Source of the DNA: Dehalococcoidia bacterium
Lineage (GTDB): Bacteria; Chloroflexota; Dehalococcoidia; Lucifugimonadales; UBA3495
Length of the DNA: 64,000 nt
Direction: 5' to 3'
Assembly (NCBI GenBank): GCA_963668585.1
Contig: OY764869.1
Location: 861,212 to 925,211 of the forward strand
A program made the translations under genes and the position numbers. Positions within the stretch are counted from its first letter, which is position 1. Each line of letters starts with the position of its first letter. Below, piece after piece: positions 1 through 64,000 of this stretch. The notes beneath the pieces are model-generated. The model was not told the DNA's origin, did no database searches, and saw nothing but the letters and a program-made list of their open reading frames with translations.

Positions 1-174
1 ATGATCCCATCCGGTGTTCAGACCGGCACCTACCCGGCCTTCATGAGCCGTTTGCGCATCCCCATCACGGTCATCGGCCTCGCTGCCCTGGCCGGCGCCG
101 GGGTCGCCATGTATCTCACCATCGTCCAGACCCCAATCACGTTGCTGAACGTCTGGGATCGGCTTTTCGTATAA
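1..174 (+). CDS. Probable 3' end of a membrane protein (may start upstream of the window)
   Basis: Open frame from base 1 to TAA at 172-174 with a hydrophobic helix (ITVIGLAALAGAGVAMYLTIV); family not recognised. Confidence 0.4.
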   Translation: MIPSGVQTGTYPAFMSRLRIPITVIGLAALAGAGVAMYLTIVQTPITLLNVWDRLFV

Positions 175-270
175 CGACCCGCTGCACAACCCCAGGCCAC
201 GCCGCAACGTCCCAGGGCTTCTCCGACGTCGCCATCCAGCCATCACCACACGAATTACGATCATCCACCT

Positions 271-975
271 ATGCCGCCTCTGCCGCCAACTCGACAACTG
301 ATTCCACTGGCCCTGGCAGGGCTGCTGACTACAGCAATCGTAGCCTTCATCGTGGTGGTGCTATTCATGTCATGGTTCTCCAACCCGCCCTTCGGGTGGG
401 GCAACGCGCCCGATCAGCCCATCGCCTTCCCGCACACGGTTCACGCCGGGGCGGTTGAGGACGGAGGCCACGCCATCCAGTGCGAATTCTGCCACCGCAA
501 CGCCACCACCGGCGCGGCGGCAACCGTCCCCGCCGTGGAAGTCTGCGTCATCTGCCACAAGCAGGTGAATCGCGGAAACGTCTCAGCAAACCACATTTCC
601 GATGAGCCCGAACAAGGGAAGATTACGCAAGAATCGCTTATCAACATCCAGCGCGTGCTGGACAAGCACGCCGAGCAGCGCCCCATCGACTGGGAACGGG
701 TACACCGGATGCCCGACCACGTCCGATTCGTCCATGAAGCACATCTGCGGTTCCTGACCCAGGGCGAACAGCGTACCGTTACGCTGCCCGTGGGCGATGA
801 AGCGCCAATGAATCTCCCGGTCCCGGTGCAGGAAGCCTGTTCCGTATGCCACGGTGACGTGGCCCGCATGGAAGAGGTGCAACCCCAGCAAGGCCAATCT
901 CTCAAGATGGGAACTTGTCTGGACTGCCACCGCCAGAACGACGTTAGCACCGACTGTACCGTGTGTCACAAGTAG
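271..975 (+). CDS. actA: Alternative complex III pentaheme cytochrome c subunit
   Basis: N-terminal TM helix and five CxxCH motifs (CEFCH, CVICH, CSVCH, CLDCH, CTVCH); QPIAFPH..HAG and W.RVH.MPDHVRF.H..H signatures; operon context. Confidence 0.85.
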   Translation: MPPLPPTRQLIPLALAGLLTTAIVAFIVVVLFMSWFSNPPFGWGNAPDQPIAFPHTVHAGAVEDGGHAIQCEFCHRNATTGAAATVPAVEVCVICHKQVNRGNVSANHISDEPEQGKITQESLINIQRVLDKHAEQRPIDWERVHRMPDHVRFVHEAHLRFLTQGEQRTVTLPVGDEAPMNLPVPVQEACSVCHGDVARMEEVQPQQGQSLKMGTCLDCHRQNDVSTDCTVCHK

Positions 976-1025
976 CCCTCACCCTGACAACGGAAACGCT
1001 GTAACCAACGGAAGCTCTGTAACCA

Positions 1026-3281
1026 ATGAAACTAAGTCGCCGCAATTTCCTGGCCTGGGCCGGCATCGCCGCTACCGGAGCGATCGCCTGCGACCTCTTC
1101 GACGAAGAGTTGAAGGTGCAGAGCCCTGCGCTCATCCCCGAAGACCTGGTCAGCGGGCGCGACAACTGGTACTCCACGTACGACACATCCACCCCCGGCG
1201 GCCAGGGCGTCCTGGTCCGGGTGATGGAAGGCCGCGCCAAGAAGGTTCGTGGCAACCCGCGCTTCCCCACCAACCAGGGCAAGCAGTCCCCGGCGGCCGA
1301 TGCGCTCCTGCAATCCCTGTACCATCCGGACCGCATCGCCGGGCCCATGCTCCGCACCGGCCCGCGAGGCTCAGGCCAGTTCCGCCCCATCACGTGGGAA
1401 GAGGCGCTGAACCGTTTCAACGCCGCCGTGGAGGCCAACGGCAGCCGTATGCTGTTGATAACCGAAGCCCGCAAGTGCAGCTTTGCCAAGATCTGCGGCG
1501 GGTTCGCCGACACCTTCGGCGGCCGTCACGTGGCATTCGGCGGCGCGGCGGACGATGCCGCATATCGGGCCGCAGTCCGTGACGTGATGGGCAGCGACAG
1601 CCTGCCCTTCCATGACATCGCTCACGCAAATTCACTGCTGAGTTTCGGCTCCGACTTCCTCTCCACCTGGGGCAGCCCCACGACCTACTCGGTCGCCTAC
1701 GGCAAATTCCGCTCCGGCGAGTACACCCACCACCGGGGCACACACATCCACTTCGGCGCGCGCTACTCAATGACGGCAGCCAACGCCGACAAGTGGGTTC
1801 CCATCGCGCCCGGATCCGAGGGATACGCGGCCATGGCCATGGGCTGGGCAATCGCCCAATCCCGTCCGGAATCGGCGGCGGTGCAGGCGCTGACCGGCGA
1901 GGCCGGACCGGGCGTTCTCAACCAGTTCGCCCCCGACAGCATGGCCGGCGCCCTGCAGATTCCTGACGCCGTGCTGGACGGAAAATCGCTCAACGACTTC
2001 TTCTACCAACTCGCGCACGATTACGCTGCTCGCGGCGGCCTGGCTATCGGCGGCGGCGGAGAGGCCGCAGCCTACAGCAACGGCAAGTTCAACGCCTCCG
2101 CAGCGCTGATCCTCAATTTCCTGATGGACAACGTGGGGCACGAAGGCGGCCTTCTGCCCGATCCCGGCAGCCCGATTTCCCACACCCCCACGTCGGCTCC
2201 CACCGCATCCCTGGACGAATGGCGTTTGATCGCCGCCGACATCGGCAGCGGAGCGACGGGCCTGGTAATAATCCACAACGCCGACCCGGTTCATGGCCTG
2301 CCCGCCGGATCCGGGATGGCCGAAGCCCTGCGCAATGAGAACGTCGCCATCATCAGCGCCAGCCCGTTCATCGATGACACTTCGGTAATGGCCGACCTGC
2401 TGATTCCCGACCGGACAGCGTTGGAAGACTGGGGAGACGACCTGCCCGATCCCATGCCCGGCTACCACGTGTACGCGGTGCAGCAACCCGTGGTGAACCC
2501 GCTGCCCGACCTCGACCCGCGCAGTTTCCCCGATGTCCTCATCAACGCCGCCACCGACCTGGGACGCGGCGACAGCATGCCCGCAGAAAGCTACGAGGCC
2601 ATGATCCGAGCCAACGTCGAAGAAATCATCGGCGCGGACTTCACGGAGACCCTCAAAAACGGCGGCTGGTGGGACGAAAACGCCACGGGAACCGCCCCGT
2701 CGCTGGGCAGCGATATGCTCAACGCCGTTGTTGGTATGGCTACGCCCGCCGCAACTCACGGCTCCGGCGATTTCCACCTGCTGCCCTTCGCGCATCACAC
2801 GGTGCTGGACGGTCGCAACGCCCACCTGCCCTGGGCGCAGAACGCGCCCGACCCCATCACCACGGTGGCGTGGCAGACTTGGGTGGAACTCAATGAAACT
2901 CAGGCGCGCAACATGGGCCTGCGCGAAGGCGACGTGATCAACATCAGCACAGGCTCCGGCGCCATACAGGCATTGGCCTACCTGAACCCCGGCATGCCGC
3001 CGGGCATCGCCGCCGTGCCCATGGGCGGCGGACGCCAGGCCGGTTCCGATTATGCCGCCGGCCGCGACTCCCGCGAGAGCAGCAACGTAGCGTCCATTCT
3101 TTCGGTTTCGGCCAACGAGAGCGGCGGCGTGACCTGGAGCGGCAACCGCTGCTCCATCTCCCGCACGGGCGACAGCATGGCCGTCTCCAAACTGGAGGGT
3201 GGCTACACCACCCGCGAAATCGGCGAGCATCCCGCCGAGCAGGTATTCAAGACCGTCAGTGGAGAGGAGGGAGGTCACTAG
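1026..3281 (+). CDS. actB: ACIII molybdopterin-oxidoreductase-like subunit (ActB B1 domain, QrcB-like), Tat-exported
   Basis: Twin-arginine SRRNFL followed by a lipobox-like AIAC; EGRAKKVRGNP..P.NQGK and LYHPDR motifs; C-terminal molybdopterin-dinucleotide-binding-like region. Confidence 0.8.
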   Translation: MKLSRRNFLAWAGIAATGAIACDLFDEELKVQSPALIPEDLVSGRDNWYSTYDTSTPGGQGVLVRVMEGRAKKVRGNPRFPTNQGKQSPAADALLQSLYHPDRIAGPMLRTGPRGSGQFRPITWEEALNRFNAAVEANGSRMLLITEARKCSFAKICGGFADTFGGRHVAFGGAADDAAYRAAVRDVMGSDSLPFHDIAHANSLLSFGSDFLSTWGSPTTYSVAYGKFRSGEYTHHRGTHIHFGARYSMTAANADKWVPIAPGSEGYAAMAMGWAIAQSRPESAAVQALTGEAGPGVLNQFAPDSMAGALQIPDAVLDGKSLNDFFYQLAHDYAARGGLAIGGGGEAAAYSNGKFNASAALILNFLMDNVGHEGGLLPDPGSPISHTPTSAPTASLDEWRLIAADIGSGATGLVIIHNADPVHGLPAGSGMAEALRNENVAIISASPFIDDTSVMADLLIPDRTALEDWGDDLPDPMPGYHVYAVQQPVVNPLPDLDPRSFPDVLINAATDLGRGDSMPAESYEAMIRANVEEIIGADFTETLKNGGWWDENATGTAPSLGSDMLNAVVGMATPAATHGSGDFHLLPFAHHTVLDGRNAHLPWAQNAPDPITTVAWQTWVELNETQARNMGLREGDVINISTGSGAIQALAYLNPGMPPGIAAVPMGGGRQAGSDYAAGRDSRESSNVASILSVSANESGGVTWSGNRCSISRTGDSMAVSKLEGGYTTREIGEHPAEQVFKTVSGEEGGH

Positions 3282-3327
3282 CCAACGGCGGGTATCGAAC
3301 CGGCCGGGCTGATGACGCGTACTCGAA

Positions 3328-4116
3328 ATGCCCAACGCTCAATTCGAACACAAATGGGGTATGGTCGCTGACCTGGACAAGTGCACAGGCTGTCAGGCCT
3401 GTGTCATCGCCTGCCAGGCCGAGAACAACATCCCCATCAACACCAAGGACTACTTCCTGCAACGGCGGGCCTACGAGTGGATCCGCATCGAGCGCTACTG
3501 GGAGGGAGAGTATCCCAACGTCAAGGCGCGGTTCATGCCAGTCCTGTGCCAGCACTGCGAGAACGCCCCCTGCGAACCCGTCTGCCCGGTGTACGCCACC
3601 TATCACAATGAAGAGGGCCTCAACGTCCAGGTGTACAACCGCTGCGTCGGCACCCGGTACTGCATCAACAACTGCCCCTACCAGGTCAGGATGTTCAACT
3701 ACTGGCATCCCAACTGGCCAGCCCGCATGGAAAACTTCCTGAACCCCGACGTAACCGTCCGCTCGCGCGGCATCACGGAGAAATGCACTTTCTGCGTGCA
3801 GCGCATCCGCCGCGGCGAGCTTCAGGTGGAATCCCGCGACGGCAACCGCCTGAACGACGATACCATCGCGGCCGGCAACTACGATCCCGCCTGTGTGCAG
3901 GCCTGTCCCACCAATGCCCTCATGTTCGGCGATCTCATGGACCCCAACGCGGCCATCAAGCCGTACTTCGACGACGTGAACGCCCACCCGGGCCACGGCG
4001 AACACGACCGCGAAACTCGGGGCTACCGGCTTCTGGAAGAAATGAACACCCGGCCCAGCGTCATCTACCTGAAAAAGGTTGACCCGTATCCCCTGGCTGG
4101 TAAGGGTGCACACTGA
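3328..4116 (+). CDS. actB: ACIII iron-sulfur subunit (ActB B2 domain) encoded as a separate gene
   Basis: CTGCQACVIAC, CQHCENAPCEPVC, CVGTRYCINNC (3Fe-4S-type motif characteristic of ActB), CTFC and PACVQAC. Confidence 0.85.
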   Translation: MPNAQFEHKWGMVADLDKCTGCQACVIACQAENNIPINTKDYFLQRRAYEWIRIERYWEGEYPNVKARFMPVLCQHCENAPCEPVCPVYATYHNEEGLNVQVYNRCVGTRYCINNCPYQVRMFNYWHPNWPARMENFLNPDVTVRSRGITEKCTFCVQRIRRGELQVESRDGNRLNDDTIAAGNYDPACVQACPTNALMFGDLMDPNAAIKPYFDDVNAHPGHGEHDRETRGYRLLEEMNTRPSVIYLKKVDPYPLAGKGAH

Positions 4117-5609
4117 TGGCTAGCGAAACGCAGGCCCATCCGCCTTCAGCGGACCACGGTCACGACGCCCACGAACACGGCCACTTCGGGCCGGAAATGT
4201 GGGTGATCCCCGAAGCCACCGGACTAGTCGCCGAGGTCAACGAGAAACAGCGCACCACGCCCGGCATCTTCAGGATCGTCTTCTTCGCCGGGGCCGCGCT
4301 CACCATCCTCGGCATCGTTGGTTTCGTTCTCAAGGCCGTGACTGTAGGCTTCTCCGACCACCGGGCTTGGGGATTCTACGTCGCCGCCTTCGCATTCGTC
4401 TTCACCCTGACGGCATCGGCGCCCCTGGCCGCCTGCGCCTTCCGGTTCACCAAGAGCCACTGGCGACGGCCCCTGTCCCGAATCGCCGAGATCTTCTCAC
4501 TGGTCAGCATCGTCAACATCCTGCTGTTCATCCCTGCGCTGATCGCGCTCCCCGACATCGGTGTCATGACCGAAAGCGGCGAGCAGATGGTGCGCCGGTC
4601 CATCTGGTTCCAAGAACTCGTCAACCCGTCGGGCTGGCTCCTCGCCGGCATGATCGGACTCTCCTTCTGCTCCGTGGCGATCCTGTGGCTCGCCGCCCTG
4701 CCGGACATGGCTCAAAGCCGTGCGCACGTTTCCGGTTTCCGCGCCTCCCTGTACGGCAAACTCGCCGGCGGATGGTATGGCACCAAGCGTCAGTGGCAGG
4801 TGCAGAAAGGCGGACTGGCTATCCTGGGCGCCCTCTACTTCATGATGGTGGTGTTCGTCCAATTCCTGGTGGTCAGCGACTTCGCCATGGCCATGATACC
4901 GGGCTGGAAGGACTCGATCCTGCCCCCCTTCTACACCGTCATCAGCTTCCAGGGCGGCTTGGCCGCGATACTGCTGGTGGCCTACGTCATGCGACGCTGG
5001 GGCGGCTACCGTGAACTGATCGGACAGGCCCCTTTCTGGGCGGCCAGCAAGGTGCTGCTGGGTCTCACCCTGCTGCACACCTACCACCTCTTCGCGTTCT
5101 TCATCACCTACTGGTACGGCCGCCTCGAAGTCGAGCAGGCGATCCTGAACTACCTGATGTTCGACTCGTACCTCGGCCTCTTCTGGGCGCAGTTGTTCTT
5201 CACCTTCTTCATACCCTTCCCGATCCTGGTATCCAACCACGCGCGGCGTGAGGGTTGGGGCGCGCCCCTGGCAGCCGTTTTCATCCTCATCGGCCTGATG
5301 CTCTGGCACATCCGCATCTTCGCGGCGGCCTTCGCCGCGGCCCCGGCCGCGCTGGGCGGACTGTATTACCTGCCGTCCAACGCCTTCTCGTTCCCCGCGT
5401 TGCTGTTGCCGCCTCCGGCCGCAACCTTCCCCGACCTCTGGGACATCTTCATGATCCTGGGCGCGGTGGGCATCGTACTGCTGGTGTTCCGCATCGGTAT
5501 GATGCTGCTGCCGCCGCTGTCCCTGTGGGAGATGAAAGAAGGCTCCATGTACCAGCGCGTCGATACCCTGATTCGTGGACGCTACCTGGTGCTGGCCAAG
5601 CCGGAATAA
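4116..5609 (+). CDS. actF: NrfD/PsrC-family polytopic membrane subunit, ActF-like
   Basis: About 10 hydrophobic helices; WRRPLSRIAE and SDFAM..PGW motifs; lacks the ActC FWIG.SHAG signature; start overlaps the previous stop (TGATG). Confidence 0.6.
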   Translation: MASETQAHPPSADHGHDAHEHGHFGPEMWVIPEATGLVAEVNEKQRTTPGIFRIVFFAGAALTILGIVGFVLKAVTVGFSDHRAWGFYVAAFAFVFTLTASAPLAACAFRFTKSHWRRPLSRIAEIFSLVSIVNILLFIPALIALPDIGVMTESGEQMVRRSIWFQELVNPSGWLLAGMIGLSFCSVAILWLAALPDMAQSRAHVSGFRASLYGKLAGGWYGTKRQWQVQKGGLAILGALYFMMVVFVQFLVVSDFAMAMIPGWKDSILPPFYTVISFQGGLAAILLVAYVMRRWGGYRELIGQAPFWAASKVLLGLTLLHTYHLFAFFITYWYGRLEVEQAILNYLMFDSYLGLFWAQLFFTFFIPFPILVSNHARREGWGAPLAAVFILIGLMLWHIRIFAAAFAAAPAALGGLYYLPSNAFSFPALLLPPPAATFPDLWDIFMILGAVGIVLLVFRIGMMLLPPLSLWEMKEGSMYQRVDTLIRGRYLVLAKPE

Positions 5610-5696
5610 GGCAAGCATCCAACCCGCCATCACATCAAACGCCACCAGACCACCCCGATCAACACCTAACCGAATACCACAGGCAGAGTAAGCAAA

Positions 5697-7085
5697 ATGC
5701 AGGAAGGCAAGGTCCTACCAGCAGCGCAAGTCAACCGGGATTTGCTGCGGTCCATAATGGAAACACCCCAGTGGTTCTGGCCGGTGGTGTCTATCCTGGG
5801 CCTCATAGTGCTGGCAGCCGCCATCACCGTCGGCATTATGATCAACACGGGCCTGGGTATCACGGGGTTGAACTACAAGGTGGTTTGGGGCTTCTTCATC
5901 ACCAACTTCGTGTTCTGGATCGGCATCAGCCACGCCGGCGTGATGCTTTCCGCGATCTTGCGTCTCGCCAAGGCCGAATGGCGTCGCCCCGCGACGCGCG
6001 CGGCCGAGGTGCTCACCATCTTTTCGCTGATGACCGCGATGATCATGCCGATCATCCACACCGGCCGGCCCTGGCGCATCCTGTACTGGGCCTTCCCTTA
6101 CGACTTCGCCCGCGGCATCTGGCCCAACATCCGCACGCCCTTGGTTTGGGACCCCTCCGCGATTCTCACCTACCTCACCTCGTCCACGCTGTTCGTGATC
6201 CTCGCCCTGGTGCCCGACTTCGCCGTGCTGCGCGACCGCACCACCGGTTGGCCCAAGATCGTGTACACCATGCTGGCCATGGGCTGGGAGGGCAATCCAC
6301 GCCAGTGGAAACTCCAGATCATCGCCGGCGTCCTACTCTCCGCCCTGATCCTGCCCGTGTTCGTCTCCGTTCACTCCATCGTGTCCTGGGACTTCGGAAT
6401 GGCCGTCGCCATCAAGTCGTGGCACAGCACGGTCTTCGCTCCCTACTTCGTGGTGGGCGCGGTCCACTCCGGCGTTTCCGCCGTTGTCTTCGCCATGATT
6501 CTGCTGCGCTGGGCCTACGGCTGGCAGGACTACATCCGGCACGAACATATCGACGCCTTGGGCCGCCTGCTCATCGTTGTTGCCACCGGGTGGTTCTACT
6601 TCCTGGTCATGGAAATCATCTTCGGCATCTACGGACTGGAAGGCGACGAACTGGCCGTCCGCGCCCTGCAATTCCTGCCCGGCGACCACGGCGTTGCCTA
6701 CAACGTCTGGATGATCATATTCGTCGGGATCACCTACTTCCTGCCGGTTATCCTGTGGCTGCCCAAGGCATGGCGCCGCAACCTGTGGATAATGTCCGCG
6801 GCCTGTATCTCCGTCAACGTCGGAATGTGGCTCGAACGGTACCTCCTGTTCGTGCCCGGCCAGGCCAACAAGCAGTTCCAGACCTTCACGTGGAACGACT
6901 ACCTGCCCCAGTGGCCGGAAGCCCTCATCGTCGGCGCAACCTTCGCCTTCGTGTCGATGCTCATGCTGCTGTTCAGCCGCGTGTTCCCGCTGGTGCCCCT
7001 GTACGACATTAAGGAAGGCGACATTCTCAGGACTGAAATCCAAGTCGGCCGCCGCAATTTGACCGCCACCTTCAGAGAGGACTAG
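5697..7085 (+). CDS. actC: ACIII quinol-binding NrfD-family subunit
   Basis: WGFFITNFVFWIGISHAG, HTGRPW, PLVWD, SVHSIVSWDF, WHST and GMWLERY motifs. Confidence 0.88.
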   Translation: MQEGKVLPAAQVNRDLLRSIMETPQWFWPVVSILGLIVLAAAITVGIMINTGLGITGLNYKVVWGFFITNFVFWIGISHAGVMLSAILRLAKAEWRRPATRAAEVLTIFSLMTAMIMPIIHTGRPWRILYWAFPYDFARGIWPNIRTPLVWDPSAILTYLTSSTLFVILALVPDFAVLRDRTTGWPKIVYTMLAMGWEGNPRQWKLQIIAGVLLSALILPVFVSVHSIVSWDFGMAVAIKSWHSTVFAPYFVVGAVHSGVSAVVFAMILLRWAYGWQDYIRHEHIDALGRLLIVVATGWFYFLVMEIIFGIYGLEGDELAVRALQFLPGDHGVAYNVWMIIFVGITYFLPVILWLPKAWRRNLWIMSAACISVNVGMWLERYLLFVPGQANKQFQTFTWNDYLPQWPEALIVGATFAFVSMLMLLFSRVFPLVPLYDIKEGDILRTEIQVGRRNLTATFRED

Positions 7086-7097
7086 AGAGTTACCGCC

Positions 7098-7658
7098 ATG
7101 GCGATGCCAGGATTTTTGCAGCAGTTGCGGACCGCAATGTCCCCACCCACCACGAAGCAGGCCATACTGGGCCTGTTTCAGGACGCCGAGTCCGCCGCCA
7201 ACGCTGGCGACGCTCTCAAGGAAGCCGGTATCCCCGATACCGACTACGACTTCCTCACCGATTCGCCCTACCCGGAAGGCTCGCTGGGCGAACGCGAGGA
7301 AAAACACCGCATCTATCTGTACCCCTTCATCGGAGCCCTGCTGGGTCTGTCGTCCGGCATAATGATCACCGCCATGTCGCAGGTGGCCTACCCTCTGATG
7401 ACGGGAGGCAAGCCGATACTGTCCCTCCCGCCCATGGCCATCGTATGCTACGAAGGCACCATGCTCGGAGCCATCCTGTTCACGGTCATCGGCATCATCT
7501 TCGAGTCTCGTCTGCCCAAGTTCCAGCTTGGCGTCTATGACGAACGCATCACCCAGGGCTTCCTCGGCCTGCGAGTCAACGCAGAGCCCGAGCAGCGCTA
7601 CGAGGTGATGGCAATAATGAACGCTGCCGGCGCGGTGGACGTCAAAACGGATCACTAG
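7098..7658 (+). CDS. actD: ACIII subunit D (DUF3341), copy 1
   Basis: Two TM helices, GGKPILSLPP...CYEGTML, YDERITQG. Confidence 0.8.
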   Translation: MAMPGFLQQLRTAMSPPTTKQAILGLFQDAESAANAGDALKEAGIPDTDYDFLTDSPYPEGSLGEREEKHRIYLYPFIGALLGLSSGIMITAMSQVAYPLMTGGKPILSLPPMAIVCYEGTMLGAILFTVIGIIFESRLPKFQLGVYDERITQGFLGLRVNAEPEQRYEVMAIMNAAGAVDVKTDH

Positions 7659-7678
7659 CGAATAGGTAGATTTTACGC

Positions 7679-8188
7679 ATGGCAACGCAAGCAATCCTCG
7701 GACTGTTCGACGACGCATCATCGGCCGCTGACGCCGGCGACGCGCTGAGGTCGGCCGGCATCCCGGCGTCCGATTACAACTTCCTCACCGACGTCCCCTA
7801 TCCTGAGGGAGCGCTCGGCGAGGGAATGGAACGGCACAAACTGTACCTGTGGCCGCTGATCGGTGGGGCGCTCGGCCTCATCGCCGCGCTGGTGGTCACC
7901 GGCGTTACGGACCTGGCCGTGCCCATGACCATAGCCCCCAAGCCCATCCTGGCGTTGCCCCCTCTGTCCGTCATCTGCTTCACCAGCGCGTTGCTGGGCG
8001 CAATCCTGTTCAGCGTGATCGGCATCGTCCTTGCCGTGCGCCCCAACGTGGGAATCGGCGTATCCGACGACCGCATCAGCCAGGGCCTCATCGGCGTGCT
8101 GGTCAACGCAGATTCGGAGCAGGGCCCACAGATCACCGAGATACTCAACAACGCCGGCGCAGTGGACGTCACCGAGGGCCGTAGCTAA
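7679..8188 (+). CDS. actD: ACIII subunit D (DUF3341), copy 2
   Basis: Aligns end to end with the previous gene (QAILGLF.DA.SAA.AGDAL, FLTD.PYPEG.LGE, KPIL.LPP, NAGAVDV). Confidence 0.75.
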   Translation: MATQAILGLFDDASSAADAGDALRSAGIPASDYNFLTDVPYPEGALGEGMERHKLYLWPLIGGALGLIAALVVTGVTDLAVPMTIAPKPILALPPLSVICFTSALLGAILFSVIGIVLAVRPNVGIGVSDDRISQGLIGVLVNADSEQGPQITEILNNAGAVDVTEGRS

Positions 8189-8230
8189 TAATTCGGCGCC
8201 TGCGCCAAACACCAACTGCAGAAACCTGGG

Positions 8231-8781
8231 ATGAGAGCATTGATGACACGGATTAAACTGATGCGCGGGCGACTGTTGCCGTTGGCCGGACTGGCAATCG
8301 TGGCCGGTCTGCTGGCCGTCGGGTGTTCGCAAGGCTCGTATCCGCTGGACATCTTCTACGAGATGCACTACCAGCCCTCATACAAGTCCCAGGAACCGCC
8401 GCGGCTCAGCCCTCCCGCCTCCGCATCCCTTGGTATGGCTCTGCGCCTCCGCAACCCACGTCCTTCGCCGGTTCCGGCAAGCACATCTTCGAGACCAACT
8501 GCGCCATGTGCCACGGCCCCACCGGGCAGGGCGATGGCCAGGTCCTGGCCCGGATGGCCGTCGATTACGGCTACCAGACCACCGACGCGCCGAACCTGAA
8601 CCCCATCCTCACCTCCGAAGCCGCCAGGAGCCTGGACCGCAACGGATTGCGCAGCGTCGTCACCGGCGGGGTCGATGTCATGCCCAGTTTCTCCAAACTT
8701 CTCACCGATGAACAGATCGAACTGGTGCTGGACTACGTGGAAGGCTGCATCCAGGACGGCGACCAGGCAGCATGTCAGTAG
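8231..8781 (+). CDS. actE: ACIII monoheme lipoprotein cytochrome c, split by a single-base frameshift near 8423
   Basis: One frame gives lipobox LAVGC and EMHYQPSYKSQEP; another gives IPWYG...CAMCHG..G.GDG...MP; adding one base in TCCGCATCCCTTGG joins them. Confidence 0.72.
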
Positions 8782-8811
8782 CGCCCACCCCCGGATGATT
8801 TCGGGGATGTT

Positions 8812-9366
8812 ATGAACCGCTTTACCACCACAGTTGCCCCGGCGTGCCGGGGCGTTTTTCTTATCCTGGCCTACCTTGCCATTGCCGTCGTAGGCTTGCA
8901 GTCAAGCGGCGCAGTGCTGGCTCAATCCCCGGACGAGACCCCCACGTACGACGAGGCGGAAGCCCAGGAGATCGACCGTATGCTGATGTGCCCGGTCTGC
9001 CCGGCCCAGACCATCGACCAGACCGAGGTGCCGCTGGCCAAACAGATGCGGGAACAGGTGCGCGAACTGCTGGCCGGCGGCGCGACCCGGCGGGAAGTCC
9101 TCGACTGGTTCGCCGCGCCCGAACGATACGGCCCCGGCGTCCTTGCCGAACCGCCGCGCTCCGGGTTCAACCTGATTGCCTGGATTGTTCCCGGGGTGGT
9201 GGTCGTCGCGGCCCTGGGCGGCGGCATCCTCACCCTGCGGGCCATGCGCCGCCACGACGGCACCAGCGACGACGCACCGTCCGAACCCGAAGATCTGCAA
9301 CCCTACCTGGATGCGGTGGACCGCGAACTCTCGCTGAACACCGAAACGGAGCGCGACGATGGCTGA
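8812..9366 (+). CDS. ccmH: Cytochrome c biogenesis protein CcmH
   Basis: LMCPVC motif, A.QMR..VRELL..G, RYG..VLAEPP..GFNL..W. Confidence 0.85.
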   Translation: MNRFTTTVAPACRGVFLILAYLAIAVVGLQSSGAVLAQSPDETPTYDEAEAQEIDRMLMCPVCPAQTIDQTEVPLAKQMREQVRELLAGGATRREVLDWFAAPERYGPGVLAEPPRSGFNLIAWIVPGVVVVAALGGGILTLRAMRRHDGTSDDAPSEPEDLQPYLDAVDRELSLNTETERDDG

Positions 9367-11344
9367 CCTTGGCGCCGCCTGCCTCTGGATGGCGTTGGCT
9401 CTCGCTTCATATTCTACGCTGGCATCCGTGCTGGGACAGGTCAGGGGCGCTCCGGCCCTGCTGGACAGCGCGCGCAAGGCGTCCTACGTGCTGGTCGTGG
9501 TGCTGCTGGTGGCCACCCTGTCGCTGGTGCAGTCCTTCATCACCCGCGATTTCTCCCTGGCCTACGTGGCCGCCCACAGCAACATCGCGATGCCCAACAT
9601 CTACACTTGGGTAGCCTTTTACGCCGGCAACGAGGGATCGCTGCTCTACATCGCCTTCGCCCTGTCGGCCATGTCCGCCGTCGCCATCTGGCTCGCGCCC
9701 GCCTCAACCCGCCCCACGCTGGCGTGGACCGTGGCCACCCTCATGCTCATCGAGGTATTCTTCCTGGCCGTGATGGGATTCATGGCCAATCCCTTTCAGA
9801 AATTGCCCTTCCCGGTGCCCGACGGCCAGGGCATCAACCCGCTGCTGACCCACTTCGGGATGTTCTTCCACCCGCCCGCCCTGATGGCCGGACTGGCCGG
9901 CATCAGCATACCCTTTGCCTTCGCGCTGGGCGGCCTGATCGGCGGTCGCGCCGAGGACGAGTGGATCGACGCCGGGCGAGCCTGGGGCGTGGGCATCTGG
10001 GCGCTGCTGGCGTCCGGCCTGCTGCTCGGCTCCTGGTGGGCCTACACCATCCTGGGCTGGGGAGGCTTCTGGTTCTGGGACCCGGTGGAGAACGCCGCCT
10101 TCATGCCCTGGATCGCGCTCACCGCCTTCGTTCACTCCATCATGGTGCAGAAGCGGCGCGGCATGTTCCGCATGTGGAACGTCGTGCTGATCAACGTGGC
10201 CTTCGGCCTCGCGCTCTATGGGATGTTCATGAACCGCGGCGGCCCGGTGCCCTCGGTCCATTCCTTCGGCGCATCGACGCTGGGCTGGGTGTTCCTGCTG
10301 TTCCTCGGCGTGGGCGTCGTCGTCCCCATGGCGATATTCTTCTGGCGTTACGACCTGATGCGCAGCGCGCAGCGGTTGGACTCAATGCTCTCCCGCGAAG
10401 CGGCGTTCCTCATCAACAACCTGCTCCTCCTTGGCATCGCCTTCGCCACCCTGTGGGGCACGGTGTACCCCCTCCTGTCCCGCCTGTTCGCAGAGCAGGA
10501 AATCACGGTGGCGCGGCCCTTCTACGATCAGGTCAACGGCCCGCTGATGCTGGCGCTGGTGCTGCTGATGGGCGTCGGCCCGCTGCTTCCGTGGCGTCAC
10601 GCCAACCTGCAGTCCCTGCGGCGTGCGCTGCTGCTCCCCGGCGCGGCCGCGTTGGTCACGGCCGGCATCCTGCTGGTCGTGGGAGTCCGGCAGCCCTACG
10701 CCGTGGTCGGGTTCGCCCTGTGCGCCCTGGTCGCCGCCAGCATCCTGGCCGAGTGGACGCGCGGAACCATCGCCCGCCGGCGCAGCGTCGGCGACAACTT
10801 CGCCCTGGGATTCGTGCGGCTGATCACCGCCAACCGGCCCCGCTACGGCGGCTACGTGGTGCATCTGGCCGTGTTGATGGTGACCCTCGGCGTGGTGGGG
10901 CAATCGTTCTACGGCGTCCAGCAGGACGTGGTGCTGTTCCCGGGCGAAGACGTCAGCATCGGCAATTACCGCATGGTGTACGTGGACACCACCACCCTTG
11001 CCTTCGCCGACCGCACCCAGTTCCGCACCACGGTTGAGGTGTACCGCGATGGCAAGTTCCTGGACGTGATGCACCCGCAGCGCACCTTCCATCCCGATTT
11101 CAACATGGCGTCCACGCTCGCAGCCATCCGCTCAACCCCGGTGGAGGATTTCTACGTGGTGCCCAGCGAGAACAGGGAGGACGGCGCCGTCGGTTTCCGC
11201 ATCCTGATCAACCCGCTGGTATGGTGGATGTGGGTCGCCGGGCCGGTGCTGATACTGGGCACGGTGATCGCCCTGTGGCCGTCCCGCGCGACGATGCGCC
11301 GTCCCGTGGTGGCGGCAACCGCGCCGGCCGGCGCGGCAGATTAG
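9359..11344 (+). CDS. ccmF: Heme lyase CcmF/NrfE
   Basis: WWD domain GSWWAYTILGWGGFWFWDPVEN, HPP, SVHSF. Confidence 0.95.
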   Translation: MADLGAACLWMALALASYSTLASVLGQVRGAPALLDSARKASYVLVVVLLVATLSLVQSFITRDFSLAYVAAHSNIAMPNIYTWVAFYAGNEGSLLYIAFALSAMSAVAIWLAPASTRPTLAWTVATLMLIEVFFLAVMGFMANPFQKLPFPVPDGQGINPLLTHFGMFFHPPALMAGLAGISIPFAFALGGLIGGRAEDEWIDAGRAWGVGIWALLASGLLLGSWWAYTILGWGGFWFWDPVENAAFMPWIALTAFVHSIMVQKRRGMFRMWNVVLINVAFGLALYGMFMNRGGPVPSVHSFGASTLGWVFLLFLGVGVVVPMAIFFWRYDLMRSAQRLDSMLSREAAFLINNLLLLGIAFATLWGTVYPLLSRLFAEQEITVARPFYDQVNGPLMLALVLLMGVGPLLPWRHANLQSLRRALLLPGAAALVTAGILLVVGVRQPYAVVGFALCALVAASILAEWTRGTIARRRSVGDNFALGFVRLITANRPRYGGYVVHLAVLMVTLGVVGQSFYGVQQDVVLFPGEDVSIGNYRMVYVDTTTLAFADRTQFRTTVEVYRDGKFLDVMHPQRTFHPDFNMASTLAAIRSTPVEDFYVVPSENREDGAVGFRILINPLVWWMWVAGPVLILGTVIALWPSRATMRRPVVAATAPAGAAD

Positions 11345-11355
11345 CGGGCATTCCC

Positions 11356-11655
11356 ATGCAGTTGGGGCTGGCGGTCGCCGTCGCATTGCTGGTTATTGCA
11401 GTGGTGGCCTGGCCGCTTCTGACGCGGCGGCGCAACCGGCCCGATGCCTCGCCGACGCCGCCGGCCGCCGCCACGAGCGACAATGCGGCCGCGCTCAACG
11501 CCGTGTACGACGCCATCCGCACACTGCAAACCGACCACGGCCTCGGTCGCGTCAACGACAACGATTTCGCCGCGCAGCTTGACGAATACCGCCGCCAGGC
11601 CGCCCGCATCCTGCGCGACATGGATCGGGAGACTGCTGAAGGGCAGGATGCTTGA
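11356..11655 (+). CDS. CcmI-like N-terminal domain protein
   Basis: TM helix ending WPL, then YDAIRTL..DH.LG.....DF...L..YR..A, typical of CcmI N-termini; follows ccmF. Confidence 0.55.
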   Translation: MQLGLAVAVALLVIAVVAWPLLTRRRNRPDASPTPPAAATSDNAAALNAVYDAIRTLQTDHGLGRVNDNDFAAQLDEYRRQAARILRDMDRETAEGQDA

Positions 11656-12214
11656 CCCGAGCGCGCTCCCGCCCGACGGTGAGAGTCCAAGCGTAACCGA
11701 CATCATCGAACTGGTGTGGCTGCCCGCGCTGTTGGCCCTGATCACGGCGTCGTCAACCTGGCTCATCTGGTACTATACCCATACGGTTTGCACGCCCGAA
11801 GTCGCTGCGTTGACCGGCTGCAACGTGGGCCCCGTCGCCAAATACGTCGATGTGGACGTTTTCGGCAGGATGCTGACCTACGGCGGGCTGGTCGCTGGAA
11901 TCGGAGGTTTTTGGCGGTACGACATGATCAAGAAGGAACGTGCTGCGCGCATCGCGGCGCAAAACCAGTTGGCTGAGATCCAGAAGCAATGGCAGGAGGA
12001 GCGCCAGAACCTGATGGCATCCCTGGCCGAGCAGCGCCTGCAGGCCGCCGAGGAACGCGAACGCGCCATCCAGCAGGCCTCCGAAGACCGCGAGCAGGCC
12101 GCCCGACAGGCCGCCGAGGACCGACAGGCGTTTCTGGCCGCCCTGTCTGATCTCACCGCCGAACTCGCTCACCTGCGCCAGCAGCGCAACGGCGACATCC
12201 ACAACGGCCAGTAA
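11648..12214 (+). CDS. Hypothetical membrane protein with C-terminal coiled coil
   Basis: ATG overlaps the upstream stop; two hydrophobic segments around a Cys pair; Q/E/R/A-rich helical tail. Confidence 0.55.
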   Translation: MLDPSALPPDGESPSVTDIIELVWLPALLALITASSTWLIWYYTHTVCTPEVAALTGCNVGPVAKYVDVDVFGRMLTYGGLVAGIGGFWRYDMIKKERAARIAAQNQLAEIQKQWQEERQNLMASLAEQRLQAAEERERAIQQASEDREQAARQAAEDRQAFLAALSDLTAELAHLRQQRNGDIHNGQ

Positions 12215-12221
12215 CGTAGCC

Positions 12222-13271
12222 TTGTTTATCCGGTGGTTCATACCGGCCGCGTTGGTGGTCATCGCCATCGCCTTGCTGGCGATCCCCACGGCGGAGATTT
12301 ACTCGCAGTCGCCCAGCGCGTCGCCGGTAACCGGCGCGTTGGTCAACGGCACAGCGGGAGGCCCAACGCCCGCCAACGCCACCGTGCTGCTGCACCAGTT
12401 CGGCGTTGACTCCGTTTCGGTGGACACCTTCGAAACCACCACGGACGCAGACGGCGCGTTCCGCTTTGACGACGCGCCGCCCATTCCAGAAAACGGCAGC
12501 GCGGCGGTGGTCGCCATCTACGGCGAAACCCGGTACAGCCGGACGCTCTCGCCGGCGGACTCGGCCGAGCCATTGACGCTGGTCGTCCATGAATTCACCC
12601 GCGATGTCGGCGTGGTGGAAACCACCGAGCATTCCATCATCGTCGCCGGTATCGACACCGCGACTCGCCGCGTGGCCGCCGTGCAGTTGTTCACGCTGGA
12701 GAACCGCAGCGACACCACGCTGGTTCCCGATCTGTCGGCTCCGCCCATGATCGGCCAGTTCAGCTTCCTGCGCTTTTCCCTCCCTGGTGAGTCCTCCAAT
12801 CTCGACGTTGCCACCGATCTGGTGGGCGGCGAGGTCATTCCCGTGGGCACCGGGTTCGCCATCACCGCGCCGGTGCAGCCGGGCCGCCACCAGGTGAGTT
12901 TCACCTTCACCGTGCCCTACGACGGCGACACGCTGGCTTGGCGCGACAATACCCTCCAGGGCGCGGAATCGCTGCGTCTGCTGATTCCCGACGAGTTCGG
13001 CGATATAGGCGTGGGCGGCCTGACTGCCCGGGAAGACCTGGCGCTGGGCGAGATTTCCTACCGGGTCTGGGGAGCCGAAAATCTCGCCCCGGGCGCAGGC
13101 GTGAACCTCCAACTCACCGGATTGCCGGAACCGTCGTGGATCACCAAACTGGGCAACCCCCTGTCCGAAGCTCGTTTCTGGTACGGAGCGGTGCCCATCA
13201 TCGTCACGGTGACGCTGGCCGGCCTCCTAATCTGGGGCTCCTGGCGTCGCCCGACGGAAACCGTCGCCTGA
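12222..13271 (+). CDS. Exported membrane-anchored protein with carboxypeptidase-regulatory-like beta domain, in the ccm cluster
   Basis: Signal peptide, TG.LVNGT.G and TTTDADGAFRFD, C-terminal TM followed by RR. Confidence 0.6.
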   Translation: MFIRWFIPAALVVIAIALLAIPTAEIYSQSPSASPVTGALVNGTAGGPTPANATVLLHQFGVDSVSVDTFETTTDADGAFRFDDAPPIPENGSAAVVAIYGETRYSRTLSPADSAEPLTLVVHEFTRDVGVVETTEHSIIVAGIDTATRRVAAVQLFTLENRSDTTLVPDLSAPPMIGQFSFLRFSLPGESSNLDVATDLVGGEVIPVGTGFAITAPVQPGRHQVSFTFTVPYDGDTLAWRDNTLQGAESLRLLIPDEFGDIGVGGLTAREDLALGEISYRVWGAENLAPGAGVNLQLTGLPEPSWITKLGNPLSEARFWYGAVPIIVTVTLAGLLIWGSWRRPTETVA

Positions 13272-13843
13272 TGTCCCGACGCAACTGGATTATCGTGGGC
13301 ACGGCGGCGGTCCTGATCCCCCTGTTCGCGCTGTTGGCATGGGCCGCCTCGCAGCAGCGTGGCCAGCCCGCCGGCGCGGGCATCAACCAGCAATTCGGCG
13401 AGATTCAGGTGGAATCCCTGCCGGCCATGGACTTCACCCTCCCGCTATTCGATGGCGACGACCTTCAACTCGCTGACCTGCACGGCAGAGTGGTGATGAT
13501 CGACTTCTGGGCGTCCTGGTGCGGCCCGTGTCGCCAGGAGTCGGCGGCCCTGAATCGCGCCTACACCGCCTATGCGGACCGGCCCGTGGAGTTTGTCGGC
13601 GTCAACGTCTGGGACACCGAAAATAGCGCCGAACTGTTCCTGGTGGAGTTTGGCGTCCCCTACCCCGCCGGCATCGACGCCAACGGGGACATTGCGCTGA
13701 ACTACGGAGTGCGCGGCATACCGGAGAAGTTTTTCGTTGACGCCAACGGCGTGATACGGCACAAATACGTCGGCCCAATGTCCGATGAGGTGTTGCACAG
13801 CACGCTTGACCAACTGTTGGCGGAAATCGAACCGGGCGGCTGA
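13271..13843 (+). CDS. TlpA/CcmG-type thiol-disulfide oxidoreductase
   Basis: N-terminal TM, DFWASWCGPC, YGVRGIPE; ATG overlaps the upstream TGA. Confidence 0.88.
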   Translation: MSRRNWIIVGTAAVLIPLFALLAWAASQQRGQPAGAGINQQFGEIQVESLPAMDFTLPLFDGDDLQLADLHGRVVMIDFWASWCGPCRQESAALNRAYTAYADRPVEFVGVNVWDTENSAELFLVEFGVPYPAGIDANGDIALNYGVRGIPEKFFVDANGVIRHKYVGPMSDEVLHSTLDQLLAEIEPGG

Positions 13844-13909
13844 GACGGTCGGCAATGATACAATTTGTCCATCAGCGACGCCTTTTCACCACAACGACAC
13901 CAGACCGCA

Positions 13910-14956
13910 ATGACCATTTCCGGTTCCCACACAGACACTGACCAATCGCAGGTTGCCCTCGCCATGGACTGGGGAGGAACGTGGGCCCGTGCCGCCGTGA
14001 TCGACCGCCAGGGTCGCATCCTCTGGCAGGGACGGGCCGCCAACCAGCCCGGCGCTCTGCAGGACGAACTGGTGGCGGGCGCGGGGGCTATTCTCAGTGA
14101 AGCCAGGGACAACGCGGCTGGCCGTCCCATCGCCGGCGTCGGCATCGCGCTGGCCGGCTCCATAGACGCCGCCACCAATATGCTGCTGTCCTCTCCCAAT
14201 CTGCCCGCCCTCAACGGCGTCAACCTGCCCGATGTCTGGCAACCCATGCTCGATCTGCCCGTCTGGGTCGGCAATGACGCCAACCTTGCCGCCCTGGGTG
14301 AATGTTATTACGGCGCGGGACAACCCATCCCTCCCGACAACCGGCCGGCCCGCACGCTGGTGTTCGTTACCTTCAGCACCGGCGTTGGCGCCGGGGTCGT
14401 CGATGGCGGCGAGGTATTCATCGGAGCGGCGGGGGCCGCCGCCGAGGTCGGCCACATGACCATCGACTGCCGCGCCGACGCTCCGCCCTGCGCCTGCGGC
14501 AACAGCGGATGCCTGGAAGCCCTGGCCTCAGGCACCGCCATCGGCAGGGCCGCTCAGGCGCGCCTCAGCGACGCCACGCCGGGCGCTCCTCTGCAACGCG
14601 CCTATGAATCCAGCGAAGTCATCACCGGCGAGGATGTTTTCGACGCGGCGCAACGCGGCGACTCGGTGGCCGTGGAAGTGGTGAACGATGCGGTGGCGGC
14701 CATCATCGTGGGCATGGGCAACGTCCTCAACCTGTTCAACCCCGATGTGGTCGTCCTGGGCGGCGGCGTAACCCAGGGCCTGCTGCAACTCGACCTGCTG
14801 CCCCAGATCGAGGAGGGTATGCGACGGCGCGCCATGAGTTCCGGCCACCGGCGGTTCCGCCTGGCACCGGCCACCCTGGGCGACAGCCAGGGACTGGTCG
14901 GCGGCGCAAGCCTGGTCTGGGCGAATACGCAGGGACAGGCAGCGCCGCCCGGTTAG
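13910..14956 (+). CDS. ROK-family sugar kinase (glucokinase-like)
   Basis: DWGGT, NDANLAALGE, STGVGAG, EVGH, CACGNSGCLE. Confidence 0.88.
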   Translation: MTISGSHTDTDQSQVALAMDWGGTWARAAVIDRQGRILWQGRAANQPGALQDELVAGAGAILSEARDNAAGRPIAGVGIALAGSIDAATNMLLSSPNLPALNGVNLPDVWQPMLDLPVWVGNDANLAALGECYYGAGQPIPPDNRPARTLVFVTFSTGVGAGVVDGGEVFIGAAGAAAEVGHMTIDCRADAPPCACGNSGCLEALASGTAIGRAAQARLSDATPGAPLQRAYESSEVITGEDVFDAAQRGDSVAVEVVNDAVAAIIVGMGNVLNLFNPDVVVLGGGVTQGLLQLDLLPQIEEGMRRRAMSSGHRRFRLAPATLGDSQGLVGGASLVWANTQGQAAPPG

Positions 14957-14959
14957 CCT

Positions 14960-15097
14960 CCGTTCACACTTTGAAACCCACCCGTCGTTCCTGCGAAATC
15001 AGGAACCCAGAAAAGTCTCGGCAACAGTACCGTCGGCACCATTTCGTATTTTCTGGCTTCCGCTTTCGCGGGAATAACGGAAACGGTGCGGCCCTAG
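14960..15097. repeat. MITE-like repeat, copy 1
   Basis: Shares CCGTTCACACTTTGAAA...CGTCGTTCCTGCG..AGGAACCCAGAAAAGTCTCGGCAACAG with 18463-18636. Confidence 0.65.
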
Positions 15098-15170
15098 CCC
15101 GCTCAACCTAAACCGGCAGCCCGCTCATCCTGAGCCCGTCGAAGGACGAGCGGACGGTTAGCCTGTCGCC

Positions 15171-15938
15171 CTAAACGATGTAGCGTCCGCCCACCACGTT
15201 CATGCGGTCGCCCGTGATGTAGGACGACTCATCGCTGGCGTAGAACAGGCACGCGTTGGCGATGTCCTGCACCGTGCCCTGCCTCCGCATCGGTATGGAC
15301 TTCAGGTGCTCCGAAGAGTTCCGGTCCACCTCCTGGAACTCCGGATACCACTCCGGATGAGCGCGGAAAGTGTCCGTGGACCCGGGATTCACCAGGTTGG
15401 CCCGCACCCCGTACTCGGCATATTCGGCGGCGACGGCGCGAATCAGGCCCAAAAGCCCCGTCTTCGCGGTGGTCACCACGGCGGTTTCCGGCCTTCCGGT
15501 GATCGCCGCCTGTCCGCCCAGACCGATTATGCTGCCCGAGCGCTGTTCGATCATCCCCGGCAGCACCGCGCGCATCAGGTAGAAACCGGCGTGCAGGTTG
15601 GTCGCCATCACGTCCTGCCATTCCTCCACGGACACGTCCAGCAGCGGCTTGTGCGGTCGCACCGCCACGTTGCTCACCAGCACGTCCACGGTTCCCACCG
15701 CTTCGATCCCCTCGGCGACCATGGCGGCGACGCGGTCAGGGTCCGAAACGTCGCCGATGACCGTGTGGGTGCGGACGCCAAGCTCACGGCACTCTGCGGC
15801 AACGGTTTCCAGTTCTTCCGCCGACTGCCGAGTGTTCAGAATCAGGTCCGCGCCCTCCCGGGCGAAGGTGCGGGCGATCTCCGCGCCAATGTTCCTGCTG
15901 GCGCCGGTGATCAGAGCAGTTTTGTTTTCAAGACGCAT
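15171..15938 (-). CDS. Short-chain dehydrogenase/reductase
   Basis: TALITGASRNIG, VRANLVNPG, YITG; the canonical YxxxK is altered to VTTAK. Confidence 0.88.
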   Translation of the reverse strand: MRLENKTALITGASRNIGAEIARTFAREGADLILNTRQSAEELETVAAECRELGVRTHTVIGDVSDPDRVAAMVAEGIEAVGTVDVLVSNVAVRPHKPLLDVSVEEWQDVMATNLHAGFYLMRAVLPGMIEQRSGSIIGLGGQAAITGRPETAVVTTAKTGLLGLIRAVAAEYAEYGVRANLVNPGSTDTFRAHPEWYPEFQEVDRNSSEHLKSIPMRRQGTVQDIANACLFYASDESSYITGDRMNVVGGRYIV

Positions 15939-16130
15939 CTTTCTATCCTCCACAGGTTATTTCCCTCGCCCCTACGGCGCAATTGCCATCTGGCCGGCGC
16001 CAGGCCGGCTCTGCCGAATTGCGCAGCACAGAATAAATCTGCCGAATCACGATTGTCAAAACGAACGGGGCGACCAATGGCCGCCCCGAGCGCTGACTTT
16101 GCCTGTTACGGACTCCGCTCGTTGTCGAAC

Positions 16131-17171
16131 TCAGTACGGCCCGTATCCTGGCACGTTGATGCACGCCGCGATGTGGTCCGGCAGCACCTCCCGCGCTTCC
16201 GGCATCACCCGCATGCAGTCGTCCGTCGCCAGTGGGCAACGCGGATGGAACACGCAGCCGCTCGGCGGGTTCAGCGGGCTTGGCACCTCGCCCGACAGGA
16301 TGATGCGCTCGCGTTGCGCGTCCAGCACCGGGTCGGGAATCGGCACCGCCGACAGCAGCGCGCGCGTGTAGGGATGCTGCGGGTTCTCGTAGATGGCGTT
16401 CCGGTCCGCGACCTCCACAATCTTGCCTAGGTACATCACCGCCACGCGGTCGCTGATGTGTCGCACCACCGACAGGTCGTGGGCAATGAACAGGTAGGTA
16501 AGGTCATAGCGCTCCTGCAGGTCTTCCAGCAGGTTGATGATCTGCGCCTGGATGGACACGTCGAGCGCCGACACCGGCTCGTCGCACACGATGAACGACG
16601 GGTCAACGGACAGAGCCCTCGCCACGCCGATGCGCTGACGCTGCCCGCCGCTGAACTCATGGGGGAAGCGGTCGGCCATGTACGGGTTCAGGCCCACGTT
16701 GTTCAGAAGCTCAGCCACCCGTTCGCGGTACTCGCGCTTGTTGTTGACCAATCCATGCACGGCCAACGGTTCGCCGATGATGTTGCCCGCAGTCATCCGA
16801 GGATTCAGCGAGCTGTATGGGTCCTGGAAGATGATCTGCATCTGCCGGCGCATGGTGCGCATCTGGTTGGTTTTGGCTTGCGCGATCTCCGTGCCGTCGA
16901 ACCAGATCTCGCCCTCCGTGGGACGGTAGAGGCGCAGGATGCATCGACCCGTGGTCGTTTTCCCGCAGCCCGACTCTCCCACCAGCCCCAGCGTCTCGCC
17001 TCGCAGCACCGTGAAATTTACATCGTCCACGGCCTTGATGTGCGCCACGGCCCGCTGGAACAGGATCCCCGAAGTCACCGGGAAGTGCATCTTCAGGCCG
17101 CGAACGTCCAGCAGGACGTCATTATGAGCGGCCGACGTGTCGGCAGTCTGCGGCATTTCGGCGGTCGTCAT
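16131..17171 (-). CDS. Oligopeptide ABC transporter ATPase, OppF/DppF type
   Basis: [29 protein letters not shown] and a C-terminal Cys motif. Confidence 0.93.
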
Positions 17172-17201
17172 TGTGAAACTCCTCCAGGAGCGATAACGGC
17201 G

Positions 17202-18245
17202 TTAAGCGGTTCCCATGGCGTAGCTCAGCGCCTGCACGCCAAGCTCTTCGGTTCGCCAGCACGCCGAAACGTGCGGCTCTTCACTGTCGCTGTTTTCCAC
17301 CTGCATCAGTGGCGGCGCTTCCGTCGCGCACTTGTCGATGGCCCAGCGGCAGCGGGCGCGGAATGAACAGCCCTGCGGCAGGTTCACCAGGTCGGGCGGT
17401 TGCCCTTCGATGGGCACGAGTTTCGCGGCGTTGCCCTCTGTGTCGGTCAACCGCTGGTCCAGCCGCGGCACGGAGTCCAGCAGGCCCACCGTGTAGGGAT
17501 GGCGCGGGTTGGTGTAAATCTCCAGCGCGGACCCACGCTCGATTATCTTGCCCGCGTACATCACGTTCACGCGGTCGGCGTAGCGCGCCACCACGCCCAG
17601 GTTGTGGGTGATGATGATCAGCGCGACGCCCAGCGTCTCGGTCAGCGACTTCATCAACTCCAGGATCTGCGCCTGAATCGTAACGTCCAGCGCGGTGGTC
17701 GGCTCGTCCGCAATGATCAGCTTGGGGTTGCAGCTCAGCGCCATGGCGATCATCACGCGCTGCCGCATGCCGCCGCTGAACTGGTGGGGATACTGCCGGA
17801 TGCGGCGTTCAGGGTCGGAGATGCCCACCTGCGCCAGCAGGTCCACCGCGTCCTGGCGTGCTTCGTCGCGGGACTTCCCCATGTGCAACTGGATGGTTTC
17901 GGTAAGCTGCCGATCCAGCGTGAGCACCGGGTTCAGCGAGGTCATGGGTTCCTGGAACACCATGGCCATCTTGGCGCCGCGGATGCGACGCATATCGTCC
18001 ATGTCCACTTTGAGGATGTCTTCTCCGTCGAAAAGCACCTCTCCGCCAATTGTCTTGCCCGGGGGATCCGGAATCAGCCTCATCAGCGACAGTGCGCTTA
18101 CGCTTTTGCCGCAGCCGCTTTCTCCCACCAAGCCCAGGGTCTCGCCTGGCAGAACTTCGTACGTGACGTCGTCAACAGCCTTGACCACGCCTTCGTAGGT
18201 GAAAAAGTACGTTTGCAGGTTCTTTACTTCAAGCAGCGGCTCCAC
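17202..18245 (-). CDS. Oligopeptide ABC transporter ATPase, OppD/DppD type
   Basis: GESGCGKS, FQEPMTSLNP, FSGGMRQR, ADEPTTALD. Confidence 0.93.
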   Translation of the reverse strand: MEPLLEVKNLQTYFFTYEGVVKAVDDVTYEVLPGETLGLVGESGCGKSVSALSLMRLIPDPPGKTIGGEVLFDGEDILKVDMDDMRRIRGAKMAMVFQEPMTSLNPVLTLDRQLTETIQLHMGKSRDEARQDAVDLLAQVGISDPERRIRQYPHQFSGGMRQRVMIAMALSCNPKLIIADEPTTALDVTIQAQILELMKSLTETLGVALIIITHNLGVVARYADRVNVMYAGKIIERGSALEIYTNPRHPYTVGLLDSVPRLDQRLTDTEGNAAKLVPIEGQPPDLVNLPQGCSFRARCRWAIDKCATEAPPLMQVENSDSEEPHVSACWRTEELGVQALSYAMGTA

Positions 18246-18462
18246 GGCAACGCTCCTTATTCAGATTGGGGCGCGTGATGGTACACGAAAACCCATGTTG
18301 ACGGTATATTTTTCGTGCGGACAAATTACCATACGGCGGTTGGTACGGCAAGATACGCAATGTCGCGCCCACCGGCCAGGCCCATCCAATCATCGACAAT
18401 AGACAACGCATCACCCTCATCCTGAGCCCCCAGCCCCCTCATCCCGAGCCTGTCCAAGCCAA

Positions 18463-18636
18463 GGCCCGTTCACACTTTGAAAACCATACGTCGTTCCTGC
18501 GGAAGCAGGAACCCAGAAAAGTCTCGGCAACAGGACCGTTGGCATCATTCTGTACCTTCCGGCTGTACCTTCTGGATTCCCGCTTTGGCGAAAATGACGG
18601 AAATGCCAGGCAAATGACGGAAAGTGTGAACACGCC
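18463..18636. mobile_element. MITE-like element with terminal inverted repeats, copy 2
   Basis: GTTCACACTTT (18468-18478) and AAAGTGTGAAC (18621-18631); interior homologous to 14960-15097. Confidence 0.6.
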
Positions 18637-18822
18637 CCAGTTCCCTCATCCCAAGCCCACCGTCCCGGCAACAGCAAATTCCTTTCCGCCAGGATAATCG
18701 AAATGACCCTGATGTTCCTCCGGCCGGCGACGCGACAAACGATGCCGCCCATCTGCGTTACAATGAACATCCATACCGTGGCAATTCCCCAACGGTCTCC
18801 CCGCAAATTCGCGAGGCGTGTC

Positions 18823-19545
18823 ATGACTACGAAACCAGTTGCAGCGCAATCGGATGGCGCAGTGGCCGGGCCCATCAACCAATTCCCTGAATACCCGCCC
18901 AGGGACGATATGCAGAATATCCTCTATATTCACAAGCCCAGCCACGTCACCGCGCTCAGCCGGCATTTTGGAGCGCCCGACACCACCCTCGTACTCGGAG
19001 AAATGCCTCTGGGCTGGGATGCTGAACAAACGACGGGCATACTGGTTCCCGACCTCATGGTAGCCTTCCACATGGACGTCGATGCCGCCATTGCCCAGCG
19101 GGGATACGCCGTCAACGACCGGGGCAAGCCGCCCGACTTCGTTCTCGAAGTCGCTTCCAGAAACACCGCCCGCAACGACGAAACCGGCAAGCGCGATGGC
19201 TACGCCGCATACGGAGTTCCCGAATACTGGCGTTTCGACCCTCAGGGACTTTACTATCGCTCCCGACTGGCCGGCGATACATTGGTCGATGGGGTGTACC
19301 AACCGATTCCCATTGACCAGACCGGCGATGAAATGTACCGGGGATTCTCGGCGGCGCTGAACCTGTACGTCTGCTGGGAACGGGGCCAACTGCGCTGGTA
19401 CGACCCAATCTCAGAAGGCTATCTGCTGACCCATGACGAGGAAGCCGACGCCCGCCTCGCCGCCGAACGCGAACGGGATGCCGAACGCGCGGCCCGCCTC
19501 GCCGCCGAAGAGCGCATCCGCCAGTTGGAGGCCGAACGGGAGTAA
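18823..19545 (+). CDS. Uma2/DUF820-family endonuclease-like protein
   Basis: VPDLMVAF, KPPDFVLEVAS..T...D...K...YA..GVPEYWRFDP; coiled-coil tail. Confidence 0.85.
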   Translation: MTTKPVAAQSDGAVAGPINQFPEYPPRDDMQNILYIHKPSHVTALSRHFGAPDTTLVLGEMPLGWDAEQTTGILVPDLMVAFHMDVDAAIAQRGYAVNDRGKPPDFVLEVASRNTARNDETGKRDGYAAYGVPEYWRFDPQGLYYRSRLAGDTLVDGVYQPIPIDQTGDEMYRGFSAALNLYVCWERGQLRWYDPISEGYLLTHDEEADARLAAERERDAERAARLAAEERIRQLEAERE

Positions 19546-19578
19546 CTCCCGGCGCGGTCGCCAAAAATCCCCGTCCGG

Positions 19579-19890
19579 CTAGCGGTATGGCTCGACGAGC
19601 GCCAGTCGTTGCGGCATGTGGTCCCCGGCGGTTTCCAGGTCATACTGAGTCTGCAGCCCCATCCAGAAAGCGGCGCTGTTGCCGAAAAAGCGGGCCGGCA
19701 GCAGCGCGGTTTCAGCGGTGATGGCCCGCTCCCCGTGCACGATGGCGTGAATGCGTCGTGGATCCACATTAATGGACCTGGCCAGTCGGTATTGACTGGC
19801 GTTCAGCGGCAGCAAGAACTCCTCGCTGAGAATTTCACCCGGATGAACCGGAGGCAGTTTTTCGGTCGGGTTCAACGCGTTCACACTCAT
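19579..19890 (-). CDS. higA: HigA-family antitoxin
   Basis: PVHPGEIL.EEFL.P, RAITAETAL, FWMGLQ..YDL. Confidence 0.88.
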   Translation of the reverse strand: MSVNALNPTEKLPPVHPGEILSEEFLLPLNASQYRLARSINVDPRRIHAIVHGERAITAETALLPARFFGNSAAFWMGLQTQYDLETAGDHMPQRLALVEPYR

Positions 19891-19915
19891 GATTGATTGT
19901 TCCGATGACTACCGC

Positions 19916-20020
19916 TCAGTGGTAATCCGTTAGCTCTACATCCCAAGCATCGCCTGATATCCAAACAAAGCAGATTCGCCACTGATTATTGACTCTGATG
20001 CTGTACTGTCCTTGACGATG
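19916..20020 (-). pseudogene. higB: C-terminal remnant of a HigB (RelE-like) toxin
   Basis: Only RQGQYSIRVNNQWRICFVW..GDA.DVELTDYH is present; the upstream sequence is unrelated to HigB. Confidence 0.7.
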
Positions 20021-20167
20021 CGCGCTATTAGCGTAAAGCGCCAATGTTTTTTGACGACTCCGCCTGTCTTTTTTCGACGACCGTGACCTCTCAACCGAAA
20101 GCAAACAGGGGCAACCAGGCCGGCTGCCCCTGCTGCAGAGATCCAATTGTGAGCGGAGCTTCGGAAG

Positions 20168-21889
20168 CTACCCCACGTCCTCCACCGGCGCCGTCGCGAT
20201 GCCGTACGTCCCGTAGAAGAAGTTGGCGTAGTGGGTGGACCCTCCGGTGACCCACAGCAAATACTGGTCAGGGTCTTCCAGCGCCGTAATCGTGGCGTTC
20301 GGGTCGTCGGCCAGATGCTGCAACTCCGGATGCGCCAGCCACTTGCCGTTCTCGTCCGTCGGCACGCCCGCGCGGATGGCGTCCTGCAACGACGCCCGGC
20401 AATGCTCGTGCAGCCACTCCTGCGCGTCTCGCTTGCTGAACCCGGCGTTGGCCAGGATCACCGCGCGCGACGGGCTGAGCATGATCGGGTGGTACGGCCC
20501 CTGGAAGGGCGCGCGCTTGTTGGTGTGCCCAATCTGCGCCGACTGACGGCCCCTGACCCAACTGCCGCCGCCCGCGTGCCGGTAGAACATCATGGACGCG
20601 ATGTTGTTCAGCGTGTCCATATGGTTCTTTGAAGCATTGTCCAGCACGTCGGTGGGGCCGGTGACCGTGACCACCGTCACCGCGCTCTCGTCGGCCCGGA
20701 AACCCTTGTCAACGTGATACGGCTGCCAGGGACTGACCTCCTCGTTCTCGGCGATGCACATCCCGAACTTGGTGGGCAGACCGATGAAGTTGGGGTCGCC
20801 CGCGCCTGCCTTGCAGTAGCCGATGTTGATCAGGCACAGACGCAGCGCCCGGCCGATGGCCGTGTTGGCCTTGTTGACCACGCCCGGACCCATGGCCGAC
20901 GTGCCGTAGTTGATGCCCGCCCGGTCCGCAATCGGCCCGTTCACCAGGATCAGCGGCGCCTCCGTGTGGCCCGACACCTGCATATCCCGGTGATTGCTCT
21001 CCGGCTGCGCGATGCACTCGATGGCCGCCAGCAGAATCGGGAACTGCTCGGGACTGCAGCCAGCCATCACCGCGTTGATGGCGATCTTCTCCACCGTCGC
21101 CAGGCCGAAGCCCGGCTCCATCACCATCACCACATCCTGCGGCGCGCGGCGCGTGCCCTTAAGCATCGCCTCCACCGCTGCCGGCGTGGGCGGAACCACG
21201 GGCATCCCGTCGCTCCAGTCCCGCTCCTCCATGAACCGGTTCACCGAGTCCAGTCCCCAAGCCGATTCATCCAGCGTTACGGTGAACACGTCGGTCTCGC
21301 TGTGTCCGTTGGTCATGCCGGTGAGGTCGGCCGTGGTGGACATTCGGGTCAATCCCAGGATGATGTTGTCGATCTGCTCGTCAACCATCTTGTGGATATA
21401 GTCGGCCTGCTGCCCCGTGCAGGCGTGGGGGATGGTTACGAACGCGGTCGCCGGCTGTCCCCAGCCGTCCACGCAGGACTGCCAGGCCCGTGCGAAACTG
21501 CGCGCGGCGATGCCAACGGCGGGCACTCCGGCCCTCTCCATTGCTACCATGTCGTGGGCAAGCCACGACGTGCAGCCCCCTCAATGCGCCGCGGCGCCAA
21601 CCATGGCGTCAACTTCCCTCGAGATGATTGCCGCCTCGTCCTCGTCGATGTGGACCCCGCGGCTCAGCGCGGGCCGGCCGGGTCGGCGGTCGCCGCCATA
21701 ACTCTCGAATTTCACGTTGGCGTAGCGGCGGCCGATATGCTCCGCCACGCGGTCAACGGCCACGCCCGCGCCGCCGGTCATGTTGTCGTACAGGCCAATG
21801 GTCTTGCCTTCCAGCGTGTCCAGGCGGGCAGCCGGCGGGACCTTGAAATCCACCCGCGCGGCGGCAGGCGACATTATCTGCAATTTCAT
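20168..21889 (-). CDS. Selenoprotein with a UGSC-family thioredoxin-like domain (UGGC) fused to a conserved C-terminal domain; 573 aa with Sec at TGA 21581-21583
   Basis: The two ORFs are in frame across one TGA (AAAH-U-GGCTSWLAHD-M); SD GAGGAAG before ATG 21889; hairpin just 3' of the UGA; C-terminal WSDGMPVVPPT and ATVEKIAINAVMAGC. Confidence 0.82.
21543..21576 (-). promoter_or_regulatory. Candidate bacterial SECIS hairpin
   Basis: Sense strand UGA-GGGG-GCUGC-AC-GUCGUGG-CUUGC-CCACGAC-AUG-GUAGC: perfect 7-bp upper stem, 5-bp lower stem, loop starting 18 nt after the UGA. Confidence 0.6.
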
Positions 21890-22084
21890 AGCTGACTTCC
21901 TCGTAAGTACGAATTGGTGGGGTGGTTTTCGCCGATTCTGGCACGGATTCACCCTCTTGGCAACATCACCTGCCACCCCACCAGCCCCATTCAATTATCA
22001 ACCATACACATCTCCGCGCCGTGATATGATGGCCCCGCACTCTTGAAAACACCCACTTCAACCACGGCACGGAGGTCACGGCAA

Positions 22085-22885
22085 ATGGCGACAGGCGCGC
22101 AGGCATGGACGGAAGAATTTGTAGATGCGGCAGGAGTCAGCCTCCAGATCGTCAGAGGCGGCAGCGGCGCTCCCCTGATCGTGCTGCACGGCGAACTCGG
22201 CCACCAGGGCTGGCTCCGCTACCACGACGCCCTCGCCCAGGACTACACCCTCCACATTCCTTCCCATCCCGGCTTCGGCGCAACCCAACGCCAGGAATGG
22301 ATCATGAACATGCGCGACCTGGCCGGCTGGTACCTCGAAGCCATCGACGACCTGGGCCTGCAGGGCTCCAACCTCATGGGGTTCTCCCTGGGCGGATGGC
22401 TGGCCGCCGAAATGGCCTCCATGTCGCCCGACCTCTTCAACCGTCTGGTTCTGGTCAGCCCCGCCGGCATCAGGCCGCCCGAAGGCGAGATCTACGACAT
22501 GTTCCTGGCCGTCGCCAAGGAATACCTCACCGCCGGCTTCTACGACACCGCCAGCACACCCGAGTTCCTGGAAGTCTGCCCAGACGAGGTCTCCCCCGAG
22601 ATGGCAGAGGCGTGGGATATCGCCCGCGAGGAGGCCTGCCGCCTCAGTTGGCGCCCCTACATGCACTATCTCGCCCTGCCCAATCTCCTGCACCGCCTCA
22701 AGCGCCTGCCCACCCAGATCATCTGGGGCCGCAACGACGAGATCGTCCCCGTCAGCGCCGCGCAGGTGTTCAACGACTCCATCCCAGGCTCTAGCCTCAC
22801 CATATTCGACAACTGCGGCCACAACCCCCACCTGGAAAACACCGACGAATTCCTCGCCACCGTCAAACCCTTCCTCGCTTCCTGA
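22085..22885 (+). CDS. Alpha/beta hydrolase
   Basis: LHG, HPGFG, GFSLGG nucleophile elbow, D.IVP, CGH. Confidence 0.88.
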   Translation: MATGAQAWTEEFVDAAGVSLQIVRGGSGAPLIVLHGELGHQGWLRYHDALAQDYTLHIPSHPGFGATQRQEWIMNMRDLAGWYLEAIDDLGLQGSNLMGFSLGGWLAAEMASMSPDLFNRLVLVSPAGIRPPEGEIYDMFLAVAKEYLTAGFYDTASTPEFLEVCPDEVSPEMAEAWDIAREEACRLSWRPYMHYLALPNLLHRLKRLPTQIIWGRNDEIVPVSAAQVFNDSIPGSSLTIFDNCGHNPHLENTDEFLATVKPFLAS

Positions 22886-22901
22886 GCAGCCCGCGACCCT
22901 G

Positions 22902-22910
22902 TGTTAGAAT
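22902..22910 (+). promoter_or_regulatory. Extended -10 promoter candidate
   Basis: TG-T-TAGAAT about 50 nt upstream of the LLM start at 22961. Confidence 0.35.
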
Positions 22911-22960
22911 CCCACCCGTAGCCGGAACCCGCCCCGTCTGAGGCCCAAAGGAGACTCAAT

Positions 22961-24244
22961 ATGTTCATCGGATACTTCACCGAAAGGCCGTACCAGGACC
23001 CCAAGTCCGGATACTTCGGGGCCACCGGAAAACCCATCATGGACCTGGATGTCAGCAACGAGATCTATGACGCTCAGCTTGGCGCCAGCCTTTACAACCG
23101 CTACCTCGACGAAAAAATCTACGCCGAGGAGATGGGGTTCGACGGCCTCATGCTCAACGAGCACCACAGCACCCCCTTCTGCATGGGCGGCGCCATGAAC
23201 GTGGAGGCCTCCATCCTTGCCCGCATCACCCAGCGCGCCAAGATCGTCCTCCTGGGCAACATCATCCCCATCTGGGACGATCCCCTCTGGCTGGTCGAGC
23301 AACTCGCCATGATCGACATGATCTCCCACGGCCGCCTGGTCTCCGGATGGGTGCGCGGCACCGGGCGCGAGAGCGTCGCCCACAACGTGGAGCCCCACTA
23401 CAACTGGGAACGCTTCAAGGAGGCCCACGAACTCATCGTCAAGGCGTGGACCACTCCCGGCCCCTTCCGCTGGGAAGGCAAGCACTACCATTTCCGCCAC
23501 GTCAATCCCTGGGTGCGCCCCTACCAGAAGCCCCATCCTCCCATCTGGCTGCCGGGCGTCGTGAGCCGCGACTCCCTGATGTGGGCCGCCGAGCAGCGCA
23601 TCCCCTACATCATGCTCGCCACCGAGATGGAACCCACCAAGCAGGCCTTCCAACTTTACCACGACACCGCCGCCGATCTCGGATACGAGTCCGGCCCCCA
23701 GAACATCGGCTACCTCTGGAAGGTCCACGTGGACGAAACCGAAGAGTTGGCCGAGCAGGCCGGCCGCAAGTACGTCCAGGGCCCCAGCAACCCCTTCCTG
23801 GCCGGCAACGAAGGCACCACCAACCAGGCGCTGCTCCAACTGCCCGGCCTGACCTCCCGCCGGCGCGTCCTGCCCACCCAGTCGGTGGCCACTGCGGCCC
23901 GCGGCGGCAGCGCCGGTCCCGGCGGAGTCCTCTCCCGACCCTACGAGCAGCAGATCGAGGACTACACCATCATCTGCGGCACCCCCAAGACCGTGATCCC
24001 CAAGATCCGCCACGTGCTGGAAACCATCCGGCCCGGCAGCATCTTCTTCTGGGATGGCGACGGCGCCATGACCCACGACGACGCCATGCGCAGCCTCCGC
24101 CTCATGGGACAGGAGGTTCTGCCCGCCGTCCGCGAAATGGCCAAAGAACTGGATCTTCCAGGCCCCTTCGAGATGGACCCGGCCACCGGCAAGCCCTACG
24201 TGGCCGACCCGCCGGCCCCCGTTCCCGTCGGCGGCGACTCATAA
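22961..24244 (+). CDS. LLM-class flavin-dependent monooxygenase
   Basis: GFDGLMLNEHH, GRLVSGWVRGTG, P.QKPHPPIW. Confidence 0.9.
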   Translation: MFIGYFTERPYQDPKSGYFGATGKPIMDLDVSNEIYDAQLGASLYNRYLDEKIYAEEMGFDGLMLNEHHSTPFCMGGAMNVEASILARITQRAKIVLLGNIIPIWDDPLWLVEQLAMIDMISHGRLVSGWVRGTGRESVAHNVEPHYNWERFKEAHELIVKAWTTPGPFRWEGKHYHFRHVNPWVRPYQKPHPPIWLPGVVSRDSLMWAAEQRIPYIMLATEMEPTKQAFQLYHDTAADLGYESGPQNIGYLWKVHVDETEELAEQAGRKYVQGPSNPFLAGNEGTTNQALLQLPGLTSRRRVLPTQSVATAARGGSAGPGGVLSRPYEQQIEDYTIICGTPKTVIPKIRHVLETIRPGSIFFWDGDGAMTHDDAMRSLRLMGQEVLPAVREMAKELDLPGPFEMDPATGKPYVADPPAPVPVGGDS

Positions 24245-24268
24245 GCCTCCCCAAACCAGCAAGCCGCA

Positions 24269-24299
24269 GGGCGGCCTCACGGATGGAGGCCGCCCTTTT
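24269..24299 (+). terminator. Intrinsic terminator
   Basis: GGGCGGCCTC-7nt-GAGGCCGCCC followed by TTTT. Confidence 0.7.
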
Positions 24300-24409
24300 C
24301 GTTTAATCTGCGCCCCGCTGCCCTGCGTATTAGATATTGATGCCACATTCGACCAATCCCGCTCTCACAGTAATCCAGCAACCGTTTCAGCCGAAATCAA
24401 TTCAATCCA

Positions 24410-24609
24410 TCACTCAATCAGGGCCACTCGATCTTTGACCATGGATAAGGTAGTCCGCCATTGACCATAGATGAGGCAGTCCGCTCATCCGGAGCCCCAA
24501 TCCGCTCATCCGGAGCCTGCCGAAGGATGCGCGCACGGTGAGCAGGGGAACCGTTCAGACAGCAGCAACTGCCTTCTGCCAGGATAATCAAATGGCCCTG
24601 ATCACTCAA
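24410..24609. mobile_element. 184-bp MITE with imperfect TIRs and an 8-bp target-site duplication
   Basis: TCACTCAA at 24410-24417 and 24602-24609 flank TCAGGGCCACTCGAT...ATCAAATGGCCCTGA; relatives at about 18377-18712 and 63428-63540. Confidence 0.7.
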
Positions 24610-25133
24610 ACCCGACATTGGACTTCTACATTCCCTGTAGAGACGGTATAACCGGCTGATCGCCATCGTGCCCAGGGCACCGGCAACCACGCTCAATCCC
24701 GCTGCGCATTGGCATTTCCCCAATATTCGCCTTAAGCGGTGTGCTGGCCCCGCGTCGGAAAAAGTCACTGCCATGCTATTATGTACACCGCTTTACAATA
24801 ACGGTAGTGGCGATATGAATTGTTTCATGCAGTCTGACTGCACCTATAATGTATCGTACTATTGTGGCAGGCATCTTTTCAGAACGATAGCCAATATATT
24901 CAGTTCATTTTATTATGCAATTTTTGAAGGGTCTAATTGCGCGACCGGGAAGACGATCCGTAATCGCTGACAGCAGGCAGCCCCATTTTCTGTCAACTCG
25001 CTGGCCGCACACCAGCCCATCCAACCCCCTGACTTTCACCATCGGATCGCGCCTGTTGCGCCCACATATGTCATCGCATTCATCCCGCCATTCCAGGCAC
25101 TCTGACTAATTCGCGGACATCAGAGGAATCAGG

Positions 25134-27041
<1,908 letters not shown>

Positions 27042-27260
27042 ACGGCCCAGCAGACACCCTTCGCAAGTGCAGGGGCGAGGCATGCCTCGCCCTCACGCAT
27101 GGTTCCCCCGCCCAACCTGCTGACGCCACCCTCGCGGCGGGAGGAGGTTGGGGTGATCGAATCGCTCCGATGCCAGGCGGCACGGGGTGGTCTCATCCCC
27201 AGGGCCAGTTCGGCTATAATGCGCCGAAACAACGCACACTCTGCCCGGCGCGAGGCGGAT

Positions 27261-28409
27261 ATGACAGCCATATATCTCGACTACAATGCGACAACTCCCA
27301 TCGACCCGCAGGTGGCCGACGCCATGCTGCCCTACGTCCACGGGCTGTACGGCAATCCGTCCAGCGGCCATGCCTTCGGCGTGGCGGCACGCGAGGGAGT
27401 GGATTTGGCGCGACGGCAGGTCGCCGCCCTGTTGGGATGCCGCGAGGATGACCTGATCTTCACCAGCGGCGGCACCGAGGCCAACAACCACGCCATCAAG
27501 GGCGTCATGGGCGCGTATCGCGGCCGGGGCAATCACATCATCACGTCGGCCGTGGAACACCCGGCGGTAACCGAAGTGTGCCGCCACCTGGAAAGCCAGG
27601 GGGTTCGCACCACCTATCTGCCCGTGGATGCGCATGGCATGGTGGACCCGCAGCAGGTTGCCGACGCCATCACGTCGGAGACGCTGCTGGTCACCATCAT
27701 GCACGCCAACAACGAGGTCGGCACGATACAGCCCATTGCCGAGATCGCCGAAATCGCCCACCGGCGCGGCGTCCTGGTACACAGCGACTGCGCCCAGTCC
27801 GTGGGTAAAATACCCGTGAGGGTGGACGACCTGGGCGTTGATCTGCTCTCGGTGGCCGGCCACAAACTGTACGCGCCCAAGGGCATCGGCGCGCTGTACA
27901 TCCGGCCCGGCGTGGAGTTGGAGAAACTGATGCACGGCGCGAACCACGAGCAGAACCGGCGCGCCGGCACCGAGAACGTGATCGAAATGGCGGGACTGGG
28001 CAGAGCCTGCGAACTGATCGGGCAGAACCTGTCCGCCTACGCCGGCCACATGAGGGCCATGCGCGACCGCCTGGAATCGGGGCTGCTGGAATCGGGGCAC
28101 GATGCCAGGATCAACGGCCATCCGGAGCGACGACTCCCCAACACCTGCAGCATTGCGTTCCGTGGCGTGGAGGCCGACCGGGCGCTGGCCAGCCTGCCCA
28201 CGGTGGCGGCATCGGCGGGCGCGGCCTGCCATAGCGACCAGGTTGAGGTATCCCACGTATTGCAGGCGATGAACGTCCCCACCGAATACGCCATGGGCAC
28301 GCTGCGCCTCACCGTGGGCCGCTTCACCACGGCGGACGAGATTGACCGGGCGGTGGCGGAGATAACCGAGGTGGTGGGCAATATGTCGCCGGCGGGAGCG
28401 GTTGCCTGA
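27261..28409 (+). CDS. Group I cysteine desulfurase / selenocysteine lyase-like PLP enzyme
   Basis: IYLDYNATTP, GNPSS.H, FTSGGTEANN, AGHKLYAPKG, catalytic loop ASAGAACHSD. Confidence 0.88.
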   Translation: MTAIYLDYNATTPIDPQVADAMLPYVHGLYGNPSSGHAFGVAAREGVDLARRQVAALLGCREDDLIFTSGGTEANNHAIKGVMGAYRGRGNHIITSAVEHPAVTEVCRHLESQGVRTTYLPVDAHGMVDPQQVADAITSETLLVTIMHANNEVGTIQPIAEIAEIAHRRGVLVHSDCAQSVGKIPVRVDDLGVDLLSVAGHKLYAPKGIGALYIRPGVELEKLMHGANHEQNRRAGTENVIEMAGLGRACELIGQNLSAYAGHMRAMRDRLESGLLESGHDARINGHPERRLPNTCSIAFRGVEADRALASLPTVAASAGAACHSDQVEVSHVLQAMNVPTEYAMGTLRLTVGRFTTADEIDRAVAEITEVVGNMSPAGAVA

Positions 28410-28498
28410 CCCGACGAGATTGCCGCGCTCCATTCGTAACGGCCGGCTTGGACCGGCGTCCACTGATACATCGATACATCCAGGCAAGGAGACACAAC

Positions 28499-29851
28499 AT
28501 GACCACACAGACCAACCCCGGCGCTCTGGATTCCACGACCCTGTCCGGGTTTCAGGAATCCTTTGAAGCGCAGCCAGCCCACCAGTTGATGCAGAACGTG
28601 GTGACGCAGCACGACGTGAACGACGTGGCGCTGAACCGCAGCATCGTGGCGCAGGCGACCAACTCCTTCTCCACCGTGCTGGACGACTGGAGCGTCACCA
28701 ACCAGGCCCGCTCGGGACGCTGCTGGATGTTCGCCGGCCTCAACCTGTTCCGCGCGGAGTCTCGAAACCTGCTCAACGTCAACAATTTCGAGTTCAGCCA
28801 GAGCTACGTCATGTTCTGGGACAAGATGGAGCGGGCCAACTACATCCTGGAAGCGGTGATGGAAACCGCCGACCGGCCCATCGACGACCGGGTGGTGGCA
28901 TGGCTGCTGAACCAACCGCTGGGCGACGGCGGCCAGTGGGATATGTTCGTGAGCCTGGTGCGCAAGCACGGCGTGGTGCCCAAGACCGCGATGCCGGAGA
29001 CCGAAAGCTCGGGCAACTCCATGCGCATGAACGCCGGCCTCAACTACCAGGTGCGGCAGGGCGCCAGGAACATCCGCCGCCTGTATGCCGACGAAGCCGG
29101 CCTGGACCAGATGCGTGAGGCCAAGCAGGAGACGCTGCAGGCCATCTACCAGATCCTGTGCATCCACCTGGGCAACCCGCCGGCCGAGTTCGACTGGCAG
29201 TGGAAGGACAAGGACGGTGAGTTCCACCGGGACGGCAGCATGACGCCCCTGGAGTTCGCCGAGAAGTACATCTCCACCCCCATGGAGGAGTATGTCTGCC
29301 TGGTGAACGACCCCCGGGAGTCCAGCCCGCCGGGCCGCACCTACACCGTGCAGTACCTGGGGAACGTGGTGGACGGCACGCGCATCACGTACCTGAACGT
29401 GGACATCGACCTGATGAAGGACATCGCCATGCGGATGCTGCAGGACGGCAAGCCCGTGTGGATGGGCTGCGACACCGGCAAGCAGATGCACCGGGACAAG
29501 GGGCTGTGGGACGCCGAACTGTTCGACTACGGCAGCGTGTACAACGCCGATTTCGAGATGGACAAGGCCGAGCGCCTGGAATACCACCAGACCGCCATGA
29601 CCCACGCCATGCTGTTCACCGGCGTGGACGTGGTGGACGGCAAGCCGCGCCGCTGGCGGGTGGAGAACAGCTGGGACGACAAGGTTGGAGACAAGGGGTT
29701 CTTCCTGATGAACGACTCCTGGTTCGCCGAGTACATGTTTGAGATCGCCGCGCCGAAGAGCTACCTGCCCGAGGAGTTGCAGCGGGCGCTGGACACGGAA
29801 CCCATCATCCTGCCGCCGTGGGATCCGATGGGGTCGCTGGCTGCGGGGTGA
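28499..29851 (+). CDS. pepC: Aminopeptidase C / bleomycin hydrolase (C1B)
   Basis: NQARSGRCWMFA, DGGQW, THAM, WRVENSW, C-terminal PWDPMGSLA. Confidence 0.93.
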   Translation: MTTQTNPGALDSTTLSGFQESFEAQPAHQLMQNVVTQHDVNDVALNRSIVAQATNSFSTVLDDWSVTNQARSGRCWMFAGLNLFRAESRNLLNVNNFEFSQSYVMFWDKMERANYILEAVMETADRPIDDRVVAWLLNQPLGDGGQWDMFVSLVRKHGVVPKTAMPETESSGNSMRMNAGLNYQVRQGARNIRRLYADEAGLDQMREAKQETLQAIYQILCIHLGNPPAEFDWQWKDKDGEFHRDGSMTPLEFAEKYISTPMEEYVCLVNDPRESSPPGRTYTVQYLGNVVDGTRITYLNVDIDLMKDIAMRMLQDGKPVWMGCDTGKQMHRDKGLWDAELFDYGSVYNADFEMDKAERLEYHQTAMTHAMLFTGVDVVDGKPRRWRVENSWDDKVGDKGFFLMNDSWFAEYMFEIAAPKSYLPEELQRALDTEPIILPPWDPMGSLAAG

Positions 29852-29883
29852 TTGGAAAGGTTTGATCGCATCTGCGGGGTAGG

Positions 29884-30594
29884 ATGAGGCAACAGATTCA
29901 ATATCCCGAAGCCTACGTTGAACCATTCTGTAGGGTGCATATCACAGAGGCCAGGCGCAGCACCGAGTATTTTTGCTACGGCTGTGGCCGCCAAATGGTG
30001 GCTCACCTAAAAGACGACCTTCGCCAGAAACATTATTCTCACAAAGCCGAGGCCCATAGGTGCAACCCTAATAATGCCCTCCACGAGGCTGCAAAAGCGA
30101 ACATCGTTGAAGGCTTCATATGCGCAATGGCGGAACGGCGCGAGTACGTAACGGTCACACCGTGCTCTGAATGCACCGCGCCTATCAGCACAAACATTGC
30201 CAGACCAGGGGCTGGAATGGCATCAGAACGGGTTGTGATCGCAGGTACCCGCTCTGATTTAGTGCTTTATGATCCCGACCCCAAGCTGATTATTGAGATC
30301 GTGGTTTCACACGACTTGGACGAGCAAACCTACACCAAGTACCAAGTTTCAAGGCTGCCGGTTATCAAAATCGCTCCCAGTTGGGATAACCTAGAGGGGC
30401 TACGCTCAAAGTGCGTTGGGTACGAGTGGATGAATATGCCACTATCGGGGCGTTGTGGAAGTTGTTCATTACGGCAAAAGGTGTCTGATATAGCCCGCCA
30501 AATGAAGTACTCGGGGGAAAGTTCGCCTTTCACGTTCGACCCCATACAGTCCAATTTTTTGGATTTGGCACCAGTCGTCAGAGCAAGCCACTGA
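29884..30594 (+). CDS. CoiA-like zinc-ribbon plus PD-(D/E)XK nuclease-like protein
   Basis: YFCYGCG...KHYSHK, HEAAK, RSDLV...IEIVVSH; visibly more AT-rich than its neighbours. Confidence 0.55.
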   Translation: MRQQIQYPEAYVEPFCRVHITEARRSTEYFCYGCGRQMVAHLKDDLRQKHYSHKAEAHRCNPNNALHEAAKANIVEGFICAMAERREYVTVTPCSECTAPISTNIARPGAGMASERVVIAGTRSDLVLYDPDPKLIIEIVVSHDLDEQTYTKYQVSRLPVIKIAPSWDNLEGLRSKCVGYEWMNMPLSGRCGSCSLRQKVSDIARQMKYSGESSPFTFDPIQSNFLDLAPVVRASH

Positions 30595-30632
30595 TCTTCC
30601 ACCGCAGATGCGAAACAACCGATGAAACGCAT

Positions 30633-30875
30633 ATGGGGGCGGGTTTGAAACCCGCCCCTACGAGCATTGGCCTACGCCGTGGCATGGGGGCGAGTGGTTA
30701 GTCGCCTCTGCGTGGTTGGCGGTGGTGGAACGGGCATTGGCCCACGCCGTGGAATGGGGGCGAGTGGTTATTCGCCTCTGCGTGGTTGGCGGTGGTGGAA
30801 CGGGCGGGTTTGAAACCCGCCCCTACGCGTGTTGGCCTACCCCGTGGCATGGGGGCGGATGGTTATTCGCCTCCA
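30633..30875. repeat. REP-like cluster
   Basis: Two GGGCGGGTTTGAAACCCGCCCCTAC palindromes and a duplicated ~70-nt unit containing GGGGCGAGTGGTTATTCGCCTC. Confidence 0.75.
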
Positions 30876-30900
30876 TGCTGATGACTACGGTTCTTGCGCG

Positions 30901-31254
30901 TTACGCTTCGGCGGCGAACCAGGGGTTGGCGGCGGCTTCGTCGGGCCAGAGGAAATCGAAGCCGACTCGGAGGGCCATCTGGCGGTCCAGATCCTCGCGG
31001 TCGCCGATGTGGTAGTAGGCGTCAGCTTCGAATTCGGACTTGACACCGGCGAGCAGGTGCTTGGCGACGGCGAAATCCACGCTGATGTTGTATTCCTCCC
31101 ACAGGGAGCGCTGGCTGCTGGGCGGCCGGTCTGAACAACTGCCGATGAGGAATCCCTTGTCCCGGACGATGCGAACCATGTCCATGGTCAGGGGGCCCGG
31201 CGGGTCGCCAACCTCCAGCGTGCCGTCGATATCGAAGCTGATCAGGATTGCCAT
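30901..31254 (-). CDS. Small capless HAD-superfamily hydrolase
   Basis: ISFDIDGTL, GSCS, HIGD...D. Confidence 0.75.
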   Translation of the reverse strand: MAILISFDIDGTLEVGDPPGPLTMDMVRIVRDKGFLIGSCSDRPPSSQRSLWEEYNISVDFAVAKHLLAGVKSEFEADAYYHIGDREDLDRQMALRVGFDFLWPDEAAANPWFAAEA

Positions 31255-31386
31255 GTTTTCCTTTCCTCGGTTGCCATTGTTCTGCGGGTGGTTGTAACGG
31301 AATTTCGGGCGCCCACGGGGGACGCCCGGAGTCTCGTGGGTGTCGGGTTCCCCCTCCCGCGAGGCGAAAGGGGGAATCTGGAATGT

Positions 31387-32717
31387 CTAGTTGGGGGTTG
31401 CGCTCCAGACGGTGAAGTTGCCGCCCAGGGGCATGGGCCCGCCGGAGACGCCGATTTCGGGCTTGACGCCGGTGAGGGACCGGGCGCCGGCGCGGCCCTG
31501 GATCTGCTGGATGCTGTCGGTGTGCATCCAGAACCGGCTGCGACCACCGCCAATGTTGCCGCCGCTGGGCAGGATGGGATTGGGCCCTTCGATGCTGATG
31601 TCGGTCTGGTAGAAGTCCAGCGCGTCTCCTCGCTCCATCCCGCGATAGCGCAGTCCCTCGATGTGGAACTGGTGGAACTGGGCGAAGCCATCGTACATAT
31701 TCTCGAAGGAGAGATCGTCAGGGGTGATGCCGGCGGCTTCGTAGATCTTGCGACCGGTGGAGTTGGTTTCGGCTTCCACTTCTTCCAGGGTAGGCGTGAT
31801 GCTGCGGGGTACGCCGCGGCTGGAGGCATGGCCGAGGATGTACACCGGCTTCTGCGCCATGTTCTGGGCGCGGTCGGCGGTGGTGAACAGGTAGGCCGCC
31901 GAGGCATGATCGGGATGTCGTTGTCGAACAGGTTGGCCGGTTTGGCGATCCACCGGGAGTTCAGGTAGTCCTCCGGGGGAAGCTGCTCGGGACGGTGCTG
32001 GGCCCAGTAGCCCTCGGGGAAGAGCAGGCCGTTGCGGCGGGAGTTCTCCATGAAGGGGGCCATCATGTCGTGATTCTTGCCGTACTTGGTGCAGTACTGG
32101 GCAAACTGCAGGGCGGTGCCGTAGCAGCCGGGCGCGCCCCACAGGGTGCGGCCGGGGCTGAGCGCAAAGGCGCCGGGGACTTCGTCGGCGGCGCTGATTC
32201 CACCGTGGTTGTAGCGGCCCTCCAGGTTGTGCCAGCCCTTGAGCACGAGGCAGGTGCTGGCCAGGCCGTCGCCGACGGCCTGAGCGGCAATCACGATGGC
32301 GGCGGACATGCAGCCGGGGGCATACATGGTGAACTTGACGTTGGTAAGCTCAGGCATATTTTTGATGAGCCATTCGGCGCTGAGTTGGCCGATGCCATCC
32401 AACGGGTCGTCGGTCGGGTTGAACGCGTTGACGACGTCCTGGGGGACTGGGGTGTTGGCGTCCCAGTGGGCGCCGGTGGTGGTTACGGGGACGAGGACGA
32501 TGCCGTCAACCTCGCTGGGGTCAACGCCGGCGTCTTCGATGGCCTTGCGGCAGGCCATGATGCTCCAAGCGCCGACGGAGGAATCGGGCTGGCCGTCCCA
32601 GCGACGGGTGGTGGGCGAGTGGCCGATGCCGACGGCGGCGACCTTGCCCCGGTGTTCCCAAACGCCCAAGCCCTCGGTGGAGCGGTACATTGATTCTGGC
32701 GCCATTTGAGTGGTCAT
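31387..32717 (-). CDS. Thiolase-like (SCP2-thiolase-type) protein, frameshifted near 31905
   Basis: N-terminal frame gives VAAVGIG...DYLNSRWIAKP..LFDNDIP; a second frame gives ASAAYLFTTADRA..MAQKPVYI...MYDGF...PSGGNIG; adjacent to a DUF35 gene. Confidence 0.75.
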
Positions 32718-32856
32718 AGTTTACTCCTCTGACTCTACTGCGAGGGCTCCTGGGTTCCGGCTTTCGCGGGAATGACGTTCGCAGCCGGTGCGGACGCGAC
32801 GTCAGGAGACCGTGCTGGAATGACGGTAGTTTCGCGGGCGGGTTGGCAGGTCGGGT

Positions 32857-33267
32857 CTATTCGACCACCTGCCATTCGGGAACCTTCTGACCGTTGGCGG
32901 TTTCCTCGAAGACAACCTGGACGGCGCCGCCAACGGGCACCTCGTCGGCCGGGACGCCGGGGAGGTGGGAGTACATGAGGATGCCGGGGTCCTCGTCGAG
33001 CATGATGGCGGCGAGGTTGAAGGGGAGGTCTTCTTTCAAAGACGCGACTGGGCAGTCGTACACCACGCCATAGTTGTAGATTTTGCCGCGTCCGCTGACT
33101 TCCTGCCAGGTCATGTTATCGCCGGAGCCGCATTGGTCGCAGGCTGGCCGGGGCGGGAAGCAGAGGCGATCACACGCGGTGCAACACTGCACCACCAGAC
33201 GGCCTTCGTTGGCGGCGTCAAAGAAAGGCTTGTTTAAATCGTCGGGCACGACACCCTGTTTGACCAT
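32857..33267 (-). CDS. DUF35/ChsH2-type zinc-ribbon OB-fold acyl-CoA-binding protein
   Basis: PFFDAA.EGRL.VQ.C..C....FPPR..C..CGS, SGRGKIY. Confidence 0.88.
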   Translation of the reverse strand: MVKQGVVPDDLNKPFFDAANEGRLVVQCCTACDRLCFPPRPACDQCGSGDNMTWQEVSGRGKIYNYGVVYDCPVASLKEDLPFNLAAIMLDEDPGILMYSHLPGVPADEVPVGGAVQVVFEETANGQKVPEWQVVE

Positions 33268-33749
33268 ATTTCCCCCTCAATACCGACAAAACCCGGCGAT
33301 CCGCGCCGGAATTTCAGCCGGAATCAGATGATTTTGCAGGCGAAAGGTTATGCGGGAATGGCAAGCGTGTCAAGTTGGGGCGGCATCTCACGCGTACCCA
33401 GTTTGTTGGCATGGGCCATGCGTGGACGATGGCGCGGAGTTTTAACGCGAAGGCGCAAAGACGCGGAGATGCGAAGGGACGATTGGGCTCGCGAACGACG
33501 TGTCCAATGACGCGTCCAATAATGAACCTTGGGATCCCGTTGCGCAGGCCCCATGATGGTTTGATGAAAATGGGTACGCATGAGGAGGCGGCGGGCCGGA
33601 CCCATCACCTGCATATGAGCGGACGAAGGGCGAATGATGATTCGCCCCTACACCGGGTGCGGTTGCAGGGTGCATGGGTATGAGGCCCGCGCCAGTGATG
33701 TGGGACGGTGGGCGGTTGCTCCGGTGGCCTTCTCCTTTTGGTTGTTGTT

Positions 33750-34130
33750 GTGGTCTGGTATTTCCGGTGTCGGGTTTGCGGTTCGGGTTGCGTGTCGGAG
33801 CACGGCCAACACTATTTTGCGCAGAGTTAGCGTCCTAAAGTTCCGTGTACCCGCAGTTCTCCGGCTGAAAGCGCCGCAGATTGAGGTCTGCGACTGAAGG
33901 GGCCGAAGCTTTGCGGCACGGGGCGGTGGTGACACCCGCCGGGTTCCGGGAGCATGGTCGCGGAAGAAGACGACCCCAGGCCCCTGGGAACCATTTCTGC
34001 GATCTGTTACCGACAGGCCGTTGAGCGACCCGAACCTAAATGACACCTGGCCAGGTTTGGCAGTCGGGTGAGCGTCGTTTCATGCGCCGCCCCGACTCCC
34101 GCCCGGTTCTCGAGTACCTTGCGGGGAACC
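33750..34130 (+). ncRNA. Candidate large structured RNA of unknown family
   Basis: Long-range nested helices including 33780-33791/34025-34036, several internal hairpins, a GNRA loop, and mostly plus-strand-compatible G-U pairs. Confidence 0.45.
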
Positions 34131-34312
34131 TGACATGGCTAGGATAGAACGGGGGCGGGGCGGGGGGCAACGGGCGGGTGTCACTGGGTGGGGGTTTATT
34201 TTTTACATCGATTTACAGGATACGCAGGATGGGGTTGGCGGTTGGATGTTGGTGGAGCAGGGGCGACGCGTGGGTCGCCCCGGTTTGAGGATTTACGTTA
34301 GCATTTGTTGCG

Positions 34313-35035
34313 CTATGAATCCGGGCCGTATTGTATTACCTCCCAAGTTGAGCCGTCCCTATACGTTCGAAATCTATGACGCACACCATCTACTGTGGCG
34401 CTTTGTGAGGGAGCCGACTGGAAAAACCTGAACCAATCATCAAGCCACATTTGGCCCCATCCGTGATATGGCCCACCGTCGGTAACGGCGAATACGTTGT
34501 TAACAACGTCGTTAGGAAGGCGGAACCAGCAAGCTTGACCAGGCGTGAGTGTTTGGCGTACGTAGCACTCAGCGGAGGCGGTTGGGCGACCGGGGATCGT
34601 TGCTTCGTCGGACGACGGTTGTGGGGCAGGCGCGGGCTGGACTGCTGAGGACCATCCCGACCACTCGGAGTAGCCTCCGCCGAAGCGGCCGTCTGCCTCA
34701 TCGGTGGCACGGATTATTGCGTGGTGGTTTTCGTCTCCGGTGAGGCCGCTCACCGTGTAACCGGTCTGGTTGCCCGGGACGGTGGAGTAGTGGAACAGGC
34801 TGTGCCAGTCCCCGCCGGCATCGGAGACGGGCTGTCCCCGGGTCCAGTTGATCCAGCCGACGGTGTAGTATTGCGCCCCCTCAATCCGGTCCCAGGAAAT
34901 CCGGATCACGCCGGGGTCGCCGGTTGCCAGGGCGGTCGGGGCGCTGGGTTTGGCCAGCGTGGCGGGCATGGCGGCGATGCTTGCAATAATGATTACGACA
35001 AAAAGCAATAGGGTGTGAGCAGAGAGTCTTCGCAT
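34313..35035 (-). CDS. Secreted fibronectin type III domain protein
   Basis: Signal peptide; P.AP...I.ISW....GAQYYTVGW...YTVSGL...IRA...YSEWS. Confidence 0.7.
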   Translation of the reverse strand: MRRLSAHTLLLFVVIIIASIAAMPATLAKPSAPTALATGDPGVIRISWDRIEGAQYYTVGWINWTRGQPVSDAGGDWHSLFHYSTVPGNQTGYTVSGLTGDENHHAIIRATDEADGRFGGGYSEWSGWSSAVQPAPAPQPSSDEATIPGRPTASAECYVRQTLTPGQACWFRLPNDVVNNVFAVTDGGPYHGWGQMWLDDWFRFFQSAPSQSATVDGVRHRFRTYRDGSTWEVIQYGPDS

Positions 35036-35656
35036 ATTTCCTCCTCAGATGTGCGACGGTTTTTCAGGGGTTCACATCAGCCTTCCCGGTTCAAATGTGC
35101 AGGCATGATAGATTTCCGGATTCCTGGTTTGGCAGGAATGACGGGATCAAATGAGGGTTACGGAATAAAGTCGCAGTGGTGATGGGGTGTGTCGTGCAAT
35201 GCCGGGGGCGGTTTATCTCCGGACCAGCAAGGTGGTTCGTGCAGCAAACTGGGCAGGTTTGAAACCTGCCCCTACGATGGGCGGCCGTCAGTCGGCGGTG
35301 GATACGGGGCGGCCTGACCTGGGTGGCGAATGGGTCGATGGAGCGCATCGCCTTGCCGGCCTCGTCGGCGAATTGGGGGCCTCCCGCAGTGGGAATACGC
35401 AAACGATCAGGGCAGCCGCATGATATCGGTATGATACCCCTGATGCCAACCCTCGCCCTTCACGCGTACCCAGTTTGTTGGTATGAGCCATGCGCTGGAG
35501 CGCCTGGTTTGGGGCTTCAACGGCGCGCATCACGATGACGGCCTGGGTTGGCATGGGTTTGGCAATATCGCGTGGCATGATATATAATATTGATATACAG
35601 GATGATATTACGACATAGATAACAAGGGTCTTGCATAACGGTTGGAGGAGGGCATC

Positions 35657-35977
35657 ATGATACTGCGGAGACTGCGCATAGGCAGGTTGAGCGCGATGGC
35701 GTTCCCGGGCAGCAGGCGCATTGGGCTGGCGGCCGTGAGCGTACTGGCGCTGGCGTTGATTGCAGTGGCGACCGCTCAAGGCGGCGCTGCAATGGCGGCG
35801 ACAGAGGCGGCGCGAGGTCTGGAGAGGTTTGGAACCTGCGCCGTGGATGCGGATTTTGAGGCCGCGGCAGAAGCCCGGATCCTGTGGCATACGGGGGCAG
35901 GCGCGATGAGCGTGGCCTGGCCGGATGTTCCGGTTGATGCGGAGGCTGGGCCGGGTCCTGGGCCGATGTGCCAATAA
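35657..35977 (+). CDS. Small hypothetical exported protein
   Basis: SD GGAGG upstream; hydrophobic signal-like segment resembling the N-terminus of the next gene. Confidence 0.4.
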   Translation: MILRRLRIGRLSAMAFPGSRRIGLAAVSVLALALIAVATAQGGAAMAATEAARGLERFGTCAVDADFEAAAEARILWHTGAGAMSVAWPDVPVDAEAGPGPGPMCQ

Positions 35978-36071
35978 CTGAACGGACGCGGATGCGGCAG
36001 GTCAACCAGCCCCACGCATGAACGATAGATACATGAACGAACGATAGATACCAGATACCAGGGAGATAATC

Positions 36072-36866
36072 ATGGTTTCGGCGAAGATGCGGATGCATCA
36101 AATGAAGAGCAGGGTGTTTCAACCGAACGCGATGGCGTTCCAGGGAAAGCGTATTTTGAGGCCGCTGGCGACGGGTGTGTTCGCCGCCGTCCTGTCGCTG
36201 GCGTTGTTGACGACGCTGTGGGGCGCGGAAGCGCACGCGGCGAGGCCGGCGATGGCAACATTCGATGCGCTGGAAACCTGCGCGGCGGCCGCAGACTGCC
36301 GGCAACCGCAGACATCGGCGGAGCGGGCGGGCCTCTGGAATTGGAGAACAGCCGCGATGAGCGATGTGCAGCCGTCGATTGCGGTCCCGCAGTTGTCGTC
36401 GCACGTTGAGCATCCGGAGGGCAATGGCGAATCCTCGGAGGTCGTGGTGTGGTCCGCCGTGCTGACGGTCGGGAAATCCGCCATATCGTCGATCGGGTAC
36501 CTCGGGTACGTATCCGGCGGCGGGCCGGAGACGGGCAGCATCGACGAGAGCGCTTTCACGCACTGGGGAGTGGACTACGCCGTGACCGCGTTGTATCACC
36601 CGATCGTGGCGGGCGATCCCAACCACCTGTTCCTGCACCTGGACAAGCCGCTGCTCGGCGAGATGACCCTCTCGGTTGGAGACGACGTGTTCGCGATATC
36701 CGACGCGTCGGTGTTGGGCGCGAAGCGGAACGTCTATCACTGGTATCTGGATGCGGGCCTGGGCTGGGCGGCGGGCCAGGAAATCCCGGTGGCGCTGACG
36801 GCCCCGCCACCGCCTGACGGCGGCCAACTGTGGCTGGTGAAGCAACTCGCGCCGGCGGGCGGGTGA
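36072..36866 (+). CDS. Hypothetical exported protein with a beta-rich domain
   Basis: SD GGGAG, signal-like segment, VWSAVLTVG...GY...GSI...Y.V..LY...LGW..G domain. Confidence 0.55.
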   Translation: MVSAKMRMHQMKSRVFQPNAMAFQGKRILRPLATGVFAAVLSLALLTTLWGAEAHAARPAMATFDALETCAAAADCRQPQTSAERAGLWNWRTAAMSDVQPSIAVPQLSSHVEHPEGNGESSEVVVWSAVLTVGKSAISSIGYLGYVSGGGPETGSIDESAFTHWGVDYAVTALYHPIVAGDPNHLFLHLDKPLLGEMTLSVGDDVFAISDASVLGAKRNVYHWYLDAGLGWAAGQEIPVALTAPPPPDGGQLWLVKQLAPAGG

Positions 36867-37043
36867 TGCGCGAAGCGGGCGACGGCCATCACGCGAGGGT
36901 GATGGCCTCTCCCAGCACGCGGGGCTCACCTCAGCAGAATTACGGATGCCGGCGAAGCGCGACGATTGCGTGGCAAAGGTGTTGCAGGTATGATGACTGC
37001 CAGTTTTTACCAACTTACCATCCCACCTGGCGAAACGAATATC

Positions 37044-38201
37044 ATGGCGACCGATACTTCACCCGCAGAGAATCTCCGCACCGCTCTTTACGATACCCAC
37101 GTTGCCCTCGGCGCCCGGATGGTGCCCTTCGGCGGTTGGGATATGCCGGTGCAGTACCAGGGCACGATTGCCGAAGTGGAAGCCGTCCGCAAGTCGGCGG
37201 GGATATTTGATGTTTCGCACATGGGCCGGCTGAACATCAGCGGGCCGAACGCGGCGGGTTTGCTGAATATTCTGCTCACGGGTTCGGCGTCGGACCTGCG
37301 GGTGGGCCGCGCGCGCTACTGTTTCATCTGCAACGAACTGGGCGGCGTGATTGACGACACCATCTTTTACCGCCTGTCGGACGATGAGTTCCTGCTCATT
37401 CCCAACGCCGGCAACCGCCCCGCGGTGGCGTTGTGGTTTGACCGGCAATTGGCGATGCACTATGACGGCCGGGGAGTCCAGATCACCGACCGGACGATGC
37501 CGACCGGGTTGATTGCGGTGCAGGGGCCGGCGGCGGCGGGCATTGTTGACAGCCTGTGTCAAGATTTCAGCCCCGGAACGCGACGGGCGCAGAACCCGGG
37601 GCGAGAGCCGCATCCCTCCCAACTCCGTCCCTACACCTGGGGTCGGGGACACATTGACGGGCGACGGGTCTTCATCGGGCGGACGGGATACACCGGAGAA
37701 GACGGGTTTGAGTTGGCGGTGCAGTCCTCGGACTCCGCCGTCATCTGGCAACGGCTGACGGAAGCGGGGGCCGCCCCCTGCGGGCTGGGCGCGCGCGATG
37801 TGCTGCGGCTGGAAGCAGGGCTGCCGCTGCACGGGCACGAACTGGCCGAGGACATCACGCCCATTGAGGCGGGTTTGAGCCGTTTTGTGCGCAGGGACGG
37901 CGGTTTCAACGGCGCGGACGTGCTGGACCACCAACGGGTGTACGGATCCGCGCGGACGCTGGTGGGGCTGACCATGCCGGGGCGCAGCGCGCCGCGAGCG
38001 GGATATGACGTGCTGGCGGACGGCGACGTGGTGGGCACGGTGAGCAGCGGAAGCTACTCGCCCACCCTGGAGCATTGCATCGCCATGGCGTTTGTCGATG
38101 CGGCGCACGCCGAGCCGGGAACCACGCTGCAGGTTGATATACGCGGGCGCGCCGCCGACGTTGAGACGGCGCCCTTGCCCTTCTACCGCCGGGCCGGATG
38201 A
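37044..38201 (+). CDS. gcvT: Glycine cleavage system aminomethyltransferase T
   Basis: [44 protein letters not shown]. Confidence 0.95.
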
Positions 38202-38319
38202 TGCCCCCATGGGCATGACTGAACGCTAGCCGGGACATCCTCGTTCCCGCCCGCTCCGGCGCGGGATGATGAGGTTTCCGATTTCCGACAGGGCCAAAAA
38301 TTACGGAGGTTTTGACAAG

Positions 38320-38706
38320 GTGAATCCCGACGACCGCAAATATACGCGAGAGCACGAGTGGGTGATCTCGGAAGACGGCGCCGACACGGTGCTGGTTGGC
38401 ATCACGCATTACGCCCAGGACCAGTTGGGCGACGTTGTGTACGTGGAACTGCCGGCGGTGGGCGACGGTGTGGGATATCTGGCGAAGATGGGCGAGATTG
38501 AGTCCGTGAAGGCGGTTTCCGACCTGTTCTCTCCGGTGAGCGGCCAGGTGGCCGAAGTGAACGCAAGGCTGGCCCAGGAGCCGGAACTGGTGAATAACGA
38601 CCCGTTCGGCGACGGATGGATGCTGCGGGTGAGCATGAGCGATCCGGGGGAACTGGACCAACTGCTGGACGCGGCCGCCTACGACGAATATATCGGCCAG
38701 TTGTAG
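38320..38706 (+). CDS. gcvH: Glycine cleavage system H protein
   Basis: YTREHEW, GIT.YAQ.QLGD, lipoyl site ESVKAVSD; SD GGAGG before GTG. Confidence 0.95.
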   Translation: MNPDDRKYTREHEWVISEDGADTVLVGITHYAQDQLGDVVYVELPAVGDGVGYLAKMGEIESVKAVSDLFSPVSGQVAEVNARLAQEPELVNNDPFGDGWMLRVSMSDPGELDQLLDAAAYDEYIGQL

Positions 38707-38768
38707 CCGAACTTTTTGCGGCGCAAGGGTTCTTCGATTATCCCGGCAAAAGGCGGTTGATGAGCGCG

Positions 38769-39188
38769 GGGGCAGGTTTGAAACCTGCCCCTACATCGTA
38801 TGGCCCTGGGAGGCGGACGTTCCGCAGGATGCGCGGACTGGCCTTGTCTATGGTCATGGTTGATGCGTGCGGGGGCAGGTTTGAAACCTGCCCCTACATC
38901 GTAGGGCCTGGAAGGCGAATGTTCCGCAGGATGGGCGGGCTGGCCTTGTCTATGGGCGATGCGTGCGGGGGCAGGTTTGAATCCTGCCCCTACATGTCTA
39001 TGGGCGATGAGCGCCGGGGGCAGGTTTGAATCCTGCCCCTACATCGTATGGCCCTGGACGGCGGACGTTCCGCAGGATGCGCGGACCGGCCCTGTCTATG
39101 GTCGAGGAGCGCCGGGGGCAGGTTTGAAACCTGCCCCTACATGTCTATGGTGGATGAGCGCGGGGGCAGGTTTGAAACCTGCCCCTAC
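38769..39188. repeat. BIME-like cluster of six REP palindromes
   Basis: GGGGCAGGTTTGAA(A/T)CCTGCCCCTAC at 38769, 38872, 38968, 39017, 39115 and 39163, with mutually similar linkers. Confidence 0.88.
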
Positions 39189-39292
39189 ATCGTATGGCCC
39201 TGGACGGCGGATGTTCCGCTGGATGAGTTGCCAGGATTCGGCGGGCGTGGTAAGATATTCTTATACAAGATAAATAGTATCTCATTGACGAA

Positions 39293-39308
39293 TGTGATCG
39301 GTTTCGCA
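39293..39308. promoter_or_regulatory. Possible CRP/FNR-family operator upstream of the USP gene
   Basis: TGTGA-TCGGTT-TCGCA, one mismatch to TGTGA-N6-TCACA. Confidence 0.3.
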
Positions 39309-39349
39309 CACTCGCCACGGCAGATATCAAACTTTCTGGAGGTAGCGTC

Positions 39350-40381
39350 ATGTCGCTATTCAATGGCATTGTTGTTCCCGTCGATGGGTCGGAGTTTTCG
39401 GCTCACGCACTTTCCGCCGCCGCCGTGATGGCGAAGGTTTCCAGGGCCCCCATGACCCTGCTGAGATCGTTCGACGGCATCCCGGAATGGCAGGCGGATT
39501 CCGGTCACGGGCGGTTTCGTGGATCCATGGCGCTGGCGGAGCATGACCGTATCGGAGCGATGCTGAGGGCCAAACAGTCCCAGTTGGCGGACCAAGAGGG
39601 GGTGGATGTGGAGATTGGCGTGGCCGCATTTGAGGGCGCGCCACACGACGCGATCATTGACTTTGCGAACCGCGACCCGAGCGCGCTCATCATCATGTCC
39701 ACGCACGGAAGGGGCGGATTGTCCAGGATGCTGGCGGGCAGCGTGACGGCGAAGGTGGTGCGAGCGGTGAACAATCCGGCGATGATCGTGCGGTGCAACG
39801 AACGCGATTGCCCGGTGGTGCCCCGCTACTTCGAGAACATCATCGTTCCGCTGGACGGTTCACGTTTCTCGGAGAACTCGCTGGACTACGCGGCCGGGTT
39901 GGCGGCCGCATTCGGCGCGCGGATAACGCTGGTGCGCACCACGCCGAGTTCGGACCAATTCCGAGCGCGCGCCGACTGGGAAGGCGGGCCCATGGGCGCG
40001 GGGTTCGGACCCTACGACACGCCGCACCTGTCTGCCATCCTGTCGGAAACGGCGCGCGATTATCTGTGGCACAAAGCGGATGACCTGAGCGCGCGGTTCC
40101 CGGTGTTCGACGTTGAAGTGATGCATTCGCTGAAATCCCCGTCGGAGGCGGTGATCGAACTGGCAGAGGGCCTGGACAACCCGCTGGTGGTGATGGCGAC
40201 GCGCGGACGCAGGGGCGTCGGGAGGGCGCTGCTGGGCAGCGTGGCCGACCGGATCGTCCGCCATTCGCCGGCGCCGACGCTGCTGGTGCGCCAACCTCTG
40301 CGCAGCGACTGGAGCATCCTGGCCGCCGGGGATAACGAGCAGCATCGCAGGGACGATGACCGGGAGTTGACGGCGGCGTAG
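39350..40381 (+). CDS. Tandem-domain universal stress protein
   Basis: Two copies of I.VP.DGS and M.T.GR.G..R...GSV. Confidence 0.92.
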   Translation: MSLFNGIVVPVDGSEFSAHALSAAAVMAKVSRAPMTLLRSFDGIPEWQADSGHGRFRGSMALAEHDRIGAMLRAKQSQLADQEGVDVEIGVAAFEGAPHDAIIDFANRDPSALIIMSTHGRGGLSRMLAGSVTAKVVRAVNNPAMIVRCNERDCPVVPRYFENIIVPLDGSRFSENSLDYAAGLAAAFGARITLVRTTPSSDQFRARADWEGGPMGAGFGPYDTPHLSAILSETARDYLWHKADDLSARFPVFDVEVMHSLKSPSEAVIELAEGLDNPLVVMATRGRRGVGRALLGSVADRIVRHSPAPTLLVRQPLRSDWSILAAGDNEQHRRDDDRELTAA

Positions 40382-40479
40382 CTTTCGCGTCCCGATGGGA
40401 CGCAAGCGGCGTCAACGCGAGGGGGCGGGTTTTCTCCCGCCCCTTCATCAGTTTGCCGCCGGAGATGAGACGAACGCGC

Positions 40480-40878
40480 TCACGTTGCGGCTGCCGCCGT
40501 CCGGATGTCGGTTTGGGCGAAATCGTTGCCCTTGTAGAGCAGAGGCAACTCCCTGGTGGAAGCGAGAGCGTAAGCGAAGGTGTCGCCGAAGTTGAGGCCG
40601 GCGGGATGGCGTCCCCGGCCGAAATTGCGATGGGCGGCGACGGCGGCCCAGAGTTGCGGCTCATCCAGGGGAACCAGTTGGATGAAAGGGCTTTCCAAAA
40701 ATGCAATGGCGTCTTGATAGATGGAATCGCCCCGGTTCATGGTGACCATCATGAGTTCAACCGCGGTCGCGACGGATACCAGCACTTCACCCTCATTTAG
40801 CATGGCGCGCAGAAACGATCCGCTTTCCGACTCGTTGTTTAACACGGCAACCAAAGCCGAGGTATCCGCGACCATCAT
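40480..40878 (-). CDS. vapC: VapC PIN toxin
   Basis: DTSALVA, GRHPAGLNFGD.FAYALA, PLLYKG.DF..TD. Confidence 0.9.
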   Translation of the reverse strand: MMVADTSALVAVLNNESESGSFLRAMLNEGEVLVSVATAVELMMVTMNRGDSIYQDAIAFLESPFIQLVPLDEPQLWAAVAAHRNFGRGRHPAGLNFGDTFAYALASTRELPLLYKGNDFAQTDIRTAAAAT

Positions 40879-41168
40879 TTGGGAAGTCCATGTTCGTCGT
40901 ACAACTCATCCTGCCAGACTTTGGACGGGGGGTTGTCATCGTCGAAAGGATGAAGGGCCCGGTTGCGCTTGCCTATTTCGGCCCAATACTGATACTCGGC
41001 GGCGATTTCGGCATCGGTCATTCGGCGGCTGGGTGGTGGCGTTTTGGACTCCAGGTTGTCCAGCGCCAATTGCAGGACCTGCTCGGGGGCGTCCGGGCCG
41101 GTGAAGCCCAAACGCGCCGCGAGGGCGGCGATGCGCGCAGCCGTTTCCGGTTTCAATGTGGTGGTCAT
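40875..41168 (-). CDS. vapB: VapB-like antitoxin
   Basis: Overlaps the vapC start; ends LYDEHGLP, typical of Rv0623-like antitoxins. Confidence 0.75.
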   Translation of the reverse strand: MTTTLKPETAARIAALAARLGFTGPDAPEQVLQLALDNLESKTPPPSRRMTDAEIAAEYQYWAEIGKRNRALHPFDDDNPPSKVWQDELYDEHGLPK

Positions 41169-41205
41169 GGTTGCCTCTTTACGGACGGCCGCGCGCAGGG
41201 AACGC

Positions 41206-42339
41206 CTACCACTTCTGGATGACAGGCAGGATTTCCTTGCCGAATAGACCGATGTTTTTCATGGTGGCCTCGTGTCCCATGCGGGATTCCTGACCGTAGA
41301 AGACCAGGTGCTCCATGCCCAGGCGCTTGTGGAGGTATTCCAGCTTTTCGAGGACGGTGTCGGGGGTGCCGCAGACGATGTGGTAGTTGTCCTTGAGTTC
41401 TTCGAAGGTCTGCACGTTGAGGGGCTTGAGGCCGGAGCGCCGGGCGGCAATCGCGGAGCCGGCGGCGGAGCGGTAGCCGACGGGGGCCATGTATTCGCGG
41501 GGGCCCCGGACGGTGGGCCCCATGCGCCAGATGAAGTGCTTAGCCTGTTCGTCCGCTTCCTCCTGGGTGTCGCCGACGTAGCAGCAGAGGAGGTAGCCGA
41601 AGTTGTCGGGGACGGCCTCGCGGCCGGCGGCGTTGGCAGCCTGGGTGTACATTCCGAAGAGTTCCTCGGTGACGTCGAGGTCGGTGAGGAAGGCGACGTA
41701 GGTGTAGCCGTGCAGGCCGGACCACTCGGCGGTCTCCGGCGAAGAGGTGCCCGGCACCCAGATGGGAGGATGCGGCTGCTGGATGGGGACCATCCACGGA
41801 TTCACGACGCGGAAGTTGTAGTGCTTGCCCTCCCAGCGGAAGGGGCCGGGGGTCGTCCACGTCTTCATGATCAGGTCGTGGCACTCCTCGAAACGCTCGC
41901 GGTTGGCGACGGGGTTGTTGTTGGTGGAGACGGTCTCGACGCCGGTGCCGCGCACGAAGCCGGAGATGAGACGGCCGCCGGATATGACGTCGATCATGGC
42001 CAGTTCTTCGGCGAGACGCACGGGGTTGTCGTGGATCGGCAGGATGTTGCCCAGTATCAGGATCTTGGCGTGGTGGGTGATGCGGGCGAGAACGGCGGCG
42101 GACAGGTTGGTGGCCGCGTTCATGCAGGACGGCGTGTTGTGGTGCTCGTTGAGCATGATGCCGTCGAAGCCAAGTTCATCGGCGTAAACGCACTCGTCGA
42201 AGTAGCGTTTGAAGAGGTTGTTGGCGGTGCCAGGGTCGAACCAGGTGTTGGGGAAGGTGAGCCGCAGGGACGGGTACTTGTCGCCCTCTTCATCGGGATA
42301 TTCGTGGTAGGGGAACTCGGAGAAGTAGTAGCTTTTCAC
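41206..42339 (-). CDS. LLM-class flavin-dependent monooxygenase
   Basis: GFDGIMLNEHH, GRLISGFVRGTG, QQPHPPIW. Confidence 0.9.
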   Translation of the reverse strand: MKSYYFSEFPYHEYPDEEGDKYPSLRLTFPNTWFDPGTANNLFKRYFDECVYADELGFDGIMLNEHHNTPSCMNAATNLSAAVLARITHHAKILILGNILPIHDNPVRLAEELAMIDVISGGRLISGFVRGTGVETVSTNNNPVANRERFEECHDLIMKTWTTPGPFRWEGKHYNFRVVNPWMVPIQQPHPPIWVPGTSSPETAEWSGLHGYTYVAFLTDLDVTEELFGMYTQAANAAGREAVPDNFGYLLCCYVGDTQEEADEQAKHFIWRMGPTVRGPREYMAPVGYRSAAGSAIAARRSGLKPLNVQTFEELKDNYHIVCGTPDTVLEKLEYLHKRLGMEHLVFYGQESRMGHEATMKNIGLFGKEILPVIQKW

Positions 42340-42470
42340 GGGGTGATGGCCTCCGGTGGCGTTGATGGTGAGTGGGCGGGATTATACCAGTGTCATGATG
42401 GTGGGCCCGCCGGGTTGACAGGGCGGGAGCATCAGGAGGCGCGATGGTTGCCGGGGGTGCAGGGAGTTGG

Positions 42471-42803
42471 TCAACGCAGTTCGATGAAGGCGCTGTCTTC
42501 TTCCTGGCAAAAGCGCAGTATCTCCTCGCGATGAAATCTCAACAACTCAACCACTTCCGCGGAGGAGCAGTTGCCCAAACCGATACGAATGACTTTGGGC
42601 GGATGCCCAAGCCGTGAACTGATGGCAAGGTAATCAGCATCCTTTGAAACGATCACAAAACCGTTGGTTCTCGCGTACTCCCAAATGACTGCATCTTCTT
42701 GACCGGCCAGACCATCCAGACGCACATGTTGTGATTGAGGGAATATATCCTGGAGCGAGGTCACAAGCCGATAGGACAGGTTTTGGTCAAACAACAGCCG
42801 CAT
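42471..42803 (-). CDS. DUF5615 PIN-like toxin
   Basis: MRLLFDQNLS, D..IWEYA, IVSKDADY, PPKVI. Confidence 0.82.
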   Translation of the reverse strand: MRLLFDQNLSYRLVTSLQDIFPQSQHVRLDGLAGQEDAVIWEYARTNGFVIVSKDADYLAISSRLGHPPKVIRIGLGNCSSAEVVELLRFHREEILRFCQEEDSAFIELR

Positions 42804-42805
42804 CG

Positions 42806-43036
42806 TCACCGGGACGCGTACCGAACTCGCTGCTTCCGCAGCGCATCAAATTCGTGGCAAGCGAGAATATCTTCAACAGTCAATTCGGGGAAATCTGCCA
42901 GGACTTCCTGCTCGGTCATTCCGCCGGCCAGATATTCCAGAACGTCATCGACGGTGATGCGCATATTGCGGATGCAGGGCTGGCCGCTGCGCTTGCCGGG
43001 TTCGATGGTGATCCTTTCGATGTAGGACGTAGGCAT
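42806..43036 (-). CDS. DUF433 antitoxin-like protein
   Basis: RITIEPGKRSGQPCIR.MRITV.DVL, DFPELT.EDI.AC. Confidence 0.88.
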   Translation of the reverse strand: MPTSYIERITIEPGKRSGQPCIRNMRITVDDVLEYLAGGMTEQEVLADFPELTVEDILACHEFDALRKQRVRYASR

Positions 43037-43086
43037 GGCGTCAACCTTGTCGTGTGGCGCGGTGGCGGCGGATTTATTGCAGTTTA

Positions 43087-44505
43087 TCATGGTGATGCGG
43101 CCGGTTCCGGGCGCATCACTGGGCACCCTGCGCACATTGCGCCTTTGCTGCCGGGGATGCACTCGTGACCCGCTGTGTATGTTGCCGGGGTTTCCATGAT
43201 GGATGCCAGCGCTGTTGATTTGGGCGGCGGGAGGCTGACGCCGTCGGCTTCGGCGGCGCGGCGATCCTGGGCCTCGCCGAACAGGTCCATGCGGAGTTGT
43301 CGGCCGGAGGGCGGCCGCTGGCCGGGGAAGACGACGTAGGGCCAGGCGCGCTTGCGGACGACGCCCATGGACTGCAGGTCGCGCCAGTTGTCGATGCTGT
43401 GGCGGCGACGGTTTTCGAGGATGCGGCCGGCCGATACGGGGCCAATGCCGGGGATGCGCAGGAGTTGGTCCCTGGTCGCCGCGTTCAGGTCGATGGGGAA
43501 GGCGTCCAGGTTTTCCATGGCGATGACGGTCTTGGGGTCCTGTTCCAGCGAGAGGAAGCCGCCGTGGTCGAAGGCGAGGTCGATCTCGTCGGACGCGAAG
43601 TCATAGACGCGGCGGAGCCAGTCCATCTGGTAGAGGCGGTGTTCGCGGCCCGCGTGGACGGGCGGCTTTTCCTCCATGGGCGTGTGTTTGGCGGGCCGGA
43701 AGGGAGGGTAATAGACGCGCTTGAGGTTCCAGTCGGTGTACATCTGGTCAACGCGGCGGTAGATCTGGCGGTCGGACTCATCGGCGGCGCCGACGACGAA
43801 CTGGGTGGCCTGACCGACCGCGCCGCCCGCGCTGGCGGCAGTCAGTTCGTTGATCCACGCCATCGGGTCGAGTATGTCCTTCTGGAGATCCTTGTGGGGA
43901 CTGATGCGGCGCATCATGTCGGGTTCGGGGGTTTCGATGTTCACGGACAGACGGCTGCCCAGGCGGTGGGCGCGCTCGACCAGTTCGCGGGATGCGCCGG
44001 GCATGACCTTCAGGTGGATGTACCCTTTGAAGCCGTGCTTTCTCCGAATGATCTCGATGGTTTCCACCATGCGCTGGGTGGTTTTGGTGCCATCGCCGGC
44101 GATGCCGGAACTGAGGAACAGGCCGTCCACGGCGAGGCGGTTGTGGAGTTCCATGAAGGTGTCGGCCAGTTCCTCGCGCTTGAAGGCGTAGCGTTTGCGG
44201 GGGACGTAGATGCTGTTGGGGCAGTAGGCGCAGTCCATCTTGCAGAAGTCGGTGAACATGACGCGCATCAGGTTGACCTTCTTGCCGTTGGGCAGGCTGG
44301 ACTTGTAGATGCCAGGCGCGGGGTTTTTGCGGGGGTCGGAGTAGGCGATGCGGTTGGGTCCGCCGGTGGCGTAGCCGCTGGCGAATTTGTGGTCGTAGGA
44401 CGGTTCGGCGGTGGCCCTGCCGGCGGTGAGGATGTCGTCGGAGGCCGCCATGCCGCCGAGGATGTGCAGTTTGTCGTAGCGGTCGGGGGTGCGTTTGATG
44501 AGCAT
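43087..44505 (-). CDS. Putative DNA modification/repair radical SAM protein with HhH (TIGR03916-like)
   Basis: CKMDCAYC, GLFLSSG, GYIHLK..PG, REHRLYQ.DWL.R.Y, LLRIPGIG. Confidence 0.85.
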   Translation of the reverse strand: MLIKRTPDRYDKLHILGGMAASDDILTAGRATAEPSYDHKFASGYATGGPNRIAYSDPRKNPAPGIYKSSLPNGKKVNLMRVMFTDFCKMDCAYCPNSIYVPRKRYAFKREELADTFMELHNRLAVDGLFLSSGIAGDGTKTTQRMVETIEIIRRKHGFKGYIHLKVMPGASRELVERAHRLGSRLSVNIETPEPDMMRRISPHKDLQKDILDPMAWINELTAASAGGAVGQATQFVVGAADESDRQIYRRVDQMYTDWNLKRVYYPPFRPAKHTPMEEKPPVHAGREHRLYQMDWLRRVYDFASDEIDLAFDHGGFLSLEQDPKTVIAMENLDAFPIDLNAATRDQLLRIPGIGPVSAGRILENRRRHSIDNWRDLQSMGVVRKRAWPYVVFPGQRPPSGRQLRMDLFGEAQDRRAAEADGVSLPPPKSTALASIMETPATYTAGHECIPGSKGAMCAGCPVMRPEPAASP

Positions 44506-44558
44506 GGGATAGGTCGCTCCATGCCGGCGGTATTGGATTGGGACGTGCCGGCTTCAGC

Positions 44559-44570
44559 GAACCCATGTTC
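44559..44570. promoter_or_regulatory. LexA (SOS) box
   Basis: GAAC-CCAT-GTTC about 54 nt upstream of the radical SAM start, next to an AT-rich -10-like sequence. Confidence 0.65.
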
Positions 44571-44695
44571 ATATAATGGGGATGCAGGGTCAACGGGCGA
44601 ATGTCACTGAATGGGCGCTCTGCCGACGAACGACACGCCCGGGTCGGCGCGATGGCGGCGATGCGCGACCGGCCACGGAGGGCCGACGGGTACCG

Positions 44696-46063
44696 TCAGG
44701 TCAGAGCGGTCAGGCGGTGGCGGGCGTCGGGGGTGATCTCGTAGCGCCGGGGTTTTTCGCTGGCCAGGGCGACGCCGTGCTGCTCCATGACGGGCCACAG
44801 TTGCTTGGCGAACCAGGAACCGAACTGCGCGGCGGTGTAGTTGGACACTGGATGCTCGGGCCATTGCGCCCTGATGGCAGCCTGGGCGTCGGAGGATTTG
44901 AAGATGTCGTCGGTGATGCCGTCGGCGGCGGCGGCGGCGAGTTGCTCCGGCGTGAGTTCCGGCTGACTTGCGGCCGGCTCAGCCCGACGCGGGGACGGCC
45001 GGCCTGGTCGTGGCGATGGCGACAGGGAATCCCTGGCGTCCTGCGTGATTTCGTAGGTCCTGGGCGAACTTGTCCGGGGCATGGCAACGCCGCGTTCCCG
45101 GAGGATCGGCCAGACCTGGTTGAGCAGGAACTGTCCAAATTTGGCGGTGTCTGACGCCGCAGGGAGGTCGGGCCAACGGGCCTTGACGACCTGGTGGGCG
45201 TCGGCGACCTTGAACCGTCCGACGGGCAACCGGCGTATCAACTCCTCGGCGATGGCGTCGCTGGAGGGGTTCGCTGCGCTGGAGGGGTTCGCTGCGCTGG
45301 AGGGGTTCGCTGCGGTGGAGGGGTTCGTTGCGCTGGAGGGGTTCGCTGCGGTGGAAGGATTTGCGGCGATGGGAGGATTGGAGGCGATGGAAGGGTTGGC
45401 TGCGCTGGAGGGAATGGCTGCGGCCGGTGGGGGCGGCAATGCGGCCGGCCGTTCCGGCTCGGACAGTCGGGGAACCTCCGGTTGGTCGATTTCCAACTCC
45501 GGCGCTGGCTCAGTTGCAGCCGATACCATGCGGTCTGCGGACAGGTCCCAACGCAGGTTTTCCGGAATGAAACGCTCCATTTCGGACGACAGGCCGCCCG
45601 CTTCGGGCGATGTGATCCACAGAAACGGGGTCTGATCCACGCCGACGGAACGGGCCAGTTCCCTGACCTTGACGAACAGCGCGCCGAAATCGCTGTCGTT
45701 GCTGACCACCCCGACGCAGGCGGCCTGGCCGGTCACCAGGTCGGCGACGGCATCGGCGGTTATGGCCAGGTCTGCGGAGTTTTTGGCCCGGTGGTTGCTG
45801 AAATGCTGGATGCCACGGACTCGGAGACGCAAATCAGCATACGCGGATTCGGCCCACATCTCCCAACTTGCCACCCGGTCGGCGCGGACGTACAGGGAGA
45901 CGCCACCCAGCGGCGGCCGGTCGGCGGGCCAGTTGGCGATGATCTGGTTGACGATGCTCTGGGCGTGCTCCGACTCGCGGAGGTTCTCGGTGTCCACGTA
46001 GATGGCGGAACCCGGTGATGGTTGGGCGGAACCGTTGCCGTTGCCGTTGGAGTGGGTGGTCAT
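44696..46063 (-). CDS. NYN-domain protein with a repeat linker and a duplicated C-terminal domain
   Basis: IYVDTEN, KNSADL.IT.DA, VSNDSDF; (AANPSS)n linker; two homologous ~75-aa units ending YEIT.DAR. Confidence 0.8.
   Translation of the reverse strand: MTTHSNGNGNGSAQPSPGSAIYVDTENLRESEHAQSIVNQIIANWPADRPPLGGVSLYVRADRVASWEMWAESAYADLRLRVRGIQHFSNHRAKNSADLAITADAVADLVTGQAACVGVVSNDSDFGALFVKVRELARSVGVDQTPFLWITSPEAGGLSSEMERFIPENLRWDLSADRMVSAATEPAPELEIDQPEVPRLSEPERPAALPPPPAAAIPSSAANPSIASNPPIAANPSTAANPSSATNPSTAANPSSAANPSSAANPSSDAIAEELIRRLPVGRFKVADAHQVVKARWPDLPAASDTAKFGQFLLNQVWPILRERGVAMPRTSSPRTYEITQDARDSLSPSPRPGRPSPRRAEPAASQPELTPEQLAAAAADGITDDIFKSSDAQAAIRAQWPEHPVSNYTAAQFGSWFAKQLWPVMEQHGVALASEKPRRYEITPDARHRLTALT
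45261..45420 (-). repeat. 18-nt coding tandem repeat (AANPSS-like)
   Basis: Repeated CTGGAGGGGTTCGCTGCG units on the + strand, degenerating rightwards. Confidence 0.85.
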
Positions 46064-46075
46064 ATGGGTATGTAG

Positions 46076-46495
46076 TTACAGCGTCAATTCTGCTGGGATA
46101 AGTCGGTGGTTTTTGGCGTCGGCAGCCAATCCGAATGCTTCCAACGCCATCGCTCCCAACAATACTTTGCGTGAGTCTGGGCCGAATACCACCTGTACGG
46201 TTTTAGTTCTGCCCTCCAAATCGAGCAGAGTCTCCCCTAAAAACATCTCTCTAACCGAGCCGTCAGCGAGTCGGAACAGGGCCTCCTCATCTCTCTCAAC
46301 GCCCATCTCATCCAGGATTTGCTCTGGAATGATCACAAATGATGACCCGGTATCGACGACACCGTTCAGCAAACGCGGCTCGTTACCGTTTTTGTGGCGT
46401 ACTCTGAAATCAATACTGAAGATTCCCACGTCATCGCCGACGGTCGTTCCGGGCAGGATGATCCACTGCTCGGCCCTTTGCTGAATCTGCGTCAT
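46076..46495 (-). CDS. Clan AA (retropepsin-like) aspartic protease
   Basis: VDTGSS, F.LADG, LLGAMALE. Confidence 0.8.
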   Translation of the reverse strand: MTQIQQRAEQWIILPGTTVGDDVGIFSIDFRVRHKNGNEPRLLNGVVDTGSSFVIIPEQILDEMGVERDEEALFRLADGSVREMFLGETLLDLEGRTKTVQVVFGPDSRKVLLGAMALEAFGLAADAKNHRLIPAELTL

Positions 46496-46507
46496 TGGAG
46501 CATCACA

Positions 46508-47635
46508 CTACACGAACGCGGGCTGCTCGAAGGTTCCGCCGACGACCGGTTTGGCGTCTATGCCCAGCCACTGTTCGACGAGGGTGCCGTACACGCCGCG
46601 GAAGTCGGTGTTGAAGGCCAGGTCGCCTTCGACGAGGTCCTCGGGAGCGAGGGACGGGTATGCGCCGTACATGCCGCCGCGCACCGGGTCGCCGATGGCG
46701 AAGGACACGCCGCCGCTGCCGTGGTCGGAACCGCTGCCGTTGTCCCTGACGCGGCGGCCGAACTCGGTGAAGGCGAACATGACCACGTTGTCGGCGGCGT
46801 CGTGCTCGCGCAGGTCGGCGTAGAAGTCGCTGACGGCGCGGCTGAGGTCGCCGAGAAGCCTGGGATGCACGTCGGCCTCGCTGGCGTGGGTATCATAGCC
46901 GCCCTGCTGGGTGTAGAAGATGCGGGTGCCGAGGTTGGCGGTGAGAACCTTGGCGATGCCCTGCAGGTTGCGGGAGATTCCGGTGTCGGCGTATTCGACG
47001 GATGATGTGTACATATCCGGGGCGGCCTTGAGGATATCGGCGCCCTTGAGCGCGTCGAGGCCGGTCTGCCCGAGGTAGTCCATGGTGGCGCCGAGGCCGA
47101 CGGTGGGAGAATACATACGCGCGAAGATGTCGAGAGCCTGGGAACGCTCGGGCTCGCCGGAGATACCCGTGAGCACGCCGTAGGTTTCCAGGACGGCGAC
47201 GGATGCCACCGGCACGCCGGTGAGGGCCATGGCGCGGGGGAGGCCACGCCCGAAGTTGACGCCGGTGAGGACGTTCTCGGCGTGGGGGTCGAGGTCGCGG
47301 ATGACGCGTCCCAGCCAGCCTTCCGTGCCCACCTTTTCCGGTTCGCAGGTGTGCCAGATGTCCATGCTGCGGAAGTGGGAGCGGTTGGGCGTGGGGTAGC
47401 CGACGCCGTTGATGATGGCGACCTTGCCGGCGTCGTACAGCGACTTGATCTCGGGGATCGCCGGGTTGAAGCCGAAGTGGTCGTCGATGGGCAGCGCCTG
47501 TTCGGCGGGGATGCCGACGGTGGGCCGGTTGTCATGGTAGCGCCCATCGGCATAGGGAATGACGGTGTTCAGGTAGTCATTGCCGCCGGTGAGTTGGATG
47601 ACGACGAGTATGGGGTCCTTGGTGGTGCTGGTCAT
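46508..47635 (-). CDS. DUF1501 family protein
   Basis: LVVIQL.GGND.LN, PNRSHFRSMDIW, GYDTH, EFGRR..DN.SG.DHG, DFR.VY. Confidence 0.9.
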   Translation of the reverse strand: MTSTTKDPILVVIQLTGGNDYLNTVIPYADGRYHDNRPTVGIPAEQALPIDDHFGFNPAIPEIKSLYDAGKVAIINGVGYPTPNRSHFRSMDIWHTCEPEKVGTEGWLGRVIRDLDPHAENVLTGVNFGRGLPRAMALTGVPVASVAVLETYGVLTGISGEPERSQALDIFARMYSPTVGLGATMDYLGQTGLDALKGADILKAAPDMYTSSVEYADTGISRNLQGIAKVLTANLGTRIFYTQQGGYDTHASEADVHPRLLGDLSRAVSDFYADLREHDAADNVVMFAFTEFGRRVRDNGSGSDHGSGGVSFAIGDPVRGGMYGAYPSLAPEDLVEGDLAFNTDFRGVYGTLVEQWLGIDAKPVVGGTFEQPAFV

Positions 47636-47679
47636 GATGACGATACTCCGTGGAGTGGTGATGGGCGTAGTTTAGCACA

Positions 47680-48200
47680 GAGACGGGGCAGGTTTGAAAC
47701 CTGCCCCTACGTGCCGGGGGCGTGGCGGTCGTTGCGGCGTGGGCGGTGCGGTGCGGGGGTGGGCGGGGTCGTGAGAGAGGTGCGGGTCTGTCAGGAGTGC
47801 GGCAGCGGGAGACGGGGCAGGTTTGAAACCTGCCCCTACGTGCCGGGGGCGTGGCGGTCGTTGCGGCGTGGGCGGTGCGGTGCGGGGGTGGGCGGGGTCG
47901 TGAGAGAGGTGCGGGTCTGTCAGGAGTGCGGCAGCGGGAGACGGGGCAGGTTTGAAACCTGCCCCTACGTGCCGGGGGCGTTGCCGGCGAAGGGTTATCC
48001 GGCCCGGCGCGTGGCGGTCGTTGCGGCGGGGGCGGTGCGGCGGCGCGGTGCGGGGGTGGGCGGGGTCGTGAGAGAGGTGCGGGTCTGTCGGGAGTGCGGC
48101 AGCGGGAGACGGGGCAGGTTTGAAACCTGCCCCTACGTGCCGGGGGTGTTGCCGGCGAAGGGTTGTCCGGCCCGGCGCGTGGCGGTCGTTGCGGCGGGGA
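47680..48200. repeat. Tandem array of four REP-containing units
   Basis: REP palindrome at 47685, 47814, 47943 and 48111 (spacing 129, 129, 168 nt); the first two units are identical by eye. Confidence 0.9.
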
Positions 48201-48445
48201 TGGGACGGCGGCGTGGTTATTGCGAGGCGGCGCGGATGGCGAGGGTACGGGCGACCAACCGTTCGTCCCTATATATTGACGCGCGAAGGACGTTGGGTCA
48301 CATAGAGCCTGCCCGTGTGTTGACAGGCAGGCTCGGAACAGGCTGGGTTGATCGGGATTTACCGGTGGTGTCCATGCGGTGATAAACTCAAACTCCACAT
48401 GATGTGCCACCCGCGAAATGTGCCACCTGCGAAGGAGACAACGCC

Positions 48446-48709
48446 ATGAGCCACTGGGATAGCTGTGATGCCATCGAACGTCACCCAGACAAAGTGAGCG
48501 GAGCCTGGATCTTCAAGAACACCAGGCTGCCCGTGGCGAGCCTGTTCAATGCCTTCAAGGACAGCCCAACCATCGACGAATTCATCGACGACTTCGGGGC
48601 CGTCACCCGGGAACAGATCGAGGCCATTCTCGATCACGAAATCCGGTCCCTGGAGAAACACTTCGCCGATGAAGATACTGCTGGACAACAACGTCCCAAG
48701 ACTGCTTAG
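48446..48709 (+). CDS. DUF433 family protein
   Basis: IER.PDKVSGAWIF..TRLPV..LF; SD AAGGAG. Confidence 0.8.
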   Translation: MSHWDSCDAIERHPDKVSGAWIFKNTRLPVASLFNAFKDSPTIDEFIDDFGAVTREQIEAILDHEIRSLEKHFADEDTAGQQRPKTA

Positions 48710-48996
48710 GAATAACCTGCCGGGCCACCAAGTGGACGTCGCCCTACAGTTCAGTTGGCACACCCTCACCAACGGCGAACTCCTGGACAAAGCTGAAAGC
48801 GAGGGATATCAAACTGCTGATCACCGCCGACCAACGGATCCCCTACCAGCAGAACCTGTCCCGCAGAAACATCGCTGTACTCATCATCACCGCAAATCGC
48901 CGGAGGCACGTGAGCCGGGCTCTGACCGCAATAAGCGACGCTGTCAACTCCATAAATCAGGGAGAAACACGCATGCTGGAAATCGACGCAACGTGA
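48669..48996 (+). pseudogene. DUF5615 PIN-like toxin with a one-base frameshift at 48811-48813
   Basis: MKILLDNNVP...NGELL..AE..GY continues in another frame as LLITADQ.IPYQQNL; removing one A from CAAAC restores it. Confidence 0.7.
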
Positions 48997-49033
48997 ACCA
49001 CACACCAAAAAGCCACAATGGAACGAGCCGAAG

Positions 49034-49651
49034 ATGACGTTTGCCGTCGCAATAAAGACTTGCCTCCGCAAATACGTTGTGTTCAGCGGGCGGGCCACGC
49101 GCGCCGAGTTCTGGTGGTGGGCGCTGGCGGTGGTCATCGTCAGTGTCGTTCTGGGCGCGGCGGACGCCGTCATCGAAGCACTGGCCGGCTGGGAGGGTTT
49201 CAGCCTGCTATCCGGCATATTTTCGTTGGCGACCCTGCTGCCCAACCTGGCGGTAACCGCCCGCCGGCTGCATGACATCGGAAAATCCGGGTGGTGGCTG
49301 CTGCTATGGATTGTGTTGGGCCTGGGGCCATGGCTCATATTGGCAGGGCTGGTGATAGGCGCCTGGTACAGTACTTTCTATGCAGTAAGCTCGTCCGCGG
49401 GCCCCGTCGAGTTCGTTGTGAACCTATTGTTCGGGTTCGCCCTGGTATGGATTCTGGCGATATTGGGGTTGATCTTCGCAATCCTGGTCAGCGTCGCCAT
49501 CGTTGTTTGGGAAATAGTCTGGTTGACCCGTCAGGGAAATGCCGGCCCCAATCGCTACGGGCCGGACCCCCGCGCCCCACAGCAAACGCCTCCGCCAACA
49601 CCCCTTCCGCCTGACATAATGCCAATTCAAGGAGAAGCAACACCATGCTGA
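49034..49651 (+). CDS. DUF805 membrane protein
   Basis: KY..FSGRATRAEFWW, AV.ARRLHDIGKSGWW, GPNRYGPDP. Confidence 0.9.
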   Translation: MTFAVAIKTCLRKYVVFSGRATRAEFWWWALAVVIVSVVLGAADAVIEALAGWEGFSLLSGIFSLATLLPNLAVTARRLHDIGKSGWWLLLWIVLGLGPWLILAGLVIGAWYSTFYAVSSSAGPVEFVVNLLFGFALVWILAILGLIFAILVSVAIVVWEIVWLTRQGNAGPNRYGPDPRAPQQTPPPTPLPPDIMPIQGEATPC

Positions 49652-50187
49652 CGGACCCGCAGGAGTTTCTACGCTACTTTGATTCGATCCACCGCCGCAC
49701 GCTGCGGGACATCCATGCGCTGCCGTCGCCCGCGCATGGCTGGACGCCACCGATGGGCGAGGGCGAGAAGTCGTGGAGCATCAACCAGATTGTGCATCAC
49801 ATCTGCGAGTCGCGGATGTATTTCGCCCGGGCCTACCGCAACGAGGGCTGGCTGTACGACTGGCAGGTGCCCAGCACGGAGCGACAATCGGAGTGGGTAC
49901 CCGCGCTGGAGGAGTCCCACGCCGAGTTTCACCGCCGGCTGGATGATACGCCGGCGGATTGGCTGCAACGGCGCATCAAGATGATCGACACCGACGGCAC
50001 GCTGAGCGGGTGGCGCATTCTGATGATGCTGATTGAGCACGAGGTACACCACCGTTCGCAGATCGACACCTACTCCGGCATCAACGGGTGGGACGTGCCG
50101 CAGATCTACGGGCGGACGCGGGAACAGATCGACGAGTTGCAGGAAGGGCAGCGGGCGAGAGGCGGCGGTTCGACAGGCTCACCTTGA
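49645..50187 (+). CDS. DinB-family protein
   Basis: WS..QIVHHI, EHEVHHRSQ. Confidence 0.82.
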   Translation: MLTDPQEFLRYFDSIHRRTLRDIHALPSPAHGWTPPMGEGEKSWSINQIVHHICESRMYFARAYRNEGWLYDWQVPSTERQSEWVPALEESHAEFHRRLDDTPADWLQRRIKMIDTDGTLSGWRILMMLIEHEVHHRSQIDTYSGINGWDVPQIYGRTREQIDELQEGQRARGGGSTGSP

Positions 50188-50220
50188 GCGGGGCGAATGC
50201 GCAGGTGGTTTGGTGAACCG

Positions 50221-50871
50221 TCAGTTGCGTAGCCTGAGGCCGGACAATCCCTGTCCCCCGTAGAACGGGACCCCCTGTTCGACGCCAAGCAGTGCGCTCA
50301 ACGCGCCGGCGCGGGCTCGCGTGACGGCCCGGGACAAGCGGCTTGAATCGTCGCTGGCGAGGTAGAAGACGGCCGCGGGGATGCCAAAAGCGAGCACAAG
50401 CCCGCCCAGGCCAACGCCGAGCAACGTGTAGGCGACCGCGCCAAAGCCGTCCACAAAGGGAGGCAATTCCAGACGCGCCATCACCAGCGTCAGAATGTTC
50501 AGGGCCACACCCCACACCGCGCCGGTGAGGAGCAGGAATACGACCACGGCGTAAAGCAGGCGGATGCTCCTGCGGTTTGAATCGGCAGGTTCGGGAACGT
50601 CCGGGTCAATGTCGCGCTGGAGAAGAACGCGGCGACCGTACCGGTTGACAAGCCTCGCGACGAACAGTGTCGAGTATTGCAACAGCATCGCGGACGCGAA
50701 CAGACAGATCACCAGCACGCCGGCAATGAAAGGCCATTGCTCCGGCGGATAGTCCGTAATCCACAAGAACGCCACAGCAATCAAGGCTATAGGAAAACCC
50801 ATGACTGCCGCCCTAACTGGGAGCAATAAATCGTTCTTACTCACACCGTAGGCCGTTTTATCGTTGTTCAT
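50221..50871 (-). CDS. Hypothetical membrane protein (about 4 TM)
   Basis: Four hydrophobic segments; no recognised motif. Confidence 0.5.
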   Translation of the reverse strand: MNNDKTAYGVSKNDLLLPVRAAVMGFPIALIAVAFLWITDYPPEQWPFIAGVLVICLFASAMLLQYSTLFVARLVNRYGRRVLLQRDIDPDVPEPADSNRRSIRLLYAVVVFLLLTGAVWGVALNILTLVMARLELPPFVDGFGAVAYTLLGVGLGGLVLAFGIPAAVFYLASDDSSRLSRAVTRARAGALSALLGVEQGVPFYGGQGLSGLRLRN

Positions 50872-50986
50872 CTCCGTGGCCTCCGTCGAAAATGTCTCGC
50901 CAAGCAAACCTGAATACGTCGAGGCTCGCCATAATGATCGACAGCATCGATACCAGCACAACGTATGCCAGCATGCTGTTGGACAT
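50858..50986 (-). CDS. Possible 42-aa membrane peptide
   Basis: One hydrophobic helix; stop overlaps the start region of the next gene. Confidence 0.25.
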   Translation of the reverse strand: MSNSMLAYVVLVSMLSIIMASLDVFRFAWRDIFDGGHGDEQR

Positions 50987-51039
50987 CAAGAACTGCGTAT
51001 TTTCGTCAATCCCAAGTGGCAATGAACCAATCCCCAACC

Positions 51040-51567
51040 CTACGGGTTGATTATGCTGCTGCGGTTCTGGACTATGAAGGTTTCGCGGCGTTCCAGGTAG
51101 TCGGACACCAGGTTGACGAGGGCCTGGGGTCGCTGGGCCGCTATGTCGTGGCCGGCGTCGTACACGAAGGCGATGCTGCAATTGGCGATGCGCTCGCGGT
51201 AGATGCCGGCGGCTTCGGGCTGCACCGATTTATCGTCGCGTCCGAACACCACCAGGGTGGGACACTGCACCTCGCCGAGTCTGCCTTCCAGACCCGCCGC
51301 GTCGCCGTCGGCATGGCCGGCGGCGGAGCGGATGGCGGTGGGCGAGACCAGCACCAGAACCTCGACGTTTTCGGGGTCGTTCAGGGCGTGTTGCAACGCC
51401 GCATCGGCGCCGTCGGATACGCCGACCACCCCGTAGGGAGCCGAACCGGCATCCGCCACCGACTCCGCCGTGCGCCAGCGGTCCGACAGGCCAGCCCGCA
51501 GCGCCGGATTGCCGCCCGCCGCGCCGTCAAGTATCACCACGGCGCCGGGCGATTCTGCGGTTGTCAT
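51040..51567 (-). CDS. Reduced alpha/beta hydrolase-fold protein
   Basis: GVSDG elbow, PTLVVFG.DD, DAGH; directly downstream of an LLM gene. Confidence 0.65.
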   Translation of the reverse strand: MTTAESPGAVVILDGAAGGNPALRAGLSDRWRTAESVADAGSAPYGVVGVSDGADAALQHALNDPENVEVLVLVSPTAIRSAAGHADGDAAGLEGRLGEVQCPTLVVFGRDDKSVQPEAAGIYRERIANCSIAFVYDAGHDIAAQRPQALVNLVSDYLERRETFIVQNRSSIINP

Positions 51568-51570
51568 GGG

Positions 51571-52674
51571 CTACAACTCCTTGAGGCGGGGCAGGACTTC
51601 GCGGCCGAAAAGGTCAAGTTCTTCCATGATGTCCCGGTGGGTCAGGCTGGGCTGCTGGAAGAAGAGGTCGATGACGCCCATGCCGCAACGGTCGTGGTAC
51701 TCCCTGATCTCATTGAACACCTTGTCCGGCCCGCCGACGAAGGTCAGGCCGGGCGCGCCGCCAACGATGTCGCCGCTGGCGCTGCCGGCGAAGACGTTGC
51801 CGTAGTCCACATCCTGGCCGGCGCGGGTCGCCTGGATCACCTGTGACACCGACGAGCGCAGGGCCATGCCGGGGGCGCGGCCCCGGTCGGTCTGGCGGTC
51901 GAACCACTCCTGGGCCAGAGCGTCGGTTTCGGCGAGGTAGATGCTGCCGCGAAACACCATCTGGTCGGGCTGGGGCTGCCAGCCGTTATCGGCGCACCAG
52001 GCGTGGTATTTGTCGGTGATGCGGCCGGTTTCCTCCACTGGTATGAAGGACACGCCCAGGCCCAGCCCATGCTCGGCGGCATACTGCACACAGTCGTCGC
52101 TGCGGGTGGCCACCAGCGCGGCCGGAAATGGCTGCTGCACGGGACGGGGCCACACCGAAACCGTGCGGTACTGGTAGTAGCGTCCCTCCCATGAGAAAGG
52201 CTGAGGTTCGGTCATGGCCTTGAGGATGAGGTCCATGCCCTCCAGCATCCGGCCGCGTCCCTCGGCGGGGTTGACGCCGTACACCTGGTCCTCGTTGGGC
52301 GTGCCGCGCAGGAATCCCATGACGAGGCGGCCGTTGGTGAGGTTGTCCAGCAGGGTGAGTTCCTCGGCGGCGCGGACGGGGTTGTTCAGCGGCATCAGGG
52401 GGCCGAGCATGGCGATCTTGACGGTCTTGCAGCGTTCGGCGACGGCGGCGGCCATGACGGCCGGCGTGCCGGTGGCGATGCGTCCGGAGTAGTGATGCTC
52501 GGAGAAACTGACCCACTCGAAGCCCATCTCCTCGGCGAACTCGCATTCCTCCATGCCATCCTGGTAGCTCTGCACGGAGACGGCGGGGTCGCTGTAGCTG
52601 GCCGGCGTGGGCCACATGGGCGGGAAGTCGCGGCGGTCGGCATAGCCCATGGCGCCCAAATAAGATGCTTTCAT
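51571..52674 (-). CDS. LLM-class flavin-dependent monooxygenase
   Basis: GFEWVSFSEHHY, NPVRAAEE, GRL..GFLRG, WPRPVQQP. Confidence 0.9.
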   Translation of the reverse strand: MKASYLGAMGYADRRDFPPMWPTPASYSDPAVSVQSYQDGMEECEFAEEMGFEWVSFSEHHYSGRIATGTPAVMAAAVAERCKTVKIAMLGPLMPLNNPVRAAEELTLLDNLTNGRLVMGFLRGTPNEDQVYGVNPAEGRGRMLEGMDLILKAMTEPQPFSWEGRYYQYRTVSVWPRPVQQPFPAALVATRSDDCVQYAAEHGLGLGVSFIPVEETGRITDKYHAWCADNGWQPQPDQMVFRGSIYLAETDALAQEWFDRQTDRGRAPGMALRSSVSQVIQATRAGQDVDYGNVFAGSASGDIVGGAPGLTFVGGPDKVFNEIREYHDRCGMGVIDLFFQQPSLTHRDIMEELDLFGREVLPRLKEL

Positions 52675-52701
52675 GGTGTCGATGCTCCTGGCGTGTTGAC
52701 C

Positions 52702-53052
52702 TCAGGCCAATGGTTCCAACTTGTCGAGCAAACGCCGCACGTCGGCGAGGGCTGCGGCCACGTTGTCGGCATTGTTCCAATTTTCGTAGAAATTGACGTG
52801 CAGGTTTCCGGCAACGTCGAACAATCGACGGATTTCATCATCGCCGGTTTCGGACACCAGTTGAGCAACAGCGTTATACAACGACGCGTGGCTCCGGTGT
52901 GCCCATCTGCGCCGCTCTGCGACTGATTTGACCATCTGGGCGGCAGCACCCCAGCCTTTTTCGGATGCTTGCCTCACATCGCCGGCGGCAAGTTCGCTCT
53001 CTGCCTGGGCGAGTAAACTTCGGCTAGCCTCTTTGTAGGTTTGGGTTACCAT
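52702..53052 (-). CDS. PaREP1-family (HEPN-like) protein, copy 1
   Basis: QASEKGWGAAAQM, RSH, LHVNFYE. Confidence 0.78.
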   Translation of the reverse strand: MVTQTYKEASRSLLAQAESELAAGDVRQASEKGWGAAAQMVKSVAERRRWAHRSHASLYNAVAQLVSETGDDEIRRLFDVAGNLHVNFYENWNNADNVAAALADVRRLLDKLEPLA

Positions 53053-53235
53053 TTACCGTCTCTTGACTTCACTGTAACGATGATTGCGGCGGGGGGAACG
53101 GCACTGCGTACCAACGGGTGCATATTGCGATGGTATAGAGGCCCGATGGGAGTGTCAACGGGCGGCTTTCCTCGATCCCTCCGACGCTCAGCGCCGGATA
53201 TAGTACATTCTAAAGTGAAACAGGGAGGCAGAATC

Positions 53236-53365
53236 ATGGCAGTCAAAAGAGAAGATATTGCCACCGTGGGCCGCGCCGCTCATCGGAATGGGCTTGCTGA
53301 ACGGCAGTCGCCTGATTGTTGATTCGTGGGAAGGCGGCGACGTGGTTATTGAGGAAAGCCCATAG
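53236..53365 (+). pseudogene. Remnant encoding the C-terminus of a clan AA aspartic protease-like protein
   Basis: SD GGAGG and ATG, then in a shifted frame PLIGMGLLNGSRLIVDSWEGGDVVIEE*; no DTG motif. Confidence 0.4.
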
Positions 53366-53384
53366 CCCGGTCGCGATCGACTCA

Positions 53385-53419
53385 AAAAATGAAAGCGCCC
53401 CTCGGAATTGAGGGGCGCT
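53385..53419 (-). terminator. Intrinsic terminator of the cupin gene
   Basis: AGCGCCCCTC/GAGGGGCGCT stem with a T-rich tail on the minus strand. Confidence 0.65.
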
Positions 53420-53449
53420 CATCTTGCGCAGGGTCTCCAGCGGTGAAGG

Positions 53450-54034
53450 TTAGCGGTCCATCACCACCATGGTGCCCTCGTTGGGGTTGTACTGGTAGCG
53501 GGTGATGCGGTCGAGTTTCTGGGACTCGAGGCGCACGACGACGGCGCGGCCGTCGGCGCGGTGGCCGGTGACGTTCAGGGTGTTGTGGATCTCACCGGGC
53601 AGGAAGAAGGCAACCTTGCCGTCCTTCTGGGTGAAGTCGCCGGTCTCCTGAAGCTGTATGGCGTCAACGCCCTCGCCGGGATAGAACCAGCGCCACTTGG
53701 TCTGCTTGATGGCGCCGTCGTACACGCCGTACACCACCCAGGCGTTGCCGTGGTCGTGGGGCAGGTTGTCCTGTTCGGGCTTCTGCACCGAGGCCATCAG
53801 CCAGAAACCGCCGCCGGGGTGTCCGTAGTCCTCGTCCAGGTGGAGGTCATAGCGTCCGAAGCCGCCCTCGTCGGGGAGTTCGAGGCGCTCTTCCAGCCAG
53901 CCGGGGGTCTTCAGCAGAAGCTCCATGCGTTCCGCCACGCCCGAAGCCTGGGCGAGGGGGTCCTCCGTGGAGTCGAAAATGTCGCGAACGTCGTCGATGA
54001 ATGCGTCCACCGAATAGGCCGTGGTCTGCGTCAT
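53450..54034 (-). CDS. Cysteine-dioxygenase-like cupin
   Basis: PHDHG.AW..YGV..G and F.PGEIH His triad. Confidence 0.65.
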   Translation of the reverse strand: MTQTTAYSVDAFIDDVRDIFDSTEDPLAQASGVAERMELLLKTPGWLEERLELPDEGGFGRYDLHLDEDYGHPGGGFWLMASVQKPEQDNLPHDHGNAWVVYGVYDGAIKQTKWRWFYPGEGVDAIQLQETGDFTQKDGKVAFFLPGEIHNTLNVTGHRADGRAVVVRLESQKLDRITRYQYNPNEGTMVVMDR

Positions 54035-54306
54035 GTTGAATCCTCCAAGTATCTCAGTAACCTATTTTGTTCATTGTGATGGGTAATATGTAGCGTGTCA
54101 ACCGGGGATGCCCCCTGCGCTTCCACGGCCGCAATACTCTGGAACGGGGAAACGATTTATCGGGATGCACAGGATAAACGGGATGAACAGGATGCGGAGC
54201 GACGCGTGGCAGCCTGACGCGGCGCCTGTGCTATGATTGGCCCGTTTTCTACGAACGTCGCTGAACCTCGACCCGTCGCCGAACCTCGTGCTCAGGAGGT
54301 GCGATC

Positions 54307-55323
54307 ATGCCGCCACGTGGCAACGAATGGCTGGCCCTAACCGCCGAACCGACCCTGGAACCCGATCTGCCCATCTGCGACCCTCACCATCACTTCTGGG
54401 TGCAGCGTCCCGAACCCATTGACTACCAGCAGTACCTGCTGCCCGACCTGGTGGCAGACATCACCAGCGGGCACAACGTGCGCTCCACCGTGTTCATCGA
54501 AGCGCGGTCGGAGTACCGCACCGACGGGCCGGAGGAGATGCGTCCCGTGGGCGAGGTGGAGTTCGTGCAGAGCATCGCCGACGACAGCGCCAGCGGACGC
54601 CACGGCAACTCCCGCGCCGCCGCCGCCATCATCGGCCGCGCCGACCTGAAGATGGGCGACGCCGTGCGGCCCGTGCTGGAGGCGTTGCAGGCCGCCAGCC
54701 CCAACCGCTTCCGCGGCATCCGCCACTCGGTCGGGTGGGACCCTCACCCCGAGGTCGAAAACCGCGAGGTTGAGGGCTGCCTGCAGCGGGACGACTACAT
54801 GGCCGGCGCCCGGGCGCTGCAGGACATGGGGCTGATCCTGGAAACCACCGTCTTCTTCCCGCAACTGCCCGACCTGGCCGACTTCGCCCGCAGGATGCCC
54901 GACCTGACCATCGTGCTGAACCACATCGGCGGCATGATGCGCACCGGCCCCTACGCCAACCGGGACGACGAGGTCATCCCGCAGTGGCGCAGCGGCATCG
55001 AGGCCGTGGGCGCCTGCCCCAACGTGATCATGAAGCTTGGCGGCATCGGGATGCCCCGCATCGGCTATGACTGGCACGAGCGGGAGACGCCCATCGGTTC
55101 CGAGGAACTGGCCGGTTCGGTGGGCGACTGGATGCGTCACTGCCTGGACTCGTTCGGGCCTGACCGGTGCATGTTCGAGAGCAACTTCCCGGTGGACAAG
55201 GTGTCGTTCTCGTACAACGTGATGTACAACGCCTTCAAGCGGATGTCGGAGGGCTACTCGGCGTCCGAGCGGGCGGCGGCTTTTCACGACACGGCCGTGC
55301 GCGTGTACCGGATTGAGACGTAG
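54307..55323 (+). CDS. Amidohydrolase_2 family protein
   Basis: ICDPHHH, FRGIRH, LNHIG, RCMFESNFPVD. Confidence 0.88.
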   Translation: MPPRGNEWLALTAEPTLEPDLPICDPHHHFWVQRPEPIDYQQYLLPDLVADITSGHNVRSTVFIEARSEYRTDGPEEMRPVGEVEFVQSIADDSASGRHGNSRAAAAIIGRADLKMGDAVRPVLEALQAASPNRFRGIRHSVGWDPHPEVENREVEGCLQRDDYMAGARALQDMGLILETTVFFPQLPDLADFARRMPDLTIVLNHIGGMMRTGPYANRDDEVIPQWRSGIEAVGACPNVIMKLGGIGMPRIGYDWHERETPIGSEELAGSVGDWMRHCLDSFGPDRCMFESNFPVDKVSFSYNVMYNAFKRMSEGYSASERAAAFHDTAVRVYRIET

Positions 55324-55403
55324 AAAATCGTTCTTGCCATACCGTAGGGGCGGCGGATGCGTCGCCCCTACAACGGTGACACTCTTACCGTGACGGAGGA
55401 TCT

Positions 55404-56552
55404 ATGGAGCCCTTTGAGATAGCAATCAGCGATGAGGTATTGGACGACCTGCGCCAGCGGCTCAGGCTCACCCGTTGGCCCGACGAGATGCCCGGCGTGG
55501 GCTGGGACTACGGTTCCAACCTGGACTACATCAAGGAGTTGTGCGAATACTGGCGCAACGACTTTGACTGGCGGGCGCAGGAGAAGAAACTCAACGCGTT
55601 CCATCACTACAAGTCGGAGGTGGACGGCCTCAGCATCCACTTCATCCTGGAGAAGGGGACGGGGCCGAACCCGATGCCGCTGGTGATCACCCACGGGTGG
55701 CCCAGCACCTTCTTCGAAATGTCCAAGATCATCCCGCTGCTGGCCGATCCCGGCAGCCACGGCGGCGACCCCGCCGATTCCTTCGACGTGGTGGCGCCGT
55801 CGCTGCCCGGTTTCGGGTTCTCCCAGGCATCGCAGGAGCAGGGGATGCAGGTGCAGAAGGTGGCCGACCTGTGGGCCAAACTGATGACCGAGAACCTGGG
55901 CTATCCGAAGTTCGCGGCGCAGGGCGGCGACATCGGCGCGGGCGTCACCTCGCGTCTCGGCTATGCGCACTCGGACAAGATGATCGGGGTACACCTGACG
56001 TCGATCACGCGGCCGACGCCATACCTTGGGCCGGGCTCGTCTCCGCTGACCGAGGCGGAGCAGGCGCACTCGGACCAGCGGGAACGCTGGCAGCAGAGTG
56101 AGGGCGGGTACAGCCACATCCAGGGCACCAAGCCGCAGACGCTATCCTACGGGCTCAACGACTCGCCGGCCGGCCTGGCCGCGTGGATCGTGGAGAAGTA
56201 CCGCACGTGGAGCGACTGCAACGGCGACGTTGAGAGCAGTTACACCAAGGACGAACTGCTGACGACCGTGACCATCTACTGGGTCACGCAGACCATCGGG
56301 TCGTCGGTGCGGATGTACAAGGAGAACCAGAGCGCGGTGTGGGAGATGGCAGAGGGCGAGAAGGTGCCGACGCCGGCCGGCATGGCGATGTTCCCGCAGG
56401 AGATCGCCAAGCCGCCGCGCGAGTGGGCGGAGCGTTCCTGGGACGTGCGCCGGTGGGAGCAGATGCCGAGCGGCGGGCACTTCGCCGCGCTGGAGGAACC
56501 GGAGTTGCTGGCCCGCGAGGTTCGGGAGTTCTTCCGACCATTCCGCGGCTGA
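55404..56552 (+). CDS. Epoxide hydrolase (microsomal type)
   Basis: EHN domain, HGWP, PSLPGFGFS, QGGDIG, GGHFAALE. Confidence 0.92.
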   Translation: MEPFEIAISDEVLDDLRQRLRLTRWPDEMPGVGWDYGSNLDYIKELCEYWRNDFDWRAQEKKLNAFHHYKSEVDGLSIHFILEKGTGPNPMPLVITHGWPSTFFEMSKIIPLLADPGSHGGDPADSFDVVAPSLPGFGFSQASQEQGMQVQKVADLWAKLMTENLGYPKFAAQGGDIGAGVTSRLGYAHSDKMIGVHLTSITRPTPYLGPGSSPLTEAEQAHSDQRERWQQSEGGYSHIQGTKPQTLSYGLNDSPAGLAAWIVEKYRTWSDCNGDVESSYTKDELLTTVTIYWVTQTIGSSVRMYKENQSAVWEMAEGEKVPTPAGMAMFPQEIAKPPREWAERSWDVRRWEQMPSGGHFAALEEPELLAREVREFFRPFRG

Positions 56553-56587
56553 TCCCAAAGCGTCGGGACTGATGGCCGGTATATTGG

Positions 56588-56616
56588 TAGGGGCGGGTTT
56601 GAAACCCGCCCCTACG
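56588..56616. repeat. Complete GTAG-type REP palindrome
   Basis: GTAGGGGCGGGTTTGAAACCCGCCCCTAC; related palindromes near 27069, 33628, 34257, 35251, 55344 and 57132. Confidence 0.8.
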
Positions 56617-56683
56617 CCGTGAATGGCCCCTCCGATTGGGGAGGACGTCGTTTATCGCGTCCCCAGTTTATTGCGTGCCCAGT

Positions 56684-57034
56684 TTATTGAGTCCCTACCC
56701 GGGACTGGCCGGATGGCGGGATGGAGAACTCCGGCGGGCTGCCGTCGGCGTGGTGGTGATTGCCCAGGATGGCCAGCACTTCCTCCTGGGACAGGCGGAT
56801 TTCCTCGTGCGTCAGGCGGATTTCCTCGGTCAACCGTTCCTCAACGGCGCCCATTTCCATGCGGAGGTCGTGGACTTCCAGCCGGACGTTGTGGATCTCC
56901 TGGCGCAGCTCGCGGATGTCGTCGCGCGTGCTGATGTTGACCTGGTACACCAGGCCAACCAGGGCGGCCATCGCCAGCACGATGCTGGCCACGGCGCCCA
57001 GAACGCCCGCGTATGGTCTCATTCTGTCCAACAT
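56684..57034 (-). CDS. Small TM plus coiled-coil hypothetical protein
   Basis: N-terminal helix followed by heptad-like EIR repeats. Confidence 0.55.
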   Translation of the reverse strand: MLDRMRPYAGVLGAVASIVLAMAALVGLVYQVNISTRDDIRELRQEIHNVRLEVHDLRMEMGAVEERLTEEIRLTHEEIRLSQEEVLAILGNHHHADGSPPEFSIPPSGQSRVGTQ

Positions 57035-57173
57035 GACAATGCCCTGCCATGAATTATATCAGCTTTTCAAAGCTCAAAGCGATGCAGATGTGACACCAAT
57101 GACTGTGTACGCTAACTTTAAATGCAAAAGTTGTAGGGGCGAATAATCATTCTCCCCCACGGTTTGGTGATGC

Positions 57174-58049
57174 TCACCGTTGCAGGAACTTCAGGATTTT
57201 CGGGTTGACATCTTCGGGCCGTTCCTGGTGCATGAAGTGGCCGGCGCCGGGGATGATTACCTTTTCCAGACCGCCCTTGAAGTAGGAGTACATGCCTGAA
57301 CTCAGGAAGGACTCCAGCCGCCGGGGGCGGTCGCGCGTGCCGTGCAGCGCCAAGGTGGGCACGGTGACGGGGCCGGCCGCGATGATGGCCTGGTCGGCGC
57401 GCACCTGGTCGTCAACCTGCGCGGCGTCGTAGCGGGCGCGGTAGTATCCCAGCGCGGCCTGGACGACCCCCGGCTTGCGGAAGGTGGACCGGATGCTCTC
57501 CAGCGCCTCGGCGGGTATGTCCCACTCGGGCGAGGCCCAGCGCCACCACTCCTCGACGAAGGCATAGTCGTTGTGGGACACGGCTTCCTCGGCCTCGGGC
57601 CGCTGGAAAAAGAACCCGTGCCACGTGCCCTGCAGGTACTGGAATTCAAGGCTCAACTCGCGGTCCACGCGGCCCGACGCGATGGTCACCAGTTTGATGA
57701 CACGCTCGGGCGCGAGGGCGGTGGCTCCCACCACGGCGCCGGCGCCCCAGTCGTTGCCGATCAGATAGGCTCGCTCCGCGCCCAGTGCGCCGATGAGTTC
57801 CACCGCGTCGCGGGCCATGAGCGCAGAATGATACCGCCCGTCGGCCGGCGCGGAGGTTGGGGCGTAGCCGCGCATGAAGGGCGCGACGGCGCGGAATCCG
57901 GCGGCGGCCAGGTCGGGCAGCAGGTGGCGGAAGGACCAGGCATGGTCGGGGAAGCCGTGCAGGCAGATGGCCAACGGCCCGTCGCCCATCTCGAGGTAGT
58001 GAAAGTCAATGCCGTTGGCATTCACCGAACCGGTGTTGAAATCAGTCAT
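57174..58049 (-). CDS. Alpha/beta hydrolase, soluble epoxide hydrolase-like
   Basis: LHGFPD, GNDWGA, YYRA, GAGHF..QE. Confidence 0.9.
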   Translation of the reverse strand: MTDFNTGSVNANGIDFHYLEMGDGPLAICLHGFPDHAWSFRHLLPDLAAAGFRAVAPFMRGYAPTSAPADGRYHSALMARDAVELIGALGAERAYLIGNDWGAGAVVGATALAPERVIKLVTIASGRVDRELSLEFQYLQGTWHGFFFQRPEAEEAVSHNDYAFVEEWWRWASPEWDIPAEALESIRSTFRKPGVVQAALGYYRARYDAAQVDDQVRADQAIIAAGPVTVPTLALHGTRDRPRRLESFLSSGMYSYFKGGLEKVIIPGAGHFMHQERPEDVNPKILKFLQR

Positions 58050-58081
58050 AACGCCTCACGATACGTTGCATGGATGTGGAT

Positions 58082-59119
58082 CTAGCGGAGGTCGTAGGAT
58101 ACCTGCAGACCGACGGAGACTTCCACCTCGGGGTCCGAGTCGAAAGGCAGCAGCACGGAAAAGGGATAGACCGCCGGCCCGCCGCAGGAGGAGGGGTCAG
58201 TGCCGGGGAACCGGAACGGGACGCTGTTCAGCGGGTACTCCAATGCGCCGTTCACCGCTCCCCGTTCCACTCCCAGGGCATCGGCCAGGTCGTCGGCGGC
58301 TTTTTCAGCGCCGGGCGCCGCTTCGCGGCGAGCCAGGGAGATGGCCTGTTCGCAGTTTGCCTCGGAAAGAGTGAACCGCACGCCAAAGGAATCTGAACGA
58401 CGTACGACTTCCTCAATCTGCTCCACAACGGCCTCGCCGATGGCGGCAAATTCGTTTACGTCAACCGCCACCGATATGCTTGAAGGTTCGTACCTGCCCA
58501 GGGTTTCGAACTCCACTGCCTCCTCTGAGAAGCCGATGGTTTCCAGGTTCGCGATAATCTCCTGGCGGTCTTTTGCGGACAACTGCTGCAGGCCGGATGG
58601 CCCATAGTCCATTTCGGGGATTACCACGACGTGGGCCTCGTCCGCCGCAACGGTTACGGAGCCGATTGCGGATACCGTCAGGCTGCCGGCGGCTGCCATC
58701 GTCTGCGGAACCGGAGACAGGCTGAAACCGCCGACGCTTCCCCAGCCCGATCCCTGCCCCGATCCCAACGGCGCGGCCACCGAACGGGAACTCAGCACCA
58801 CCAGGGACCCGCTGCTCCCTGAGCCTGCCCGATCCGACGCGACCGGCACAGTGGGCGCAGGCGTGGGCGCTTCCGTTGGTGTGGCGGTCGGTTCCGGCGG
58901 GGCCGTTGGCGGAACCGCGGTTGCCGTGACCGCGGTCTCACCCGGTGGACTCGGCGCGACGGCAACGGTTGGCGCGACGGCCGGCGGCGCGGCGGCGGCG
59001 GACGTTGAGGCAGGCAACGGATCGGCCGCATCCTGACCGCACGCCAACGACGCTCCGGCCACCACAAGGACGATGGCAAGGAACGCCGGCAACCTCAAAC
59101 GACTCAATATATTGCCCAT
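58082..59119 (-). CDS. Lipoprotein with a P/T/A linker and SIMPL (DUF541)-like domain
   Basis: Lipobox SLAC; LTVSA.GSV.V.AD, A..LA.ALGV..G, V.V.V...VSY. Confidence 0.6.
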   Translation of the reverse strand: MGNILSRLRLPAFLAIVLVVAGASLACGQDAADPLPASTSAAAAPPAVAPTVAVAPSPPGETAVTATAVPPTAPPEPTATPTEAPTPAPTVPVASDRAGSGSSGSLVVLSSRSVAAPLGSGQGSGWGSVGGFSLSPVPQTMAAAGSLTVSAIGSVTVAADEAHVVVIPEMDYGPSGLQQLSAKDRQEIIANLETIGFSEEAVEFETLGRYEPSSISVAVDVNEFAAIGEAVVEQIEEVVRRSDSFGVRFTLSEANCEQAISLARREAAPGAEKAADDLADALGVERGAVNGALEYPLNSVPFRFPGTDPSSCGGPAVYPFSVLLPFDSDPEVEVSVGLQVSYDLR

Positions 59120-59246
59120 AAATCCCCCAAATCGATAGACATACATTTCAAGCAACATTCACCAAGGATATTAAATGCACTGAATGCCCATTGTAGCGGC
59201 AAATTACGCTCACGCAGAGGTATGTCGCGAGGAAACTCGGGGGGGT

Positions 59247-60347
59247 TCAGAATTGGTGGATTTGGGGTAGGACTTCCCTGCCGAACAGTTCGATTTCGGC
59301 CATCACGTCCTTATGGGTCAGGCCCGGTTGCTGGAAGGCGAGGTCCACGACGCCGACGCCGCATCTGTCGTGGTATTCCCTCAACTGCCTGGCCACCGTG
59401 TCGGGACTGCCCACAAAATTCAGCATCCGTATGCCGCCCGGCCTGGTTTGGGGCGGCGCGGCCGGCGCGGAGCGGGGGTCGAACTGCCGGCCGGCGCGGG
59501 CGGCCTGCACCGCCTGGGCCAGCGAACGCCCGATGAACATGCCGCTGCCGCCGCCCGCCGCCTCCACTCGGTCCCTGATCGCTTCCGCCTCGGCGTCGGT
59601 TTCGCCCAGGCAGATTCCGCCGCGATAGACGATGTCGTCGGGCGCGGGCCGCCAGCCGGATTCTTCGCTCCATGCCCGGTACTTTCCCACCGTCAGGGCC
59701 ATATCGTCGGGTTGATCGTAGGAGATGCCCAGGCCCAGGCGGTTGGCCGCCGCGTACCGGACGGTGTCCTCGCTGCGCGTTGCCACAATCAGCGGCGGCA
59801 GGGGACGCTGAACCGGCTGAGGCCAGACGCAGACGGTGCGGTACTGGTAATGCCGGCCCTCCCAGGAGAACGGCTGTGACTCCGTCAATGCCTTGAGGAC
59901 GAGGTCCATGCCCTCGATCAGCCGGTCGCGTCCCTCGGCGGGGTTGAGGTCGTACACCTGGTCCTCGCTGGGAGTGCCGCGCATGAACGCCGCCACCAGC
60001 CGGCCGCCGGTGAGGTTGTCGAGCATCCCGATTTCCTCGGCGGCGCGGACGGGGTTGTTCAGGGGCAGCAGTTGGCCCAGCAGGGCGATGCGCGCCCTTT
60101 TGCAGCGTTCGGCGACGGCGGCGGCCATCACCGCAGGGTTGGGCGTGGTGCGGTTGCCGGAGTAGTGGTGTTCCGACAGGCTGATCCAGTCGAACCCCAA
60201 CTCCTCGGCCAGTTCGCATTCGGCCATGCCCTCCCGGTAGGAGCGCATGGAAACCTCGGGGTCGTAGTACGAGGGCGGGACGGGCCAGCCCGATGGGAAT
60301 CCGCCGCGTTCGGCGTAGCCCATGCAACCGAAATACGATGCCTTCAT
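59247..60347 (-). CDS. LLM-class flavin-dependent monooxygenase (close paralog of 51571-52674)
   Basis: MKASY start, SEHHYSG, PLNNPVRAAEE, QPFSWEGR.YQYRTV. Confidence 0.9.
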   Translation of the reverse strand: MKASYFGCMGYAERGGFPSGWPVPPSYYDPEVSMRSYREGMAECELAEELGFDWISLSEHHYSGNRTTPNPAVMAAAVAERCKRARIALLGQLLPLNNPVRAAEEIGMLDNLTGGRLVAAFMRGTPSEDQVYDLNPAEGRDRLIEGMDLVLKALTESQPFSWEGRHYQYRTVCVWPQPVQRPLPPLIVATRSEDTVRYAAANRLGLGISYDQPDDMALTVGKYRAWSEESGWRPAPDDIVYRGGICLGETDAEAEAIRDRVEAAGGGSGMFIGRSLAQAVQAARAGRQFDPRSAPAAPPQTRPGGIRMLNFVGSPDTVARQLREYHDRCGVGVVDLAFQQPGLTHKDVMAEIELFGREVLPQIHQF

Positions 60348-60461
60348 GGATCCCCCACCGTGAGCCCTGGTTGGCCGGATAGTAGGCGGGCGCGGTTGGG
60401 GTTGTCAACGTGGGTTGTGGGCTCGATGCAGCCTCTCCGGAACCCGCGCCCGGCGGTCTGC

Positions 60462-61283
60462 CTACCCTCCCGATGAGCCTGATGGAGAACTCGTCGATTC
60501 CAGACCGCATGAAGCCAGGCCGAAGAAGAATGCGAAGACCGCCATGAGTTCCTCTTCGGTGGGGTTGGGCTTGGACAGGGCGGCGATTGCGGGTTCCAGG
60601 AGTTCCTGGACGCAGGGGTTCTCCTGGCCGCTGGCTTCCACCTGCCGAACCACGGCGGCGAACGCGATGGCAAAGGTCAGGGCGCCGGTGGTGTCAGTGG
60701 ACAGGCAACTGAATATGACTATGTCCTCCAGCCGGGGCTCACCGCTGGGGTCGGCTTCACGGAAGACCGAGTTCTGCAACGCGATGGCAAGCCGTTCCTG
60801 GCCGAGCGCGGCAACCATGCACGCTCGCTCTTCGTCGGAAAAGAGGTCATTCAGGTCGCCCCAGGTGGGCTCAGGGTTGGGGCCCTGAGGGCCGTTGGGT
60901 ATCAGACGGTCGTAGAACTGCCTGAAGATGGTCGTGGAAACGACGGCAGGGGGTTTGGGCTCCCGCTCGGCGCGGAAGATCACCTGCCTGGGCTCTTCCA
61001 GATCTGCCGTGCTCCCGGGCCGGCGGACCAGCAGGTTGCAGACCTCATCGGGTGAGCCGGGAATGTATCCGGCAGCGTAGCCGTCATCGGCCGGATGCGC
61101 CCGCACCGTCTCGTAGCCGTTGCTGTCCGCGCTACGTATGATGAACCACTCCGCGCCTTCGGAGTCGGTGAAGAACTGCTCGCCCTGCTCTGCCGGCCAA
61201 CCGGAGGGACAGTCCGGCTGCCGGGCATGGGCAGTCTCCGTTGGCAGGGAGATTGCGGCCAACGCGCAAATGAGCAATATCAC
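60462..61283 (-). CDS. Exported hypothetical protein with Cys pairs
   Basis: Signal peptide ending AHA; six Cys in the mature part; start codon uncertain. Confidence 0.55.
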   Translation of the reverse strand: MILLICALAAISLPTETAHARQPDCPSGWPAEQGEQFFTDSEGAEWFIIRSADSNGYETVRAHPADDGYAAGYIPGSPDEVCNLLVRRPGSTADLEEPRQVIFRAEREPKPPAVVSTTIFRQFYDRLIPNGPQGPNPEPTWGDLNDLFSDEERACMVAALGQERLAIALQNSVFREADPSGEPRLEDIVIFSCLSTDTTGALTFAIAFAAVVRQVEASGQENPCVQELLEPAIAALSKPNPTEEELMAVFAFFFGLASCGLESTSSPSGSSGG

Positions 61284-61719
61284 CGCAATGTTGCTTGCCG
61301 TTTTGATATCAACACCTCAACGATTGTTGGCCGCCACGATGGTGCGACAGCGCCTATGTGTGAACTGTGAAACAGAGTTGCATATGAGCCAGTTGACGCT
61401 TCGATACCCTGATACAGAGCAAGCGGATATTCGTTCATACCCGGTCAATTGTGGACTATTGCTGATGGCGCAGTCCCCAATGAGCGCAGGCAAGAATCGT
61501 CCAGTATGGCGAGGGACGGTCAGGGACGGTCCTGGAGCCGTATTGCGCCCGGCGCAGCCGTCCAATCCGGCTTCATTCGCGCTTCGGGCAGGAGAATGCG
61601 AGGGAGAGGATGCAGGCGATTTCGCTGCTCGCAATCGAGCATCGTCAGGCAGACCGCGCCGGCAAAGTTGCCCAACTGGAATAGAGGCGATAACATACGA
61701 AACAGCAGAGGAGCCGCCA

Positions 61720-62079
61720 TTGACCACCCAGCAATACCGACAAGCCAGCGAAAGATTCATGGCGCAGGCCAGGCGCGAACTTGCCGACGGAGACCTGGCG
61801 CAGGCGTCTGAGAAGGGCTGGGGCGCTGCTGCCCAGATGCTCAAGGCCATTGCCCAACAGCGCGGCTGGGAACACAGCCGGCACCGCCACCACCTGGTCA
61901 CGGCAAGCCGGCTCAGGTCCGAAACCGGCGACGGCGACATCCGCCGCCTGTTCGCTGTGGCCAGCGTGCTCCACGAGAACTTCTACGAAAACGTCTTGCC
62001 ACCTGACCAAATAGCCGAAAACCTGGACGACGTCCAAGCCCTGCTGACCAAGCTGAGGCCGCTGCTGGACGTGACGTAG
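61720..62079 (+). CDS. PaREP1-family (HEPN-like) protein, copy 2
   Basis: SD GAGGAG before TTG; QASEKGWGAAAQM, LHENFYE. Confidence 0.78.
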   Translation: MTTQQYRQASERFMAQARRELADGDLAQASEKGWGAAAQMLKAIAQQRGWEHSRHRHHLVTASRLRSETGDGDIRRLFAVASVLHENFYENVLPPDQIAENLDDVQALLTKLRPLLDVT

Positions 62080-62170
62080 TCCCAGCGCTCTGACGCGCCG
62101 AGCAGCTAAAACGCCTCGAGAGGATGTCATTCGCCTTGACATATCGGGGGCTGCGGGGCATCGTTGATTC

Positions 62171-63424
62171 ATGCGCGCGTTACTGGCCGGCATCTCCGGC
62201 GTCAACAAGGACATCGTGGTCGCAAACCTGGTCAGCCGCCTGCGCGCCAACGGCGACATCGGACACGACACTGCCGCGCAGGTCCATCCACCGGCCGACA
62301 CGGATCCTGACCCCGCCGAACTGCTGCACTCCAGCGTCGAAACGGTGTTCGCGCAGCAGGGCAACGACCTGGCCAGCACGCTGGCGGCCTTTCGCCCGAG
62401 CTATCAACTGGCGGCGTGGCAACGGGCCGGCCTGGCCATCGCCGAGCAGATGGAGGACCTGGACCCGCGCCACAGCCTTCTATCCGCGCACCTCACCTAC
62501 TACACCAGCGGCCGGCAGTTCTCCCTCATCGACATTCCGACCATCCGGCGGTGGCGTCCCGACTGCATCATCACGCTGGTTGACGATATGCTGGACATTC
62601 GGGCCGCGCTGGCCCGCCGGGACGCCGAGCAGCACACCAATTTCCAACTGAGGCTGCGGGAGATCCTGGCGTGGCGTTCGGCTGAAATCGCCATGGCCGA
62701 CCTGCTGGCCCGCAACCTGTACGAGCGGCGGACGATCCCGCACTACGTGGTTGGGGTCAAGCATCCGGCGGAGATGCTGTACCGGCTAATCTTCCACCGG
62801 CGCCGCTTCCCGTTGGTGTATTCCAGCTTTCCCATCACGGCCATCCGCGACGACGACGACCGACGCGCCAGCGTTGATGCCATTCGCCGGGAACTGCACC
62901 GGCGGTTCATCGTTTTCGATCCCCTGACCCTTGATGAGGGCACGCCGCAGGTGTTCGACAAGGCGCGTGCCGCCTGCGTCGACGGCGTGCCGGAAATCAA
63001 CATCACCACCGACGAGGCGCGTTGGCCCCTGGACAACGCCGGCACGCTAAAGGATGGGCTGCCGCCGGCCTTCCCCATGACGCTGGATCCGCAGGAGGCG
63101 CTGGAGGTGTGGGACGACATGGAAAACCAGGTGCGGCACCGCGACCTGACCATGGTTGAACAGGCCCAGTGCGTCGCCGCCTACCGCATCACCATGGGCG
63201 GGCGGCTTTCCACCGGGATGTACTCCGAGTTGATGTATGCCTCGCACACGGCGGAACCAGCGCGCCCGGTGCTGATGTACGCTGACCCTGAGGACGGCGG
63301 GCTGGATCATCCCTTCCTGCGCAACTTCAACCACCGCACCTACCAAACCGTTGACGACTGGTTCGATGCCATCACGAACATAGTCCCGATCGACCGCGAC
63401 AACTCGCAACGGCCGCTGTTCTGA
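62171..63424 (+). CDS. Nucleotide-kinase-like P-loop domain fused to a nucleoside 2-deoxyribosyltransferase-like domain
   Basis: N-terminal GISGVNK; C-terminal VYSSFPI...FDP...RDL.MV.QA....AY...STG...EL.YA, an NDT-type pattern. Confidence 0.55.
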   Translation: MRALLAGISGVNKDIVVANLVSRLRANGDIGHDTAAQVHPPADTDPDPAELLHSSVETVFAQQGNDLASTLAAFRPSYQLAAWQRAGLAIAEQMEDLDPRHSLLSAHLTYYTSGRQFSLIDIPTIRRWRPDCIITLVDDMLDIRAALARRDAEQHTNFQLRLREILAWRSAEIAMADLLARNLYERRTIPHYVVGVKHPAEMLYRLIFHRRRFPLVYSSFPITAIRDDDDRRASVDAIRRELHRRFIVFDPLTLDEGTPQVFDKARAACVDGVPEINITTDEARWPLDNAGTLKDGLPPAFPMTLDPQEALEVWDDMENQVRHRDLTMVEQAQCVAAYRITMGGRLSTGMYSELMYASHTAEPARPVLMYADPEDGGLDHPFLRNFNHRTYQTVDDWFDAITNIVPIDRDNSQRPLF

Positions 63425-63427
63425 GGG

Positions 63428-63540
63428 CAGGGCCATTCGATTATTGACCGTATATGAGGCAGTCCGCTCATCGTTCTGGTAGTCCGCTCGTCCTTCGACA
63501 GGCTCAGGATGAGCGGACGGTGAACAGGCAACCCGAACAA
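63428..63540. mobile_element. Partial copy of the 24418-type MITE
   Basis: CAGGGCCATTCGAT left end and TTGACC.TA.ATGAGGCAGTCCGCTCATC shared with 24418-24490; no right end seen. Confidence 0.6.
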
Positions 63541-63552
63541 ATGCCACCATTA

Positions 63553-63561
63553 TGTTATAAT
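63553..63561 (+). promoter_or_regulatory. Extended -10 promoter candidate
   Basis: TG-T-TATAAT 57 nt upstream of ATG 63618. Confidence 0.45.
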
Positions 63562-63617
63562 GCCAATCGGAACCTCAGAGCGGTATAACGCTGCCTCCCC
63601 GTACAGGACACGCGCCG

Positions 63618-63974
63618 ATGCAGACGCAAACATATAGCAACGCCGGCCGGGCTCTGCTGACCCAGGGGTACGAAGAGTTGGGACGCGGAGACACTCGGCA
63701 GGCATCCGAAAAAGGTTGGGGAGCAGCGGCCCAGATGGTGAAGGCCATTGCGGAAGCCCGGGGCTGGGAACACAAGCGCCACGCAGCCTTATGGCAGATC
63801 GCGAGACAACTGACTGCCGAGACCGGGGACCCTGATTTCCGCAGATTGTTCCAGGTGGCGAGCGACCTGCACACCAATTTTTACGAGAATCTGTACGATG
63901 CGGAGTTCGTAGGCGAAAGCCTGGGCGATGTCCGGCTCTTTTTGGACAAGCTGGAACCGTTGTTGGAAAGGTGA
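63618..63974 (+). CDS. PaREP1-family (HEPN-like) protein, copy 3
   Basis: QASEKGWGAAAQM, LHTNFYE. Confidence 0.8.
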   Translation: MQTQTYSNAGRALLTQGYEELGRGDTRQASEKGWGAAAQMVKAIAEARGWEHKRHAALWQIARQLTAETGDPDFRRLFQVASDLHTNFYENLYDAEFVGESLGDVRLFLDKLEPLLER

Positions 63975-64000
63975 CCGGGCAATTTGACGCGATTGCCCCA

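What the first reader, a model, noticed from the sequence alone, without database searches (positions are those of the whole stretch)
20168..21889. Cryptic fused selenoprotein (UGGC) with a SECIS-like hairpin
Seen: ORFs 21581-21994 and 20168-21550 share a frame and are separated only by TGA plus ten sense codons, giving H-U-G-G-C, a UxxC redox motif. A perfect 7-bp stem-loop follows at bacterial SECIS distance. Known: UGSC-containing proteins are a selenoprotein family of unknown function. Inference: a 573-aa UGGC variant fused to its partner domain and transcribed divergently from a hydrolase-LLM pair, possibly a Sec-dependent redox arm of an uncharacterised catabolic pathway.
Basis: partly seen in the sequence, partly recalled or inferred. 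Interest (0 to 1): 0.85.

Follow-up and report, generated by a model that had tools for sequence, protein, structure and literature searches.

The report
Fused UGSC selenoprotein with unknown partner domain
This is a real selenocysteine-containing gene, wrongly split in two by ordinary gene calling, that joins a known ocean selenoprotein of unknown function to the uncharacterised protein its relatives are almost always encoded beside.

Summary
Window 20168-21889 (-) is one 573-codon frame with a single in-frame TGA (codon 103, H-U-G-G-C) and a 7-bp hairpin 11 nt downstream. Pfam UGSC spans the TGA. The genome has selA, selB, selD and tRNA-Sec. All 24 genus orthologues keep the TGA. Of the 39 representatives (of 150 listed) that cover the site, 33 have Cys. 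The hairpin has the lowest synonymous variation in the gene and covaries across 42 family members.

The UGSC/"Unknown_1" fusion was printed in 2008 (Zhang & Gladyshev, GOS), so this is a new member of a known kind.

Three points I did not find in print:
- The C-domain family (no Pfam or NCBIfam model, no solved fold relative at Z>=5) is the standing gene neighbour of UGSC. This holds for 9 of 9 copies in this genome and 72 of 84 in an order-wide sample, with identical presence in 32 and absence in 29 of 61 genomes.
- The UGSC domain models as a (beta-alpha)5 fold, not the thioredoxin-type order. It is weakly but specifically similar to the Sec region of GrdB/PrdB reductase selenoproteins.
- The proposed link to the hydrolase-LLM pair is not conserved (0 of 23 orthologous loci).

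Function remains inferred: a self-contained Sec-dependent reductase.

The parts
20168..21889 (-). Complete coding sequence of the fused selenoprotein: 573 codons plus TAG stop at 20168-20170, ATG at 21889-21887
   Evidence: The start site is shared by 24 of 24 orthologues (23 ATG, 1 GTG). The final stop is TAA or TAG in 23 of 24.
21581..21583 (-). In-frame TGA read as selenocysteine (U103). The putative resolving Cys106 codon lies at 21572-21574.
   Evidence: Of the 39 representatives that cover the site, 33 have Cys here.
21551..21569 (-). SECIS-like hairpin: arms at 21563-21569 and 21551-21557, loop CUUGC at 21558-21562, starting 11 nt after the UGA
   Evidence: No Rfam model matches it.
21347..21877 (-). 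UGSC domain (residues 5-181), modelled as a (beta-alpha)5 three-layer fold with Sec at the start of helix 3
   Evidence: Pfam PF24696 at 96.1 bits; AF2 secondary structure; VIA rows; weak GrdB/PrdB similarity around the Sec.
20171..21304 (-). C-terminal partner domain (residues 196-573), probably 'Unknown_1' of the 2008 paper. Conserved motifs: GW.DG.P..PPT, NAVMAGC, VNGP, GPG..N..IGRA, AENE..SPW.
   Evidence: No Pfam or NCBIfam hit. AF2 pLDDT 91.3. Best solved-structure match is Z 4.1. Conservation from alignments.
21056..21058 (-). Codon of Cys278 in the NAVMAGC motif, conserved in at least 90% of sequences; a candidate redox or catalytic residue of the partner domain
   Evidence: Near-invariant column lists of alignments A2 and A3. 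Its role is inferred.
21896..21902 (-). Shine-Dalgarno-like GAGGAAG, 6 nt before the ATG
   Evidence: Read directly from the sequence.
21935..21963 (-). Promoter-like site (TTGCCA, 17 nt, TG-CAGAAT), which would place the transcript start near 21929
   Evidence: Consensus scan. Contigs from RNA libraries all end at 21929. This is a weak hint only.

Best explanation
Shown: one gene encodes a 573-residue selenoprotein. UGA at codon 103 is decoded as selenocysteine by the cell's SelA/SelB/SelD/tRNA-Sec system, and a hairpin sits 11 nt downstream where a bacterial SECIS would lie.

The N-terminal 180 residues are a UGSC-family domain. It models as a (beta-alpha)5 fold with the U-G-G-C motif at the start of a helix. 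It resembles the Sec-bearing part of GrdB/PrdB reductase selenoproteins. The C-terminal 380 residues belong to a very large unannotated family that is otherwise encoded as a separate gene next to a stand-alone UGSC gene. The fusion therefore joins the two halves of a standing two-protein module.

Inferred: the C-domain is the substrate-binding or catalytic half. It has near-invariant polar residues (D227, N342, R347, E381) and a near-invariant Cys278. The selenol of U103 attacks or reduces what is bound there. It then forms a selenenyl-sulfide with Cys106, which a cellular thiol system reduces again. On this reading it is a self-contained Sec-dependent reductase in the style of selenoprotein B, not an arm of the neighbouring LLM genes. 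The substrate is unknown.

Confidence by layer: about 0.95 that this is a genuine read-through selenoprotein and a fusion of the module; about 0.4 for the specific reductase mechanism. The single figure given is for the statement as a whole.
For: Read-through and Sec decoding:
- Pfam UGSC spans the TGA.
- The genome holds selA at 557 bits, selB at 362 bits, selD at 375 bits (itself with a TGA), and a tRNA-Sec with anticodon TCA.
- All 9 UGSC copies in this genome have the TGA at the same site.
- 24 of 24 orthologues keep the TGA. In the order-wide sample, 83 of 84 UGSC matches carry a TGA.
- Cys stands at the site in 20 of 24 picked full-length homologues and in 33 of the 39 representatives that cover it.
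- The hairpin shows suppressed synonymous change and covariation.
- Contigs from RNA libraries, about 98% alike, run unbroken across the TGA over 20611-21929. No difference is listed between 21528 and 21679.

Two-protein module:
- tblastn of the C-domain finds 9 places in the genome. Each lies 25-861 nt from one of the 9 UGSC genes on the same strand.
- In 61 genomes of the order, UGSC and the partner are found in the same 32 genomes and in none of the other 29.
- 72 of 84 partner matches have a UGSC match within 1.5 kb on the same strand.
- Fused forms (open frames of at least 548 aa) occur in 17 of those genomes.
- The full-length AF2 model has pLDDT 91.6 and pTM 0.93, which indicates a fixed two-domain arrangement.

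GrdB/PrdB likeness:
- hhalign of the UGSC-domain alignment against the PrdB/GrdB-like alignment gives Prob 71%, E 3.6e-5 over 70 columns, with Sec aligned to Sec.
- In NCBIfam, the only sub-threshold hits of UGSC sequences are GrdB, GrdF, GrdH, PrdB and 'various_sel_PB'. The best is E 3.9e-5, in 3 of 7 sequences, including the window's at E 0.059.
Against: - No experiment shows Se incorporation or any activity.
- The GrdB/PrdB similarity is weak (12-23 bits against cut-offs of 65-800 bits) and covers only about 70 residues. It could be convergence of a beta-strand/UxxC/helix motif.
- The partner shows no sequence similarity to the pyruvoyl proproteins GrdE or PrdA (0 Pfam families at E<=1).
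- The window protein is below NCBIfam's UGSC cut-off (79.5 against 125 bits).
- Cys106 is replaced by Ser in 5 of the 33 Cys-form representatives. Four representatives have Ser, one Thr and one Ile at the Sec site itself. Some family members therefore cannot run this chemistry.
- About 14% of partner or UGSC matches in the order-wide sample are not adjacent.
- I could not read model coordinates, so contact between U103 and the C-domain pocket is not shown.
- No reductant gene or other gene is conserved beside the fused form.
Confidence: 0.6

Rival explanations
1. The UGSC domain is a built-in, thioredoxin-like redox keeper of the C-domain. On this reading the selenol does not touch a small-molecule substrate. 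It reduces or oxidises Cys278 of the partner for activation, regeneration or protection, so the partner is the only 'substrate'.
For: Cys278 (NAVMAGC) is conserved in at least 90% of sequences. The UxxC motif is the classical dithiol/selenol-thiol exchange motif, and the 2008 paper reads the family as a thiol oxidoreductase. The strict one-to-one pairing of each UGSC with its own partner paralogue fits a dedicated redox couple.
Against: Cys278 is absent in some homologues, for example P0127, P0185 and P0234. The only remote sequence similarity is to GrdB/PrdB, where Sec acts on the substrate (the mechanism itself is recalled from the literature). No distance between U103 and Cys278 could be measured here.
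Confidence: 0.25
2. One reading: the protein is the Sec-dependent redox arm of a catabolic pathway formed with the divergently transcribed alpha/beta-hydrolase and luciferase-like monooxygenase.
For: In this genome the hydrolase (22043-22885) and LLM (22961-24244) lie 154 nt upstream on the other strand. An LLM homologue lies about 3 kb away in 2 of 16 fused loci from other genera. The stand-alone pairs sit among catabolic-type genes such as CoA-transferase, an enolase-superfamily gene, SDR and an acyl-CoA ligase.
Against: Neither the hydrolase nor the LLM was found within the 1.5-kb flanks of any of 23 same-genus orthologues. Instead, 13 of 24 genus loci have an AXE1 esterase downstream. No flanking gene is shared by more than 3 of 17 fused loci.
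Confidence: 0.07
3. There are two separate genes. TGA at codon 103 is a true stop, giving a 102-residue N-terminal product and an independent 460-residue protein from ATG 21550. Alternatively the gene is broken.
For: Public gene calls start at this ATG: the best 120 database homologues are 449-471 residues long. A Met at position 114 is conserved.
Against: - The Pfam domain would be cut in the middle of its fold.
- TGA, and never TAA or TAG, stands at this codon in 24 of 24 orthologues, while 23 of 24 end the gene with TAA or TAG.
- Cys homologues run through the site.
- The SECIS-like hairpin is conserved.
- The Sec machinery is complete.
Confidence: 0.02

Closest known systems
UGSC-containing selenoprotein family (Pfam PF24696, NCBIfam NF041046), including the 'UGSC/Unknown_1 fusion' of Zhang & Gladyshev 2008 (PMC2398784)
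   Same: The domain matches across the Sec codon. The U-x-x-C motif is in register with the 8 stand-alone copies. The hairpin lies in the same register. The order is UGSC at the N terminus and a conserved unknown domain at the C terminus, as the paper's text describes.
   Different: The score is below NCBIfam's equivalog cut-off (79.5 against 125 bits). The motif is A-H-U-G-G-C rather than G-D-U-G-S-C. I could not see Figure S1A because supplements are closed, so identity of 'Unknown_1' with this C-domain is likely but unverified. The paper supposes a Trx-like fold; the model here is (beta-alpha)5.
Selenoprotein B of glycine/sarcosine/betaine/D-proline reductases (GrdB, GrdF, GrdH, PrdB; TIGR01917, TIGR01918, TIGR04483)
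   Same: Sec stands in a U-x-x-C/S motif directly after a beta strand and before a helix, followed by the E-x-x-G-(I/L)-P-x-V strand. The alignment puts Sec on Sec. Both work with a separate substrate-binding subunit (recalled for GrdE/PrdA).
   Different: Only about 70 residues are alike, with scores far below the cut-offs. The N-terminal part of GrdB is missing. The partner has no detectable likeness to GrdE or PrdA. The host genomes also carry a separate PrdB/GrdB-like selenoprotein.
Thioredoxin-fold UxxC selenoproteins (Trx-, Prx- and Grx-like)
   Same: They share a UxxC redox motif at a helix N terminus. The literature has grouped UGSC with them.
   Different: The predicted secondary-structure order is five beta-alpha units, not the Trx beta-alpha-beta-alpha-beta-beta-alpha order (the latter is recalled).
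Class I (Fe-S) fumarate hydratase alpha subunit and L-serine dehydratase; PrpD and cyanuric-acid-hydrolase type alpha+beta domains
   Same: These are the best, though weak, fold matches of the C-domain: 7xky_A at Foldseek E 8.3e-4, TM 0.24/0.30 and VIA Z 4.1, rmsd 5.1 over 182 residues.
   Different: All matches are below the level that indicates a shared fold (0 of 48,161 chains at Z>=5). There is no sequence similarity and no three-Cys cluster motif in the conserved columns.

Membership tests
UGSC family (PF24696 / NF041046) | Match to the family model over its curated cut-off | tested here: met
   Pfam gives 96.1 bits against a cut-off of 25, over residues 5-181. NCBIfam's stricter equivalog cut-off is NOT reached: 79.5 bits and 82.6 bits against 125.
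UGSC family (PF24696 / NF041046) | Sec or Cys in a U/C-G-x-C motif at the family's conserved site | tested here: met
   H-U-G-G-C is aligned with D-U-G-S-C of the 8 stand-alone copies and with C-G-x-C of Cys homologues.
Bacterial selenoprotein (UGA decoded as Sec) | selA, selB, selD and tRNA-Sec present in the genome | tested here: met
   All four are over their cut-offs. ARAGORN finds a tRNA-SeC with anticodon TCA.
Bacterial selenoprotein (UGA decoded as Sec) | Stem-loop shortly downstream of the UGA (bacterial SECIS) | tested here: met
   A 7-bp stem starts 11 nt after the UGA. It has the lowest synonymous variation in the gene and covaries across 42 sequences. bSECISearch itself was not available, and no Rfam model matched.
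Bacterial selenoprotein (UGA decoded as Sec) | Homologues with Cys at the UGA position | tested here: met
   20 of 24 picked homologues; 33 of the 39 representatives that cover the site.
Bacterial selenoprotein (UGA decoded as Sec) | Selenium shown in the protein | not testable with these tools
   This needs 75Se labelling or mass spectrometry.
UGSC/Unknown_1 fusion (Zhang & Gladyshev 2008) | The C-terminal domain is the paper's 'Unknown_1' | not testable with these tools
   The alignment is in Figure S1A, a supplement I could not open. The main text gives only the name.
GrdB/PrdB selenoprotein B | Match to the TIGR01917, TIGR01918 or TIGR04483 model over its cut-off | tested here: not met
   The best score is 22.7 bits against cut-offs of 65.45 to 602 bits. 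The window domain scores 12.3 bits at E 0.059. Local likeness only.
GrdB/PrdB selenoprotein B | Partner subunit of the GrdE/PrdA (pyruvoyl proprotein) family | tested here: not met
   The C-domain and two stand-alone partners give no such Pfam family at E<=1 and no NCBIfam family.
Thioredoxin-fold oxidoreductases | Trx-type fold of the Sec domain | tested here: inconclusive
   The AF2 model shows five beta-alpha units. VIA's best rows are flavodoxin-, B12-binding-, CheY- and Rossmann-like at Z 8.4-10.9. A family that is not listed is not thereby excluded.

The most novel reading that the evidence does not exclude
UGSC and its unannotated partner form a previously unrecognised, widespread two-component (or fused) selenium-dependent reductase. 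Its Sec subunit is an evolutionary offshoot of the glycine/proline-reductase selenoprotein B. Its catalytic subunit has a fold with no solved relative. In these Chloroflexota-type genomes it has multiplied into about nine substrate-specific pairs set among catabolic genes. That would be a new enzyme class for reductive bond cleavage in aerobic marine and sponge-associated heterotrophs.
Probability: 0.3. Interest if true: 0.75.

Novelty: new member of a known kind. Interest (0 to 1): 0.45.

Why it matters
UGSC is among the most abundant ocean selenoprotein families: 255 Sec sequences in the GOS survey. A 2026 review still lists its function as uncharacterised. The gene itself adds little, because the fusion is already known.

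What may matter is the pattern around it. UGSC has a strict genomic partner of at least 7,983 'hypothetical' proteins with no family model. That partner's confidently modelled fold has no solved relative. The only remote similarity of UGSC points to GrdB/PrdB. Together these turn 'unknown redox protein' into a concrete two-subunit enzyme hypothesis that can be expressed and assayed.

The locus is also a practical case of mis-annotation. All of the best 120 database homologues are truncated at the Sec codon.

Tried and rejected
- **Rfam.** A scan of 19500-22500 at E<=10 gave only two chance-level hits (snoZ206, mir-671) and no SECIS model.
- **Folding energy.** The 71-nt region around the TGA is not unusual (z -0.41), so energy alone is no evidence.
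- **Lower stem.** A possible 5-bp lower stem (G7-C40 and so on) pairs with codons 115-116, which vary synonymously. I do not claim it.
- **Double-Sec paralogues.** The '2 TGA' rows turned out to be an ordinary UGSC gene ending in TGA, followed in the same frame by its partner gene.
- **Conserved third gene.** The neighbours of the 8 stand-alone pairs are all different, apart from NHL propellers at two pairs. No flank gene is shared by more than 3 of 17 fused loci.
- **Sequence search of the PDB** with the 126-sequence profile gave 0 hits at E<=1.
- **Fold searches.** Foldseek and VIA on the full model matched only the N-domain, and only generically. No thioredoxin-fold entry was among the 50 VIA rows, which does not exclude one. 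For the C-domain, Foldseek's best TM was 0.24-0.30. VIA found no chain at Z>=5. A weak match does not prove the fold is new.
- **ESM Atlas.** The nearest clusters are 'hypothetical protein' with no Pfam family.
- **Literature.** The searches 'UGSC'+'selenoprotein' (9 papers), 'UGSC'+'GrdB' (4 papers) and 'SAR202'+'selenocysteine' (3 papers) yielded no passage, among those I read, that links UGSC to GrdB/PrdB or describes the UGSC-partner gene pairing. I read passages only, not whole papers. The supplements, including Figure S1A of PMC2398784, were closed.
- **RNA-library contigs.** No contig was laid over window 21956-22000. That is not evidence of absence. I did not lay a DNA run or a silent stretch, so transcription is not proven. 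X6/X8 and X7/X9 gave identical figures and may be the same data filed twice.
- **Complex prediction** was not used. Its stated rule is proteins by code 11, and every UGSC gene here needs TGA read as Sec. I did not try it.
No Sec-to-pocket distance was measured.
Full report
**The observation.**
On the minus strand, ORFs 21581-21994 and 20168-21550 share a frame. The sequence reads ...GCG GCG CAT TGA GGG GGC TGC ACG TCG TGG CTT GCC CAC GAC ATG..., with TGA at 21583-21581. Translated from ATG 21889 with TGA=U, it gives 573 residues with U103 in the motif A-A-H-U-G-G-C. A Shine-Dalgarno-like GAGGAAG lies 6 nt before this ATG. The perfect 7-bp stem GTCGTGG/CCACGAC with loop CTTGC starts 11 nt after the TGA.

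**Is the TGA decoded as selenocysteine?**
- Pfam's UGSC model matches residues 5-181 in one stretch across the TGA (E 3.4e-27). NCBIfam's UGSC model matches too, but below its cut-off (79.5 against 125 bits).
- The genome is a single 3.73-Mb contig. It holds selA (557 bits), selB (362 bits), selD (375 bits, itself with an in-frame TGA) and a tRNA-Sec with anticodon TCA.
- It holds nine UGSC genes, all with one TGA at the same motif position. Seven are UGSC and two are UGGC, one of them the fused copy.
- With the protein as query, a full-length match with exactly one TGA was found in 23 of 24 other genomes of the genus. It was missing in G019, which is 95% complete in 110 contigs. More distant fused forms appear in G035 (47% identity) and G031 (37%).
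- In the 24 extracted CDS, the start is at the same site (23 ATG, 1 GTG). TGA is codon 103 in all 24. The real stop is TAA or TAG in 23 and TGA in one.
- Among the 150 listed representatives of a 1.84-billion-protein library, 39 cover the site: 33 have Cys, 4 Ser, 1 Thr and 1 Ile. In the 24 I first picked and aligned, the counts were 20 Cys, 3 Ser and 1 Thr.
- Across 61 genomes of the order, 83 of 84 UGSC matches carry a TGA. The one without is a fragment that starts after the site.

**The hairpin.**
Its folding energy is unremarkable and Rfam has nothing for it. Comparison across sequences is what supports it.
- Across the 24 orthologues, the 13-codon window beginning at codon 102 has the lowest synonymous diversity of 582 windows (0.045 against a gene mean of 0.354). 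Codons 108-112 are invariant at the nucleotide level, while the codons on either side vary freely.
- I anchored 42 distinct family sequences at the TGA: fused and stand-alone copies from this genome and from 30 other loci. They share a stem in one register, with columns 15-22 pairing with columns 26-33.
- That stem is 83.6% paired, with a covariation score of 0.164. Column shuffles give 0.062 (0 of 500 reach the observed value), and sliding the partner gives at most 0.085. Pair 21-27 is C-G in 33 sequences and G-C in 8.
- These sequences also code for protein and are related to each other, so the numbers are supportive rather than a probability.

**Expression hint.**
Contigs from four RNA-library runs labelled metagenome or sponge metagenome are about 98% identical to the window. 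The runs come from two studies, and their figures suggest two data sets filed twice. One contig covers 20611-21929 without a break, so it spans the TGA. No difference is listed between 21528 and 21679. All contigs end at 21929, which is 6 nt beyond the -10 hexamer of a promoter-like site at 21963-21935. Contigs cannot prove a transcript start, and DNA can be present in RNA libraries.

**What is fused to what?**
- The C-terminal 380 residues hit no Pfam or NCBIfam model at E<=1. Neither do two stand-alone relatives.
- tblastn of this domain against the genome finds nine places. Each lies on the same strand as one of the nine UGSC genes and 25-861 nt from it. The partner is upstream in six of the eight split pairs, and UGSC is upstream in two.
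- In the 61-genome order-wide sample, UGSC and the partner region are found in the same 32 genomes and in none of the other 29.
- 72 of 84 partner matches have a UGSC match within 1.5 kb on the same strand, and 71 of 84 UGSC matches have a partner that close. Among the split pairs, the partner is upstream in 39 and UGSC in 13.
- Long open frames of at least 548 aa with one TGA, meaning fused forms, occur in 17 of those genomes.
Where a source gives a name, it is 'hypothetical protein'. The ESM Atlas gives the same picture.
- The fusion is therefore a Rosetta-stone join of a standing two-gene module.

**What is already in print.**
Zhang & Gladyshev 2008 (PMC2398784; passages read) list UGSC as a major GOS family, with 255 Sec and 21 Cys sequences. 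[quoted passage not shown] I could not open Figure S1A. Reviews from 2022 and 2026 still list the function as unknown. In the passages I read, I found neither the gene pairing nor a link to GrdB/PrdB.

**Folds.**
- With a 126-sequence alignment, AlphaFold2 gives pLDDT 91.6 and pTM 0.93 for the whole protein.
- The N-domain is five beta-alpha units. U103 follows strand 95-101 directly and opens helix 104-119.
- VIA's best matches for the N-domain are generic three-layer alpha/beta folds: a de novo design at Z 10.9, plus B12-binding, CheY-like and Rossmann-like proteins at Z 8.4-10. Foldseek gives nothing clear.
- The C-domain folded alone has pLDDT 91.3 and pTM 0.92. It has no solved relative. 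Foldseek's best is the class I fumarate hydratase alpha subunit 7xky_A (E 8.3e-4, TM 0.24/0.30). VIA finds 0 of 48,161 chains at Z>=5, with a best of Z 4.1.
- That is unusually low for a confident model, but it does not prove a new fold.

**A lead on mechanism.**
- The genome also has a PrdB/GrdB-like selenoprotein with the motif T-P-T-U-P-L-C. Matches to the GRDB model occur in 43 of 61 relatives.
- By eye, the stretch 'strand - U-x-x-C/S - helix - E-x-x-G-(I/L)-P-x-V' is shared with UGSC.
- hhalign of a 33-sequence UGSC-domain alignment against the PrdB/GrdB-like alignment gives Prob 71%, E 3.6e-5 over 70 columns, with Sec on Sec.
- As an independent check, I scanned seven UGSC sequences against NCBIfam at E<=10. 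The only families listed besides UGSC are GrdB, GrdF, GrdH, PrdB and 'various_sel_PB'. This occurs in 3 of the 7 sequences, with a best of E 3.9e-5, and the window's domain scores E 0.059. The aligned region is GrdB positions about 321-400.
- This is weak but specific. I read UGSC as a remote relative of the Sec subdomain of selenoprotein B.
- In those reductases (recalled knowledge), the selenol attacks a substrate held by a partner subunit, and a selenenyl-sulfide is then reduced.
- By analogy, and given near-invariant D227, N342, R347, E381 and Cys278 in the C-domain, the most likely working model is a self-contained Sec-dependent reductase.
- The main rival is that the Sec domain only services Cys278 of its partner.
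- The partner is not detectably related to GrdE or PrdA. Membership in the GrdB/PrdB system fails on both tested features.

**Context.**
- In this genome the gene is transcribed divergently from an alpha/beta hydrolase and an LLM.
- Downstream lie a HigA-like HTH gene with a small upstream ORF, a Uma2 gene, and oligopeptide ABC ATPases.
- Neither the hydrolase nor the LLM is within the 1.5-kb flanks of any of the 23 genus orthologues. Thirteen of the 24 genus loci instead have an AXE1 esterase downstream.
- Across 17 fused loci of different genera, no flank gene recurs in more than three. An LLM homologue occurs in 3 of the 17, counting the window.
- The eight split pairs sit beside unrelated, mostly catabolic-type genes.
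- The LLM link is therefore local, not a conserved pathway.

**Verdict.**
This is a genuine, mis-annotated selenoprotein and a new member of the printed UGSC/Unknown_1 fusion class. First, UGSC and the partner form a near-obligate module with an unplaced fold. Second, UGSC shows remote likeness to GrdB/PrdB. Function is still inferred.

Noticed in passing
own genome G000:C1:2381513-2381938 (-), outside the window (locus L065): A PrdB/GrdB-like selenoprotein with motif T-P-T-U-P-L-C, followed by roughly 230 further residues after the Sec region. The Pfam GRDB model ends exactly at the Sec. Matches to the model occur in 34 of 36 other genomes of the genus.
   Followed up: partly
own genome G000:C1:3660754-3661677 (+), locus L013: selD itself carries one in-frame TGA, so this organism's selenophosphate synthetase is a selenoprotein.
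   Followed up: no
window 18703-20146: A Uma2-family gene (18703-19545, +), a HigA-like HTH gene (19579-19890, -) and a small upstream ORF (19916-20146, -) sit between the selenoprotein gene and the oligopeptide ABC ATPase genes. The HigA homologue is found in only 3 of 23 orthologous loci, and at other distances, so this looks like a local insertion.
   Followed up: partly
window 25134-27041 (+): A 635-residue ORF with no Pfam family at E<=0.001. It lies next to a class-V aminotransferase and a C1-like peptidase.
   Followed up: no
own genome pair B, G000:C1:460398-462820 (locus L067:6984-7706): In one split pair, an Endonuclease/Exonuclease/phosphatase-family gene lies between the UGSC gene and its partner gene. 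This is the only pair with a gene in between.
   Followed up: no
loci L066:8774-9667 and L068:4421-5368: NHL-repeat beta-propeller genes lie close to two of the eight split UGSC-partner pairs. This is the only neighbour type seen twice.
   Followed up: no
proteins P0148, P0154, P0190, P0195, P0202 (709-741 aa) and P0214 (1226 aa): These are longer relatives with two matched stretches of the partner domain or with large extra N-terminal regions. They may be tandem or further-fused architectures.
   Followed up: no
window 21929: Contigs from all four RNA-library runs end at the same base. It lies 6 nt past the -10 hexamer of a promoter-like site and 40 nt before the ATG.
   Followed up: partly
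proteins P0002-P0121: All 120 best database homologues are 449-471 residues long and cover 78-80% of the query. Public gene calls therefore cut this family at the Sec codon throughout.
   Followed up: yes

Follow-up and report, generated by a model that had tools for sequence, protein, structure and literature searches.

Positions 33750-34130 of a 64,000-nt stretch of DNA from a Dehalococcoidia bacterium (the window, whose numbering is used throughout) raise the question of whether they encode a large structured RNA, and if so, what kind of RNA it is and what it works with. An earlier note had read this span as a new non-coding RNA class or a divergent large RNA, and all the complementary segments that it quoted were present in the DNA at the positions given. 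In this study, the structured RNA gene was found to occupy positions 33766-34184 on the + strand (~420 nt), as a solo copy without an adjoining ORF. The span first drawn does hold a real structured RNA, but the conserved unit is longer, reaching 34184 with a conserved 3′ tail. We regard it as nearly certain that the window copy belongs to a real structured RNA family.

Extent and class of the RNA

The limits of the unit are sharp in the 17- and 44-copy alignments and in the profile HMM and covariance model (CM) matches: a conserved GGUGUC marks the 5′ limit and a conserved GGGUGUCAC the 3′ limit, whereas the hairpin tips vary in length between copies. Long, nearly invariant single-stranded stretches (GUCGGAGCACGGCCAACACUG, UAGGAUAGAAC and GCAAYGGGCGGGUGUCA) were seen in the alignments of copies. 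The RNA showed no internal tandem repeats. The covariance-model search against Rfam 15 that the earlier note proposed returned no match at the gathering score in the 64-kb window, and a permissive search of 33200-34700 gave one chance match (E 2.6). RNase P, tmRNA, SRP, group I and II introns, riboswitches, HEARO, OLE, GOLLD, ROOL, raiA and the abiF motif were all without a match at the gathering score in Rfam 15, and in seven related loci the sole match was a cobalamin riboswitch, unrelated and located in a flank, with no abiF motif and no HEARO. The RNA class is uncatalogued until now, and its covariation exceeds both shuffled and slid controls, in agreement with the class proposed earlier.

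Covariation and strand

In the alignment of 53 copies, the 73 modelled pairs were paired in 87.0% of cells. Two-sided changes occurred at 32 pairs, against 20.3±2.3 in shuffles (0/500 reached 32), and the covariation score was 0.158 against 0.104 (0/500), with the caveat that related sequences may beat shuffles without any structure. The counts for P1, P7 and P8 are lowered in this test by the MAFFT alignments, which misalign these helices in subfamilies B and D. When RNAalifold was run separately on two subfamilies, the same architecture emerged.

The caveat on shuffles would fit a DNA-level repeat without RNA function, whose helices come from GC-rich sequence and shared ancestry. So would the folding z-score that the earlier note proposed as a check, which was unremarkable on the + strand (-1.34) and better on the - strand (-4.18). 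However, the slid controls, which preserve the relatedness of the copies, were paired at only 36.0-44.2%, insertions are matched on both strands of P2, and helix tips change length while the bases of the helices are kept. The asymmetry of G-U pairs also indicates one strand, and a repeat of this kind is hardly credible. Single-sequence MFE z-scores, which favoured the - strand, were set aside as a strand guide and comparative evidence was used instead. Among the 53 copies, G-U or U-G variants occur at many pairs (for example AU:43 GU:9, CG:42 UG:11 and GC:22 GU:17). They would be A-C mismatches if read on the - strand; thus, the RNA lies on the + strand, and the assignment made earlier from G-U pairs is upheld by the variants across copies.

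Helices and the 3′ tail

The whole fold, on the + strand throughout, is closed by P1, in which GUCGGG (33769-33774) pairs with CCUGAC (34129-34134) in the RNAalifold consensus of subfamilies A and B; 92.5% of its cells are paired, and one pair reads AU:43 GU:9 in the 53 copies. P1 replaces the outermost helix proposed earlier (GGTGTC 33766/GACACC 34042), and in the RNAalifold consensus CACC at 34044-34047 pairs locally with GGUG at 34067-34070. P2 (33780-33791 with 34025-34036) corresponds to the previously noted GGTTCGGGTTGC 33780/GCGACCCGAACC 34025 and held up well: in the 53 copies, one pair is GC:34/AU:8 (exchange in 8 rows) and another UA:51/GC:2 (2 rows). The matched insertion in P2 is an extra U/A of subfamily B, one on each strand. 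P3 (ACGGCC 33802-33807 with GGCCGU 34016-34021) is 97.8% paired, with four of its six pairs invariant, so the helix already suggested there is consistent with the alignment and barely tested by it. P4 (33820-33826 with 33995-34001), first seen as CGCAGAG/TTCTGCG, covaries, with GC:31 UA:6 at one pair of the 53 copies.

P4 is followed by the P5 arm (33843-33921), in which P5 (33843-33847/33917-33921) and P5a (33851-33855/33912-33916) carry a variable tip (33857-33910); copies 1 and 2 of the source genome have ~30 nt more in this tip. The two helices, CCGTG 33843/CACGG 33917 and CCGCA 33851/TGCGG 33912 (the latter picked out earlier as CCGCAG 33851/TTGCGG 33911), are 99.2% paired and include pairs with GC:45 AU:6 and UA:42 CG:10. 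In the P6 hairpin (33922-33940; GGCGG/CCGCC, conserved loop UGGUGACAC), the lower five pairs of the hairpin first described are conserved, but the rest is not; its upper U-A becomes A-A in 11/33 rows. The P7 arm (33942-33992) comprises P7 (33942-33947/33987-33992), P7a (33948-33953/33980-33984) and P7b (33956-33960/33971-33975). Its basal helix GGTTCC/GGAACC is supported, whereas the interior forms one continued arm and not the two sub-hairpins assumed before; P7b shows GC:27 AU:9 CG:8 at one pair and UA:28 CG:19 at another in the 53 copies.

The P8 hairpin (34044-34070) is CACC/GGUG in subfamily A and UCGCC/GGCGA in subfamily B, and is 75.8% paired in the 53-copy alignment, where the subfamilies align poorly. 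At the P9 site (34074-34093), the window copy has a degenerate hairpin; the hairpin that had been placed at 34062-34097 is a form specific to this copy, and elsewhere P8 is accompanied by a CGCCGC/GCGGCG hairpin. P10 (34097-34126; 34097-34107/34116-34126) is missing from 4/44 copies; the hairpin 34105-34130 noted earlier corresponds to its upper part and falls short of the full helix. The conserved 3′ tail (34135-34184) consists of UAGGAUAGAAC (34140-34150), a variable ~17 nt and GCAACGGGCGGGUGUCAC (34167-34184), and is kept in subfamilies A, B and the ORF-linked D. Pairing of this tail with the P6 hairpin (12 complementary bases) or with the 5′ strand of P10 was considered and rejected: no compensating changes were seen among the variants by eye, and the four copies without P10 keep the tail. 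The TGTCGG/CCGACA pseudoknot suggested in the earlier note was not sustained, since two rows carry U to C on the 5′ side without a compensating change and the knot is sterically strained: if it formed an H-type knot with P3, a linker of only 1 nt would have to span a 5-bp stem. Its strands are almost invariant, and covariation is therefore uninformative on it.

Copies, range and surroundings

The RNA family is multicopy and, within the genomes searched, confined to one genus of marine SAR202-type Dehalococcoidia. Three close copies and two weak CM matches are present in the source genome. The CM, which covers only the 5′ half of the element, found the RNA in 36/54 genomes of the genus (up to 53, 37, 20 and 19 matches per genome) and in 0/150 genomes from the rest of the order; the copies in the genus number roughly 400. 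An exact-pattern search of the species-genome collection gave 62 loci, all titled Dehalococcoidia or SAR202 MAGs, and scans of viral contigs with two core motifs gave no match to either. RNA copies grouped by genome or by genome pairs in a FastTree tree. A literature search on non-coding RNAs in SAR202-type Dehalococcoidia found no paper.

A T-run (34195-34204, +) that occurs in a subset of copies may mark the end of transcription. The only RNA-library support is a contig of 193 nt (depth 3.3; 34076-34268) that passes through this T-run, with DNA carry-over possible; contigs of run X6, which cannot show absence, do not cover 33340-34009. Consensus scans of 33500-34400 gave no promoter and two terminator-like sites, neither of them at the RNA end or the T-run.

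A cis-acting leader or riboswitch-like element controlling a same-strand downstream gene would agree with the + strand gene just downstream in several copies (CoA-transferase III, amidohydrolase, SBP_bac_5, epimerase, HbpS-like twice, and F420 ligase). Yet these genes are mutually unrelated, at least three copies have a convergent gene as the next recognisable one (PepX, alpha/beta hydrolase, luciferase-like monooxygenase), and the + strand of the window holds no recognisable gene for about 2.8 kb after the RNA. Neighbours of 17 solo loci compared by all-against-all BLASTP and Pfam shared no gene, and only partial synteny was found between genomes. Since the conserved partner is instead a divergent upstream gene, control of a downstream gene appears very improbable.

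Linkage to a divergent protein gene

Within 1.5 kb of 20/30 loci of a ~240-310-aa protein, an RNA homologue lies head-to-head with the protein gene. As read from coordinates, the linked RNA is on the opposite strand and on the 5′ side of the protein gene in 20/20 cases, ~80-550 nt from its start; in the other 10/30 protein loci, no RNA was found nearby by the HMM used. The protein family is present in 48/54 genus genomes. The only full-length protein copy of the source genome (G000:C1:3248872-3249600) has its RNA on the minus strand at L220:675-1113.

An RNA that functions by itself (as a ribozyme, scaffold or regulator), independently of a protein that is only a passenger or accessory, would explain why the fold of solo copies is kept through compensatory changes and why solo copies persist at one locus across nine genomes; the long invariant single-stranded stretches resemble the conserved cores of ornate RNAs. 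However, all 20 linked loci, which span deep subfamilies, share the divergent arrangement, which favours a functional pair, and presence in only 36/54 congeners with variable copy number speaks against a housekeeping role. We consider such independence improbable, and the RNA is probably the partner of the protein module.

ORF-linked copies carry AAGGAG or AAAGGAG 11-12 nt before the ATG; in one of them (L201), an AAGGAG-type motif is separated from the ATG by ~120 nt that include a REP-like hairpin. Upstream of solo copies, CTCCTTTT (33732-33739 on the - strand in the window), the reverse complement of AAAAGGAG, is semi-conserved and may be the relic ribosome-binding site of a lost divergent protein gene. 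Upstream of the window copy, tblastn detected no significant ORF remnant (best E 0.023; all E >= 0.02).

The partner protein

The protein consists of an N-terminal HEPN-fold domain, an arginine-rich helix (LRRMRRRV) and a conserved Cys/His C-terminal domain. In an AF2 model (pLDDT 88.8), residues 1-135 show the four-helix up-down HEPN fold: VIA Z scores against HEPN structures were 16.4 (2hsb; rmsd 3.3; 125 aligned), 14.2 (1wol), 13.4 (1ufb), 12.2 and down to 8.5, where roughly 13 is the caution line for helical bundles, and the top 10 Foldseek rows were HEPN-type domain proteins or HEPN toxins (best E 1.5e-3). Sub-threshold Pfam signals for HEPN or PaREP1 were found in 7/21 members: HEPN (PF05168) in five (best E 0.02) and PaREP1 (PF05942) in two (best E 0.0065), both under the gathering cut-off. 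A distant relative, P0095, exceeds the PaREP1 cut-off (30.7 bits vs 24.4). NCBIfam, PHROGs, PADLOC and PDB sequence profile searches gave nothing meaningful for the protein, and Abi_2 had no match at E<=1 among the 21 members.

The alignment and the AF2 secondary structure place a nearly invariant R74 and invariant H76 and R81 (R-x-H...R) at the start of helix 4; R36 and H40 on helix 2 are also invariant. The canonical HEPN Rx4-6H motif was not at its usual place in the protein alignment, which we take to be the start of the last core helix, and the spacing of R74/H76/R81 is non-canonical. The protein is a putative RNase and may not be one. For the C-terminal domain, the structure search returned no structural match (best VIA Z 2.1; Foldseek E >= 3.1), and the protein showed no fold of a nuclease, recombinase or RT.

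Spread of the module

One genome (G012) contains 12 full-length protein copies with 91-100% identity and without stops, in a repeated unit of ~1.4-1.6 kb that runs from the ORF stop through the RNA's T-run and includes no other gene. RNA-only copies outnumber complete modules, with 53 RNA against 15 protein matches in this genome and 20 against 8 in another (G018). Synteny breaks at RNA copies. An upstream ChsH2-like gene is present in 54/54 genomes, and the RNA lies beside it in 9/30 loci. The downstream DNA is conserved in only 8/54 genomes, and for this reason the empty-site search gave no clean filled/empty pair. The 5′ and 3′ ends of the RNA share a direct, not inverted, repeat GGUGUCA; by eye, the ends of four complete units show no evident terminal inverted repeats or target-site duplication. 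No recognisable transposase was found within the repeated unit, and no Y1 transposase in the source genome.

RNA is known to serve as guide, bridge or template in OMEGA and IS110 systems. By one account of the module's spread, the protein (via its Cys/His C-domain) and the RNA would move it, the RNA acting as guide, bridge or template; the ribonucleoprotein of this new RNA-dependent selfish element would itself copy or insert the module, or cleave under the direction of the RNA, and the RNA-only copies would be non-autonomous, SINE-like riders. The near-identical complete units at high copy number, the excess of solo RNA copies, the lineage-specific bursts with patchy presence (36/54 genomes), the synteny breaks and the self-contained unit all suit this account. 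On the other hand, no guide-like variable segment between similar copies was noticed on inspection of the alignments, the protein brought up neither a nuclease nor a recombinase nor an RT fold (best Z 2.1 for the C-domain), and no clean empty site was recovered; the copy at the same place beside the ChsH2-like gene in 9/30 genomes fits inheritance as well as targeting. We therefore judge it unlikely, both as a route of spread and as a new element of this type. If true, it would stand alongside OMEGA or bridge-RNA elements as a system of similar kind, with a HEPN scaffold and a Cys/His domain as its basis.

Candidates of known type were also tried. For an omega-RNA with IscB/IsrB, RRXRR (PF14239) had no match in the source genome, but the profile was silent in 14 control genomes too; no IscB/IsrB-type gene was common to the neighbours of 17 copies. 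A TnpB right-end RNA was rejected: the single TnpB-type match (C1:1528768-1528959) is ~630 kb away, far from all RNA copies.

Discussion

The explanation that we prefer is that the window RNA belongs, as the RNA partner, to a HEPN-RNA module that is multicopy and apparently selfish and works by an antitoxin-like ribonucleoprotein mechanism; taken as a whole, this statement has slightly less than an even chance of being correct, and its mechanistic part, drawn by analogy, is put forward tentatively, as a rather doubtful element. The RNA would fold into a P1-closed core (P1-P10) that the protein would bind to form a ribonucleoprotein, in which the RNA would restrain or direct the HEPN protein, much as AbiF-type HEPN toxins are controlled by RNA antitoxins. 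The solo copies, the window copy included, would supply RNA in trans. The protein-RNA pair behaves as a selfish multicopy module. However, in the FastTree tree, the three solo copies of the source genome belong to another subfamily than the RNA beside its only protein gene, which makes action in trans a stretch. The 12 near-identical modules in one genome resemble transposition more than a toxin-antitoxin pair; the Rx4-6H motif not seen at its usual place and the 10/30 protein loci without a detected RNA also count against the preferred explanation, as do the divergent orientation, which differs from type III/AbiF systems, and an RNA of this length without ToxI-type repeats or abiF motif.

With this study, SAR202-type Dehalococcoidia, a marine lineage that is abundant and little cultured, gain a large structured RNA class with good support. 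Unlike most orphan large RNAs, the RNA has a dedicated, uncharacterised partner protein, in which a HEPN fold is joined to a domain without structural match. Three kinds of natural variant exist, namely complete modules, copies of the RNA only, and deep subfamilies. The system would also bear on how a 3-5 Mb genome can come to hold an RNA gene in dozens of copies.

OLE, GOLLD, ROOL and raiA are large ornate bacterial non-coding RNAs, usually single-copy or borne by phages or plasmids, and OLE works with dedicated proteins. The RNA described here resembles them in size class, many helices, long invariant single strands and a covariation-supported fold. It differs in having no Rfam 15 match and dozens of chromosomal copies in one genus among the genomes searched. 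OMEGA systems pair IscB/IsrB with a HEARO-type omega RNA, or TnpB with a right-end RNA; they share with the present module a large structured RNA beside a small protein, the multicopy selfish habit and stand-alone RNA copies. The present protein, in contrast, has a HEPN fold, not RuvC, and its RNA shows no HEARO match and no visible guide-like segment. The minimal HEPN proteins and HEPN-MNT toxins (2hsb, 1wol, 1ufb, 5yep, 7ae6) are alike in the fold of residues 1-135 (Z 16.4 to 8.5) and in the weak Pfam HEPN/PaREP1 signals. Here, however, no MNT partner was found, an Arg-rich helix and a 100-aa C-domain are added, and the canonical Rx4-6H is not evident.

A parallel to the proposed mechanism is AbiF. 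In one preprint, the HEPN-type AbiF toxin is neutralised in cis and in trans by a directly bound non-coding RNA, with RCd22 of Clostridioides difficile described as type III-like (bioRxiv 10.1101/2025.04.15.648962). Both systems couple a HEPN-type protein genetically to a dedicated non-coding RNA. The module described here differs in that it has no Abi_2 or abiF-motif match and no PADLOC family of note; its RNA, about 420 nt long, forms at least 10 helices, lacks repeats of that kind and is transcribed divergently. It further has an extra C-terminal domain without structural match and is a multicopy module with many RNA-only derivatives. The same preprint proposes HEPN-RNA pairs as the raw material of RNA-guided Cas13 (bioRxiv 10.1101/2025.04.15.648962); thus, another HEPN-RNA pairing, independent of the first and much more ornate, would bear on the origin of RNA-controlled nucleases.

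RNA family and fold

This study found that the element at 33766-34184 of the forward strand, about 420 nt long, is a real, new RNA family. In alignments of 17, 44 and 53 copies, the conserved block has a sharp start, GGYGUCAGG (33766), and runs as far as GGGUGUCA(C) (34184). The hairpin tips differ in length while the bases underlying them are conserved: copies 1 and 2 have about 30 nt more in the P5 tip, some copies carry 40-nt inserts in P7, and P10 is absent from 4 of 44. Base changes on both sides of a pair are also seen. Separate RNAalifold runs on subfamilies A (34 rows) and B (10 rows) agreed on one architecture, on the forward strand in the window. P1 (33769-74/34129-34) closes the entire fold; P2 (33780-91/34025-36) leads into P3 (33802-07/34016-21), and P3 into P4 (33820-26/33995-34001), which opens a three-way junction of P5/P5a, P6 and P7/P7a/P7b. 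P8, P9 and P10 lie 3' of the 3' strand of P2, and a conserved 50-nt tail lies 3' of P1.

Covariation was assessed over 73 pairs in an unfitted MAFFT alignment of 53 copies, nine of them ORF-linked, i.e., adjoining a protein gene. Paired cells amounted to 87.0%, against 36.0-44.2% in slid controls and 82.5% in shuffles. Two-sided changes occurred at 32 pairs (slid controls, 14-25; shuffles, 20.3±2.3, with 0 of 500 reaching 32), and the covariation score was 0.158 (slid controls, <=0.087; shuffles, 0.104, 0/500). The cleanest helices are P5 (UA:42 CG:10; GC:45 AU:6), P7b (GC:27 AU:9 CG:8; UA:28 CG:19), P2 (GC:34 AU:8; UA:51 GC:2) and P4 (GC:31 UA:6). P3 and P6 are only consistent with the fold because both hardly vary, and the figures for P1, P7 and P8 are depressed because these helices are misaligned in subfamilies B and D. 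G-U variants are frequent at modelled pairs (e.g., AU:43 GU:9; CG:42 UG:11; GC:22 GU:17; GC:35 GU:12); on the opposite strand they would be A-C mismatches, and the RNA is therefore on the forward strand.

An earlier note, made from the sequence alone, had proposed a structured RNA at 33750..34130 with nested helices and a possible pseudoknot. Every complementary segment it listed was found in the sequence, and its reading as a new ncRNA class or a divergent large RNA agrees with Rfam 15, which gave 0 matches at the gathering score across the 64 kb and a single chance match (E 2.6) in permissive mode over 33200-34700. The folding z-score it recommended was uninformative for the 381 nt alone (z = -1.34 on the forward and -4.18 on the reverse strand). 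Its outermost helix had to be redrawn: GACACC (34042) is not the partner of the 5' end, as CACC within it pairs locally with GGUG to form P8 (UCGCC/GGCGA in subfamily B), and the 5' end pairs with CCUGAC. The suggested pseudoknot, TGTCGG/CCGACA, cannot be probed by covariation because both stretches are almost invariant; two rows carry a 5' U->C without compensation, and its coexistence with P3 would require a 1-nt linker across a 5-bp stem. It is treated as a putative alternative or tertiary contact. The hairpin drawn at 34062-34097 is specific to the window copy, in which P9 is degenerate.

Window locus and expression

No credible gene was found in 32717-34313 of the window. The closest recognisable gene upstream of the RNA is a ChsH2-like OB-fold/zinc-ribbon gene (32857-33267, reverse strand); downstream, no Pfam match occurs across about 2.7 kb (34300-36966) before a GCV_T gene at 36966. 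A 240-aa frame at 34313-35035 (reverse strand) has DNA relatives at G000:C1:1280-1282 kb of the same genome and in seven other genomes of the genus, and may be another variable multicopy gene family. In one RNA-library run, a 193-nt contig spans 34076-34268 (depth 3.3, four differences), and further contigs cover genes upstream. This lends weak support to transcription of the element, as contigs resolve neither the strand nor the ends and may derive from carried-over DNA. One RNA run having words in common with the region is labelled a sponge metagenome. Two DNA runs show a depth spike in 32670-32803, around 32754-32759 (about 3900 and 1600 versus about 30-120 nearby), which points to a very short sequence that those metagenomes contain in a very high number of repeats.

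Distribution and possible mobility

The genome of the window (G000; 3.73 Mb, one contig) holds three close copies of the RNA, namely the window copy, one 89-90% identical and one 77% identical, and two additional 3'-tail fragments adjoin copy 2. A BLAST search recovered the element from 20 of 36 congeners sampled and from none of 24 genomes belonging to the order's other families. With a 156-position covariance model of the 5' half, 36 of the 54 genus genomes surveyed gave matches, up to 53 in G012, 37 in G033, 20 in G018 and 19 in G019; none came from 150 other genomes sampled from the order, four of them from other genera of the family. These surveys were samples under strict filters, and absence means not found in those searched. 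In the species-genome collection, an exact core pattern matched 62 loci, and every record concerned bears a Dehalococcoidia or SAR202 MAG title; no viral contig matched either of two core motifs exactly. In G000, a weak match at C1:3569751-3569942 (+) (31.1 bits, E 8e-7), outside the three close copies and the ORF-linked one, may be a fifth, divergent copy. Eight 132-nt matches of identical weak score (17.9 bits, E 0.0097), at C1:2508315-2508446 and at least seven more places, look like a separate short repeat family with near-identical members.

A FastTree built from the 53 copies groups the solo copies, which lack an adjoining protein gene, by genome or genome pairs. The three G000 solos form one group, and the six G018 copies group together, that genome's ORF-linked copy among them. 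Nine ORF-linked copies from nine genomes, including the one beside the G000 protein gene, form a separate deep clade. Of 30 genomes examined, nine have the RNA adjoining the ChsH2-like gene; the window copy is closer to its own paralogue (90%) than to the other ChsH2-adjacent copies (about 70-76%), which suggests that it was duplicated or converted recently. From genome to genome, the flanks of different copies are recombined. A bolder reading takes the RNA and its partner gene as a putative RNA-dependent mobile element, and their copy-number behaviour keeps this reading alive. No transposase, inverted ends or target duplication was recognised, and no clean empty site was recovered.

REP-like elements, in which CTAC (GTAG or GTAC on the other strand) comes after a GC-rich hairpin (e.g., GGGCAGGTTTGAAACCTGCCCCTAC), recur around RNA copies: at 33628-33654 and 35251-35275 of the window, upstream of several related copies, and at L201:1330-1360, in the locus of the G018 ORF-linked copy. 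No Y1/RAYT transposase (PF01797) was found in G000. A tandem repeat of about 137 nt, located downstream of copy 2 (L002 about 2000-2450; G000:C1:58460-58900), combines in each unit a REP-like hairpin, the RNA 3' tail motif (GCAACGGGCGGGTGTCAC), a T-run and a ATCGATTTnCAGGAT motif; DNA contigs of related strains contain the same junction, CTAC-AGCGATGTGGT-GCAACGGG.

Partner gene and protein

The window copy derives from a two-gene HEPN-RNA module, of which it retains the RNA alone. Solo copies have no neighbour gene in common. In G012, paralogous copies share a unit of about 1.4-1.6 kb instead of about 450 nt, and what the longer unit adds is an ORF of 310 aa, oriented divergently to the RNA and preceded by AAAGGAG 11 nt before the ATG. 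That genome has 12 full-length copies of the protein at 91-100% identity, without stops, and one more at 79%; within the genus, 48 of 54 genomes encode relatives. An RNA profile search placed a homologue within 1.5 kb of the protein gene at 20 of 30 loci, and coordinate comparison put the RNA on the opposite strand, on the 5' side of the gene, in all 20. Among the remaining ten loci, one is truncated where its contig stops, and the others may contain RNAs that have diverged beyond the reach of the profile. The sole full-length gene of G000 (C1:3248872-3249600; AAGGAG 12 nt before the ATG) has such a divergently oriented RNA beside it (L220:675-1113, reverse strand; CM E 1.4e-5).

Upstream of solo copies, CTCCTTTT (33732-39 in the window) is semi-conserved and is the reverse complement of an AAGGAG-type site; it is read as a putative relic of the lost protein gene. 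No significant ORF remnant of the partner protein was found in the window, and in one linked copy (L201) the motif is separated from the ATG, about 120 nt away, by a REP-like hairpin. Directly before the protein ATG of that copy, about 20 nt (CAACGGAGTCATTCATCATT-like) are duplicated in tandem (L201:1375-1425). A cobalamin riboswitch (85.4 bits) at L198:2491-2735 (+), directly past the stop codon of the protein gene in one complete G012 module, is probably incidental.

The 21 members of the protein family align well, with an N-terminal MGTVxHHQ, an LRRMRRRV helix and a C-terminal PDPHG...CxCH...LSPLWRRALE. Searches of Pfam, NCBIfam, PHROGs, PADLOC and PDB sequence profiles gave nothing above threshold; HEPN or PaREP1 appeared below threshold in 7 of 21 members, and one distant relative passed the PaREP1 threshold. 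In the AlphaFold2 model from the alignment (pLDDT 88.8), residues 1-135 resemble HEPN domains (Z 16.4 for 2hsb, then 14.2, 13.4 and 12.2), and the top Foldseek rows are HEPN proteins. The C-terminal 138 residues, modelled separately (pLDDT 82.6), had no structural match (best Z 2.1; Foldseek E >= 3.1). The canonical HEPN motif, Rx4-6H, is not evident; R74-x-H76...R81 stands at the start of helix 4. Among 1.84 billion representatives, a profile search retrieved 110 proteins at E <= 0.001, 27 of these at <= 1e-30, and among 300 other Dehalococcoidia genomes, 11 had matches, of N-domain length only (E 4e-9 to 9e-6). G000 also encodes a stand-alone paralogue of the HEPN-like N-domain only (C1:2640260-2640646, reverse strand; profile positions 1-139, E 2.2e-21, 176-aa frame).

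In the most economical mechanism, the RNA would form a ribonucleoprotein with the HEPN protein and either restrain or direct it, and solo copies would act in trans. Literature searches on noncoding or structured RNA and HEPN in SAR202, Dehalococcoidia or Chloroflexota turned up neither such an RNA nor such a module. The AbiF-ncRNA pair (bioRxiv 10.1101/2025.04.15.648962) offers a precedent for the ribonucleoprotein reading.
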